NCBI GenBank assembly: GCA_964035545.1
Contig: OZ037765.1
Span: 27,093,504 to 27,157,503 of the forward strand
Reading direction: 5' to 3'
DNA: 64,000 bases
Source of the DNA: Bugula neritina
Taxonomy: Eukaryota > Animalia > Bryozoa
Position 1 is the first letter of the stretch, and each line of letters begins with the position of its first letter. The translations under genes were made by a program, and so were the position numbers. Under the pieces are notes generated by a model that was not told the origin of the DNA, did no database searches, and saw only the letters and a list, made by a program, of their open reading frames with translations. Shown here in pieces: positions 1 through 64,000 of this stretch.

Positions 1-493
1 TCAATGCTTAATACTCGCTTTCATAATTTTTTTCTGTTGAATAGTTATATATATTTTTATACTGTAGAACAGGCTATCAGCTACTGCTTTATGTACGACC
101 AGCTAGAGCCGCGATAAAATGCTTCATTATTATATTTGTTACAGATTTCTGTTCATATTATTATAATTTCTCATTGCAGTCATGTTACCTTATATTTAAT
201 TTTTATTTTTTATAAGTGATAAACTAAAATTAAAAATTAAGGAATCTGTAACTTGTAGCAAGCATACTATAGCTATAACCTCAGAATCTGTTTTATATTC
301 ATAGAGCATACATCGGTTGTGTTTATTGCATATATTACTTTAAAATTTCTTTTATAATAATAAAAACAATCCGTCTGGTCAACACAAAATCTAAACAAAA
401 TTTATCAATGTGGCATAAACATGTTGTACTACTGAGCACATGTACAGAGAAGCGAGTGGAGACAGGCGCAAGGCCAACAAACTTGAAGCAAAC

Positions 494-3400
494 TCAAGCT
501 GCGAGTTCATCTTGGTTCCCTCTCTTGATAAGTGTAACAAATGCATCGTAATCGAATAACCCGCCAGATATGGGCGCCTCTTTCCACACTTGTCGGATTT
601 CATCTTCCTTGAAGTTGTCTCCCATGTTTTGTAACAAATCCTTTATGCTAAAATTAGCAAATAATGTAAAGCAACATTGTAGTGTGTCAAAACAAAGCTA
701 AAGCAAACTGAACAGCATAAAAAGAATTGTTTAATATTTAACTAACTATTCTTCTGGTAGTTTTCCTTTTCTGTCAGGATCAAACTGTTCAAACGCCTGT
801 CTCAGTGTATTCTCAGGATCAGTACCTGTATGTAAGACACAGATTGAGTACTAAACATGCCATTAGTTGACCTTGAAAACTCAATTAACAGTTCAGATTG
901 TTGTTTTTACGACATATTGGCTTGTGCGTATTCTGGTGCAAAAGCCACATTTTTGTAGAAAAAAAATTTGAAAACTGAAGATCCAAAACTGGGGTAATGT
1001 TTAAGGAAGGGTTTACATGAAACAGGCGACCTTCAAGGGTGGGTAACTGAATAGGGGCACTCATTCCATGCAATAGGTCTGATTCACCTGCATTTCTATA
1101 AGTATACGTGTTAATTTTTTTTAAAATAGTGAGAAATGCATACCTTTATTGAAAAATAAATGGTGATACCATTTTAAAGAGTGCTAATTTATCTACACAT
1201 CTCACCTTTTTAACTATCAATTGTTATCTGCAAAAATCATATAATGTTTTAATTTTCAATCATCATCTAAATTTTGGTATCTGCACTTTTTATAAAATAT
1301 ACGTAAGCACATTGTATAACACCCACATTATTAATAGAGAAAGACAGCATTAATTGTACGTATCAAAAACTTTGTAGTTAAGAAAAGGTTGCTTGAGTGT
1401 TTAGTTAAATATCAACTGTCAATTATATAACTAAGAAGTAAAAGCATGGTTATAAGAGAATCATCATTTAAACCTTGCTTAGTTCTCACCATGCATCTTT
1501 TCTCCAAATAAAGTTAGAAAGGAAGTAAAATTAAGCTGGCCGGGACATTCTGCAAGCATCTTTTTCAAGTCAGCTTCAGATGGTTGCCTTCCTAAGTTCA
1601 TGTGAATATCTCTCAAGTCATTTTCACCAATAAAGCCGTCACGATCAGCATCGATCATCGAAAATGCCTGCACCAAAACAAAGTAATGGTGAGAGAAAAT
1701 ATCATTCCCTGTAGATGCTTTCACAAAATATGTCTGCACTAAACTTTCTGATGAGATACCAAGAATATTCCATGAATTATTTAGCCGCTTTGGCCGTCAA
1801 AATTTCTATTCATAATACAAGTACTACTAATAAATTAATCATGTGCAATATGTCAAGTGTTGTGTTGAATAAAAAACAAAGCAACTAGCTACAATTTACT
1901 CCTGGGAAGAACTTTCACAGCCTGTCATACATATTTCATGCAGTTTTTAATTGTATCAAATAATGTTTTGCATTATTATAATAAATTATTTTGTGTTTGA
2001 TCCAACAATGTATACAAAACAGTGAAATTTGTCACACTACACAAGGGCAAACATGCAATCAGCTAGGGATGTCAGTGCATGCCAGTGCAAATGAATAGAG
2101 TGCCTCACTATCTCCATGTGTAGTATCTTGCCCAATGTTTTTTATTTCCGCAGTATTCTTTGACAATACAAGTCAAGTACAACTCTGTCATTTCACCAAA
2201 ACAAAGCAAACTCAGGCATGCAGTGCTATTTCAAAAAGTGTTTTTGACTAATTTTGCTGCATAAAAGAAGCTCTATAATATAATAATTTAGCATAAAGAA
2301 AACTACAGAAATGGTTATTAGTAGGGATTTGTACTAAAAATATTTGTTAAGTTCCATTTACATGCAATTCTAGATCAAGCAAATTGCACAGTGATTTCAA
2401 ACCTCCTTTAATTCCTGTATTTGAGTTTGATTAAAAAAAGCAAACACATTTGAAGTGGTTCGCTGCGCTCGTTTGGGCTCATCACTCTCAGCTGCAGCCA
2501 TTTTCTTCCTATTTGCTTTCTATTAAAATGTAACATGAACACAAACATGATTTGAAAAGCACAAGAGAGACTTTGCCAAAGAGTTGGCAAAACGGTCAGA
2601 GGTGAAAACTTTGCCATGCCAAACAAATAAAAGCCACGTTTGGATGACAAACCACCTCCTTAAACTCTTGTAGTTGGCTCTGGGGAAACATGCCCAGTAC
2701 ATTAGTTGTAGCTCTTTGAGCTTTTCCTTTTTGCTAAAATTAAGGGCAACATACAGTGCTTGTTGAAAGAAGTGTAGAGAAAGAGTGAGAATGAAGAGGA
2801 GACAAACGAGAGGGTTAGGATACAGCGATGATGTTTGGAACATGTTTCACACTGTTCTCGGGCTAACTAGTTGAAAGTTAAAAGACACACAACTTATTTC
2901 GGACGTGGAAGAAAGTTAGAAAAATATTCTCATTCGATGTCTCAAATATTTGTATTAGCTTATAAATAGATTTTGTTATTTTATATTTTTATTTCTATAG
3001 AAACTGATTTAATGTTATTACACTGGGCAATCACAACTCAAATAATCTCAACAGTTTGAGACAAGAATACCTCCTTTAGCTCCTCGATCTGAGCTCTATC
3101 AAACATAGAAAAAATATTGGTTGAAGACTTTTTTACCGGATCCATCGGCTTGCTTTCTTTTCTTTTACTAGATTTGTCAAATGGGTTGTTAGATGTAGAC
3201 ACACCATGACCTTTAACCTTACTCTGGAAGAAGTTCAAAAATCAGTCTGCTAGTTTGTAAATGGCATTTGCAGAAAATTCAAAATTGGAAATTTAAAATA
3301 ATTTTGTTTCTCAATATCTTTTATTAAATCAGTCGAAATAGCTATAAATTTTTTTCAAACAATTTAAGAACAAGTTTGATGAGTGTTTAATGCTATGACG

Positions 3401-4795
3401 CAAATAACAAACTTCTTGTTTTCAAAAATAGACAAGTAATTTATAGTTGCTGCTTATACTCCTTAGACTTCAAGACTATATCATTAGACACTGATATTTC
3501 CAATATAGATTAACAGCACATTTAGCTACATTATATTGACTATAAAGCATGGGAAGTATTCTAGCACACACCCAGTAATAATATTCTGATTGATCAAACT
3601 ATAAAAAGCATACTTGCTAACAAAGGTCATGACATTTTACTCTTGGGATCTTATTGCCTATAAACCATGAACTACTGCTCCCATAAATCTATGTACTTGG
3701 ATTCTTTTGAGAATTGCTGGGAACACATTAAAAAACTATAGGAAAGAAATGGAACACTATTATACATAAAAATAAAAATAGCAATATCTGTTGTATAAAA
3801 TAGATGTGATTATTCCCAATATGTTAGTAATATCAACTCACCATTATAGCTAAATTTCCAACTCTACCTCTCTTACATAAAATATGTTATGTTGGCATGT
3901 ATGAAAATTGAGTTGCAAGATTTTTTCAAAATAATTTGTTTAATCACCACTCCAATGTATCATAGTCATAGAATTTAAGCCATTGTAGGATAAGTATGGG
4001 GAAACTGTTGCAATGTGTGTGCTAAGCTGCTAAACAACCACCAATTGAATAGTGTGAAACATCTTCAGACACATCACTGTAGGAGGAAATTGTAGAACAG
4101 ATTGAATGACCCATAGAAAACATTTTAGAATAATATATACACTAGTATGCTTTAACAGCTGCAAGAGTTGAACTTTAATAGAAGAAACTAGGCTATAAAA
4201 GGCTAAGAGGACGGTGGGTGGGGGGTAATGCTACAGACTACAGCCTCATAACATTATACAAGAAAGAGGATAGGCTGAAATGGCTTAATGCGTTAGATGA
4301 GTTTGTATAGAATACCATCAAGGGTACTATATTACTATAGTGTAGGTAGGCTAAAGGGAAAAGATGAAATGCTATTAGATGTGAAGTGAAAATGCCAGAA
4401 GGAGAATTAACATAAGCAATGCAACATTATAGTACTATAATACAGGCCTGCAAACAGGCCTTTGCAGGCATGTAAATAACTTCAATCGCTATTTACATTC
4501 TATAGGCTTATTACTAACCTAACAGCAATTAGCTAAGTTATAATTGGAAAATCATACAGTATATAGCAGGTAAAATATAGTATGGTAGACTACATAAGTA
4601 TTATGAGGTGTAATGACATCAGCATGGGGCTGAAAAGATAAGTTGCATATTTTTAATTTTTAGTAATCTATGCAGCAAAACTTGGAAAATACTTTTTACA
4701 ACATTTATTGAAAGTAATTAATTAATGTAGCATAAATAATTATCTGGTGTCTAATATGTATTGGTCTGCATGTATTTACTTACTCCTTCTGCCAT
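494..4795 (-). CDS. Myosin regulatory light chain (EF-hand). Exons 4784-4795 (MAEG), alternative 3071-3223 or 2403-2519, then 1490-1667, 747-825, 494-647
   Basis: Spliced translation ...QIQELKE|AFSMIDADRDGFIGENDLRDIHMNLG...LNFTSFLTLFGEKMH|GTDPENTLRQAFEQFDPDRKGKLPEEY|IKDLLQNMGDNFKEDEIRQVWKEAPISGGLFDYDAFVTLIKRGNQDELAA*. All junctions are GT-AG with compatible phases. The MAEG microexon is less certain than the rest. Confidence 0.93.
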
Positions 4796-6384
4796 GTTTA
4801 ATCTACAAATAAGCAAACAGTATTATTAAACAATAATTAAGCAGGTTTTACAAAAAACTATTGGCACAATTGGAAATCATTTCTCTAACTAATATAAAAC
4901 ATGAATAAATCATAAGAATTTGCGGGGTAGGCCAAGGTAAACTTGTGTGAAAACACACGGTCTTGATGTGAAATAGGCTATTGATTTTGTAATCCATTAT
5001 TCTATAGCAAATATTTATCATTGCAAATTACGTGCATTAAAATTGTATCGGGCAGCAATAAATATTTACAAGTGCTTGATAAAGTTAAGCAAAATCTGGC
5101 TGAAAATTTTGAAGTAAAAATAATATGAAATTGTTGGATTACCTGCTAAATATAAAAATTTAAAGTAACGAAAACATGCTATACCAAAAATCAAGTCCAA
5201 CAGCAACACTTACTCACTTTTGAGTAAACAAAATACGATTTTATACTTCTATATACCTGATATTATTACATATTATAACAAAATTATAAATATAAGATAT
5301 GTGCACAATTGTTTAGGATTAACAAGTTAAGAAAGTCGAAAAGTTTTAGCTTAGTTTAGTTTATATAATAATGGACTATAACAGCCACCTACCAAGGTAG
5401 ATAATTCTCAAGACGGAAGAGTACAAACAGCAGCTGCGGATAGAGAGGTGAGTCAGTCAAGGTCTTTATTAATCCCAGAGGTACAACTGACTGATGAGTA
5501 CAGAGAGCAGGGTTACACTTGATGTAGCTGATGCTAGGTTGTAACTAACGGTGCTTCTAATTGGATTAAGGGATGTAATATGATAAGAGCAGCTATTTTA
5601 TTACGGCAGCAACTGACAGCTTGCCTTATATGGAACAGGAAGTACTGGCATAGAGCAATTATGAGGGTCTAATTAGGCACCAGAACTAATGGGCCACTAA
5701 AATCTTTCATCTGAAAGTTATTGAAGTGTAATTAACATACAATATATGATCATACTTTCGGAGGTTTATGTGTTGCCTTTTTCGCCATTCTTTTACCCTT
5801 TTTTTATAAAAATGATGAAATGAAATTTTGTAGATATAGTTAAAAAATTAACAAAGACATCAGAAATAAAATGAGGATTTTAGTTGCAGTAATAAATAAT
5901 TTTATTTTAAGTTTTGTAGTTTGTTAAAAACAAGTTTGTTGTTTAAAATAAAATAATTAAATATAACATATGTCAGCTGAAAGGTTAAAACAAAGCTATT
6001 TTGAGTAATATTTGCATACTTTGTATCATTTTAGCTCTGATTTCTTGACAGGCTTATCAACTTTAAGAAGTATCATGTGTGGATACTATTAAATATTCAG
6101 TCTTACAATATTCACCCTATATTAGTTAGTTAAAATAAGCTTGCTGTGTTCATCTATATAAGAAATGTTGGCACTATATTGCGTGCATCATTCATGAATA
6201 ATAAATAAATCCAATACCATATTCATTCTTATTGTTTAGAGTATTGTTAACAATATATATTTGTATGTTGGGAAGTGTATTCATAGTTTATTAATTATTC
6301 AGCAGCTTCATCTAATGGCATTGCATTCCAAATTAAAGGTTTATTCGTCTAGGCAGCTTTCTCCAGCACACACCATCCAGCAAA

Positions 6385-7945
6385 ATGTCGGTATTACAAT
6401 GTATCAAATGTCGAACAAGATGTGAAAACAGAGACATGCTAGCAATGCACATGTTAGAACACAGCTTTTCATCAACAGGAGAAACCAATGAACAGAGAGC
6501 TTTGGGAGCAACAAGCCTTCAAAACAGCAGATACACAATGCAAAGGCACATAATGAATGTCAACATGCAAAAGTTGCTGAGGGGCGAAAGAAATGATATC
6601 AAATGTGAAATGTGCCATAAGGTAAGAATCTTTGTGTTTGAGATATAAATTTTTAAAGAATAGTAAATTAATATTTATGACAATATTGTTTAAATGTATG
6701 CTCCGTTGCACCGGTGACAGCATGAAAATTGTTTACCGTCATATCTATTAATGTTTGTTCTGCCTAATAAAATTAAAGTTCTGTATTTAAACATCAGTTT
6801 TATAAACTGATAATTGCAAAAGTATATTTTGCAATTGATGTATTACACAAATGTATTGCTAATATTCTTTTATTCTTTACATTTATTAAAACAAATACAA
6901 TTAACATTAATTAAGCAATATATCAAAAACATATTGTTAATCTTTGCCCAAAAACAGTTTAAGCTAAATTATTCAATTCCTTAATAATTATTATTTGTTG
7001 ATATTGTTTAACTTGTTTTCATGTTTGATTTTGCAGGTTTTTGCAGATAAAGACAGCCTAGCCATGCACACTCTTTCTCATATCAATGATATGAATAGCT
7101 GCCCTAAGCATGACCGGCCAGAAAGCTACCCTTGCATGTACTGTGGCTTGATCTTCAGCTACAAAGATATGCTCCTCCTTCACATATTTTCTCACCACAA
7201 GCACTGTTCAGGCAGCAGAAATAAGTTGCCTCTTGATTTAAGTTTTAAGCCAACTTTTACACCGGCTAAAAGAACTTTTGATGGAATGAAAATTTCTTCT
7301 AATTATGTTTTGCCCACTGGTCAGTCAGCTTTTGGAAATGCTAAAAAAATGAGAAGCGCTGAACCAAATGAAGGTTCCCAAAATTTACCTCAACAGAATG
7401 TTACATTATCTCCTGCAGCTGCCTCAGAAAACAGCAGCAGCATTTGTAAAATAGAGCCCGAATCTCCCCCAGCATCTGTGAATGGGCAGGATACAGCAAG
7501 AGAGCAAGGTGTATCCGAAACTGCTTCACCGTCAACATCACGGGCCACTGACAACTCTTTCAGTAAAGAGCAAATTCATGAAATGAATAAAAGACTTTCG
7601 CCTTTAAATTTGCCATCAAGTCAGTCAACTGTAACCAATAATTGTAAAGAATTGTCAGAAGTGCCTGTAAAGCTGAGTAAACCTGACTTGGATATGCAGA
7701 GGTTAATAAACCATCTGAGGCAAAGCTCTACCAACCACCACTCAACCACACCTACTCCAAAAGCAATGACTAGCAATGAAGATATGTTTTACTTTTGCAA
7801 GCACTGCAACATAATATTCCTTGACAGAGCAATGTACCATCTGCACAGCGGGCTGCACAACTGCAACTCCCCATTACAATGCAATCTGTGTGGTAAAGAA
7901 TGTGCTAACCCATTGGAGTTTTCTGCTCATATAATCCACACATGA
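6385..7945 (+). CDS. C2H2 zinc-finger transcription factor, Ikaros/Hunchback-like C-terminal finger pair. Exons 6385-6621 and 7037-7945
   Basis: Three dispersed N-terminal C2H2 fingers (one split by the intron, CEMCHK|VFADKDSLAMHTLSH), a PLDLS CtBP motif, and terminal FCKHCNIIFLDRAMYHLHSGLH-NCNSPLQCNLCGKECANPLEFSAHI matching the Ikaros/Hunchback dimerisation fingers. Probable non-coding exon ending at donor 5448. Confidence 0.85.
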
Positions 7946-8461
7946 AGTTCTGATTTTTGTAAAGAAGCGTAGAAAGTAAAAATAATAATCATGGTTATTA
8001 CTATAACATTTATCCACAACTATTTCTTATTTTCAGCAATTTGTAGTAAACATGTTATATAATATTTATAATTTAATATTAATGTGTATATTTTGTAACG
8101 TTGTGTTGTGTAGTAATAACTTTTATTTTAAAATTAGTTTCCAAGTTATTTGGTATATGCATATATTGTATTTAATATCTACAAATTTATTCTATTTTTT
8201 CAAGGATTTAGTAAGCAATCATGTCACAGATGTATGTTGTCAAATTTCATCACAATTATCATATTTGCTGAACACTTTGCCATTCACCAACAATAAAATA
8301 CATCAAGAAGCTTAGCCATAAACTTGTGTTTTAGAATAAATTTTTGAACCTTTCAAAACTGACAGAAATATTAATAATAAATAGATATTGGGAAAAACTA
8401 AAAGCATCTTTTTCTTGAAAAAATACCATACAAAAGCTAAATACATTAAAAAATTAATAAA

Positions 8462-11400
8462 TCACGACGGCAGGATTATAGGTTGGTGGTGTAAAGATGC
8501 AATGAAGTTTTTGATCTGACAATCATATGAAGACAGAAGTAGACGTGAGCGAAGCTTAACATTTGACAGGAAGTCATAATGAACTGATGCGAGTTGATGG
8601 AGAAGGAGTTGTCTTCTTTGCACTTCTCTACTTTTTCTCTCTTCATATGTCAACATGGTATCAGCACTAGAGCTCTTGTTTTCTGAAGATTAATAAATAT
8701 ATTTCAATTGTAATCTTGAATACTGTAAATGAACACAACTAGGTAGCATAGTTATCACACATATGAACATCATAGAATATTGTATGATAAATTACACTTG
8801 AATCGAGTCTTAATAAATTATTTCCTATATTCATACAACATGTTTAGTGTAAAATTTGCAAAAAAAAAAAAACGAAATCCATGTTCTATAGATGCTTGTG
8901 TAATCTCTACTATTTTTCTTTTGCCAAGTAAAAACAGGCTGAAAATCTTTCACCATAATTGACTTATTAACAGAAACTTACTTACCAGCGATTGCCAGCT
9001 GCTGTTGCTGTATAAATTTACTGTAGAAAAACTGAGGCTGATTGTACGAATCCACCTCTTTTTTCAACTGAACAAAGTAATCATTAGTTGAACCCTTTGC
9101 TATCCCAGAATCCTGATTTTGGCCAGAATCACCTGCAAGTATGTACCAAGGGTGTCAAACAACCCCAAACACTGTCGACTGCAATAACTGCTGATGAAAC
9201 AAGTGAAACCTTGTTCTAAATGACATAAAACTTGACTTTTCTTAGCTAATATTCCTACATTAAATGCAACACCTGCATCAATATTTAGAAAGAACAGTTG
9301 TTTGATTAGAGTATGGCAACATATGTCCTCGAGAGAAGACAACTCTATTTAATTGATTTTTATTACAAGTATTTCAAAAATGACAGGTGTAAACAACTTC
9401 AAATAAACATAAAAGCCTGCCTTGAATTGTGAAATGAAGAGCAAGTTTTGAGAAGCTTGTAAGAGTTTTATTTACCAGACTTGATTGTCATCTCTTTTGT
9501 ACTCAACCCAGCCGAGTGTAACACGTCGTGTAGAAGTACACCTACATGAGGTATGTGGGCTTTACATTCCATCACCTTCAAACTCCTTTTAATGCTGTCT
9601 CTGTAGAGTTTGAAGTTCGAGTGGAAACTTGTCATCTTTAATAACTTACACCAACACCTAAAAGTGGTATAAACTTTTAATTCTCATTCAATAAACAGAG
9701 ATTGCATGTGAATGCATAACTTTACTAAAATCTTCAAAAAAATATCTGCATTAAAATGGTTAGCCTGGCATAAAATTTAAAAAAAACCTCTTCAACACGC
9801 CAAATATACAAACAAGTTTTTTAAAGTAATTTTTGCAATCTGTGAAGTATATTTATTTATGAGAATAGCTTTATGACGTTTCTCAAGCTCTGTTGTAATC
9901 TAGCAGATGATTCATCAATATAGGCTAGGTTCTCAACATACTTGAAGCTGTTAGGATATCGCTTCTTCAATCCCACCCACAAATAGGTTATTCTCTGCAC
10001 TGAGTGATGATTTAAGGCTTCTACTATTGACCACAAACTGTTGTAACTATGAAATTTCCGACACAAGTCTGCAACCTAAAGGATAAAAATACTCGTTAGA
10101 CTTCAACAAATAAATTAAATAAAAAATAATTTGCTGATTAAAGGATTTTTTTCAAACAAAAATGGGTACAAATTAAATTTCTGAAAACGTGATACATATA
10201 AACATAATATTTCTATTTAGAATTTAATGAGAAGAGTACTTGGAGGAGATGCTGCAGCATTTCTATCTGAATATCCTTGTCGTTACATTTGAAGATCTGA
10301 GACACAAAATAGTTGTGGAGTCTATGAGCCAGTTTGATGATCAGAAGCAATGGACGGCAGTTGGAGAGCTCCTGTAAAAGTAATAGAGACGGGAGGGTTC
10401 AAGGTGACCCTCAATACAACGTTTACATCAATGTCGTTTACAGTTTCAGGCTTGACTTCTGACATTAATGTTTCAAATCATATATTTCCTACACAATGAT
10501 GACTTTTGCCTAATTATATTTAAATAACCTGGTTGGTTTTTCTCATTTCTGGTAACGTTAAAATATAAGTAATATTAGAACAACTTAGCTATTAATGTGT
10601 CGTCTGCACCACGGACAGCTATCACTCGTGTGTCTACACACTAGCACAGCTACACTACAGCTAATTTGTATCATATAATATTAGTTAGACAATATATTTA
10701 CATATTGGTATCTTTCTTAAAACTGAAATTACTACGGGCAAAGTGCTACTATTTGAGAAAAGTCTGCTATTCAAGTAGCAAGTGGTAGGTAAATAATAGT
10801 TCAAACCAAACTTAATTTCAAATGCTTCTGTTTATCAAATAATAATACTGCAACTTATTTTTTTTCTATTTTTGTATGCTTTCATGTTATTTTATGATTA
10901 AATCTTACTAATCATAAATGTTCAATTGAATAATTAGACAAGACAACTCCAAAACCAGACACCATAAAACACAATCCTACTATATTCAATGATGAAGCAA
11001 GCGAAGTGTTGGAGAATTATTCAATTCTGGTTACGCTCATGAATCTAACAAATTACTACAAAATACTAGAAAACTCCATAAAACCCCACAGAGTCTCACT
11101 CACAGACACAGAGTTCCAAGGTGCTCTGGTTACACTAGTTAAGAGGTCATTGTAGTTGAGTTGAATCAAATAACCCCGGTCTATGAGTGTTAGTTCCTTG
11201 GCTATGTCCTCTGCAGTGTATTGTAACAATGTGTTGTCATCAAATGAAACTTTCTCTCTGAAATTAGTATACGCTTTCAGTTAAAACAGAAACTAAACTT
11301 ACTTTTACAGTATATGGAAAAATATTTTTAACAGTATTGTTTAGTAAAACACCTGTATGATGATTAGACAGATGTTGTTGTGTTTTGAAATTATTGTCTT

Positions 11401-14400
11401 CTCTTTACTAACATGCTTGAACTCATGATATTAAGTTTAATAATGAAGTTTACTGAATGGAGGCTAACTTGCTCCTTGAATTCTATCACTAAGCATCTCA
11501 TTCATTACACTTGATACAAATACTGAAGATAAAAAGAAGCAAATTGAAACACCGGCTTTAAAACTGCCATGACATGGCATAGCTAACAACACTATGGATA
11601 TAGTGCAGCATTGACCTAGGAAAAGGTATAGAAGAGGGTCTGGTTCTTCTCAAATGAGGCTGGAGGTCAACAGAAGTCTCCCGGGAATCTGGTGGGTCTG
11701 CGGTTTCCTTGGTCTCCGCTGGTGGCTCCACAAACAGGTCTGCAGGGCCGAGTTCTTTCAATGCAACAACATTTGTGTTTCCAGCAGATTTCTTCTTTAT
11801 AAAAGCCCGAAGACGAGTTACACTGTTGTCTTGCTTTGCCTTCTCAAGAGCATTATTGTTAGAATTCAGGCTACCTGAAAGCAATATAAAGGGTATGATT
11901 TATATGAGAAAGGGCTTTTTATGACCAGCTGACATATTACAAAGGCAACAACCTTGAAAAATAGTTCATATTTATTGTAGTTATTTCAAAGTACTAGCCA
12001 CCATATCAAAGAGGAGTGAGTTTGACAAATACTGCAAAAAAGAACATAATTTACCATTACATTACTTACCATTCATGTGTTCTTCATTGCACTGACTTGG
12101 GGCATGCAGTGTGGGTATATAAGCAAACTGTGATGTATCGCTCTGCATTTTCCAGCTAAGTGTAGACTTTGAGTACAGGTCATACAACGTCTTGAGAATG
12201 CCAATTGTTTTAACAGTAAGCACGCTGTCCATTGGCTGGTATTCCAGCGAATCACGAGAGCCTATTTCCTCAGCAGCTGGGGCTCCTGTAATAATATATA
12301 CTTTACATTATAGAGTTGGTAGAAAAATAACATTAAGAGAAATTGGACAGTCACAGGTGTGCAAAACAATCATAGAGCAGGATATAAAGGTACGTACGAT
12401 GTGTGGCTGCTCTAAGAGATTTGAAGATGTCACGAAACTTCTTCCTTTTACTGTTGTTAGCAGTTGATTTTACTTTTGTGAAGTTTGTAACTTCAATTAT
12501 TATTTGGCTGATGTCATCTGGTGTGATGGGCTGATTCAACAGGATCCTGGGTTAAAAAATTTCCTCATATTTGAAGTTTAGTAACAAGTAGAAAGAAGAT
12601 AAACCCAAATGTGTTGGAAAAATAAATCTAGAAAAGCAACTCAGATTAAACATTATAAGACTTTATGCAGAGAACTAAGGATTGTCAATAAGTATGCTAT
12701 GCGATTCACATATACTTTTGTAAATTGATAAAAAAACTCACGCAATTTTTTGTAAATTGATTCATCTCATTATTGAATCAATATAAAAAGCCATGTGTTT
12801 TTAATAAATAACGAAATCACAAATTAGTAAGAATTTATGATTTGGTTATTGTTAATATGACAAGTTATTGGAGACTCACGGCTCATCATGCAGCTGTGGC
12901 GCTTTATCGGTACAAGTTTGCCAGCATTCATACGTATCAAATGTAAGGTTGTCATCAAGAGATTTTAAAATTTCTAGCTGCAACAGATAAACCAGACTAT
13001 ATAGTGGTAATGATAAAGACAATTTAGGATTTTTTAAAGAAAAGGTAAGAACATCAAATTGATGATCTAACCTACCTGATCATAAAGGCTTTTCTGTTTG
13101 CTGGTCAACCATAAAGGCCGATTACTATCATCCAGTAGCTCATAGTCAAATGTAGATATACTATGGTTAGGACGAGGCGCTAAATGCTTTGTCAGCCATG
13201 TTGGAAGGCCTGCGCCGTAGCTTAAATGAGGAAAAGCCATGTCTGAGGCATTATCACTGTCCCCTCTAAGTAGAGCGCTAGTAGAAGTATCATCGTCTAC
13301 AGATGGTGGGTATTCCCTGAAATAACGCAGAAATCTATTGATGAAGTTGTGAATTTTTAAACGAAATAAATCAAATAGTAGACTGCTAGCTGCTGACCTA
13401 CCAGAAACTACTGTGTTGAGAGCTTGCGGCCTGAGGCAGTTGCCCCTGTGCTGTACTTTCTGTATTACATGTCAAATTAGAGTTGCACTGAGTGTGCATG
13501 ATACTTATAGGCATAGGAGCAGCATGCTGATTGACTGCCAGTGTTGAGTGATTATTACTCTTGTCATTGTTCATGGGCTCAAAACTCCCAACATTTGCAT
13601 CATTCTCACTTGCGCGATTTGAAATAATATCACTGTGAATAGAATTAACAGACTCATCAGTATAACTTGGTTCGATTAAAGAAGAGCCCATCATATTAGG
13701 AATAGCATTGTTAGTCATGGACCAATACACTTTATCTATTGTAGGGTGAGGCTGAGGATTATAGAGGACATAAGAAAAAGCAGGTGGTATAGGAGCATCC
13801 GGGTGGAATGTTGCTTCTTGAACAACAGGCTCCCACGACTCTAAATGCATGTGAGGCATGGGCAGAGCTTTAGATAAATCTATCTCTTGACTGTACGAAG
13901 CTTCACTCAAAACAGGGTTTTTTCTCTTTGTGTCAGCAGAAATTTTCACAGCAGAATCATCTTCTTTCTTGACTGCTGGCTGCGGTATTTGCATTATGCT
14001 GGAGAGTTTTTCTTCATCAATTGTGTAGCTGGGGTGATCAGTAAGTTGTAGTGAAACGTGCTCTAAGCTAGTGAGATCTCGCTGAAGGCTGGGTGACTTG
14101 GTGTATGCATGAGTAACTAAGGGAGATGCTGGACCACCAGGGTCTACAGGATTAGATGTCTTGACTGTAGAGACTGGCTGAATAAAGTCTGGACCAAACT
14201 TGTTCTTTAGAATTTCATAAGTTGATTTCCGTTTAGATTGTTTAGAATGTCTTTTTTTAGAATCTTTTCTAACTACATTCTCCGGTACCACCTTTCGAAC
14301 AGCATTGTTGTCCTGCGGGGCTAGCAAAACAAAAAAACAATTATTTTTTAACAAAGTTTGAAAACAGTGTACTATGAAAATAAACAAAATAAAATTGTAC

Positions 14401-17021
14401 TGTTTATCATTAGGCATGGCAAATTTTGAAACTGGAAAGTTCTATTTTATTAAACCAACCTCGAGTTGCTAGCGTTTCTTGAGTTCTAAACACATTAAGA
14501 CTACTTCTATGACTAGCTTGTCTAAGCTCTTTCTCTCCACTGGATATATGTCCTTTAGCTTTACTGATATCTAAAGCAGAGACTTCTCTGCCTCCTGCCC
14601 TAACCATGATGCTAGATGATCGGACAAATTGTCTCCCCTTGATAGAGTGCGCACTATGCTTGTGCACAGCATAGCTCTCAGTTTCAGTTTTAATAGGCAC
14701 GGACAGGTCACTATTGGAAGGTAAGCTGTTGTATAGAAAAGGTAGCTGTTTACTATGCTTAATACTCAGATTGCTACTATTTCTTGCCTTCACATCTGAA
14801 CTAGGATGAGTTGCTCTACTGGTACTGGGAATCTGGTGGGCGTCTGAAGTTGGTTGACTAAACTTGACCTTTTTAGAAGTCATTGACAATTGGTCGGAGT
14901 TGGCAGCATTGTTTGTATTCAGGACATTGGTTGGAGGTTCAACTGACATAGGAAAACCACCAGGTGTTTCATCAACACGGTCTTCTATGACTTTACATTC
15001 AACAGTGTCACTTTGCAGTGAGGTGACATCTAGAGCACTGTTTTGTTGGTCGTTCACATCACAAGCTGGCAATGAGTATGTTTCAGATGTGCATTCACTA
15101 TACGAGGATCCTCTATACTTACTCAAGGTATCATAACTCTTAATAATCTGATGAAATCGAGAAAATGAGTTACCCACAATATCTCGGTGACTTTCAACTC
15201 CTATAAATATCAAATACTGTTGCATTGAACAGAGTTTAGTAAATACGTGCTGTTTGAACAAGCAAGAACTGCACAAATGTGTGGAATTTCAGGATATGAA
15301 AATACACCCTCTCCCCTCTAGTTTTTGTATTTAGGTACTCGATCAACTTTTTTACAAAAAAAAAACAAGAAATTCTTTTACAAAAATATTCTTAAGGATA
15401 TTATATGAAATTACCCATAATGTAAGCTAAATAAATAAAATAAAATTTAAATAATCATTTGATATAATATTTGTCACACACCAACTTTACAAGATATATG
15501 AGAGTTTAGGTATGCTGAACAATGTAATAACCCCTGCAAGTGCCAAATACTGTTATGCAGTAACAGCTTGGAATGACCAAGCACACATGTTTTAGTTATT
15601 TCTACATAGAAAATTGTAGAGTATTGTAAATATTACTGGGCTGAGGAAAGGGAGAATTTCTCTAAACAATGTTGTTTCTAATTAAAAAAATTATTTAAAT
15701 TTATGAAGTTGGCAAACCTTCATCAGACGTGTAGAGTGTATAAATAGGCGTCTTATGCGATTCTTCTGGTGTATGCCGTGCAGTGAGAGGCACTCCTCGA
15801 GCTATTTTGTCTATAAGGTTCGTCCATTCACACCACACCTTATTCACCCAGTTGGTACTAAGTCTATGGTTACACAGTTCAAAATACATAGAGGCCTTGT
15901 GAGGAGAGCTTATGATGATCTTGTAGGGCTCCACAAATCTCAACTTGATTTTACTGAGAGGCAAGGCTTTGATTAGCTCGATGCCTTCCATCTCCGGATC
16001 TCGGGAACTGTGGTAGTACAAGACATCAGGGTGAACCTTGTAATCCAGTAGCCTCTGCTCAGCTATCAGTAGCATGATTGGTGACAATCCTAATATAAGA
16101 GATATAGAGCCAATATATTTTATGATAATCACATGCTAACAAATTAAGTGCCTCCCAGTAAGTTAAATAAACAGTTCTTGGTGTACAACCATTTTCATGA
16201 TCTTCACATATCAAGAATGTGCATATAAAATCTCAAAAACTAAGTTCAAAAGGCAGGGGAGTGACTATTCAAATGGATAATATACTTATATGTAAAGAAA
16301 ACTCAATTGATGGTTTTGAGAAAATAAAAACAATAATTTATACAACTATGCGGAGGTTTGGTGTTTCTGAAAGTACCTAGTCTATTTCTTTGTAGTTCTA
16401 AAAATTGCCAAAGTTAACCATGCACTCAAATCAACAGACATAAATTAAATATGAGAGAAAAAGCAATGCAAAAATGACATGATTACTTATAGGTTTTGAT
16501 CAAAAATCAACATGTTTGACAATGTCAACAAAAAGGGAAAATTGTATAAAAGGTAGATGCAACTTTGATACTACTTTGAAATACAATAGTGGGTTATAAT
16601 TATTTTAGCTATCATAAATAACAATAGTCAAAAGAGCACATAACTCTAATTCACAGTTTTTTCCCAAACAGCTGCACTTTAGCAAAAAAAATAACATGAT
16701 TTCTATTCGAGAAGGTAGAGAAAAAATCTGCAGATCCAAGGATACGCCATCACTAACCGACTGCTTCAAGTTTAAATACTAATATATAATTATTAGTAAA
16801 ATAATATTGATGAATTTAAAATGAAAACCCATTGGCTACTTAAACTAAAAGTAAATAATACTGTAATATAGCTTTTACTTACCTAAGAAAACTTGTTTTA
16901 CTCCTTTTCCATCGAATGTCTCACAGACAAAAGGAGATTCAATCAATATGTCCAACTCATTGAACTCATCAAACTCATCAGAGAATGCTAGCAACTTTTG
17001 TATTTGCAGAGAGGAATTCAT
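8462..17021 (-). CDS. Multi-exon protein with C-terminal divergent RasGEF (CDC25-like) domain, long S/T/P-rich middle and uncharacterised N-terminal globular domain
   Basis: Exon 1 16883-17021 (MNSSLQ...KQVFLG) splices in phase to the exon ending at 16089. CDC25 motifs: AEDIAKELTLID (~11104-11257), HNYFVSQIF...LLQ|VADLCRKFHSYNSLWSIVEALNHHSVQRITYLW, NFKLYRDSI...AHIPHVGVLLHDV (~9476-9657), last exon 8462-8682. Boundaries of the middle exons are approximate. Confidence 0.72.
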
Positions 17022-17754
17022 ATTAAACTATATGCAACCAAACTATTTACATAAACATAGTATACTGAATATGTTGAGTTGTGTTAACAATACAGCCGGA
17101 AAATTCTACTATTGTTGCAACACTTTCAGCAGTTCCGATATTTCATTCTTTCTTATGCAGAATGTATTAATTTCACTTTATGGCTATAAATTAAATGAAA
17201 AATATATTTTGCAAGAGTTTACGTTGACTTCACCTCAAATCATGACATGTTCTTTCCGTCATCCCTCTAATCAGGGTCAAATTAAGCACTTTGTACAAGC
17301 AAATCTCTGATGGCTTCTCATTAGCTTGAACAAAGTCATAGAGAAGCAATTATACAGCATACCTGAACATCAGTTTTATTAGCATCTTAAAGTATGTAAA
17401 AATATATTTTAGCAAAGAACACATTTTAGCTACGAAAAAGAAACATAATAATTTTTCAATACATTTTATTACAAGCTATCTTAGCACCACCTACCACCCA
17501 AAGTGGAAATAAGTAATTAAGTATAACGCGATTTGTAATTCAGATCATCAACAATGAGGTAAAAAAGCAGCTAAATACTTCAAAAACCATATACACATTT
17601 TTTTAGAAATTTTTATGATTAGCAAAATAGTCATAACGCAATACAAATCTGAATAATATAAACAAAGCAATGAGTCTAATGTTAAGCCACCATTCCAGGT
17701 GCCGTAGGGTAGTGTGGCAGAGAAGATCTACTTACTAGAACAGTATTGGGTTGT

Positions 17755-20700
17755 CTACTCTACTTTAGCCAAAACCAGTGCCGTTCTACACGGAATGTAA
17801 ACCTACAACAACATGCAATACTTGTCATCATATCCCACCAACTAGTTATAGAGAGCAGTTAGTTTAGTAGATAAAACAAGGCAACTTATGTCTACTGAAA
17901 TGCATAGCTGGTTATTAGTATTCAAGTCTATACTTTGATAAACTGGACTTTTTAGCCAAGATTGTATTTGCTAAGAATATTTTTGGTATTTTATTATTCA
18001 ATGTGTGAGGATAGTTATAAATATACAGGTATAAATCTGCCCAAACTTAATAAACTTTCACAACTCATGTTAATAGATCAATGAAATATTGTAATGAATT
18101 TATTTTAAGGCTGCTAATTTGTTAACCACAAACAACAGAACTAATTAATAAAATTTATAAATAATAATAAATATCTACAAAAATGTGATTTTTCTAAAGT
18201 GTAACTGGAGATATTTGAAAATATTGTGTATGCTTTAAGTAGTAAAGTAATGGACTTTCTATTTATAATTTTAATGCCATTATATGGCCAATAATTAGGC
18301 TTACTATAGAATAATATTTATCTTGCGCTTTCAAAATAAACTAATATAATTAAATTTTTAGTACCTACATAAAAGTTAGTTTTTCAATGGTAGAGTGAAA
18401 AATGGTATTTCTTAGTTTTAATAAAAAATGAACTTGATGTAATTCTGAAGGTATGTTTATAAGTACTGCCTTAGTTAAACTTGCAGTTCATATTATCAAA
18501 ACAGTACATATATATAGTAGAGCAGCAAAAGTTTGTGTTGATTTTCTTTCAATAGTACTCAGTTAGCTGATAGAGTTCATTTGCATTAAGCAAACTTCAC
18601 AGAAAATATTCTAGAACAGCTACATGACAGAATATTTCCAGATATTACTCGAGATATTATTGAACAAACCAACAGAATATAAAATAAAAAAACAAATAGA
18701 ACTATTCAGTATAAACAACAATGATTGGTTAAACTAGAAAGAACGTAGTTACCTTAATGGAAGCAGCTCTACCAGCATATGACCAATCATCAGTGAGGTA
18801 CTCCACGCTGTGATCTAGCCTGGAATGACCACCAAACCACTCTGTGTCAGAATCCAACACTATTTTATACTTTCCATGGGAGTTCACACCTACTCTGTAG
18901 TCCACAAAACTCTCCGTTGAATGAAAGTTGAAGATGAAGACAACTCCAGCACGATCAAACACCATAACTTTGTCATGGCTGTTCTTACAACTTATGAAAC
19001 CCTGAAAAGAAACGTTTTTAAGATCACGGTTTACCAGCAGAATAAATAGCTATAAGAAATTAAATATTTTTTCAACATAAAGATAATTTTGAAAATGCAG
19101 TTTCTTAGTTGCATAGTTTCTATTACATGAGTCATGGGTGATTTTACAGTGCTTACTATTCCAAGGATTAAATTACCGAAAAAAATACTAAAAAGTTGTA
19201 AGTAAACTTGAACAAGCCAGCTAATAGTTTAAACGAGAACCTAGAAGTGTGTATACTTGAGGCTGAGTTGTTAAAGCTTTGTGAGAATAAAATCTTCATT
19301 ATACTTGAATACTCAAATATATTTGACCAACCGGTGGACATTCCAGCCATGAAAAGCGTTCTTCCAACTCATTCATAGCTTTGTCAAATCTGTAGAGAAA
19401 CTTGTATCTCAAGAGGTCATCTGATACGAGGTTAACCTGTCTCCTTGCGTAGTGATAACTCTCATTATTCCCAGCTCTTGGGAAATCCAACCACTCGGGA
19501 TGCCCATATTCATTGCCTACACACATGCGCAATGCACATAATATTCAACTAGATGGGCTCCATAGCAGGTCTAACAATGTCATAAATATTCATATAAATA
19601 AACTTTATAGCAGTTGGCTTACCAATAAAGTTAAGATAACCTTCACCCCCGAGCCCGTGAGTTAGTAGCCGTATCATCTTATGTAGAGCTAGTCCTCGGT
19701 CTATGATTGGTGTGAGGGGAGTCGTGACTGACATGAAGTCATACATTTCCTTGTCCATCAACCAGAATGCAATGGTCTTATCGCCTAAATGAGTAAAAGA
19801 AAGTTGCTGGGTTTTCAACTCTAAACTAATTCAACACCTGTCTTTAATTATAATGAACTAGTGACGGCATATTCACACTACACCATAAACAACTGCTACT
19901 GCTGTCTTGTAACAAAATTGAGTACCAAATTACACTAAGAAGGAAGTCGAGAAAAACCCTGCATTAACTAAACTAACCAACTAAGGCTTGATCATGACTT
20001 TCAGCATAGCAAATGCACGGTTCTTTATATCTTCTGTTACTCAAAGTGTAAGCTATGGCTTCCATATCCCAATCTTCATCCCGTTGCTCTTTTAGCAGCT
20101 GAAAGTAAAAATATAGCTATAGTAGAACCTGTCGTAGTAATATAGTGCTCTTCAAATATTGTAATTATTAATACTCTACAATGACTTTAAACCAATAAAA
20201 TATGCCTTTCACCTTGATCCACATATCTGGTATAGCCATAGCAAGCCGGTAATCAAACCCCAGACCTCCTTCACATACAGGTCGGCACAGGGTTGGCATC
20301 CCCGACACATCCTACAACACAGAATTGAGGTTCCCTAGGCTAACATGAACTTTGCCACACAAATTACAGACTGTTTCTTTCTGACCTAGTAACTAAAGAA
20401 GTCAAAAAATTAAAATTATTTAAATCAATGCTCATATCTTTTACTAGAAACTTGGCTGATGCTCTCACCTCGGCAATTGTTGTGACAAAGGGGTAGGTAG
20501 CGTGGAGAAAATCATTTGCCAACATGAAGTAGACTACAGACTCTGTATCCGTGTCACGACCAAAGTACTCTTTGTAGTCACCACTGAATCCAAATCCTTC
20601 AAGTTCAGAATTAGCACCATATTTTAGTTTAAAAAATTGTCAAAATCTTTTCAATGAAACAAATAGCAGCAACCAAGAGCACTGAGAGTTTAACACAGGT

Positions 20701-23700
20701 TCTGAATTTAAAGGAAGTTACTGACGCGTATTCTACTATACATTATTCTTGTCAGTAAAGTGTTTTGTGGATTTTAATTACCTACAGTAGTTTTATAGAC
20801 AAAGACTTAAGAATAGTAAACAATGTACTCTTTGGATTACAAGGAAAATACTTTGAATTGTAACGTTTCAATATCTTTTTTTATTGAAATATATTATTAC
20901 TATTACTATTATTATTGGCAAGACTTTGTAATTAAAGACTGATATGTAACTCTCCCTAAATGAACCATACCGATGCCATGATGGTGGTACAGCATCGAGG
21001 TTACCCCATCAAACCTAAAGCCATCAAAGCCATATTCTTCAATCCACCATGTCAGATTTGATAGGAGAAATCGCAGCACCTCCCAACTACAAGGCCGCAA
21101 TAACAGCAGATATTAAGATTATTCATCCCCACCGACTAGTACAGCAGTCTACATGAAACTCAATTCAACAGTCAATATGAAGTGTCCTAAAACTGTACAG
21201 TGATACAATACACCAGTACCAGACCAACTATCAGTCTAACAGTCAAAACATAGTTTTTCCTCTACAATACAATAAATATCTGCTGTCTGAAAATATCACG
21301 AAGTCTTTATCTATTAAAAATAGAGATGATGTCCTGATATAATAGCATTTAATTGTAGAGCTGTGTGATTTTTAGGAACTTTACTAATGAACTAAAATGC
21401 ATAACTGAAGCATCTGTTTTAATACTAGCTTGAAATAATACTCTGTCAATTTCTATGGCATTCTACAAAGTCAGTGAATTATGCGGAACTATTATTATTC
21501 ATATACAGTGTAATAATATGACTCATCATATACTAAGATGACTCATATTTAGGAATAATAAATTCCCAAAATTGCATGCCATAGTACTAAATAATTTTAA
21601 ACTTTAAAGTACAGGCTAATATCAAAAGAGTATAATATATAATAGTTTTAGAGCAAAATTAGTGACAGAGTATTGTTTGGTATATTTTGAAGCATAACCA
21701 GGAGGAAACATTACCAGGAAGGAACGTTACCTGGATGGAACATTACCTGGAGGGAACATTACCTGGAGGGAACATTACCTAGAGGGAACATTACCTGGAG
21801 TAGTTAAATAGCCTGCTGTCCCACAGACTGTGACTGCCTTTAGCACCACTGTGAAAGTAGCAATTATCTGAGCCGTCAAACTGATTCAATCCATCTAGAA
21901 CGTTCTTAGAGGCATGGCTGTGTACAACGTCAAGCAGGACAATGATACCCATGCTATGAGCCGTGTCAACCAGCTCCTTCAACTCTTCTGGAGTGCCATA
22001 TCGGCTGTGCAATGAGAACAAATCGGCACTAACATAGTAAAAACATAATCAAACTGCATTAGTATAATAATTATATTTCTTCTAGCCAATCAGTACAATA
22101 CTAGATCATTATTCAAACCAATCAGTGAACTGTATAATACAATATATTTATTCTAGCCAATCAGGACGTCTCATGACTCTAAAAGTATAGCCTTACCTGG
22201 AGGCAGCAAAGAAGTTGGTCACTTGGTAGCCAAAGCTTGCATAGTATACATGTTCCATAATGGCCATCATTTGTATGCAATTATATCCTGCAGATTGTAA
22301 ACAACGTAAAGTGAAAAGTAAACTCACAACGTTGGAAACCAAAAAGAACATGACATCACTCAAAGTATTGCAAAAGGTACGTAAGAACACTTACCTAAAT
22401 CCTTAATCATTGGAAGCATCACTTGAGTAAAATACGAATATGTGGAAACCTTTGGTTCAGGGGAGGCAATTCCCACATGAGACTCATAGATTCTTAGTCT
22501 TGATGGCTTTGAAGGTCTTTGGTGCTTGAAAATGTATGTCTGTATAAATAATAGAGAACTACAATTATGAAAATATCAGAATCACAGCACGTTACACGGC
22601 ATGACAACGAGTCAACTTAGTTGATATTTTACTGACTTCCTCTGTAGAAGGCATCCAGAAAACAGAGTCATAGGAAAGATTTGTGCTTTCATTTGGCTTC
22701 TTTACATATTTACTCCATGGTGAGATTCTGTCCAACAGTTGGCCTTCTTTAGTCCGGATCAGTAGCTACAACAATATCAACTGAACTTGATACTATAATA
22801 CTTCAAAACTTTATATTCATTGTAATTCAATGAAAAGTTCAACATTTGTCACCACATGGAGGAAACATTCACACAGCTGTGCTGCTACTATAATAATTAT
22901 TAAAAGTGCAGCTTTTCCTGTTATCAGGAGGAAACCAGTGGTAGAAGAGATGTGCATGTGTAAGAGAAATCTAGATACTAACTAGTACCATGGCACAGTG
23001 CAGGAATATACTATCTAATAGCAAAGTAATCTAAGTATGGCTATAACGATTACATAATCCTGGTTTAACACTTGTCCTACACATTGCCAGATAAGCAGCA
23101 AAACCTCCTTACACTATAGGCTAGGTAAGTGCTATAAATAAGTGAGAAATACTGTAGACGAACCTTTTCGTGCTTCATATAATATTTAAAATAGAAACTA
23201 AAATGTATTTTGACAAGCGAAGTATGGAAATTCAGTGATTTTTAAAATCAGCAACATTCGAAATATGTGTTATTCAAGTTTAAAAATGTATGTTTATTTA
23301 GCCATTCTTCAAAAAGACATACCCTGATTGAGTGAAGCACAGTTCTTCCTACGACTTCACTTGATGTAACTTAACAATGCCACGCAAAACACTTTTTATC
23401 CCTATTGAATATATAAATTTTCACCAGCAAAAACACCAATGTTAAAATGTAACCATCTCAAATTATTTATCTGTTTTTTGATGGCTGCTTCTAACAGCCA
23501 TGCTTTTTACAAAAGTGCTTCAATGCGGATAGGCCTTGAAAATAAGCTTTACTATCGTAAAAAGCATAATTTTTTGAGAAAAGCATAAAACAGTTTAGCT
23601 CTACTACATAATAAATTTTTCTGCTAGGCAAGTTGGTAGGTGTAAAAGATTCGATACTATAAAAAAAGATTATAACAGATGACTATTGAGAGAATTTATT

Positions 23701-24449
23701 TAAATTTTACAAACAAGAAGTTTTATTATTACAATATACTGCACGAAAATTTAATAATAGACAAGTCAATAGAATCAACATAATTCTAGAATTAGAGTTT
23801 ATAAACATCATGTACACACCTTGACAATGCTTTTATGAGGAATGTGGACAGTGGCAGGAAGGTAAAGCTCCCATTTACCATAGCCTATAGATTTGAATGG
23901 ATATTGTTCTTTCTCCCAGTGATCTAAAAAAATAAATCTTATTATGATGACAACTTGATAGATAGAATTAAATAACACTGAAAGTCATGTGCAATTCCCA
24001 ACAATAATAGAGTTGGCTTCTTACTAAAGTCTCCTCTCAAGTAAAGGGAAGTAGCATTAGGGGCCCATTCTCTCCACACTAAACCTCCATCCTCAGTCTT
24101 ATGATAGCCAAAATAGTTGTAGCCTTTTGAAAACTTCAACAGGCTTTCTTCTGAAGAGCATATCTTAGTTTTTGTATGTTCAAAACAAGCATATCTACAA
24201 TGTCCAAAATGTCAGTTGATTGTACTCATCAGCCACCAATTGCAGCGTCTAACAGTTATCACAAGACAAAATATGAAAATACTAAATATGATATTTCAGC
24301 AGCAATCATCATTAGAGAGATCTGGTATTAATGTATTGAATGATAGACCTGCGTTGTATATCATCTTGATATGGCTTCAAAAATGGATCATCATGAAACA
24401 GAAGATCCTCATTAGGAGGAGCAATAGCGCCAGTAGCAGAGAACTCCAT
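17755..24449 (-). CDS. GBE1: 1,4-alpha-glucan branching enzyme (GH13), about 15 coding exons
   Basis: Exons include 24349-24449, 24025-24194, 23820-23923, 22637-22765, 22395-22539, 22197-22287, 21795-22004, 20971-21086, 20469-20596, ~20213-20311, ~19978-20098, ~19623-19784, ~19331-19516, ~18753-19002, 17755-17802. Motifs [46 protein letters not shown]|[35 protein letters not shown]. Catalytic D/E/D present. Confidence 0.97.
21699..21800 (-). repeat. Tandem array of six 16-nt units (GTAATGTTCCCTCCAG on the minus strand) at a GBE1 5' splice site
   Basis: Units at 21779-21794, 21763-21778, 21747-21762, 21731-21746, 21715-21730 and 21699-21714. Confidence 0.95.
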
Positions 24450-24949
24450 ATTGTGATTAGATATACATGCTGTATCATAAATAAATTTCCATTCAGTTTG
24501 ACACAAATTTATTGCAATACAATATCATTTATGACAAGGTAAAACAACTTGTGACAGAAAAGCAAGTCAGCTGGTATTTGAAACTTTCTGGGATAACTTG
24601 TATTGCTGGTAGTAATATTTTAAACTGTCCCCTTTCTAAATAATCAGTCTCAGGGGTTTAAAGATAAAAATACATAACTGACAGTTGTAACAATTTATCA
24701 CACAAATGCAAAATTCAGTATCAACGAATTGAATAAATTTTTGAATTAGAACATCAAGCCCAATATTTATTATACTAATTTTAATAATCATCATTAATAT
24801 GATCAAGATATCCATTATAAAATAAGATTGCAATGGTGGCAGAGAAATATTTAGTCTTACACACATGATATTGAAGCATACTCATACTAATTGAAAGCAC
24901 AAACACAAAGCTTGTGCTTATAGTTCTAGCTAAACCAAGTTTTTTTTTT

Positions 24950-25500
24950 GTAATTATTTAATAACTATAGACTTGATATTATCAATATTTATATTATAGT
25001 ATCATTATTCAATTTCATAAACTAAAAACGGCATATTAACCTTTAGCTTAAGTTAAGTTATTTGTAATTGTACTACTTGCCTCTAAAACTTATAAGTAAA
25101 GCAGCTATAATATAATATTATGATAATTATAAAATCAAAAGTTTTTTCTAGCTTTATATTAAATGTATCAATACCCGTTGCAATGTCAATTTGTTAAACA
25201 TAATCACTATCAAATTCAATATGAATATCATAATCATAAATGATAATGTTACAGGTGCCAGTGCACACAAAACTACTGTGATCTCTAGAATTGTTCAGGT
25301 TCTTATTAGCATAAGAAAACTTTATGTTACAACGACAATCAAAATCGGTGATTGTAACTGTAATCGTTGTTGTAATGATCACATAAAGTTTTCTTGCAAT
25401 TGAATCACAATCACAATGAGTATGGCAATCTGAATTACAATGTCAACCACTACCAGTATCACAATCACAATGTCAACCACTACCAGTATCACAATCACAA
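24950..25500. repeat. Degenerate 3/6-nt periodic AT-rich tract (5' region of GBE1)
   Basis: For example gtgattgtaactgtaatc and atcacaatcacaatgagtatggcaatctgaattacaatgtc. Boundaries are approximate. Confidence 0.55.
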
Positions 25501-25503
25501 TGT
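25437..25503. repeat. 30-bp direct tandem duplication (acaatgtcaaccactaccagtatcacaatc x2)
   Basis: Read directly from the sequence. Confidence 0.9.
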
Positions 25504-25800
25504 GAATGTGCCGGTGTCAATTCAAACTAAAGCGTTTTTTACAAAACTTCAGTTTTAGTTTAATAAAAGCGTCACGTAAAGAGTCATTTACAGCGATTTA
25601 GCTAGGTTTGATAATTTTACAAGATATTTTTACATTTTTCAAAATTTATCTACCAAGTGCAAACTTAGAATTTCATTATGCAGATGCGAGAGACTTGCAC
25701 TTGCAGGGCTTTTACAGCACGAGGTTTTGTTTACGCTGTCATGTGTTTGTTACCCGTAAAACTGTATAATGAATTTACAATTTGACATCTGGTAAGTATT
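25500..25800. promoter_or_regulatory. Probable divergent promoter region for GBE1 (-) and ATP synthase f (+)
   Basis: Locally CpG-containing segment between head-to-head genes, with a + strand donor GTAAGT at ~25792 feeding the acceptor at ~26119. Start sites are not determinable. Confidence 0.45.
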
Positions 25801-26134
25801 TTCAACATAATTAAATTTACATAAAATTTTTAATAAAAAATTGTTTTTTAAATTTTTGAGTAGTAACTATTTTTAAATCGAAGTAAAATATTAGCCGTTT
25901 ATTTGTAGTAATAGAATGTTTCCGCTTTCCCGGTTAGCCTAAGATTTGTTTATTAAAAAGCACCTTAGGTTGAAAGCTATATTGAAATCGTGAAAAAGCT
26001 TTGCCTCGCAGGCTTCAAAATAAAGAAACCATCAGTTAGCACTTTCGTATAGTATTAGTGGCTGTTTGTAACTGTGAAGATTTACAATTTATCTCTATAA
26101 ACTGTAAGCATATATTTAGTTGAAAAATACTAAT

Positions 26135-28181
26135 ATGGACAGCATAGGCAGACCACCTCAACAGTATAATCCAAATGTGCATGGACCCTATAACCCTGGG
26201 ACATATTATGGAAAAGGTATTATAATAATAATTAAATTCAATAATCATTATGATTATCAATATGAATATGAATATGAATATTTATATTAATATTAATATA
26301 AATTAAAATTTGAAAATGGAAATGAATGTTAAATGTGATTAAATAAAAATTTATTATTTAATTTTATAATTATTTATCATAATTATGGTTATGACATTAA
26401 ACTTAAAGCACTTTGAAAGTGACACTGACTGATAGTGATACCATAGGCATAACCAGGGTTGGGGTAATTGCAATTTGTAATTCACTAATAGTAATAGTAA
26501 TACTAATAAGTAATTGGTTGTAATTAATTGCATTTTTCAAGTAATTGAATGTAATTTGTAATTGATGTATAAAATTGTAATATAGTTGCATATCTTATGT
26601 AATTGATTTTTACAATTACTTTATAATTATATGTCAGTTACTTCAAACTTTAAAATCTTGAAAATTTCATACTTTTCCAACTATGCCTACTGATAAACAA
26701 CAAGTTAAGATTAAGTCAAGGTAGTATAGTATCATTGTTGACAATAAAGAAGGTTCTCTATTGTCAAAATTGCCTGGGTAGTACTAGTTGGATCTTAGAG
26801 GAGAGATTGTATAATTTCTATGCATCCCTTGTGCGAACAAAAGTAATTGTAATTAATTATATTAGCATGTAATTGTAATTAATTGCATTACTTTTCAACT
26901 GTAATTGTAATTGACAGATGTTCATGTAAATGTAATTAATTACATTCACATGTAATTGACCCCAACCCTGACTGATACTCATACTTAGACTGATTCTTTG
27001 TTATATATATATGTTTATAATAATTATTATGTTTATAATTATAAAATAAATATTTAAAACTAAAAGGGTGCCCCTGCAGGCCATTTCATTTTCAACTTAA
27101 TGTTAATAAGTATAACAATACATTGTTATTTTTATACTTATTCACTTATTGACTTATAGATATTGTTATACTGATCTCGTAACACTAACAGTAACTCATA
27201 AGTCTAAGACTCAGTTATAGACATCACAACCCTAGTGATGCTCCTAATCCAGTTCATAGTTATAGTCACTAGGACTGAAACTTTCATAATGAAGAGATAG
27301 TGATACTCACAGTCATGAATTAAAAATAGTGAACTAAAAGTAAAAGTTTATTATGATTATCAATATGATTATATTTATAATCAAGTTTAACTTTTACTTT
27401 GAACAAGTTGATATTGACTGTTGATATTAAATGTGACTTTCCAATTGAGTGGTCACATCTGCAAGTCCTTGAATTCACGCAGTTAACGTTCATGACTTAT
27501 AACCAATTGATTACCATTATGCATATGTCAATATATTAACATAGATATCAATATTTTTTAGCCGACACTCACTGGAAAAATGTTAAACTGGCTGAGCTGC
27601 CTGCATGGTTGAATAGAAGAAGCAAACATCCTGTGCACATCGCTCAAGCTGTAGGAAGAGGTTAGAAATGTTTATTCTTAGGTGCAGATATATGTATATT
27701 TATTGCTTGACTTAATTTGTTGGAATCGATTGCTTTATGTTAATCAAACAACTTTTTATAGTGTCAAGCTCCTTAAGAACTAAGTAAGGTAAATTTCAGT
27801 AGTATGACCCATCACATTACTTTTTGTTATTTCAGCTGCCTGGAGATGGAACAATAAGTGGCTTGATGTAAAAAGGCCAACTGCTGCCCCACTGGTTCAT
27901 ATAATTGTTTTCTCATCAGCATTTTTCTATTTCCTCCAGTATAAATCACACAGTGAGTACAAACTTAGCTTTCTTTTTTGGAATGTAAGCACTTGATTTC
28001 AAAGCACAATGTAATTTCAGGGCAATATGTTGTGGCACTGTATAAAATGCTGAAAGTATTGTTCAGTAAATTTTCATGCTTATAAAAGTGTGCAACTGCA
28101 ATGTAGCTACAACAATGGGATTATGCTAAGTTCATCTTAATATTTGTTTTAGCTGATGAAAGAATCGCCAAGTACCATTAA
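26135..28181 (+). CDS. ATP5MF: Mitochondrial ATP synthase subunit f, 108 aa. Exons 26135-26216, 27562-27660, 27836-27952, 28153-28181
   Basis: MDSIGRPPQQYNPNVHGPYNPGTYYGKADTHWKNVKLAELPAWLNRRSKHPVHIAQAVGRAAWRWNNKWLDVKRPTAAPLVHIIVFSSAFFYFLQYKSHTDERIAKYH*. Shows the invertebrate subunit-f YNP.VHGPY.P..YGK, VKL.EL..WL.RR, WRW and KYH motifs. All three introns are phase 1, GT-AG. AATAAA at ~28347. Confidence 0.93.
26225..27440. repeat. Degenerate periodic tract in the ATP5MF 5' intron, interrupted by the MITE
   Basis: For example aatatgaatatgaatatgaat and taacactaacagtaactcataagtctaagactcagttatagac. Confidence 0.6.
26454..26970. mobile_element. Non-autonomous DNA transposon/MITE (~517 bp), CAGGG termini, hAT-like
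   Basis: Left end CAGGGTTGGGGTAATTG; right end reverse-complements to CAGGGTTGGGGTCAATTAC. Many subterminal GTAATT/AATTAC repeats. No convincing target-site duplication. Confidence 0.7.
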
Positions 28182-28725
28182 GTGCAACACTCTCCAAAAT
28201 TGGAATACACATGTATCACACCACAGATGTGTTGGGCTGGAGAAAAGAATAAAAAACATTGTGTTTCACATTTCAAGTAATTTGATAAATGTTTACAAGT
28301 TGTGGCGCTTTGACTTTCAATTTTTGGTCTTGTGTTAGTTATCAATAATAAACCTCATCATTTTAATATTATAACTTGTAGTTTAGGGCTTCTGGTCGTG
28401 CGGTATGAAGATCAGATTATTGACATTTTAAAGGTACATTAGCATACTCAAATTCTTAGCACTAAAATAATACATTGATTTAATGCTGGTACTACAGTAT
28501 TTGAATACATTGCTGCTACAAAGATATATAATATCTGGAAATACATAGCAAAAGAGTAATGCAATACTGAAAATCATGAGTTGAAACTCAAGAAAAAAAT
28601 TACATACAAGATACAGATTACTATGATTTGTATAAAAACTAGTTGACCTATTACAAAGGTAAGTATTGCTGACTAATTGGATTGAGGTGAAAAAATTGAA
28701 GTCTGGAAATGTCTTATCAGTAGGC

Positions 28726-31700
28726 TCACATAATCACACAGCCTTTAGCTTCTTCTTTGTTCTTCTGCAACATAACACAAGGTAGCTAGAGGTAGGTGGT
28801 CAAGTCGTAATGTTGATATAATTACCAAAATATAAATTTTGTTTAGAAATTCGATCAACAAATAAGTGTTGAAGTCTTTCAATACGCATGCTTTTAAAAG
28901 TTGGACTAACAGCATTGAAATATGAACCAATATCCTGGGTGATAACTCCTAACCTTAACAAAAACTTGAGCATTTAAAAGCTCAAGACAAGATATCAAAT
29001 ACATTAATAGCACCTATAGAAACAAAATATAAAACTGCAATTATTCTAACTAGATTCACACTGTGAAAATTGAGTGGGTTTACTATTGACAGAAATAACA
29101 TAAATTCACCTCTTCAGCCGGATTACGTCTCACTGCTTTGCGAAATTCCCTAGGTGCACGTCTCATTTCGAAACTTGCCTGCTCCTGTGGGAGTAGGAAA
29201 CAGCTAGACTATTAGGAATATGATTAGTGGAGAAGATCGAAATGATATGTGAAGATATTGAGGAATCACAAAAAATAAAAGCTTAAAAATAACCTCTGCC
29301 TACATACTAGTAAACTTTAATGCAAGAAATTGAAAAGACAGTATATTTTAGATAGCCAAAGTACAGTCAATATCTAACTAACATAAAACCTAGATGCATC
29401 TACACCTAGTCACTTTTTCATAAAACTTTGAGGAACAAAAGTAGGGTTTCTTTGAAACCCTATTTTTAAATACAGAAATGGCTGGCTTATTAGAATAACA
29501 TCAATTGCAAGAACAAACTCTAGTGAACACAATACATACATTGCCTTCTTTATCTGTCAAGGAAGTCAACATGATGTCACCAATGGCCCACTGCTGTCCT
29601 TTCATCACCATGTTATGCGTTGCTGGATCATGAGTGGCGCCACTGTTGGAACTCCACACCTACAGATCAGAAAATGCCGAATTACTAGAATCACATCAAC
29701 AAAATTTACGTTAGTGAACTATCATACATAAATTCATGTAGTAGGTGTGAGGTTGCATTCACTCACCGTTACTACATCACCACCACCAAGCTTCACGGTT
29801 CTATGGAACTTGTACTCCGTCTCTGCATCACCGGATTTATGTGTTATCTTCCAGCCAGACAGTGAAACCTCCTGAAGTAAAGAACATAAAATGTGATCCA
29901 TCGGCATTCATAAGAAATAGCCAAGTAAAAAACTCACAAGTTTATAGTCACTATCTCTGATGGAAAGGGTGTTTTATATCGGGCTAAGAACTTATTCATA
30001 TGTGGCAAAGGAGCAATTATAACTGGATGCTTTTCCCAACATCACCAATGGCATTTACTGAGGTTCAAACCCATGGCCACAGGTTTACTAAGCCAGCACT
30101 TTAACCACTAGACTGCGGCTGCTCCCCAAGAAAGGCCAGCAGAATCTAAATACAGTGTTACAAATATCATACCTCATCGGCTATGTTTCTAATCTTTATG
30201 TATTTCCCTTCTTCGCTAACTTCAGAAATTTCTGTACTGTTGGCAATACTGCCAGAAGAAATATAGGGAACAGGGTCTTCAGCAGCCTTTTCTGTCGCAC
30301 CATCAACACGCCGTCTTTTACGTGGAGTGGGTTTGGATTGCGTAAAAGATTGTGACTTGTTCAAACTGCAAATGTTAATTTAATCTGTAATGCTCAAGTC
30401 ATATAAAAAAACAGCTACATTTACTCTCTCAGCTACAGATGCCGAGTACAACACAGTACATAACACAAAATACTTCTTGAAAATACATAGAATAAATGTC
30501 TATAACTTAAGACCAATGAAGTTACAAGATATGTGACTAGGCTAAATAAAAGCTTGATGTTAATATTCATAAAATGGCTGCATGTTTACCGTTCTTCCTC
30601 TCCTTCAATGAGCTTCCTATAAGCAGCGATTTCCAAATCCAAGCTGGTCTTGACATCAAGCAAATCCTGATATTCTTTCATTTGCTCTTCCATCTGGTTT
30701 CGAAGGAACTTAATCTCTCGTTCCTTAGCCTCAATTGTAGCCTGAGCTCTGTCCCTTTCAAGGGCAAGGTCAGCCTCCACGGTAACCAGCTTAGATTCTA
30801 GACCGGCATTCTATCAAACGAGTTACACTGTGTATGAAGCCGAGAAGTTTACAGTTATCAGGTATTGGACTATATAAATATATAACTTGTGGCTGTGGAT
30901 TATATAAATATATAATTTTGACACATAAATTTGAGGTGGTGAGAAAATTTGCTCTCTTTACAGTCAATATACATTCCACCGTAAATCCAAGAAGGGAGGC
31001 ACATCAGTAGTCACATACTTTGGTCGAGCTACTTATCAGCATCTTGTCGGTTTTAGGTAACTTGTTACTTACACAAAATAATATATATGCAGAAATGTTG
31101 TTGAATCTAATGAGATGTTAGAAAGAACCCGGGCCAAGGTTTACACACTCATTTTCATTAATTTTCAGTCGAATTCTCAGTGCAATGCAAATAAATTACA
31201 TGCAATTTCGAAGTTTTCTGAGGATCCACAACCTCAAGGAAAAAGCTCAAGTGTTTCTACATTCACCTGAACAACTTACAATCTATACTCCATCCAGTCA
31301 CAACTGAAATTATAAACATCTGTAATCTATGCTTTAATAGTGTCAATTTAGGATTTGATAACACATATTGCCACAATCAAATTTGCACAATAGATACTTG
31401 AGCACCACAGAGAAGAGGTAAAGAGTTGATGCTTAATAATTGGTAACTTGAGAGAATACAGCAACAATTACTGAAATTATCCACAGCTTCCAGGGTTAGT
31501 GAAGGTACAAGACTAAAAGTATACAATAATTAAAGACATATACCTGACCAATCAGCTTCTTAATTTGCCCCTGAAGTTCAGCGATTCTACTTTTGTAAGT
31601 AGAAATCTCCGACTTGTTTGCTTCATCGAGTCCGTCCTGGCTGGCTAATTCTTTCTGTAGTCCTTGTATCTGCAGCAATATGGTAACTGGGTAACCACAG

Positions 31701-34700
31701 AGAGATCCAACAACCAAGAGAGTACTAGTATACAGAAGTTTTAACTAATAGAGATATTTCATAGAAGAATAAACAAGATATATAGCCACATGGAGTATTT
31801 CAACACAACTTTTTCCAGTAAAAGGTTAACAATTCCAGCACACGAATAAGAAATGGTGAAAGAGCTACATAAAAAAATGTATCCTGTCTACTAGCTGGTT
31901 TAAGTAAGTTTTTGAGCAGAGTAATTAGAAATAAACAAGTGAGTATAAAAAACATTATAAGACAGTCAATAATATAGTACTGAGTATACCTTAGATTCAT
32001 ATATATTCTCTAAATCTTCTCTATACGACTGAGTTTGCTCTTCCTGCTGCTTACGGAGATCGGACAGGACACTCTGCAATTTATTCTCCACTTCCTTCTC
32101 GGCTCGGCTATCCACCTCATCCAATGTTATCTCCAATCGTGTTCGTGTTTCTGCCAGCTCCGCTTGGTGCAGCTGTGTTTGGAATGCCAACTCCTCCTAC
32201 GCATTAAAGAAAAGATGTAGTAAATAACCAAGACCAATATCACCAGCAGTAACTAATCACGCTTCATGGAAACGTGCAATACAGTGCTAGAATATCTACT
32301 AAATACAAAAATTTTGAAGAAATTTTCAAACTTTATATTTACTTGATCAAAAGTCAGTCCAGTGAAATTAATAACATAAATGGTTTATGCTGTTGTCATT
32401 AAAAGACTGACAATATAACCAGCGGTCATAGTCTGGAGAAAATGGTGGGGGTATGGTATACCCCCTAACTTTAACATATTGCACAGTACATTCACAGCAC
32501 TCCAAGTAAGAAATGAGATTCACACCTTCAAGCTCTGAATTCGATTCTCCATATCAACTTTGGCAAGTGTTTCATCCTCGACCTGCTTCCGGGCAGTAGC
32601 CAGCTGCCTGTCAATATCCTCAGCATCAGACTTGGCCCTCTGAAAGTAGAGACACCCTGTACTATGTGTAACACACGTTCTCACCTGCCCATCCTATCCC
32701 ATTGAAGTGGCCGTATTCATGCAATTCAAGCTCTCAGACTAGTAAAATAACCAAAGTTAGAGTTACAAAAAAGATGAATTGCAGGTCTAGAATGTGAACG
32801 TAAAGCTGTGCGGCAGATGCTGAAGCTCCATGTGCAGTTATTAGCAAATAACACTTCTAAAAAGAAGTAAAAAACATGTTTGCCAAAATAACTTAAAAAT
32901 GTCAATTCTGAGAATGTGCTCATTGCAAATTTATATGCTTCAATAGATTTCTCCATAAAACCTATTTATTACTTCTGATACACCATATAAATGATTAGTG
33001 GCAAAAATAAGGAGAAAGGCACTCGAATGTTCTAGAAGTATGAGTACAATTATGTAATATATTAGCTGCATGGTTAAGACAAACCAAATTATTGAGAACT
33101 AATAACAAAAAACTGGTCAAGTGAATAAATATGCAAGTATTTCATCTTTCATTTACACAATTTACCGGTTTCTGTAGCTGAACCTTGTTATAACTACAAA
33201 TTCACCAAAACTGAATGTAATGATGGAGTAAATACGCAAGTAAACTATTGTAAGTTACTCACAATTACCCGAGATCTCTTGAGGTACATAGTAGAACACT
33301 AGACACTCAATTAAACAGACTTATAACAGGCTGCACCCTAGAGTGAGCATGATGTTCAAGTGAATGCAAAATTATATTAAAAGCTAATATTAAAATAAAC
33401 ATAAAGGTTTATTGTTCTTTTTTGTCTTATGGAAAACAATAAAATCATTGAGATGGAATGCAAGGAGTGTTGCCATTTTTATTGCCGGTGCAGACACAAC
33501 TAAAACAAGAGTTTATAATGGCTTTCATCGACCTAAAATGATTATAATAGTTTTGCTAATGAATGAAAAACCTTTCAATCTGTTTTTATTGATTTAGGAA
33601 TCAATGGACTGAATTAGGGGTATAATTTACACAGTATTCATTACAATGTTAAACTATTTACAATATTTTATCATTGCTTTTAGCAAATTTATTGTATTTA
33701 TTTAATTTCAACAATGGCCTTTTGAAAATTGATACGCCAAGTGCATAAGCCAAATTACCGTATACTTCTCCTGAGCTTTGTCAACATCTCTCAGAGCTGC
33801 TGCTAGCTTTGCTTCAGTGTCAGCAATTCTAGCTTCAGCTCCTGCAAACTTCTTTTGCAGAGCAGAAAGTTCTCGGTCTTTCTGAGTATACCTAGCAATA
33901 AAAAAATGTGTTGCTCACTTGACACTGAAACGCGTCCTTGCTAAGTACTGCTGATAATGACAATTCTTTTACGAAAATCAACTTTCTAAATTAAATTTAT
34001 TTCAGGCAGATAGAAAACGTGTAGTTCCCCTTTCATGCCATGCTTACTTCAGTTATAAAATATAAGCGACCAACAAGATTAGTAAATAAGTAACCAGCGC
34101 ATTACTTTTTTATATGACAAACTTTTGATATAACAGCTTGTATAAAATGTGATGCTATTTTAAGATCATGTTGTGGTGGCATTACATACATTACAATTCA
34201 TGGTAAAATTTATTTCACCATAGATTGTAAGATCATTTTACAAGTTATAAGAACACATGCTAACACAGTATAAGATGCTTTAGCTTGTTCTGCAGAAAGT
34301 AAAGTATAAAAAATAAATATTTTAGGGCGAGCTTTGATGGTTGTCAAATACTTGACAGAAAAAATTCTTTTATTGTCAAAGAAACACTTGTAAACCATTG
34401 AACTCAAGACTCTTGTTTGAAGATATGCAAAAAATTGCAATGTTGGAGTAATGTGCTTCCAAAGCCAACAGGATAAAAGCAGATTACTCCAAATTTTTAA
34501 TGCCAACAATATTTTGCGCTCATAATTTTGAATGGTATTCCCCATACCAAGTATACAATGCATTTTCCCATCAGATAGTACCGACTTAAATTAGCACTCC
34601 ATGTTTTCCCCCGCATTTTTAGTTAGAATTTAGTAGATTGATCCACTGAATCAGTGGCTTAGTCCCACTTTAAACTGTAGGTGTTTTGTCGTAGCATAGT

Positions 34701-36842
34701 ATAATACTGATTCGTTAAATTTGGCCATTTTGTCCCTATACATACATGTCACAAAATAGGGGTCTAAGCCTTTATTGTGCTCCATGGGAGTTCCTGAAAA
34801 ATGGAACAGTGAAATATGGGGGAGCACTGTATTACAAAGTTGCCAAAAGGATCAAACAGACAAATGTCAATTGTTTGTGCACTGTACAGGATACTAACTG
34901 TCTTGAGTGCATCAGTTATTATTTTGCTAAGTTGGGGTCAGCTTCTAAAACTAGATGAGTGATTTCAAAGTGTCCTGGTGAGCTAGTAACCAAATTTAAC
35001 ATTCCAAAAGTCAACCAATGATGACTGAAGTATAAGAAAAATAGTATTTTACTTTCACCAAGTCTAGCACTTTAACTCGCGCCTAGACATTTTTGTCAAC
35101 TACATGAAGAAAAAAGTTGCCCTAGCTCATAGGTAAACAAACAGAATGGGCTAGTTCAGTACTAAAATTATCTAAGTTAAATAGATATTTCAATGGCCTA
35201 TTTGGATATAAAAATCAATTTCAAGGAAGTAGTCCCAAGGTAGAAAAAACAGAAGCCCGTGGTCCAACTATTTTCTTGCTTGACACAACAAAACAGATAG
35301 TAACTATTGTTTTTTACCTGAAAACAAACAACCTGCTGGTAACATATCTACTATTCTTCGATTTTCCTACAAACTGAGCATGAAGCTCTAATAATGTTTT
35401 TTTACAATAAGGTTTTTAAAGATTACTTGCTCATTTAAAATATTATATATTACCCATAACCCTATTATATTGATTACCAAGTTACTCACTGCTGTGAGTT
35501 AAAAAGTCATATATGCAAGTGATTTTAAAATAATAATAATAAATAATCATTTTTTTCTTATTTTTGTCGATAGAATCAACTGCTGGGTGATCTACGATGG
35601 CAGCCACTCTCAATTAACAACTAAACTAGAGCTTTTAGCAAGTTCAAGTAGTACTACTAGTAGTAGTAGTAGTAGTGGTGGTAATACCAGTGTTGAATCA
35701 TAACACTCTATCAACTACTTACTATTCAGTATTTAGTAGTAAATGCAAATGTTGAACTTTAAATACCAAATATAAAATTAGATTAACATATTAATATGAT
35801 ACTAAATATAGAAATAAAACTATTTGATTTAAATCCATTAGTATTACTATTAATATAAATATAACTTCTACAAGTATAAGCAAATAAGCATAGTCTAAGT
35901 CAAAATGACCAATGTGAATAATATTAATTAGCAATAAGTAATCACTACTAATGAGTAATGACTAATCACTATCAGCCCATAGCTACAAGTGTAAGTGTAA
36001 CACTAACTCTAAGTGCAACCAGTGTAATGAGTGCATAAAACAAACTCTAAGTCTTATTCAGTTATACTTATTGTCTATGGAAAACAGAAAATACTTATAC
36101 TAAGTCTAACTTTGAACTAACGTCTAAGAGCTACTAATTCTAAAGTAGCTACAATAACTGGTATAAGTATAAGTTAAAGTTTAACAAACTGAAACACCAT
36201 CATAATGATAATGAGAATCTAATGATTATGATGATCATAATCATAATAATGATTGTAATCATAATCTAAATCATAATGATAATGATATCAATAATCATTA
36301 TCATTACATTTACTGTTAGTATCTAAAATCAATACATGAATTGGCATATTGCAAATCGTTTGATGACGTTTTTCGACAGGTACCCTACTGTTACATCTTG
36401 ATTTACTGTTAGTGTTACTCCTAATAGTAATACAATTGTTTTAATTGAATACATACTTTCTAATCCATTCTTCGCCTTCAGATTTGCATGTGCCAGCAAA
36501 TACTGTGAGCTGAGCATTTTCCTTAGACAAGTCATCAATTAGTTTTCTAGCTGCCGCCAACTCTCGTTCGTACAACTCCTTGATGCTGGACACCTCTCGC
36601 TGAGTTGTTTCTTCAAATGTCTGCACTTGAAGGTGCAACTTTTGGTTTTCAGTTTCTAATGATCTTATGTGATCAATATATGCGGCTAGCCGGTCGTTTA
36701 AACTAGTGAGTTGATCTTTCTTTTCCTGCAGCCTGCTAACACGCGGAGAAGTAACACGAACCTCAACCTTACTTCCAACAGAAGGACTAGAAATGGGCGG
36801 ATCTTTCAGCTTTTCACCGGGTTTTTGTTGCAAAGTAGCCAT
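28726..36842 (-). CDS. Nuclear lamin (B-type, CaaX). Exons 36457-36842, 33759-33891, 32526-32639, 31990-32196, 31544-31669, 30590-30810, 30173-30365, 29767-29871, 29540-29659, 29110-29184, 28726-28764
   Basis: CDK site [20 protein letters not shown], rod end [27 protein letters not shown], Ig-fold tail (YKFHR, VWSS, WAIGD), C-terminus [12 protein letters not shown]. Phases are consistent. Confidence 0.96.
35640..36430. repeat. Degenerate periodic tract at the start of lamin intron 1
   Basis: For example acaagtgtaagtgtaacactaactctaagtgc and atcataatgataatgagaatctaatgattatgatgatcataatcataat. Confidence 0.65.
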
Positions 36843-38703
36843 ACTGCTTTCAGAATTCCTACTTTTATCGGTCTTAAATTGATGGCCGAAAACTAAGCAA
36901 ATTATATAATTATATGTAACTTTGTACTCTTCAAATGAATGAGAAATTACAAATAATCATGGCTGACTTTTCTAAACCTTGCACTTGCAGCACAAAAAGT
37001 AAAACGGGGCTCGCTTTGGAGGTTTTTGTTTTATAGGAGATAACTCCTAAACAAAGAGTTGATTTTTGTTAGCAGCAAAATAAAATTACATGAAAAACAT
37101 TAAAAAGTAATATTTTCATAACTTTTGTTTTTCTTCTATGAAAATTAAACCTCGTCAATAATATGACAATATTATGTTTTAGCAATGATCAATAATCATT
37201 ACAAAACTAGAGTTATCCTTGTATGGGGGAAACAACTCTACCAAAATATAAGTGATGGTTATCCAAATGAAATCGAAAACAGATGTATTCCTTTCACTAG
37301 TTGACCAACCTAAAAGTTAAAATTGCGTAGAAAGAGTAACTCCTCACAAAGATTCTTTTTTGTTTATACTATGTGTGAAGTTGAAATTAACCAAAATAGC
37401 CGTGGAGAAAAGACTATGAAAACTGATTCTATAAATTTTTCTTCAAATTGTTGCTTATTTAAACACAACCCAATATAGTATTGTTTCTTTTTTCACACAT
37501 TGCAGTACTCAAGTACTATAGCTGTTGAATTACAATTTTCTAAAGTGAATTTTTACTTTTACACAAATAATTTAATAGATTCAAGACTGATTAGTCATTA
37601 GACTAAAGGAACGCGATGAAAAGTCCATTTTGTAGTATGTGGGTAATTTTAGACTGCTTTTTATTAAGCAAACAGCCAGAGTATCTTGACGTTTGAAGCA
37701 AACAAATGCAAGGTTACAAAATATGCTATATTCCATAACTGCTTCAATCACTCATGGCTGGGAAATGCAAGAGAAGGTAAACTCTATATTCTTCCCTTGA
37801 CTCCGAGTTAGTGCATTAATACTTTAAAGGAGAGCAATGATTTATGGGGGCCATCATACCCTGTACCATTAACTCACAGAAATGATTTGTAGACAAGCCA
37901 TTTCCTGTAAATTTTATCCGTCTAGACATATTTCAGACTCTTATCGCATTAAAATATTTCATACTTACCATGCTCTGGAGATAATCCTGGATTACCATCA
38001 GCAAAAGTTAACTTATCAATCTTAGGTATTTTTATAAGTGTATATTGATTAAACTTTATCCTTTCAGTGTTGCTGTGCAAATAACATGTGGCTGCTTTTG
38101 TGCTCAGGTTAAAAGCAATTACTTGTTAGGCAACCATAATATTTCATAGGAAACTACAAATCTTTTTTTATTAATTTATATACTTATATTACACCTAAAT
38201 AATTGTCTTTGAAGAAATATGGATTGATAACATGAAGTGCTACAAACATATCAAAAAATAATCCAAGTTTACACTCTAGATGCTATGTTATAGCAAATTA
38301 TGAAATTTGAAAAGGGAGCTCACAAAGTGAGTCATATAAAACATGTAGTATTTATAAAAACTAATGTTGATGGAACATTTGATGTAGTAGTAATCTACCA
38401 TATCAACTCAGCAATAGTAATTTCATTAGTACACTATATGTAAAAGTAATTCAATAATTGTCTTTCATTAAATCTAAAATTAGAATATATGACTTGTATC
38501 ACCTACAAAATATGCTTTTACAAAGCAAATGCAAAAATATACCAATTTATCAAAGGGAATTCATGTAAGGATGAAAATCTAATCTGAAGTTATCACAAAT
38601 ATCTTGCAGATCTTTATATGCTCAAAGCATTAACTGTAATACAATAACACAATCCTATATTTTTGCAACCTTATTAGTTTATACTATATCCACCGTATGC
38701 AAC

Positions 38704-39958
38704 TCAAAATTGAGATGAAGTAGCAGTCGGGTGGTTGCCGTTTGCCTTAGGCATTCTTGCTGTACTACTTTGTAGCTTGTTCTTGTACGTTAAAGAAATA
38801 CATCTATCGTGAACTTTGAGTTTGTGACATTTCATTTTATAGTAGAGTAGAGTCTTTTCTGGGCTCACTGATGACCAGCCTTGATCAAAGACGAAAAAGG
38901 GATGTTCCAGCGTGGCTTCAACAGTAGCTTCCACCTAAAGCAACCGGAGTACAACACATCCATTAATCAGCTTATTACTAACCTTGCATACCTCATTTAA
39001 ACTTAAAAACTCATTTAAGAGATTAATAATTTGAAAATATCATTGAACTAAGCAATAAGCAGTCTGAAAAAATCATTGAACTAAGCAATAAGTAGTTAAC
39101 ACTCTAGTAGCTTTAAAATAGTGTAAAACAAAGTTGGTAGGCACTATATTCATAATTTTCATCTCAAAGACAATAACTTACTGGATTATGCTTTAGATTT
39201 CCAACGCTAAAGGTCAAGAAGGCCGTTCCTCTGGCAGGATCTTCCGCAATCTTAACTACTGTGCTACAGTCCAGACTAAGATTTGAGCTAAGGTCGGCAC
39301 TAATCTCAAAATCACTTGTCTGCAAGTCTTCTATTCGTTTTAATTTATTTTCAGACAACTGAATAACGGAGCCAACATGGAAATACTCAGGTCTATGTGG
39401 AATAGCAGAAGTGGAGCTTTTAACTGTGGCTGTAGTATCTTCAGAAGTGGCAGCTGGTTTCATTCGTTTAGACGGAATATCTGCCTCCACGGGCGATTTA
39501 AAATCACGTGTCTGACTTCTAGATTGTTGTACAGTTGACGTTTGATGTGAGCTGCTATCCCCAGAAGTTGAGGGGATGACTGGAACCAACAATCTAGAAG
39601 TGTTTGTGGGCAACGAGACACTGAGAGTCTGGTTAGAGGTGCTGTGTTGCTGCAGAGATGGTGGCACCATAATCCCTATTGTGGAGGACGGCCCATTATA
39701 AAAATGTTGCAATGGATTAGAAAAGTTCATAGGAACAGGCGGGAAAGGTTGTCTTGGATGTGCAACAGAAGCTAAATCAAAATGGCTGGCTGTAGAGCTA
39801 GGGTTGACTTGGCGTGCATTTGGAAAACTAACCCAAGAGCTACTACTTCGAGCATTTGTGCCACCAGCAGAAATTCCATTCTGAGTAGTAGTTACAATTG
39901 AAGTTGTCAAAGCTGTGGTTGAAGGTGCCAAGGAATAAGATCTCTCCTGCCCATTCAT
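38704..39958 (-). CDS. ATXN1: Ataxin-1-like AXH-domain protein, ~335 aa. Exons 39182-39958 and 38704-38934
   Basis: PEYFHVGSVIQLSENKLKRIEDLQTSDF...|VEATVEATLEHPFFVFDQGWSSVSPEKT..Y...CHKLKVHDRCISL is the AXH domain. Phase-0 GT-AG intron. Confidence 0.9.
39032..39093. repeat. Short direct duplication (atcattgaactaagcaataag x2) in the ataxin-1 intron
   Basis: Read directly from the sequence. Confidence 0.8.
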
Positions 39959-42900
39959 CTATCTGACAATGGAGATACCGCAGATTTACAGTTTCAATTT
40001 CAGAGAGTTAATGATTCAAGGGCATATTCTTTCTTCCTTCCTAAAAACAAAAGAAATAATTAAGCATCGCGTTAATTTGGATGACATTATAGAGTCATCT
40101 TCTCTTGTGGTGTTCAAGACGCCTGTGCTCCCTAGAATTGGGACCTAAGCATAACTTTCTGGTAAAATATTAAAATCTGACCAGTTATATATTTAGTTTT
40201 AGTAAATCCCATCAGAATACTATATATAGATAATCAATGAAACAGATCATCATATATTGTAGATTATATCTCTTGTTTGGAGTGAGGGACGAGCATGCCA
40301 GTTTGAAATTATCTCTCTGATATTATTATACAAAACTTTGCAAAACAATTACAGTAGAGACAATTTTTTCTGGAAAGGGCTCACAAGTTCACTAAAATCT
40401 GCACTACAGGAAACCTAAAACAGTGTACAGTGTTTTGCAACCCGTGATTGGGAAGCCTACATAATATGTATCATATTATATTGGTGAAACTTGAAGCATG
40501 ACATATTTCTAGTTTATTGGACATTCAGTGATAAAACAGAGCTAAAAGTTTGGAAGTGTGGTGATTAAATAAAATGAAAATCATTTATAAAATTTGTAAC
40601 TTTTCTTCAGCTTTTAAACTAAATAGAAAAATATTCCTTTTGTTGACTCCAGGTTTATATAGCTAAGTGGTAACTATTTCTTTGACTACATTTTTTGCAG
40701 GTTGAAACACGATTCAAACTAAAATTTTTTTAGCAAGTTTCAAAAAGAAAACATGACCTTTGCTATTAAAAGAGCAGCACCCCAGCACTATGCATCTGAA
40801 TGTATACGAATCTAAATCAACTCTGAAACTAATCTGCATAGCTCACACTGGTGACTGTCTGGTGAATGGAGCAACCCATTTCAACTTGGGCAGATGCTAT
40901 AAATAGTATACTGTACTGTAAAGTTACAAATTTCCACTGAGTACAGAAACTTTAATGCCATTTTTAGCATGGAAAATTGAATGAAGTATGACTGTGAAGT
41001 ATTGCAAAAGCTAAAAATGAACTTCACCAGTGGTGATGTAGGCCTACTCGTACTACTGCACTCAAAGAAATAATATAATATACATATGGCTAAATCCCTG
41101 GATGGTTACTTCATATAAGCAGGCTTTGTTGTATTGCATCCTCGTGACATTCAAACGGCTGTCTCAATGCATTGATTGCTAATCAAATGTTTCTCTACGC
41201 TATTATCGACGACGTGACAAGCACAAAGCAAGTAATTGCGTGGTTATTTTTACTGCATAGAATGCATTAAATATGCATCCAGCTAATTAGCAAACGCAGA
41301 CCCTTGCAAATGACTAGACACGTGTTCGCAGAAAAACTCAGCCGTATAAAATATTGTGCAGGCAATAATCAATAAGTTAAGTGCACCTTCCACAACTGTT
41401 TTAATATAAACACTCACTGAACGGCGTGTAGTAACGCAAGGTCAATAGTATTACGAAGTAACCGGAGAAATAGTACAAGTAGGCGCCCAGCCGGCTCTTA
41501 ATCGCACTTTAATTATACGCACTATTACGTGCAATAGCTGAACGCGAGAAGAATGTTTAGCTGGTTAAGCACTACACTCCTCGATTTTACCGGACTTCAA
41601 CTTTCTGTAATTATTGTCTTATATCAGACAAATGAGAAAACGCTTAATAAATTATTATAACCTTGTAGTAGGTCATTACTGGCACCGCCCACTAGTATCG
41701 CCTAATATTTTAAGAATCAAACGTGAGCATGACCCATAAATATCCCCTGCATATTACGACTTACCATCTGGTATATATAGAGTTCGACCCCCAAACAACT
41801 CATATTTTGAAGATGAAAAACTAAATTCCTAATAGGTGTATTATAACCTATTGTCAAGTGAAATCTTTCATGTAGTTTGCAGGCCGTGGTGAAGTAAACC
41901 CAGCAACTGAGCTAGTAGGCTTGTTAATGAATATTATGTTGAACTAATGCAACTTGTTGAGAGAAATAGCTGACGTACTCACCGATGTATTGCACCAAAA
42001 CCTGCACAATTCCAAGCCACTTCTGTTGCTTTTAACTCAATGCACTACAAGCAATAGTCAGCATCCACCAAAAGCTCTTCATTACTTAGCTGAAAATGTA
42101 CATTATAGACTTTTAATTGCTATTTAACTTTTAGTCTAAATCAATATTTTTGTTATGAAGCTATAGATAGTCCACAAATTATATTGCAGCAAAAATATAG
42201 ATACTTTAGTGTGTTGTCAGATCTAAAAGTTGCACTATTTTAAACCTTAAAAAGTACACTTAGAGCTGATGAGACATAGATGGATGTCAGTAAAAATCAT
42301 AGGAATTAATTTATAACTACCCTAGTTGACTTGCCACCTGCTAAAAATAACGTACACTTGAAAGTAGGGGATTATAGTCAGGATAATGATAGATTTATTC
42401 TACTGTGTGCCTTTTCGTAGACTGAACTCAGTGCCCATAAAGTGCAATCAATTTAAAAAGACTGCCTTAACCAATTGCGAAATTTTAATATTCTAGTTTG
42501 GCATGAAACATGGTGTTGCATCTCTTTTTCACAAATTTATGGTTTTACACAATTTTCCAACCTGAATTTAGACATCAGGAGATATTAGCAGTTGAAAAGT
42601 TGATTTTTTATCATAAATCAATCTGTACATTAGTGGGCACTTTAATTTGAAATTATAGTTACAAATGTGATCATTAACACTCCTAGACTATGCGTTGTGC
42701 ATTATGTTACACAATTATAGTAAAAAAACGATATTAACTTTAGTATTAGTCTCCACAGTTGAAGCTAAAATGTGAAAATATGCACTTAACTTGCATACCT
42801 ACTTATGTAACTATGTTTACTAGCTATAGCAATGTGAAACAATAATGGTAAAAAATAAATTCAAACCGTGTCTGATATATAAGAATAATGGGTATTTTCA

Positions 42901-44699
42901 AATTATAATACTGAAAGGTGTAGGTCGTTCGGATATATTATTTTCATTTCCTGTCTTACAATGTCACAATAAATATATTAATTAGGTTGCTAAGTGCTAA
43001 TATACATACAAATGCTTTACATAATATTTTGTGCTTAATTTTATTACATAATTGTAGCACTAAATATATCACCAATGCCAGAGTTGTTTTGATAGCAGTC
43101 ATAGTTCTAGGCTCTAGGGTCTAATTGTAATCAAAACATAATGAAAAGTATTTCATCAAAGAATTTCCTAGATTTAACAGCTAAACTGAAATTTATAAAA
43201 GTGGGTTTTTCAAGTAAAAATCAAAAGATTCATACTGGTACAAACACACTGGAAACTCAAATTTTCAAACTGCTGATGTAGGCCTTTATCAAAATTTAAA
43301 ACTACAATTATTTATAGTACACTCAACAACAGTAGCTAAATTTACAAAGCCTTCACATTGGCTTTTTACAGACAAGCTGTGCCTACAGAAGTCTTAGCTC
43401 TCAAATGCAGCCACTTGGTAAAAACATGAGCTAGTAGACGGCTTACGTTATACAGCAAAATAAGTAAGTTTCTAAATTATTTTCTTTTTTCTAATGATGT
43501 TAGATACAATTATTTCTTGTAATCTTGCTCACTTGCCACAAAAATGTATTTGTTTTTAAATGTTTATGTTATGTTTATGTATTTTTGAAATATATTATTG
43601 TTTGTAGTCTTGCCTGTGTGAACACAATAAAATCATATACCAGTAAAGATTCATTGCCTAGTTTACTAGATGTCCTTTTAGTCTAGGTTTAATAATACCT
43701 ATTTGTCAGGGAGAGCTTCAAACTATCACAATAATGAATTATGAATATCGTGTAACTAAAACTGCACAGAAGGAGTAGGCTATAAGTATATATTGCTTAT
43801 ATTTATATTTCAACTAAAATAACAATTATTATGCCAATAGCTTTGATAGTTAAATACAACACCTACAAAACTAAGAAGAAGGTTATTCAACTCAAATAAT
43901 ATTTATTTTCATATTTTAAAGATGGGAGTATATTTAATTTTAATAGTTTTATGTTGTTTTGTTTGCAATTTCTATTAGGTTTACGGTCAATAATTCAGTT
44001 ATTGCAGTCAATTTAGTTGAAAATATTCTGTATCTATAAGATTATTTATATTTAAAAAACAACTAAATACACAAATTCAAAGGTTTATTTGTTATTCTTC
44101 AAATTTATTGCAACTTTAGATTACTCTGTTATACTTGGTCTATAGTCTATACTACGTGTAACAGTAAGTCAATATTACTAGGTCCAACCGAAATGGTAAC
44201 TTTCAAACATTCAAAAGTTTGTATAATTATGCTCCCTATCAGACTACTCAAAATGAAACAAAGTGAATATAATACCTACTATCAACTATTTGTATTACTA
44301 ATTAGTACTAATATTATAATTACAATCACCTGATAGAGTTGTAATCCAACTGTAAGTCACTAATTATAGCATTGATCTTTATAAACATTTTGTTCATAAG
44401 TAATTATAATAAGTAGTTATATAATATAAACTAAAAGTCAATGCCGCATTAATAAATACCATTTTTTTGTGCTAATACTCAGCAAAAATTAACTAAATAT
44501 TTTTGATTTTATAGCAAAATACATTTATATACTGTGAAATACTTTGTCATTTATAAACAGTAATACCAATACTACTTAAAATAAAAATGACCAATACGAT
44601 ATCGTAATACAATTTTTTTGATAATTTTTAATCAGCGAATCTTCATAGTGACAATCATTTTTATAATAATGATAATTTCACTTACAATTACATTTTTAT

Positions 44700-46110
44700 G
44701 ACTCTTAACACTGAATGCAGCTATAAGTATAAATAATCCAAATATAAGTTGTAGTTATAGTATTAGTATTATCAATACTATTATTACAAAAGATAATGAT
44801 ACTAATACTTAGTCTTATAATTCTTATCTTTATTTATACTTATAGTACTAATACTAGTAGCAGTGATTATGAATTTAAAATGAAATTATATTTGGTTAGT
44901 GTCACATGATAAATATTTAAATAATTTATTTTTAATTTTTAAAGCTAATGGTGTGTGAAATAGTATAAAAATAAGAGTTTGAAACTGAAATGCATCCACT
45001 TCCACAGTTTCAGAATCCATAAAAATATACATATATTATTACTAGTAGTACTAGTAGTAGCAGTATTACATGATTTACTGTATTAAACTCATTATTACTA
45101 CTTTATTATATGTAGTTTTACTGATTACTATAAGTACTATAAGTATAACCATAATAGTAGTACTATTACTATTAGTATAAGTATGACTATAGTAAAAAAT
45201 AAGTATAAGTATTAGTATTACTTTTAGTATTAGTGTTACTATTAGTATAAGTAGTAGCCTTACAGTAAATGTAATAGTAATACTAATTCAAATTGTATAT
45301 AAGTAATACTTATACTTATAGTTATACTATTACTTTATTATAAGTGATAGAACTAGAACTAGAAGTAAAACTATGTAAATCACTAAATGTAATTCACTAT
45401 ATTCACTAATAATATACTATATAATATTATAATATTATCACTAATATTATACTAATAGTAATACTTATATTTATATTTGAAGATAATACTACTAGTTATA
45501 CTAATTGTAAAATCAAACTGTAATCATAATGATAATGCAATAATTATAATATTAATAATCAATAATCATTAATTATTTATGTAATAGTAATACTATTACA
45601 GTAATACTATTAGTATTAGAATTAGTGATATTACTATTAGTAGTATATTACTAATAGTAAGAGACTACTATTACTAATACTAAATCTAATGGTAATAGTC
45701 ATACTAATAGTAATATCACTAATACTAATACTAATAAGTAATAGTAATAGTAATACTAATAGTAATACTATTACTATTATTATATTTATTAGGCTACTAG
45801 TACTATTACTATAACTATTACTATTAGTAATAATACAAACTCTAACACTAAGAGTAACTGTAAGACTAAGAGTTACACTAACTGTAAGTGATATTCATAT
45901 GGATATTCAATTTCATACACTATCATACTGATACTCTTAGTCATAGTCATACTGATACTGTAACTCAAACTCTAAGAGTAAGTGTAAGTCTGACACAATT
46001 TGAAATTTCATTATTATAACTATAAGTATTACTAGTACTATTAGTATTATTAATTAGTATTGTTATTTAGTATTGATATTATGATTTATAACAATCATAA
46101 CCATAATGCT
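44700..46110. repeat. Longest degenerate hexamer-periodic tract, next to the putative distal ataxin-1 promoter
   Basis: For example agtaatagtaatagtaatactaatagtaatactattactatt and ctctaacactaagagtaactgtaagactaagagttacactaactgtaagtgata. Confidence 0.75.
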
Positions 46111-47456
46111 TACAGCCAAGCCCAATGCCATGAATTCACACTTATCCGAATTTGAAACTATGTTGCAGTCACCAGCCACCTATCAATAAACCGGGAGCGA
46201 CTTGGATTGAATAGCTTGAGGACCATTCAACTTGTAATAAAATAACCTTGCTCAAAGAAATGCTGTATTTATAAATAATTACCAAATTTGCAAAGTGTAC
46301 TCCAAGTCGTAAAACTAAAATACTGATGACGTCGTTGCACACAGAGTGTACTTCACACTGTTGCGACGAATGACCAGTCTATAAAACACTAGAATAGGCT
46401 GTTCTTCTCAATTTTACGGGCCTTTGTAAAATTATAGAAAAGATAACTCTATAACAAATGTATTGCTGAAGTTGAAGAATGATACTGGTATAACACCATG
46501 GCAGCTCTTAATAGTTAGCAGTTACTAAAATATAAGCTAGGGTATGATATGTGTCAATAATTTTATTACCATAATTATTTATTTATATCAAAATAGAGTA
46601 GCAGTAAAAGTAGAGTAAACATTATTTTATAAACCCTCCTCCCATAAATCCATAATAAGGAAATATGACCCACAACATGGAAATATGTTTACGGACAAAA
46701 TATAGGTTATACGTACAAAAAATGAGCTAATGCTCTTTATAAAATCCACAATAGGATGAAACTTATGCAGTTGTACAGTACAAATATTAAAATCGGTTTT
46801 GAGATTAATATTTCGAAAAAGATGACAATAAAGTAATCTTGAAGCCTAAACCAGCTCAAGGTATAAAAAAACAATGCTTTATACTCAGTACCTTGTTTTA
46901 TTATATGATTGTTATTTATATTTGAATAATTTTGGAAAGTATTTGTAAAAATTATGACGTTAACGACCTGAGAACTGTAATTTTCTAAAACAAAAATCAC
47001 TGCAGAAAGAATTATAAAAATAGTGAGGCTATTATAAAAATGTTAATAATGTAATATATATGCAGGAATTGAAATATACCGTTAAAAGCTAACTAGAATT
47101 GACAGAATGTTTTATAGACCGAGTGATAAAAACTATTTTCATACGCAAAGTCTTCCACTTTATTGAACATTTAGAATTATTGAACTCTAATCTTTAAGTG
47201 ATTGAAGTTTAGCTATTCATCTCCTATGAGTTTCAGCATTTGATTATAGACACCAGATTTGTATACTGTAATATGTTGCGCATTGGCTTTAAGATTTTTA
47301 GTGGACTTTGTTAGCTTGCTCAGCTTATTAATGAATGGCTGTGAGTGGTCTGCTGGGTAGCTAATGAAAAGAGACAAAGCTTTCTCCCGGCAACGGACTT
47401 AGATATAATGTTTTTGAGATGTTGTTTGTGTATTAAGAACTGAAATTTGTTTGGTT

Positions 47457-47883
47457 TCACCCCAAATAGACGCTTCCCAGCTAGACGCTAATTTTTTGTT
47501 TTTGGTGCAATATATCATATAATGTACCTATATAACTGTTGTATTGATTGCTGAACATGAATAATAGTTAATTAATGTGAATTATCTAGAATAATATTCC
47601 AATTTTCATGGATTTGTGTGAGACAAAAAAGAAACAGCAATACATTATTAACGGACATTATTTTTAATGAAGGATGAACAGTTTTTATATTGGAGCATAG
47701 AATTAAATGCAAAATTAATAAGTTAACGCAGATTAAAAGGAATTTATTTCAAGATTAAAGAGAATGCAATTTTTTTAAATATACATATACTTCGATAATA
47801 TTAAAATAAATTTCACATAAAGTACATATATTGTACTAAAATAAATAAAGAGCGTCTAACTGAGAAGCATCTATCTGGAATGA
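47457..47883. mobile_element. Degenerate MITE-like element (~430 bp) with ~30-bp imperfect terminal inverted repeats
   Basis: Left ccaaatagacgcttcccagctagacgct versus right reverse complement ccagatagatgcttctcagttagacgct. Confidence 0.55.
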
Positions 47884-49249
47884 CATCATTCATTTGTTGT
47901 AGTTATGAAGAGCTAAAAGTTATTTAAAAGGTATATGGTGCAGTAATAAAGAAATTTATGGAAACCTGCAGTGTTCTATAAGGTGATAAACATTGCAAAA
48001 TATTATGTTCTCGCAAGACTCTCAGTCTGCAACCTTCACCCCATCCCCCAATGAAATTACTGCTCATGAATTTGCATCCGTGGAGATATTTAGTTATCAA
48101 CTATATATTATATATCTTTTAAAAAGAAGTTTTTATAAAGTGTGGTTCATAGCTACTTTTTGTACTAATTAGAAAATGGGCTGCAAAGCAAGTAAAATAT
48201 AAAAGCATATAACCTATTTACCTATGTTTTATATCTAGAACATATAATTTTCCTAATTTCTTCGTTACTATATCTACCTCCAAATGAAGTAAGGCATTGC
48301 AACCACGTAGTAGTCTTTATTATTAGGTATTTTGTTTGACTAAATTAGAAAATGCTAAATTGATTACAAAAAAAAAACTTTTTTTTCTCATTACATGTGA
48401 TGAAGTTAAGGTGTTTTATTTGGCAATGTTAATTATGGGTTTATGATTTCATTACATGCTTTTTATTTGACAGTATTTTGATAAGCAGGAAAATTTTTGA
48501 GAACAAAATAGTCACGTATATTGCTATAACATAAAATGTACTAGGCCTATATGTTTTTTTTTATAAAATGTAGTATGTATATAAGACATAATTTTTATTA
48601 TATTACAACATAATAAGTATATAAATTATCATATACAGTATACTGTGTATTTAGCTCTGTTAGGCTGTTTGATTCGATAGGTCAACTATGTTGTATATTC
48701 ATATGTTGTATTGTTGTATTATAGCTAGATAAGCTATTAATAATGAAAAAGCCATGGAAAGCTTTCAGCTACATATAGCCATGTTTTGATGTATATTATG
48801 TTTTTCACTTGCTTTGTACCATTCAACCAGATTACATGTCCTACAAGCAATAACACATATTTGTCATAATGCTACAAACTATACATATTATATGCTACAT
48901 AATAAAATTATTATCATGGGAACAAAGTTTTATTGTGTCCGCGAGTACAATAATTTTATCTAGTGCTATAGAGTTGTCTTCTCCCACGTACAGCGAGCGC
49001 AACAAAAGTTGAATAGGTAAAAAGAAAAAATGGCCGACGCACCATTCACCAGTGATAAATTGAGATTCTAATTTAAATTTTGATTCATAATAACCTAGTG
49101 GCCCATCTTTTAAAAAATAACTTGGCTACTTGAAGAATGTTTAGCTTAATTTTATTTATATGAGTTTCTTAACATAAAATCTAATGCTTTGTTTATTAGA
49201 ATTCTTAATCCTCATTAAATTTAATCATTAAATTTAAAATTAATGCGTA

Positions 49250-50100
49250 GCAGTACCGTAGCACTAACACTTAACAGTAACATTAACAGTATGAGTAACA
49301 CTAACTGTAATGACTAATGAGTATCACTATTAATATTAGTGATACTCTTTACTGAGTTCATTACTCATTAATGAAGATTAAGGATGTCATAGTGATACTG
49401 ATCACTATGAGTATGACATCTATTTCTAATTCAAATTGAAATTTATCAAAGTGAAACTGAAAGTGATCAACTTCAACTTCGTCAACATCAATTTCAAATT
49501 CAATATCAACATGAACATGTACTTCAACTTGTAGTAATGCTGATCGTAGATTTTTAGTTGTACTTTGTCGTTTGTCTTGGTTCTAGGTTTAATTCAAATT
49601 TTAGACTTTTCAATTTCATTTAGATTTAGTTTTACTTGAAGTTTATCACTTTTACTTTTTTAGCTTTACTTCATTGCATTTCAATAAATTTATTTATTAA
49701 TATTATTAACTTAAGTCCAAATTCGATGCCCTAAGCCAATGGACAATGGCCAATTTAATACTTATAGTTAATGTTATAGTTATACTAATGTATAATACTA
49801 TTAATAGTTATACTAATAGTTATAGTAATAGTTATACTTAATAACTTATACTTATACTTATAGTCATAGTGATACTCATACTGATTGTGACAGTTATAGA
49901 TATACTGAGTCACTCATACTTATACTGATATTCAAATCATATTGATATTAAAACCGATAGGCTATAGTGATACTGATAGCCAAGGCAAAACTCAATATAA
50001 TGTCATACTCCTACTAACTTTAAGTCGAATGATAAAGTGATGCTCATTGAATGACTATCACTATCAGTCACTGTCATCCGTCTAAAATAATAATATTAAA
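49250..50100. repeat. Degenerate periodic tract between the putative U1A promoter and its ATG
   Basis: For example cagtaacattaacagtatgagtaacactaactgtaatgactaatgagtatcactat and agtcatagtgatactcatactgattgtgacagttat. Confidence 0.7.
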
Positions 50101-50264
50101 TATACTTCTTTTCATTCCTGGGTTATTAGCGTCACCATTATCTGCATTGAACTTATTTTTGCTCTTTCAAGGTTTTTATTGGTTTCAGCTTTACATTTAT
50201 CAACGTAGCATTAGGTAACATTTTTCTCGTATACTTTTTAGCTAGTGATTCCACTACTTCTGCT

Positions 50265-52057
50265 ATGGACATCAGACCCAGCCATACAATATATGTTAAT
50301 AACCTCAATGAGAAGGTGAAGAAAGATGGTAAGTGTTGTTGTGCAACTAAATCGTATTTGTTTGGTTTATTCTTCTGCAAGTTTAAGCATATCAGTTTAT
50401 ATAAATCAGATTTCAAGTGATGGTAAAAGACCCATATAGCTTATTATAATATATCTTGTGCTGTTTTTTTTGTAGAGTTGAAAAAATCTCTCTATGCTAT
50501 ATTCTCACAGTTTGGCCAAATTCTTGATATTGTTGCCCTAAAGTCTCTTAGAATGCGAGGTCAAGCATTTGTTATATTCAAAGAAATAAATAGTGCTACT
50601 AAGGCTTTACAATCTATGCAAGGATTCCCATTTTATGATAAACCAATGGTACGTATAGACTATAGAAGTTTAACACTAATTGTTATTCTTAATTCTCAAT
50701 GTAGAAGTTTTATTCTTTTCTTTTAAATGCCTACAATATTTTATTTTAAATATGTTTTAGCGAATATCTTATTCTAAAACGGATTCAGATGTGATTGCAA
50801 AAATGAAGGGCACATTTGTACCCAGAGAGAAAGGTCCCAAAACAGAAGAGCATATTCCTAAAAAGAAGAAAAAGAAGTAAGTCTTGGGGATTTTATTTAT
50901 ACTATAGCTTCTTTTTTGTTAAGATTAATGCACTGAAACCTGCTTTAAAAGGTCAGAAAAATCTAAATCTAACCCATATAGATAGATAAATGCTTAAAGT
51001 ATTTATTGGGCAACTTTTTATCCTAAAAAACCACATTGAGTTTCAAAATCAAAATTCATCAAATGCAGAACAATATATTACAAATATATATATATACAAG
51101 ACTATTTTGATTGTAATATCTCATTAGGACATATACCTGGAAAGATTGTTTTATACTTATGTATGATCTAGCAATGTTTAAACAGTTGACAGCGTATATG
51201 AAGTTGTAGTAATTCCATTCTAAATGTAAAGTTTCTGCATTGAAATTTTTTGCTCTTAATTTTTGTGTGCTCTAATTTATAATTATTCAATATTTACAGG
51301 GCAGCTGCTGCTGCCGCTCAAGCAGCTGCAAGTAATGACTCAGCTGCGCACATTGTCCCTCCGTCTTCTGGTACTACACCTGCGGTCATACCGGAACAGC
51401 CACCCAACCAGATATTGTTCTTGACTAACTTACCAGAAGAAACTAATGAAATGATGTTATCCATGCTCTTCAATCAGTGAGTTGCTATACAAAAACCAAT
51501 TTGCATGTGTTATTTTTTCATTTATTTTGCAGCTTTATTGGTTTCATGCTTTTTACAGCATTCATCAGGCACATTTGTATTTAAATTGTACCTCAAGTAA
51601 CACATCAAGAGGTAGTAGGGTGATGGATATCATATAGTGGTAGTCAGTTATGTGTTCGAATATTATGGAATATAAATATTTCTGTTTTATGATTACAGAG
51701 AAAAAATTTTCTTTGAATGCTGGCAGGTTAACATTAATTCGTTACTTTTGTGCGAAGTATATATTTTTGTTCTGTATAGTATAAGAAGGTTTCCAGCAAG
51801 CACAGGTTTTCATTTTTTGTGGCGGTGTTGTACCACACACACACACACACTTAGTATGGAATGTACCACTGGTTTTAATACAAAGTATATGTTGTAGATT
51901 TCCTGGCTTCAAGGAGGTTCGTCTGGTACCTGGCCGTCACGACATTGCGTTTGTAGAGTTTGAGAATGAAACCCAATCCAGTGCTGCAAAAAGCGCTCTT
52001 CAGGGCTTCAAAATTACACCAACACATGCCATGAAAATTACCTTCGCCAAGAAATAA
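50265..52057 (+). CDS. snf: U1A/U2B''/SNF snRNP protein (two RRMs). Exons 50265-50328, 50476-50648, 50761-50876, 51300-51476, 51898-52057
   Basis: [56 protein letters not shown]...FYDKPM|[19 protein letters not shown]...[28 protein letters not shown]|[21 protein letters not shown]...[14 protein letters not shown] is the SNF/U2B''-type loop. Confidence 0.97.
51834..51850. repeat. (CA)n microsatellite
   Basis: Run of cacacacacacacacac in the last U1A intron. Confidence 0.9.
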
Positions 52058-52076
52058 TTAACTCATTGGTTGGTTA

Positions 52077-52134
52077 CCGGGCTTATTGCACACACATGTC
52101 CCGGATACGAGGTGGCATTGCACTTTAACCCCTC
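52077..52134 (+). promoter_or_regulatory. Candidate U1A-binding (PIE-like) element in the U1A/SNF 3' UTR
   Basis: ATTGCAC at 52085-52091 and 52117-52123, enclosed by CCGGG(52077-81)/CCCGG(52100-04) and GAGG(52109-12)/CCTC(52131-34). AATAAA at 52333-52338. Confidence 0.6.
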
Positions 52135-53227
52135 AAATTACTAGTAACAGACTTGTAAATATTGTAATATATTAGTTACATCTTTATTGGTTTGCAGGTA
52201 TGGTTGTTAAATGCTATTCAAATGTTATATCTACACAGGTATCGACTCCAAGCCTTGCAATATCAAATCTCATCACTAGATGACATTCGTGTGCCTTTGC
52301 CGGATGTATTGGTTTGTATTTCTTATGATTTAAATAAAATGATCGATGGAACAAATTTATTGAAATTCTCTAAATTTTATCAAAGTTGTTAAGATTCTTG
52401 CATCAGAGAAAACTTTCTCTTGTACAACATGTATCTTATAAAAGGAAAAGATGCAGATTTACAGGTGTGCACACATAAGGCTGTGTAACAAATTTCAAAT
52501 AACCATATGCTTTATTGTTGGAAACTATTGACAACAAAAATGTAAATGGTGACAGGAGATAAAACAGGAGCCAAAAAGTAGTAATTCTGGTTGCCCTAAC
52601 TACCATTACAACTGGCAAAACCAAGATTCTAGCATTGATTGAAATTAAACAATTAAAGAAAACAGAACATGGTACTAGCTTCAGATGTTAATTTGAAGAT
52701 TAACAAAATGGTTTTACTCAATAACTCTTAGTTATAGTTGTCTATCAGTATAATTAGAAGATGAGAATCAGTGTAAGCTGAGTGGATGGAATAAGGGAGT
52801 ATACACTGAGGCTACAATCGAGAGGTACATTGATGAACTTAATCATTTAGCATGCATATGCACGTAGTTATCAAAAAATATACATCTTTGTTAACGTTAT
52901 GGATAAATGACATTGCACATTATATTTTTGTGCAAAACCAAAGGAATTAAAAGAAGAGATATTTTAGTATTACTATGAAGCACTCCAGAACTAAATATGC
53001 AACTTACTGACTAGCTAACTATTTTCCACAGTAACCATATGAGGAAATCACTTACTGCTACAGCCATTGCACTCACTTGAAACAATAGAGTTGAATTGAG
53101 TACAAGTTATTATACTCCGAGTTAATAGAAAACCAATTCATACAATCTAATATTGATAGTACAGCACATGGCATAAGTGTATTCTGCCCCATGGGTGTTG
53201 GTCATATGGCTGCTTAAAATCTCCAGT

Positions 53228-56200
53228 CTACTGCTCAGCTTGCACCTCTTCAGAATTTACTGGTGCATCTCCCGATTCAGCAGGCCCCTCTTCCACTTTA
53301 TCTAAATACTCGCCGATAATATCCCTAAGTCTTGTCCATGCCCGCTCAGGAATTGTTATAGCAGTTCTAAAGTTGCTGCGTACCTGATAAAAAGAAACAT
53401 ATTGCAAGGAAACTTATTTTGAAACTTCAGGAATGAAAAAGTATGTCTTCAGCAAAATGCAAGCAATCTGCAATATTTTCATGTGTATAGCAAGGCATAC
53501 ATTGTTGACATAGCTAGCGGCAGAAACGGATACAGATTCATATACCCAAAACAGATAACTCCACTATAGTCAATTAATTAAAGCTACTGTCAAAACATGT
53601 GTCTAAAAGGTGCTGAGCACATGGCATCTATTCGCTAAGTAACTCAATGTAGAAACTTGAAGCCTCAAATGTCTAGACTAAGTCAATTCCACTATCAATA
53701 ATACACTAAATGACACCATAAATTTAAACATGTTAAGTAGCCATGTGACTGCAGTGATGAAAATACCAAGATCAACACATGGTGACTAGGCATTATAATT
53801 CTTAGATACATTATCACCTGTAATTAACTGGTACCAACCTCAGATATCCGCATGTAGGTACCACGGTTATTTTGCCCAATGTCAAAGTAGAACATTTTAT
53901 TTTCAACCCTCATTGACTTGCTTTCAGGCAATTCCACAGATGTTTCTGCAATAACAAAAAATTCTATGACACATGAAGACCCTACTTCAACACAGTATAA
54001 AAAGGACTGATCAATTTCTCCGCATTCCCAATAGAAGCAATAACATAAAATTTACCTTGATCATCCGTTCCATAGTCCTCAAGAAGTTTTGATAGAGTAT
54101 CTCCAAAGTCGCCCATTCCTTGAGCTGGAATAGCTATTTGCGATCGGGGACCTCCTCTAGGTTGAGTCTGAGAAACTCTGAGGAATCTTCCACGTTGATT
54201 TTCTTTCAAGTCAAGATAGTATCTCCTGGTGCCCCCAATAATATGTGAACTTTTTAGTTTACCATCTTCTGGTACATTGTCGGGATTTGGTGGATCTATA
54301 TATAGATAATATTACAAAACCCATTTCCTAAATAGTCACAAAAATTAAGTCTTACTAAAATAGTTTTAAATCAAACTGATTTTACAATTACAAAAAAAGT
54401 ATAATTATATAAACAATTGATACTCAAATACATGCAAAGTAACGTTTTATAAAATGCTGAGTAAGTTATGCTTGTGGAAACCAACCATACCACAATAATG
54501 TTTATCGGTGTAAAATTAATGAAAATGAGTTTTCAATCAGTTTTACCTAATGCTTCATAGAACTCATTGAATTCGATTAGATGGTCTCTGAATTCAGCCG
54601 CATTAGACATTGACAATAGGAGACGACTCTTTCTACCCCCAGCACCAACCTACGAGAAATATGAGTTATGCGCTCTTTGCAGAGGTAGTTGTTACAAAAA
54701 ACTAAATACAGTAGCAAAATCACAATGAAATATCATAGACTATATAAAGAAAAATTGGCACTAGTTGACATAACATGCTAGGCAATGCAAAAAGCACCAA
54801 CTTTTGAATTAGCTACTTCATTTGGCAACACGAACATGCATTTCTTTGCAAAATTATTGAATATCAATTTTTGCTAATGAAATACTGCATAAATCAAATG
54901 CAATTCTGATAGCAACCATATCACTTGTTCTATGATGATAAACGAACAATTACCTCAGCCACTTTAATGAACCTCCCTCGCCGATTCTGCTTCACATCTA
55001 GGTAGAACCTTTTGGACTGGATTTGCAACATTTTGCTATCCAATTCCTGTTCACCTATTGACAGACAATAGAAAATATGAAAATCTCATCGAGGTAAAGC
55101 AGTTTTAGAAAAACTCAAGAAAACTCGTTTATGGTATTTTTTCAAAAAACTGTAATGCAGCCATTGACAATCAACAAACGCGCATTAGTGGACGGCAGAT
55201 AGAAGAGCTAGGAAAGCAGAGAGGGTGTTATGGGATATCACACACTATGCTAGGACAGGGAGCAAACCTATATATTGATTACACTATATCTAAATTAAAT
55301 AAATTTCAAACAACTTAGTGGCAAAAACCCAGATGTAATGTAATATTATAGTATAGAAATCTAAAGGTCGGCATAATAGTACTATTTTTTATTCAGTAAG
55401 GTCATCAAACTGCCATATAAAATATTTACTTATTACACAGGTCTACCTAATAGTACTATTTTTTATTCAGTAAGGTCATCAAACTGCCATATAAAATATT
55501 TACTTATTACACAGGTCTACCTATCTTCACAGATGATTAGAAAGGTCTAAGATTTTGTTAGTGGACAGTAGTGAACAAATGGTGGCTAGACTTAAATCAA
55601 AGTTATTAATAGTGTACATGCCAACACCAATATAATAATACAGAAAGGACAGTATTAGGGACGATTTACTATGATTTACTATTACCGGCTTGGCTCGATG
55701 AAGTACTTTCAGCTCCAGGGGATAGAGGGGCGGCCTCGTAGGCCCCACCATTACCATTTACTATCTCTATTTGGACATAATATGAATTATTGTCAAATAA
55801 TCTCATGATATGTATGTATCTTGAGTATACAGATAGCCATCTGCACACAAGTTGTAAGAGTAATTTCTTTTTCCAGCCATCAGTTACATAATATTGGACA
55901 TGGATGTGAACACAACATTTTTAAAAAGTCTAATACCGGAGTACGCCTGAGCTAAACTAAAAAATAGCCATGACTGAAGTGTGTAATAGGCAAGGACAAG
56001 GGATTTAATTTTTGTAAGATGCAGCAGTTCACTTTTTCAGCGTAGATACTGCCTGCAGATGGCTCTGAAAGTTTAATTTGGTAATAGTAAACCAACTAAA
56101 AATTCAAAATTTTATTGACAGCCATGTATAAAGCTGATTCGAAAGATTTGCAGTGAATAATTTTCAGTAAATTGTGCAATGAGTAGTGAATTTAGTTTTT

Positions 56201-58539
56201 GGCCACCAGAACTTATTGTAAATTAGCATCTCTTTGCTTATTGTTCTAGTTTAAACAAGGTAGCTGGTGTGATATTGGGAAAGAATTGGAGGAAAAACAG
56301 GCTGTGGAATCTACAGTAAATTCATCTAAATATGAAGGTGGGAATGGAACTTGATAAATAATGTTTACTATTAGTAATACAGTCTGATTAAATAAAATTA
56401 GCAAAGAGTGTGCTTTAAAATTTAAAACGATCAACGAAATGACGAGAAGAAAAGACAATTGAATTAGAAAAGATCTAGAAAAGGAAAAAGAGAGCATAGA
56501 TTACGTAGATAAAAGCAATGTTTTTGAGACTGAAATCTCAACAGAAATTAGAGGACATGGTGAAAAACAGCAACAGTGATATTTCTGCTAATTGCTCAAC
56601 TGTTGATTTGATATAGTATAACTTATATGGTGACAAGCAACATAATTATTGGCCAATCAACTACTGTCAGAATTATTTATTTGAAAAAGAAATACAATAG
56701 CCTACACGGTATTTTTTACAAATAGACTTTTAAGAAATTTTTAAGCAAAAGCAGTTATAAGTGAGTAAATATTCACCATAATTATTAATATTTAAAATGT
56801 ATTGTGAATTAAATGCAGAGAATCTACCCAATTTCTCAATTTAGGCAGTAAATCATACAAATGGGTTTTAGATACCAATCAATTTATTCAATTGCACATA
56901 CTATTTTAATTCAGTTTCTCAATAAAACAGCATATACATATAAAATAAATATTTATTTGCCTATTCAAAAGTTATGTCAAATTTAAAGTAAGCCAACAGG
57001 TTAAACCTATTTTTTTAGTAATGAATGATGCCGTAGCAAAAATGATAAGTTACAAAAAATATCTATGAAATGAACTACTAAATACTCAAAGTTAATAAAG
57101 TATAAGACATATAACGAGTTTCTTTATTAGTACGAATAAAGGTTAAAATTAATTTCCATATGGAATGGGTAATTGCCAGCAAATGTTAGTCATATATGTT
57201 AGTTAGAGTGACATCACTGTGTCCATGAATCAAGCATCATGACTTTGACATAATCTAGTACTAAGGGACTTTAATGTGAGCTCAAGTTAAACGCTTAAAC
57301 TTATTTATAATTCGAGACTAAGTTACATTCACCTAAAAATAAATTGAAATATTGAACCTTAGTCAAAGCCCAGTTATTATAATAAACAGCTGATATTGAT
57401 AGCAATGGTCAGCAACAAATTAACAGATAAATCACAGTTGCACCCACAAGGAAATTATAATAAATACAAATAATATTATTTTAATGATATTAATATTTTA
57501 TCAGTATTTCAAATATTAAATTTAAGATCAATACACTTTTCAGTTAAACTTACCATTACTAATAGTAAGACTAATAGTTTACTCATTGATACATATTTAA
57601 AATATTGAAATTACTCTCATGCGAGACTGAGTTGATATTCAAATTTAAATCTATATTACTATTAGTATTAGTTATTGACTTGGAGTATTAGATTTTTATT
57701 TGACAAACTTATCAATACTAATAATAATGACAAGTTTTATTTTTATCAATTTAAATTTTATTTTAATAATTTAAATGATTAGAAAAAGAAATACATTTTT
57801 ATCATTATGGTATTCATATTGATCATCATCATTCAATGATTGTCATTATGATTATCATGATGACGATCTTGATTATGTTTACGATCTTCTTCGGAAATTA
57901 TTCAACTATTATCCCCTTGAAGTTGATCACGATGACGATGAGTTCATCATGAGACATAATCATAATGAGAATGATAATAAGTACAACTAATACCTATCAC
58001 TATCAGTATCACTGTTGACAATACGTCAATAGTATTAATATTAGTATAAGTATTACTAATAACTATAACCTGAAAAATTAAGTATTGCCATCACCTTCAC
58101 TACTTAAACTTAAAGTTAATATAAATATTATAATTTATCTTCATGATATTGATAATCTTTCATTCTTTGAACTTATCTTAATCTTACTCTAGCCTTAGGC
58201 TTATATTAATATAATATATTAATATTTTAATTTAGATTAATATTACACTTATGCTTATAGTTATAGTTATAATAGTAAAAATATCAGTTATTACTTATAC
58301 TTAATGTGCATACTTATTGTTACAGGCCCATAGTAATAGGCTATAGCTATAGTGATGTTTAAACTTGAAGCAAAAGTTATTGGATGATTGAATTTGAATT
58401 TCATTTTGATTTTCCACTTGAACTTCAGAAAAAAATAAAATTTTAGCTCACTGCTATAAGATTAGCAATAAATAATATTTTTATGCATACCTTGACCACC
58501 GTCAGATTTAAACCCACCATCTCCTTCAACAGCAGACAT
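53228..58539 (-). CDS. PURA: Pur-alpha (three PUR repeats). Exons 58491-58539, putative 55686-55760, 54954-55054, 54547-54649, 54056-54295, 53839-53945, 53228-53383
   Basis: [33 protein letters not shown]|[67 protein letters not shown]|[16 protein letters not shown]. Phases are consistent. Confidence 0.95.
55374..55523. repeat. ~74-bp near-perfect tandem duplication in a PURA intron
   Basis: taatagtactattttttattcagtaaggtcatcaaactgcc...acaggtctaccta starts at both 55374 and 55448. Confidence 0.92.
57550..58420. repeat. Degenerate periodic tract at the start of PURA intron 1
   Basis: For example attgtcattatgattatcatgatgacgatcttgattatg and acttatgcttatagttatagttat. Confidence 0.65.
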
Positions 58540-60057
58540 TATCACCAATCCAAATTAACCTTCCACAGTAGAACCAGACGCTGCAACAGCTCCTTCTTCA
58601 ACTCCTTTCGGCGTTCCAACTTGCGTTACGTGCTCCCAAGCTAGTCTTTTATTATGTCCGATAGACTGATTGCATTAATAGTAGCTTTGCCTAACCAAAA
58701 TAAAGGCATCAGATTCGGTCTAATACCGGGTACGCGCATATGCCCACTCTACTGACCGGGCAACGTAGGAGAGGACAACACTATATATACAATGCATTGT
58801 CGTCCACAGGATTACTATGAAAGCTTGTTTGTATCATTGATGTACATATTATATGTCCTTTAATCCCTTGATTTTCATAAAATGGTTGGACGATGCACTT
58901 GATTCTTCATTTTGTTTGAAACTAATGGAACTTATCAAATATGTTATATCTATCATATAAAATTTTAGACAAATAATTTTATAATTATGCCATTTTGTAC
59001 ATAAGGAAGTTTCCAACCACTAATTTGGAATACGGACACATCAATATATATCTCATTTTAGTATTTCTAGCCTTATAGTTGAAAATGCAACTTTGTGTAT
59101 GGGTTTTTTATCTCGCAAGTTGCAAATGGATTGAATGAAAAATGTGGGTGAACAAATTAAACTCAACATTAGTATTTAGCAAGTTTAGGATTTCATCATG
59201 ACATGTTATTATAAATTTTTGTCCAAGCCGTTCATTATAGTTGGACTTGGTGAAGCAGATAAGTGAAGAGTTTGGCAAAACACTGGCGTAATTTGCATTT
59301 TATTTTAAAACTTTATAATGTATAAACCTACAGCAAATAGAAATACAGAATGATATGCTCATGCTTTACTTCCATTAACTAAAAACAACCAATAGTAAAA
59401 CAAGCTTAGCTGACAAAAGATTAGGTTTAAGCAGAATGCTATACAAGGATTTCTCTTTAATGAACTAGTTTCATGTAGTCATTTTGATTCTGAAAGATCA
59501 GATATTCTTTCAGTTTCACTAACAGATAATGTAAAGTAAAACCAAATTCAATGACTAGATTGTGACACAGATTTTATTTACACATCCTTTTCCAACATAG
59601 TTTCACTCTTCAGTATTGCCAACTCATTGAAACCATTGAAATACACATAATTTTGCCTCACTTAGCATTTCTCTAGCATTCAAATAATAAAAATAATTCT
59701 AGCTGTCAAAAGAAATCTAAACAGGAAACAATATATTCAATTAATTAAATTAACACTTATTTGCTAGATCACAAGAGTCAGTGTTGCTTTGTAGTAAACA
59801 GCTAATAATTCCTACTACTTCAGGGAGTGAAATCACCTCACCATGGACTTTGACATCATATTTGACAATTAAAGATAGTTTAGGCTAGGTTCCTCTGCAT
59901 ATCATCTACATAACATAAAACTCCAAAGATGTAGTTCATTCTAGCCGCAAATGCAGCTTATAGCAAATTTATTCCATTCTTATTAGTTTATTCAAAACAA
60001 AATTAAGCTATAGGCAATACAAAAATTAAACCAACATTAACTCACAATTAAATTATG

Positions 60058-60279
60058 CTATTTTATCACAATTTTATGTAATAATTCCTTGATTTGGTGA
60101 ATATAATCAGCGGTTGGCTTAGCCACTTTTCTAAATTCTACAGTTGAAGTCCTGGGACATTGCATTTCTCTCCAGGATATGGGAAGCATAGCGGCTCCAG
60201 CCTCACTGTAAGCTACAATTACTCCCAACTCATTCTCAGCTGTAGATAAAATATATGACTGAGAGTCACCAATTGATAT
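60058..60279 (-). CDS. EXOSC1: Terminal coding exon of exosome component Csl4/EXOSC1 (upstream exons not found in the window)
   Basis: ag|ISIGDSQSYILSTAENELGVIVAYSEAGAAMLPISWREMQCPRTSTVEFRKVAKPTADYIHQIKELLHKIVIK* closely matches the EXOSC1 C-terminus ISLGD...TTAENELGVVVAHSESG..MVPISWCEMQCPKT...EFRKVA. Confidence 0.88.
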   Translation of the reverse strand: MSIGDSQSYILSTAENELGVIVAYSEAGAAMLPISWREMQCPRTSTVEFRKVAKPTADYIHQIKELLHKIVIK

Positions 60280-61198
60280 CTAGTCATTGAGTAGTTATGG
60301 AATAGTATGTAGTCATGTGTATATAGCTACAGATAGATGACAGGCTAGAGGTTGACTTTTTTTATGGCTGATTCATTCAACTAAAAGACCACTCAGTAAT
60401 CCCCATCAGGTGGCCAAGCTTTTCAATTGTTACAGCCAAGTCAAACTTATCCAGTATCCGTTTTTGATAAATAGTTATGGTATAAAACCACATCGTAATA
60501 TTATTTGCCAATACTAGAGATTAGCTTAAAACTTAAGCTATGCAAGTATTACGCAATATTTTAATTATCAAAATGAGGTGTATTGAAATTATCTTAAAGG
60601 CCAAGTATAAGTAAAGCACTATATTATGCTTCTAGATATCACCAAATCCATGTCTGCACCTACAAGCCACACATAAATTTTCTAGAGATTTTATATCAAT
60701 ACAGTAAATCCTGCATGTTTTAGAATTTCCAGTATTCACTGAAGCTATGCAGATTAGATGAATCAAAATAAACATACACAATTAGAAAAACCCACTTTGT
60801 AGTTTACAGTAATTAGTTTAAATATAGTTGCTTGCTAAAATAATTCAACTTTTCGTTTACTTTCTATTGCTTACTTTGAAGCTGTAGACAAAGGAAAACC
60901 AACAAAACATGCACTTTGGAATTATCCGTCTAAGAAAATAGCTTTACAATAGATATTGGTATCTAATATTAACTATTAGAAAGATCCCCCAATGCTTTGC
61001 ACGAAATTTTTCTTAAACCTGACAACTAGAATCTTATTAGAAAGAAATGTTAATTATAGACTGGTTTTAAAAAGAGCTTCCTCCAAAAAATATAAATAAA
61101 AAATTGCATCTGGCCAAACAACAATTTGAATAAGTTATCTACTTCAGCTTTAAAAAGCCTAATAGAGGGGTTTCAGACATCCCTCTAGGGGAATTTGT

Positions 61199-64000
61199 AT
61201 TTTAAAGTTGTCTCCCCTTACAGGGATTGGGGGCAGTCTCGATGATATATAGAAGGCCCATAAAATAAGTAGAAATGTAAGATTTGAGTGAAGACTACTA
61301 CTAGTATAAGTTTCATTTTTTCTGAGATTAATATTTTGGCATAAATACACATATGAGCAGTTTCAGAAATTTTTTAAAAAAATTTGTTAATGATGAATGG
61401 CACAAAAACAAGACTTCAAAGCATATTTGTGGTTTTGGTTATTGAGCAAATCTGAAGCTGGCAGCTGTCATTATTATTTGCTTTGCTGACTGTAACCAGT
61501 CTGTTTAGAGCTGCTAACCTTTCAACTCTTAGAACAATAATAACATGCTCGTACACTATATAGCTGCACTAGTGGGCTCTGTCTTACTGAACTTCAAACG
61601 CTCCAAATTATGGGTTGGAACACATGCCTGTAGGTTTATGAAGGCACTGGCTCATTTGTATTAACATGTTCACGTACTTACACACCTATACTATGAAAAT
61701 AACTAAGCCACCCTACTATCTAATATTTCTATATATTAAAAAAATTAGTATAAATATAAAGATATGTATTAAAATAAATAGATTAAATTTGTAAAATTTT
61801 CAAGCAACATCTTATCTAAAAATGCCAAACACTGTATAGCTATATATATATATGTTTTAAAAGCATTTGTTTACATGGCATGCCTGCAAGTCAATGAAAA
61901 TATTTAGAGAACAGTAAAAAGAAGCATATAAATTTCAGAATAGTTTCTTCTTTTCTGAGATGAATATTTTGGAAATGTCCCACAATTCAACATTTAAATT
62001 AAATCTGTAAAAAAAATTTCACAGTGTATTTTCAATAAATAATTATTCTTGCAAGCTGTTTGTATACCAACATTCCTAATACAGAAATGTTTTTGGAGCA
62101 TTGTAAATTATATACTGCTGCATTGCAGAAAAAAATCATCAAAAGAAGCACTTTTCAGTCAAATCAACTTGGCTTGTTTCCAAAAAAGAGTTGAAATGTA
62201 CATTTAGTACCAGCTGTAAAGTATAGAAAGAACGAACTATGTCATAATGACTGCATTCTTATGACACTAATGAAATTAAGATTGGATGTACTCCATACGG
62301 ATCTTGCTCATAGGTGGAGTTTAAAATAATGCTACTAAGTTTCACTAAATTCCCAGATAATACTTTTTATATCAAATTATTTGGCTTTGCTGATTTAGCT
62401 ATGTTATGTACATTTTGTACTTATTTATCTCTAGGTCAGTTTTCAGCCATATATTTGACCACATTGCTATACTTCCTTTGTGCCAGCATTTTCTCCTTTA
62501 TATCTTTTCTGTGGTTTCTAATAATTTTCAGTGGTATGTCACTGTATGTAAACAATGTGAACCATCAGGCTATCTCTTACACAATGCATGCTGCTATAAG
62601 AATAACAGCAGCTGTTATGTATTCAATCAACCTCATTGCAAGAATTGTGTTTGCTTGAAGCTCTCTGTTGAGTAGCTGTCTCTCGATATTACATAACTGC
62701 TTGTTTAAGAAAGTGCAAGATGAGAACTGTCCAACTTTAGCCGTCTAACTTAAATTACATTATATAGGATTACATCACTACATAATAAGCTGATTAAACA
62801 ACACATATAAATCGGCCAAAAACACCACACACTTGACTAGCTCTAGTTTGACTCATTTATATTTCGAGTTTTTCACATTACTTGAACATGCTTTAGCCAA
62901 TTTGTTGCATTATTTTTTATCCATACATGTAATACAAGAATTTAGTATATTATTTTTTTAGGTTTGGATTGTCTACTAGGCAGGTATCACAGATATTTAA
63001 TCAGACTGTGAAGTTGCTTAGAGAAGCTTTAAATCCAATGATAGTATTTTATCAACACGCTGAGGTTAATAAAACTATTCCACCTCAATGAACTTTGACC
63101 TAGTTAACTAGACCACTGTAAAATGGCATGCCAGAACAAACACAAACCAGCTTGCAAGAATAATTATTCATTGAGAATACACTGTGAAAAATTATTTTAC
63201 AGACTTGATTTAAAAGTTGAATTGTGGGACATTTCCAAAATATTCATCTCAGAAAAGAACAAACTATTCTGAAATTTATATGCTTCTTTTTACTGTTCTC
63301 TAAATATTTTCATTGACTTGCAGGCATGCCATGTAAACAAATGCTTTTAAAACATATATATAGCTATACAGTGTTTGGCATTTTTAGATAAGATGTTGCT
63401 TGAAATTACAAATTTAATCTATCTATTTTAATACATATCCTTATATTTATAATAATTTTTTAATATATAGAAATATTAGATAGTAGGGTGGCTTAGTTAT
63501 TTTCATAGTATAGGTGTGTAAGTACGTGAACATGTTAATACAAATGAGCCAGTGCCTTCATAAACCTACAGGCATGTGTTCCAACCCATAATTTGGAGCG
63601 TTTGAAGTTCAGTAAGACAGAGCCCACTAGTGCAGCTATATAGTGTACGAGCATGTTATTATTGTTCTAAGAGTTGAAAGGTTAGCAGCTCTAAACAGAC
63701 TGGTTACAGTCAGCAAAGCAAATAATAATGACAGCTGCCAGCTTCAGATTTGCTCAATAACCAAAACCACAAATATGCTTTGAAGTTTTGTTTTTGTGCC
63801 ATTCATCATTAACAAAATTTTTTAAAAAATTTCTGAAACTGCTCATATGTGTACTTATGCCAAAATATTAATCTCAGAAAAAATGAAACTTATACTAGTA
63901 GTAGTCTTCACTCAAACCTTACATTTCTACTTATTTTATGGGCCTTCTATATATCATCGAGACTGCCCCCAATCCCTGTAGGGGGAGACAACTTTAAAAT
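61199..64000. repeat. Long inverted repeat: arms ~61199-62060 and ~63145-64000 (right arm truncated by the window), ~1.1-kb spacer
   Basis: The window end reverse-complements to attttaaagttgtctcccc.acagggattggggg at 61199. Arms are co-linear with only scattered substitutions until the innermost ~70 bp. Confidence 0.96.

Follow-up and report, generated by a model that had tools for sequence, protein, structure and literature searches.

U1A and its PIE element are the textbook case of an RNA-binding protein that controls its own 3′-end processing. In reviews the element is described for vertebrates only (PMC6884704, PMC5071671), and the U1A of Arabidopsis, according to one report, does not bind the mRNA that encodes it (PMC5829640). 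The question raised by the present locus is whether a U1A/SNF gene of the bryozoan Bugula neritina, which carries two exact copies of the heptamer ATTGCAC directly downstream of its stop codon, may be under a similar control, and if so through what kind of RNA structure. The gene lies in a 64,000-nucleotide stretch of genomic DNA (called the window below), for which a first-pass annotation had proposed a PIE-like autoregulatory element in the 3′ untranslated region (3′UTR). All coordinates are positions in the window, on the forward strand unless indicated otherwise.

The SNF gene and the two boxes behind its stop codon

The single-copy U1A/U2B″/SNF coding region spans 50265–52057, stop codon included, in five exons (50265–50328, 50476–50648, 50761–50876, 51300–51476 and 51898–52057) separated by introns that are all GT–AG. 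When these exons were joined to check the frame and the stop, they gave a coding sequence of 690 nt with one terminal stop, the TAA at 52055–52057, in a frame ending in ...FAKK-TAA. The searches for matches to U1A/SNF were carried out one exon at a time. The RRM1 in exon 2 is intact (E 2.5e-28 against the RRM1 of Drosophila SNF and human U1A) and shares 52 of 57 residues with Drosophila SNF, and the RRM2 in exon 5 is identical to that of the Watersipora subatra U1A-like protein at 51 of 52 residues (98%). An N-terminal U1A-type RRM1 and a C-terminal RRM2 place the protein in the U1A/U2B″/SNF family. The closest full-length relative fetched is a spliced metatranscriptome contig (L017), whose own best named match is again the Watersipora U1A-like protein (89%). 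Since the RRM2 exon matches the 216-Mb assembly only once, B. neritina has a single SNF-type protein, as does Drosophila. A short (CA)n microsatellite is present at 51829–51850, in the last intron.

The two heptamers lie within 70 nt of the stop, as had been noted before. Box 1 (AUUGCAC, 52085–52091, with a U before it) starts at +28 from the stop, and box 2 (AUUGCAC, 52117–52123) starts at +60 and ends 66 nt after the stop, the spacing between the two being 32 nt. The putative 3′UTR spans 52058–52355, its end being estimated at ~15–20 nt past the AATAAA at 52333–52338; no other AATAAA or ATTAAA is found in the 400 nt that follow the stop. The distance of about 210 nt to this signal given in the first-pass annotation is accurate when counted from the end of box 2; from the first nucleotide of box 1 it is 248 nt, and from that of box 2 it is 216 nt. 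The heptamer itself is not rare in the window, where nine copies per strand are found (18 in total, against 13.8 expected from shuffles). What is improbable is its occurrence as a pair right after the stop, with p ~1e-4 for at least two sense-strand copies within 100 nt of the start of the 3′UTR. The earlier view that such a pair is unlikely to be random therefore holds, even if the background on which it was based had been slightly underestimated.

Box 2 with its flanks reads CAUUGCACUU, in which 10 consecutive nt are identical to the stem-loop II (SLII) loop of the genome's own U1 snRNA. The latter reads ...ACC[AUUGCACUUC]GGU..., that is, a loop of sequence AUUGCACUUC closed by a C–G pair (C[AUUGCACUUC]G), and the loop of the U2 stem-loop IV in the same genome is AUUGCAGUACC. 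For comparison, the Drosophila U1 SLII RNA in the SNF crystal structure carries C[AUUGCACCUC]G (PMC5992148).

All of the stem arms that had been proposed are present in the DNA. Hairpin 1 (52077–52104) is formed by CCGGG (52077–81) and CCCGG (52100–04) around an 18-nt loop with box 1. Hairpin 2 (52109–52134), whose arms had been written GAGG-T-GG (52109–15) and CC-CCTC (52129–34), can be drawn as GAGG-U-G/C-CCUC, with 5 bp, a bulged U and a ~14-nt loop with box 2. The alternative outer stem, GGTTA (52072–76) with TAACC (52126–30), can also be located. Further downstream, an ATTGTAA at 52161–52167 aligns with a third hairpin found in relatives and is probably its decayed remnant.

The heptamer in other U1A/SNF 3′ flanks

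Last exons of U1A/SNF genes were gathered regardless of the sequence downstream of them, from the contigs of short C-terminal gene calls and from 80 loci on metagenome and metatranscriptome contigs, the taxon labels of most metagenome loci being inferred from protein similarity only. After collapsing near-identical UTRs, we have obtained 56 independent non-window 3′ flanks with a total of 20.2 kb. From these flanks, it is clear that ATTGCAC is the most widespread of all 7-mers, being present in 27 of the 56 with 50 copies, against 3.0 ± 1.6 copies (maximum 8) in dinucleotide shuffles. Its reverse complement does not occur in the 56 flanks, at the same loci one sense and no antisense copy is present in the 400 nt that precede the last exon, and the region from +400 to +800 contains three sense copies and one antisense. 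Because these antisense, upstream and downstream controls are nearly empty, the enrichment is specific to both strand and position. In addition, the boxes are contained in spliced, poly(A)-tailed transcripts of relatives and are thus part of the mature mRNA there; the distance between box and 3′ end varies widely among these invertebrate transcripts, from 50 to over 400 nt.

The boxes extend well beyond the bryozoans. Among the named genomes, they are found in hairpins in Watersipora subatra (Bryozoa; +26 and +107, with AATAAA at +250), Tubulanus polymorphus (Nemertea; +102), Owenia fusiformis (Annelida; +73, +252 and +307) and Pecten maximus (Mollusca; +407, +670 and +706), and Lingula anatina (Brachiopoda) has three ATTGCAC hairpins (+173, +197 and +282) together with one ATTGTAC (AUUGUAC at +224). 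No box is seen within 800 nt in Ixodes scapularis or within 1000 nt in Lampetra planeri; many clitellate-type loci have no ATTGCAC within 400 nt, and termite-type loci have just one ATTGTAC. A protein search with a lamprey sequence as query gave vertebrate sequences almost exclusively. The boxes are thus widespread, but not universal. The U1 heptamer, in most cases within an accurate copy of the U1 hairpin, marks the orthologous 3′UTRs of bryozoans, brachiopods, nemerteans, annelids, molluscs and cladocerans.

The majority of the copies sit in a hairpin of the form stem-C[AUUGCACNNN]G-stem with a 10-nt loop, the stems of which differ between loci. To guard against selection bias, all 63 unselected sites, those in named genomes included, were placed in a fixed 22-nt frame (alignment A3), and pairs were counted on the assumption of a 10-nt loop closed by a stem of 6 bp. 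In this frame 61.4% of the cells pair, compared with 28–45% when the 3′ partner is slid and 48.5% after shuffling, and the observed pairing was reached by none of 500 shuffles. The covariation score is likewise higher (0.367 against 0.10–0.18 for the slid controls). More than 90% of the 63 sites have a C before the box, and the closing pair is C–G in 41 of them. Judged from this alignment, the hairpin architecture of the relatives is that of U1 snRNA stem-loop II: the full C[AUUGCACNNN]G 10-nt loop is reproduced, on stems that are unrelated in sequence to those of U1 and in an mRNA instead of an snRNA. The number of canonical hairpins ranges from one to five, with three each in L016, Owenia and Pecten and five in L085, and offers a natural series for the study of dosage and cooperativity.

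Two groups of loci deserve separate mention. An identical stem, UGUGC[AUUGCACNNN]GCACA, is found with unlike spacers in five divergent loci (L048, L074, L077, L081 and L086), some of which are intron-less ORFs on genomic contigs; by sequence, these five look like one clade with a strongly conserved single hairpin. In another five (L028, L029, L036, L059 and L062) the box is followed by NNN and then by GGAGAC or GGAGCU, with no local 5′ partner, which suggests that the box is presented differently there, possibly in a long-range or multi-stem structure.

The heptamer may in principle have attracted another factor. AUUGCAC is also the seed of the miR-92 family, and box 1 with its 3′ flank resembles the start of miR-92/310 miRNAs. 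The box has the same sense as the seed and is thus not a target site, no pre-miRNA-like arm accompanies it, no miRNA family was matched in the window region in Rfam, and the resemblance of box 1 depends on a CCCGG that reads CCTGG in relatives; a miR-92 relation was rejected on these grounds. Each box also contains GCAC, and tandem GCAC is given as the motif of RBPMS/MEC-8 in one study (PMC5311487). GCAC pairs for a protein of this type were rejected as well, the conserved unit being C plus AUUGCAC in a 10-nt loop. The enrichment covers the full heptamer, the preceding C and the 10-nt loop, which together are the signature of U1A/SNF, and we regard a different factor of either sort as highly improbable.

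Bryozoan hairpins and the weakened state of the window sites

The bryozoan-type 3′UTRs of the window, Watersipora, L001, L016, L010 and L021, whose RRM2 identities are 92–98%, were aligned. Three hairpins can be recognized as orthologous; their stems differ between sequences and remain complementary. The window, L001, Watersipora and L016 all retain box 1 with the U before it (at +26 to +28 in the three relatives), and the inner stems of hairpin 1 vary yet stay complementary, two examples being CUCU/AGAG and CCAU/AUGG. For the outer stem, Watersipora and L016 have CCAGG/CCUGG and L021 has CCAGGGC/GCCCUGG. Relative to L021, the window is without both the A and its partner U, which gives CCGGG/CCCGG. 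RNAalifold also returns a consensus hairpin 1 across four species. Hairpin 2 is canonical, with a 10-nt loop, in L016, L010 and L021, where it is built on three different complementary stems, and its box has decayed in Watersipora. Hairpin 3 is intact in Watersipora and L016 (+107 in both), has an AUCGCAC variant in L010 and is left only as ATTGTAA in the window. The first-pass annotation had made its proposal depend on conservation in relatives, and this is what has been found: box 1 has the same position in four bryozoan-type sequences, that of the window included, and box 2 is orthologous to canonical hairpins in three others. The GGTTA/TAACC outer stem that was to bring both boxes into one structure is not common to the bryozoan relatives and can be set aside.

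In one bryozoan-type species (L021, 1415–1445; also L003–L008 and L017), hairpin 2 has a U2-type loop, AUUGCAG(UGU), and not a U1-type one. By its sequence, it may be a U2A′-dependent site for the single SNF protein.

The window sites themselves deviate from the canonical shape. Neither box is abutted by a C–G pair, and their loops of 18 and ~14 nt exceed the 10 nt of SLII. The fold of the 83-nt segment is no more stable than that of shuffled sequence (z = 0.28), and the two-hairpin structure has an energy of −10.2 kcal/mol against −16.9 for the minimum free energy (MFE) structure, in which the palindromic UGCA cores are partly paired. We have also built a covariance model of the canonical hairpin from alignment A3 (R1). 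The two window boxes score 14.4 and 13.3 bits with this model, no better than isolated ATTGCAC copies elsewhere in the window, and across the whole genome R1 gives chance-level matches only (best E 0.2), with no other clear SNF decoys. The proposal of one hairpin per box is supported by orthology, with a consensus fold for hairpin 1; the window stems themselves are non-canonical, and the segment folds no better than shuffled sequence. U1A is known to tolerate extra nucleotides at the 3′ side of the loop, and its affinity is lowered when the adjacent C–G pair is lost. Since this pair is missing, the window sites are probably weaker than the canonical hairpins, and a lower SNF affinity is predicted for them. 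In terms of the alignment, the window hairpins appear as weakened versions of the canonical ones present in other bryozoans.

How far this weakening has gone is relevant to one alternative, namely that the ancestral hairpins have decayed and that the heptamers persist by chance or under weak constraint, with no useful SNF binding. The R1 scores, which treat the window boxes like any isolated heptamer, the weak thermodynamic support and the clear decay of the third hairpin (52161–67) all agree with such relics, as does the fact that relatives have lost individual boxes, L021 and L010 that of hairpin 1 and Watersipora that of hairpin 2. However, both heptamers are exact although their flanks have diverged, the stem of hairpin 1 has been maintained by the loss of both partners of a base pair, and in the ensemble the boxes are more open than is typical, the probability of being unpaired amounting to 0.60 for box 1 and 0.56 for box 2 compared with 0.41 for the median 7-mer. 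Furthermore, among the five bryozoan-type sequences extending over this region, four have at least two intact boxes, in differing hairpins, and the fifth, L010, has one box plus a variant. Since at least two intact boxes are usually kept, though not always the same ones, the bryozoan pattern looks like turnover under selection for number. We consider it rather unlikely that the window boxes are mere relics.

A candidate feedback element and its relation to PIE

The reading that we favor, and consider fairly probable, is that the boxes are candidate RRM1 sites for the SNF protein of the same gene, acting in a negative feedback based on snRNA mimicry. The AUUGCAC boxes would imitate the loop of U1 snRNA stem-loop II. 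SNF normally binds the U1 and U2 snRNAs; free SNF in excess of these RNAs would bind the decoy loops in the 3′UTR of its own (pre-)mRNA, and the bound loops would lower SNF output, so that the whole would work as a homeostatic sensor. For the family as a whole, the evidence from the cis elements is strong. What is shown comprises the motif, where it lies, its conservation, the hairpins around it in relatives, the match to the organism's own U1 loop and an intact RRM1; that SNF binds there, that it represses its own output and at which step it does so are inferred.

The system closest to this one is PIE (Rfam RF00460). Here as there, copies of the U1A heptamer lie on the sense strand, tens of nt apart, in the 3′UTR of the gene's own mRNA, and presumably serve to sense free protein; two heptamer boxes in the 3′UTR of a U1A-family gene are found in both cases. 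The two differ in that the boxes of PIE are asymmetric internal loops in one three-stem fold just upstream of the poly(A) signal, whereas those of the window occupy two individual, weak hairpin loops close to the stop codon, and the AATAAA follows at a distance of over 200 nt. As a control, we have used the U1A gene of a cuckoo, in which AUUGUAC at +893, AUUGCAC at +919 and AATAAA at +973 are found, the second box starting 54 nt before AATAAA. This bird sequence scores 45.8 bits against RF00460 (E 9e-9), the gathering threshold of the family being 50 bits.

A true vertebrate-type PIE, in which two SNF molecules bind one folded element cooperatively and inhibit poly(A) polymerase (PAP), would fit the 32-nt spacing of the window boxes, the corresponding spacing being 26 nt in the bird PIE and 24–32 nt in the PIE-like elements of Daphnia-type loci. 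Such a topology does exist outside vertebrates. Daphnia-type loci have two AUUGCAC boxes 24–32 nt apart (L043:1406–1464, L068:1332–1398 and L069:1417–1483) in the order stem 1, box 1, stem 2 (CCAUU/AAUGG), stem-3 hairpin and box 2, and stem 1 is AUGC/GCAU or AAGC/GCUU, a compensatory change between loci. L068 and L069 encode the same last 22 residues as Daphnia pulex, and the identity of the cDNA L043 to the Daphnia protein is 90%. In a 128-nt search, L043 could be aligned with RF00460 from one end of the model to the other, with 19.3 bits and an E of 0.069, below the gathering score; the poly(A) tail of this cDNA starts ~50 nt past box 2. By this modeling, a PIE-like fold occurs outside vertebrates.

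For the window, in contrast, no RF00460 match was detected at E ≤ 10 in 51800–52500, and a PIE-type fold was rejected, because the sequence that follows box 1 does not pair with that following box 2, which makes stem 2 impossible; the idea of a single PIE-like fold has thus been abandoned. The boxes are also 210–248 nt from AATAAA, compared with 54 nt in the bird control, so that the suspicion of a different mechanism, voiced in the first-pass annotation on account of this distance, appears well placed. In addition, exon 3 aligns to residues 83–116 of human U1A, but past residue 102 the fit is loose and the matches are limited to a few basic residues. The PAP-inhibitory segment of human U1A comprises residues 103–116 according to PMC5071671 (103–119 in a wider definition). 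Taken together, a vertebrate-type PIE at this locus is quite improbable.

Returning to the snRNA-mimic feedback, the step affected is more likely 3′-end maturation, export, stability or translation than PAP inhibition by a U1A dimer, given that over 200 nt separate the boxes from the poly(A) signal and that the PAP-inhibitory peptide appears to be little conserved. PAP inhibition with a fixed geometry is also unlikely as a general mechanism outside vertebrates and perhaps cladocerans, since the distances from box to 3′ end vary so much (50 to more than 400 nt, and 210–248 nt here).

Homeostatic feedback on genes for spliceosomal proteins is also described for U11-48K with U11/U12-65K and for U1C with U1-70K (PMC5473595, PMC3798272). 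As presented there, these loops operate through alternative splicing and the binding of snRNPs to enhancers, unlike an snRNA-loop decoy in a 3′UTR. The systems most like the window are the arrays of SLII mimics in other invertebrate U1A/SNF 3′UTRs: the window boxes are positional orthologues of bryozoan hairpins 1 and 2, and the window differs in having only two hairpins, both structurally weakened. We have found no account of such boxes in invertebrate snf/U1A genes in the searchable, mostly non-subscription literature. The invertebrate SLII-mimic hairpins bear no published name in that literature, and we take this as weak evidence of novelty.

Considering the range of lineages with boxes, self-regulation of U1A/SNF is probably old and widespread. 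It is possible, and we propose it only tentatively, that self-binding through copies of the SLII loop goes back to the protostome ancestor at least, and perhaps to that of Bilateria, with the array of free-standing hairpins as the common form and PIE as a compact derivative. If so, self-binding would predate the vertebrate U1A/U2B″ duplication, vertebrates would have the compact PIE, which Daphnia-type crustaceans would have either retained or acquired by convergence, and the bryozoan window would be a slightly eroded member of a large, undescribed class of 3′UTR elements. As a somewhat eroded example of a broad pattern, the window also makes several matters testable: how the level of one SNF protein that serves both U1 and U2 snRNPs is set, whether the feedback needs an interaction with PAP, and how the compact PIE originated.

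The surroundings of the gene show some further features. Vps26 lies directly upstream of U1A/SNF, in divergent orientation, in Lingula, Tubulanus, Owenia and Ixodes (L090, L091, L099 and L101), and the two genes form a conserved head-to-head pair in those four genomes; no Vps26 match was found within the 64-kb window by tblastx. On the other side, a PurA (Pur-alpha)-like gene is convergent to SNF (53225–53401 and 53839–53952, with an ORF at 53982–54209, all on the reverse strand), its 3′ end facing the SNF 3′UTR from a distance of ~0.9 kb. Between the two genes, further sense copies of ATTGCAC occur at 52912–52918 and 53066–53072, 0.85 and 1.0 kb past the SNF stop, the former being the best, though weak, match of the window to R1 (15.6 bits). 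These copies, which are antisense to the PurA-like 3′ region, would be relevant only with a long 3′UTR isoform. A PurA-like gene is found downstream of Watersipora U1A too (L089), in the same arrangement.
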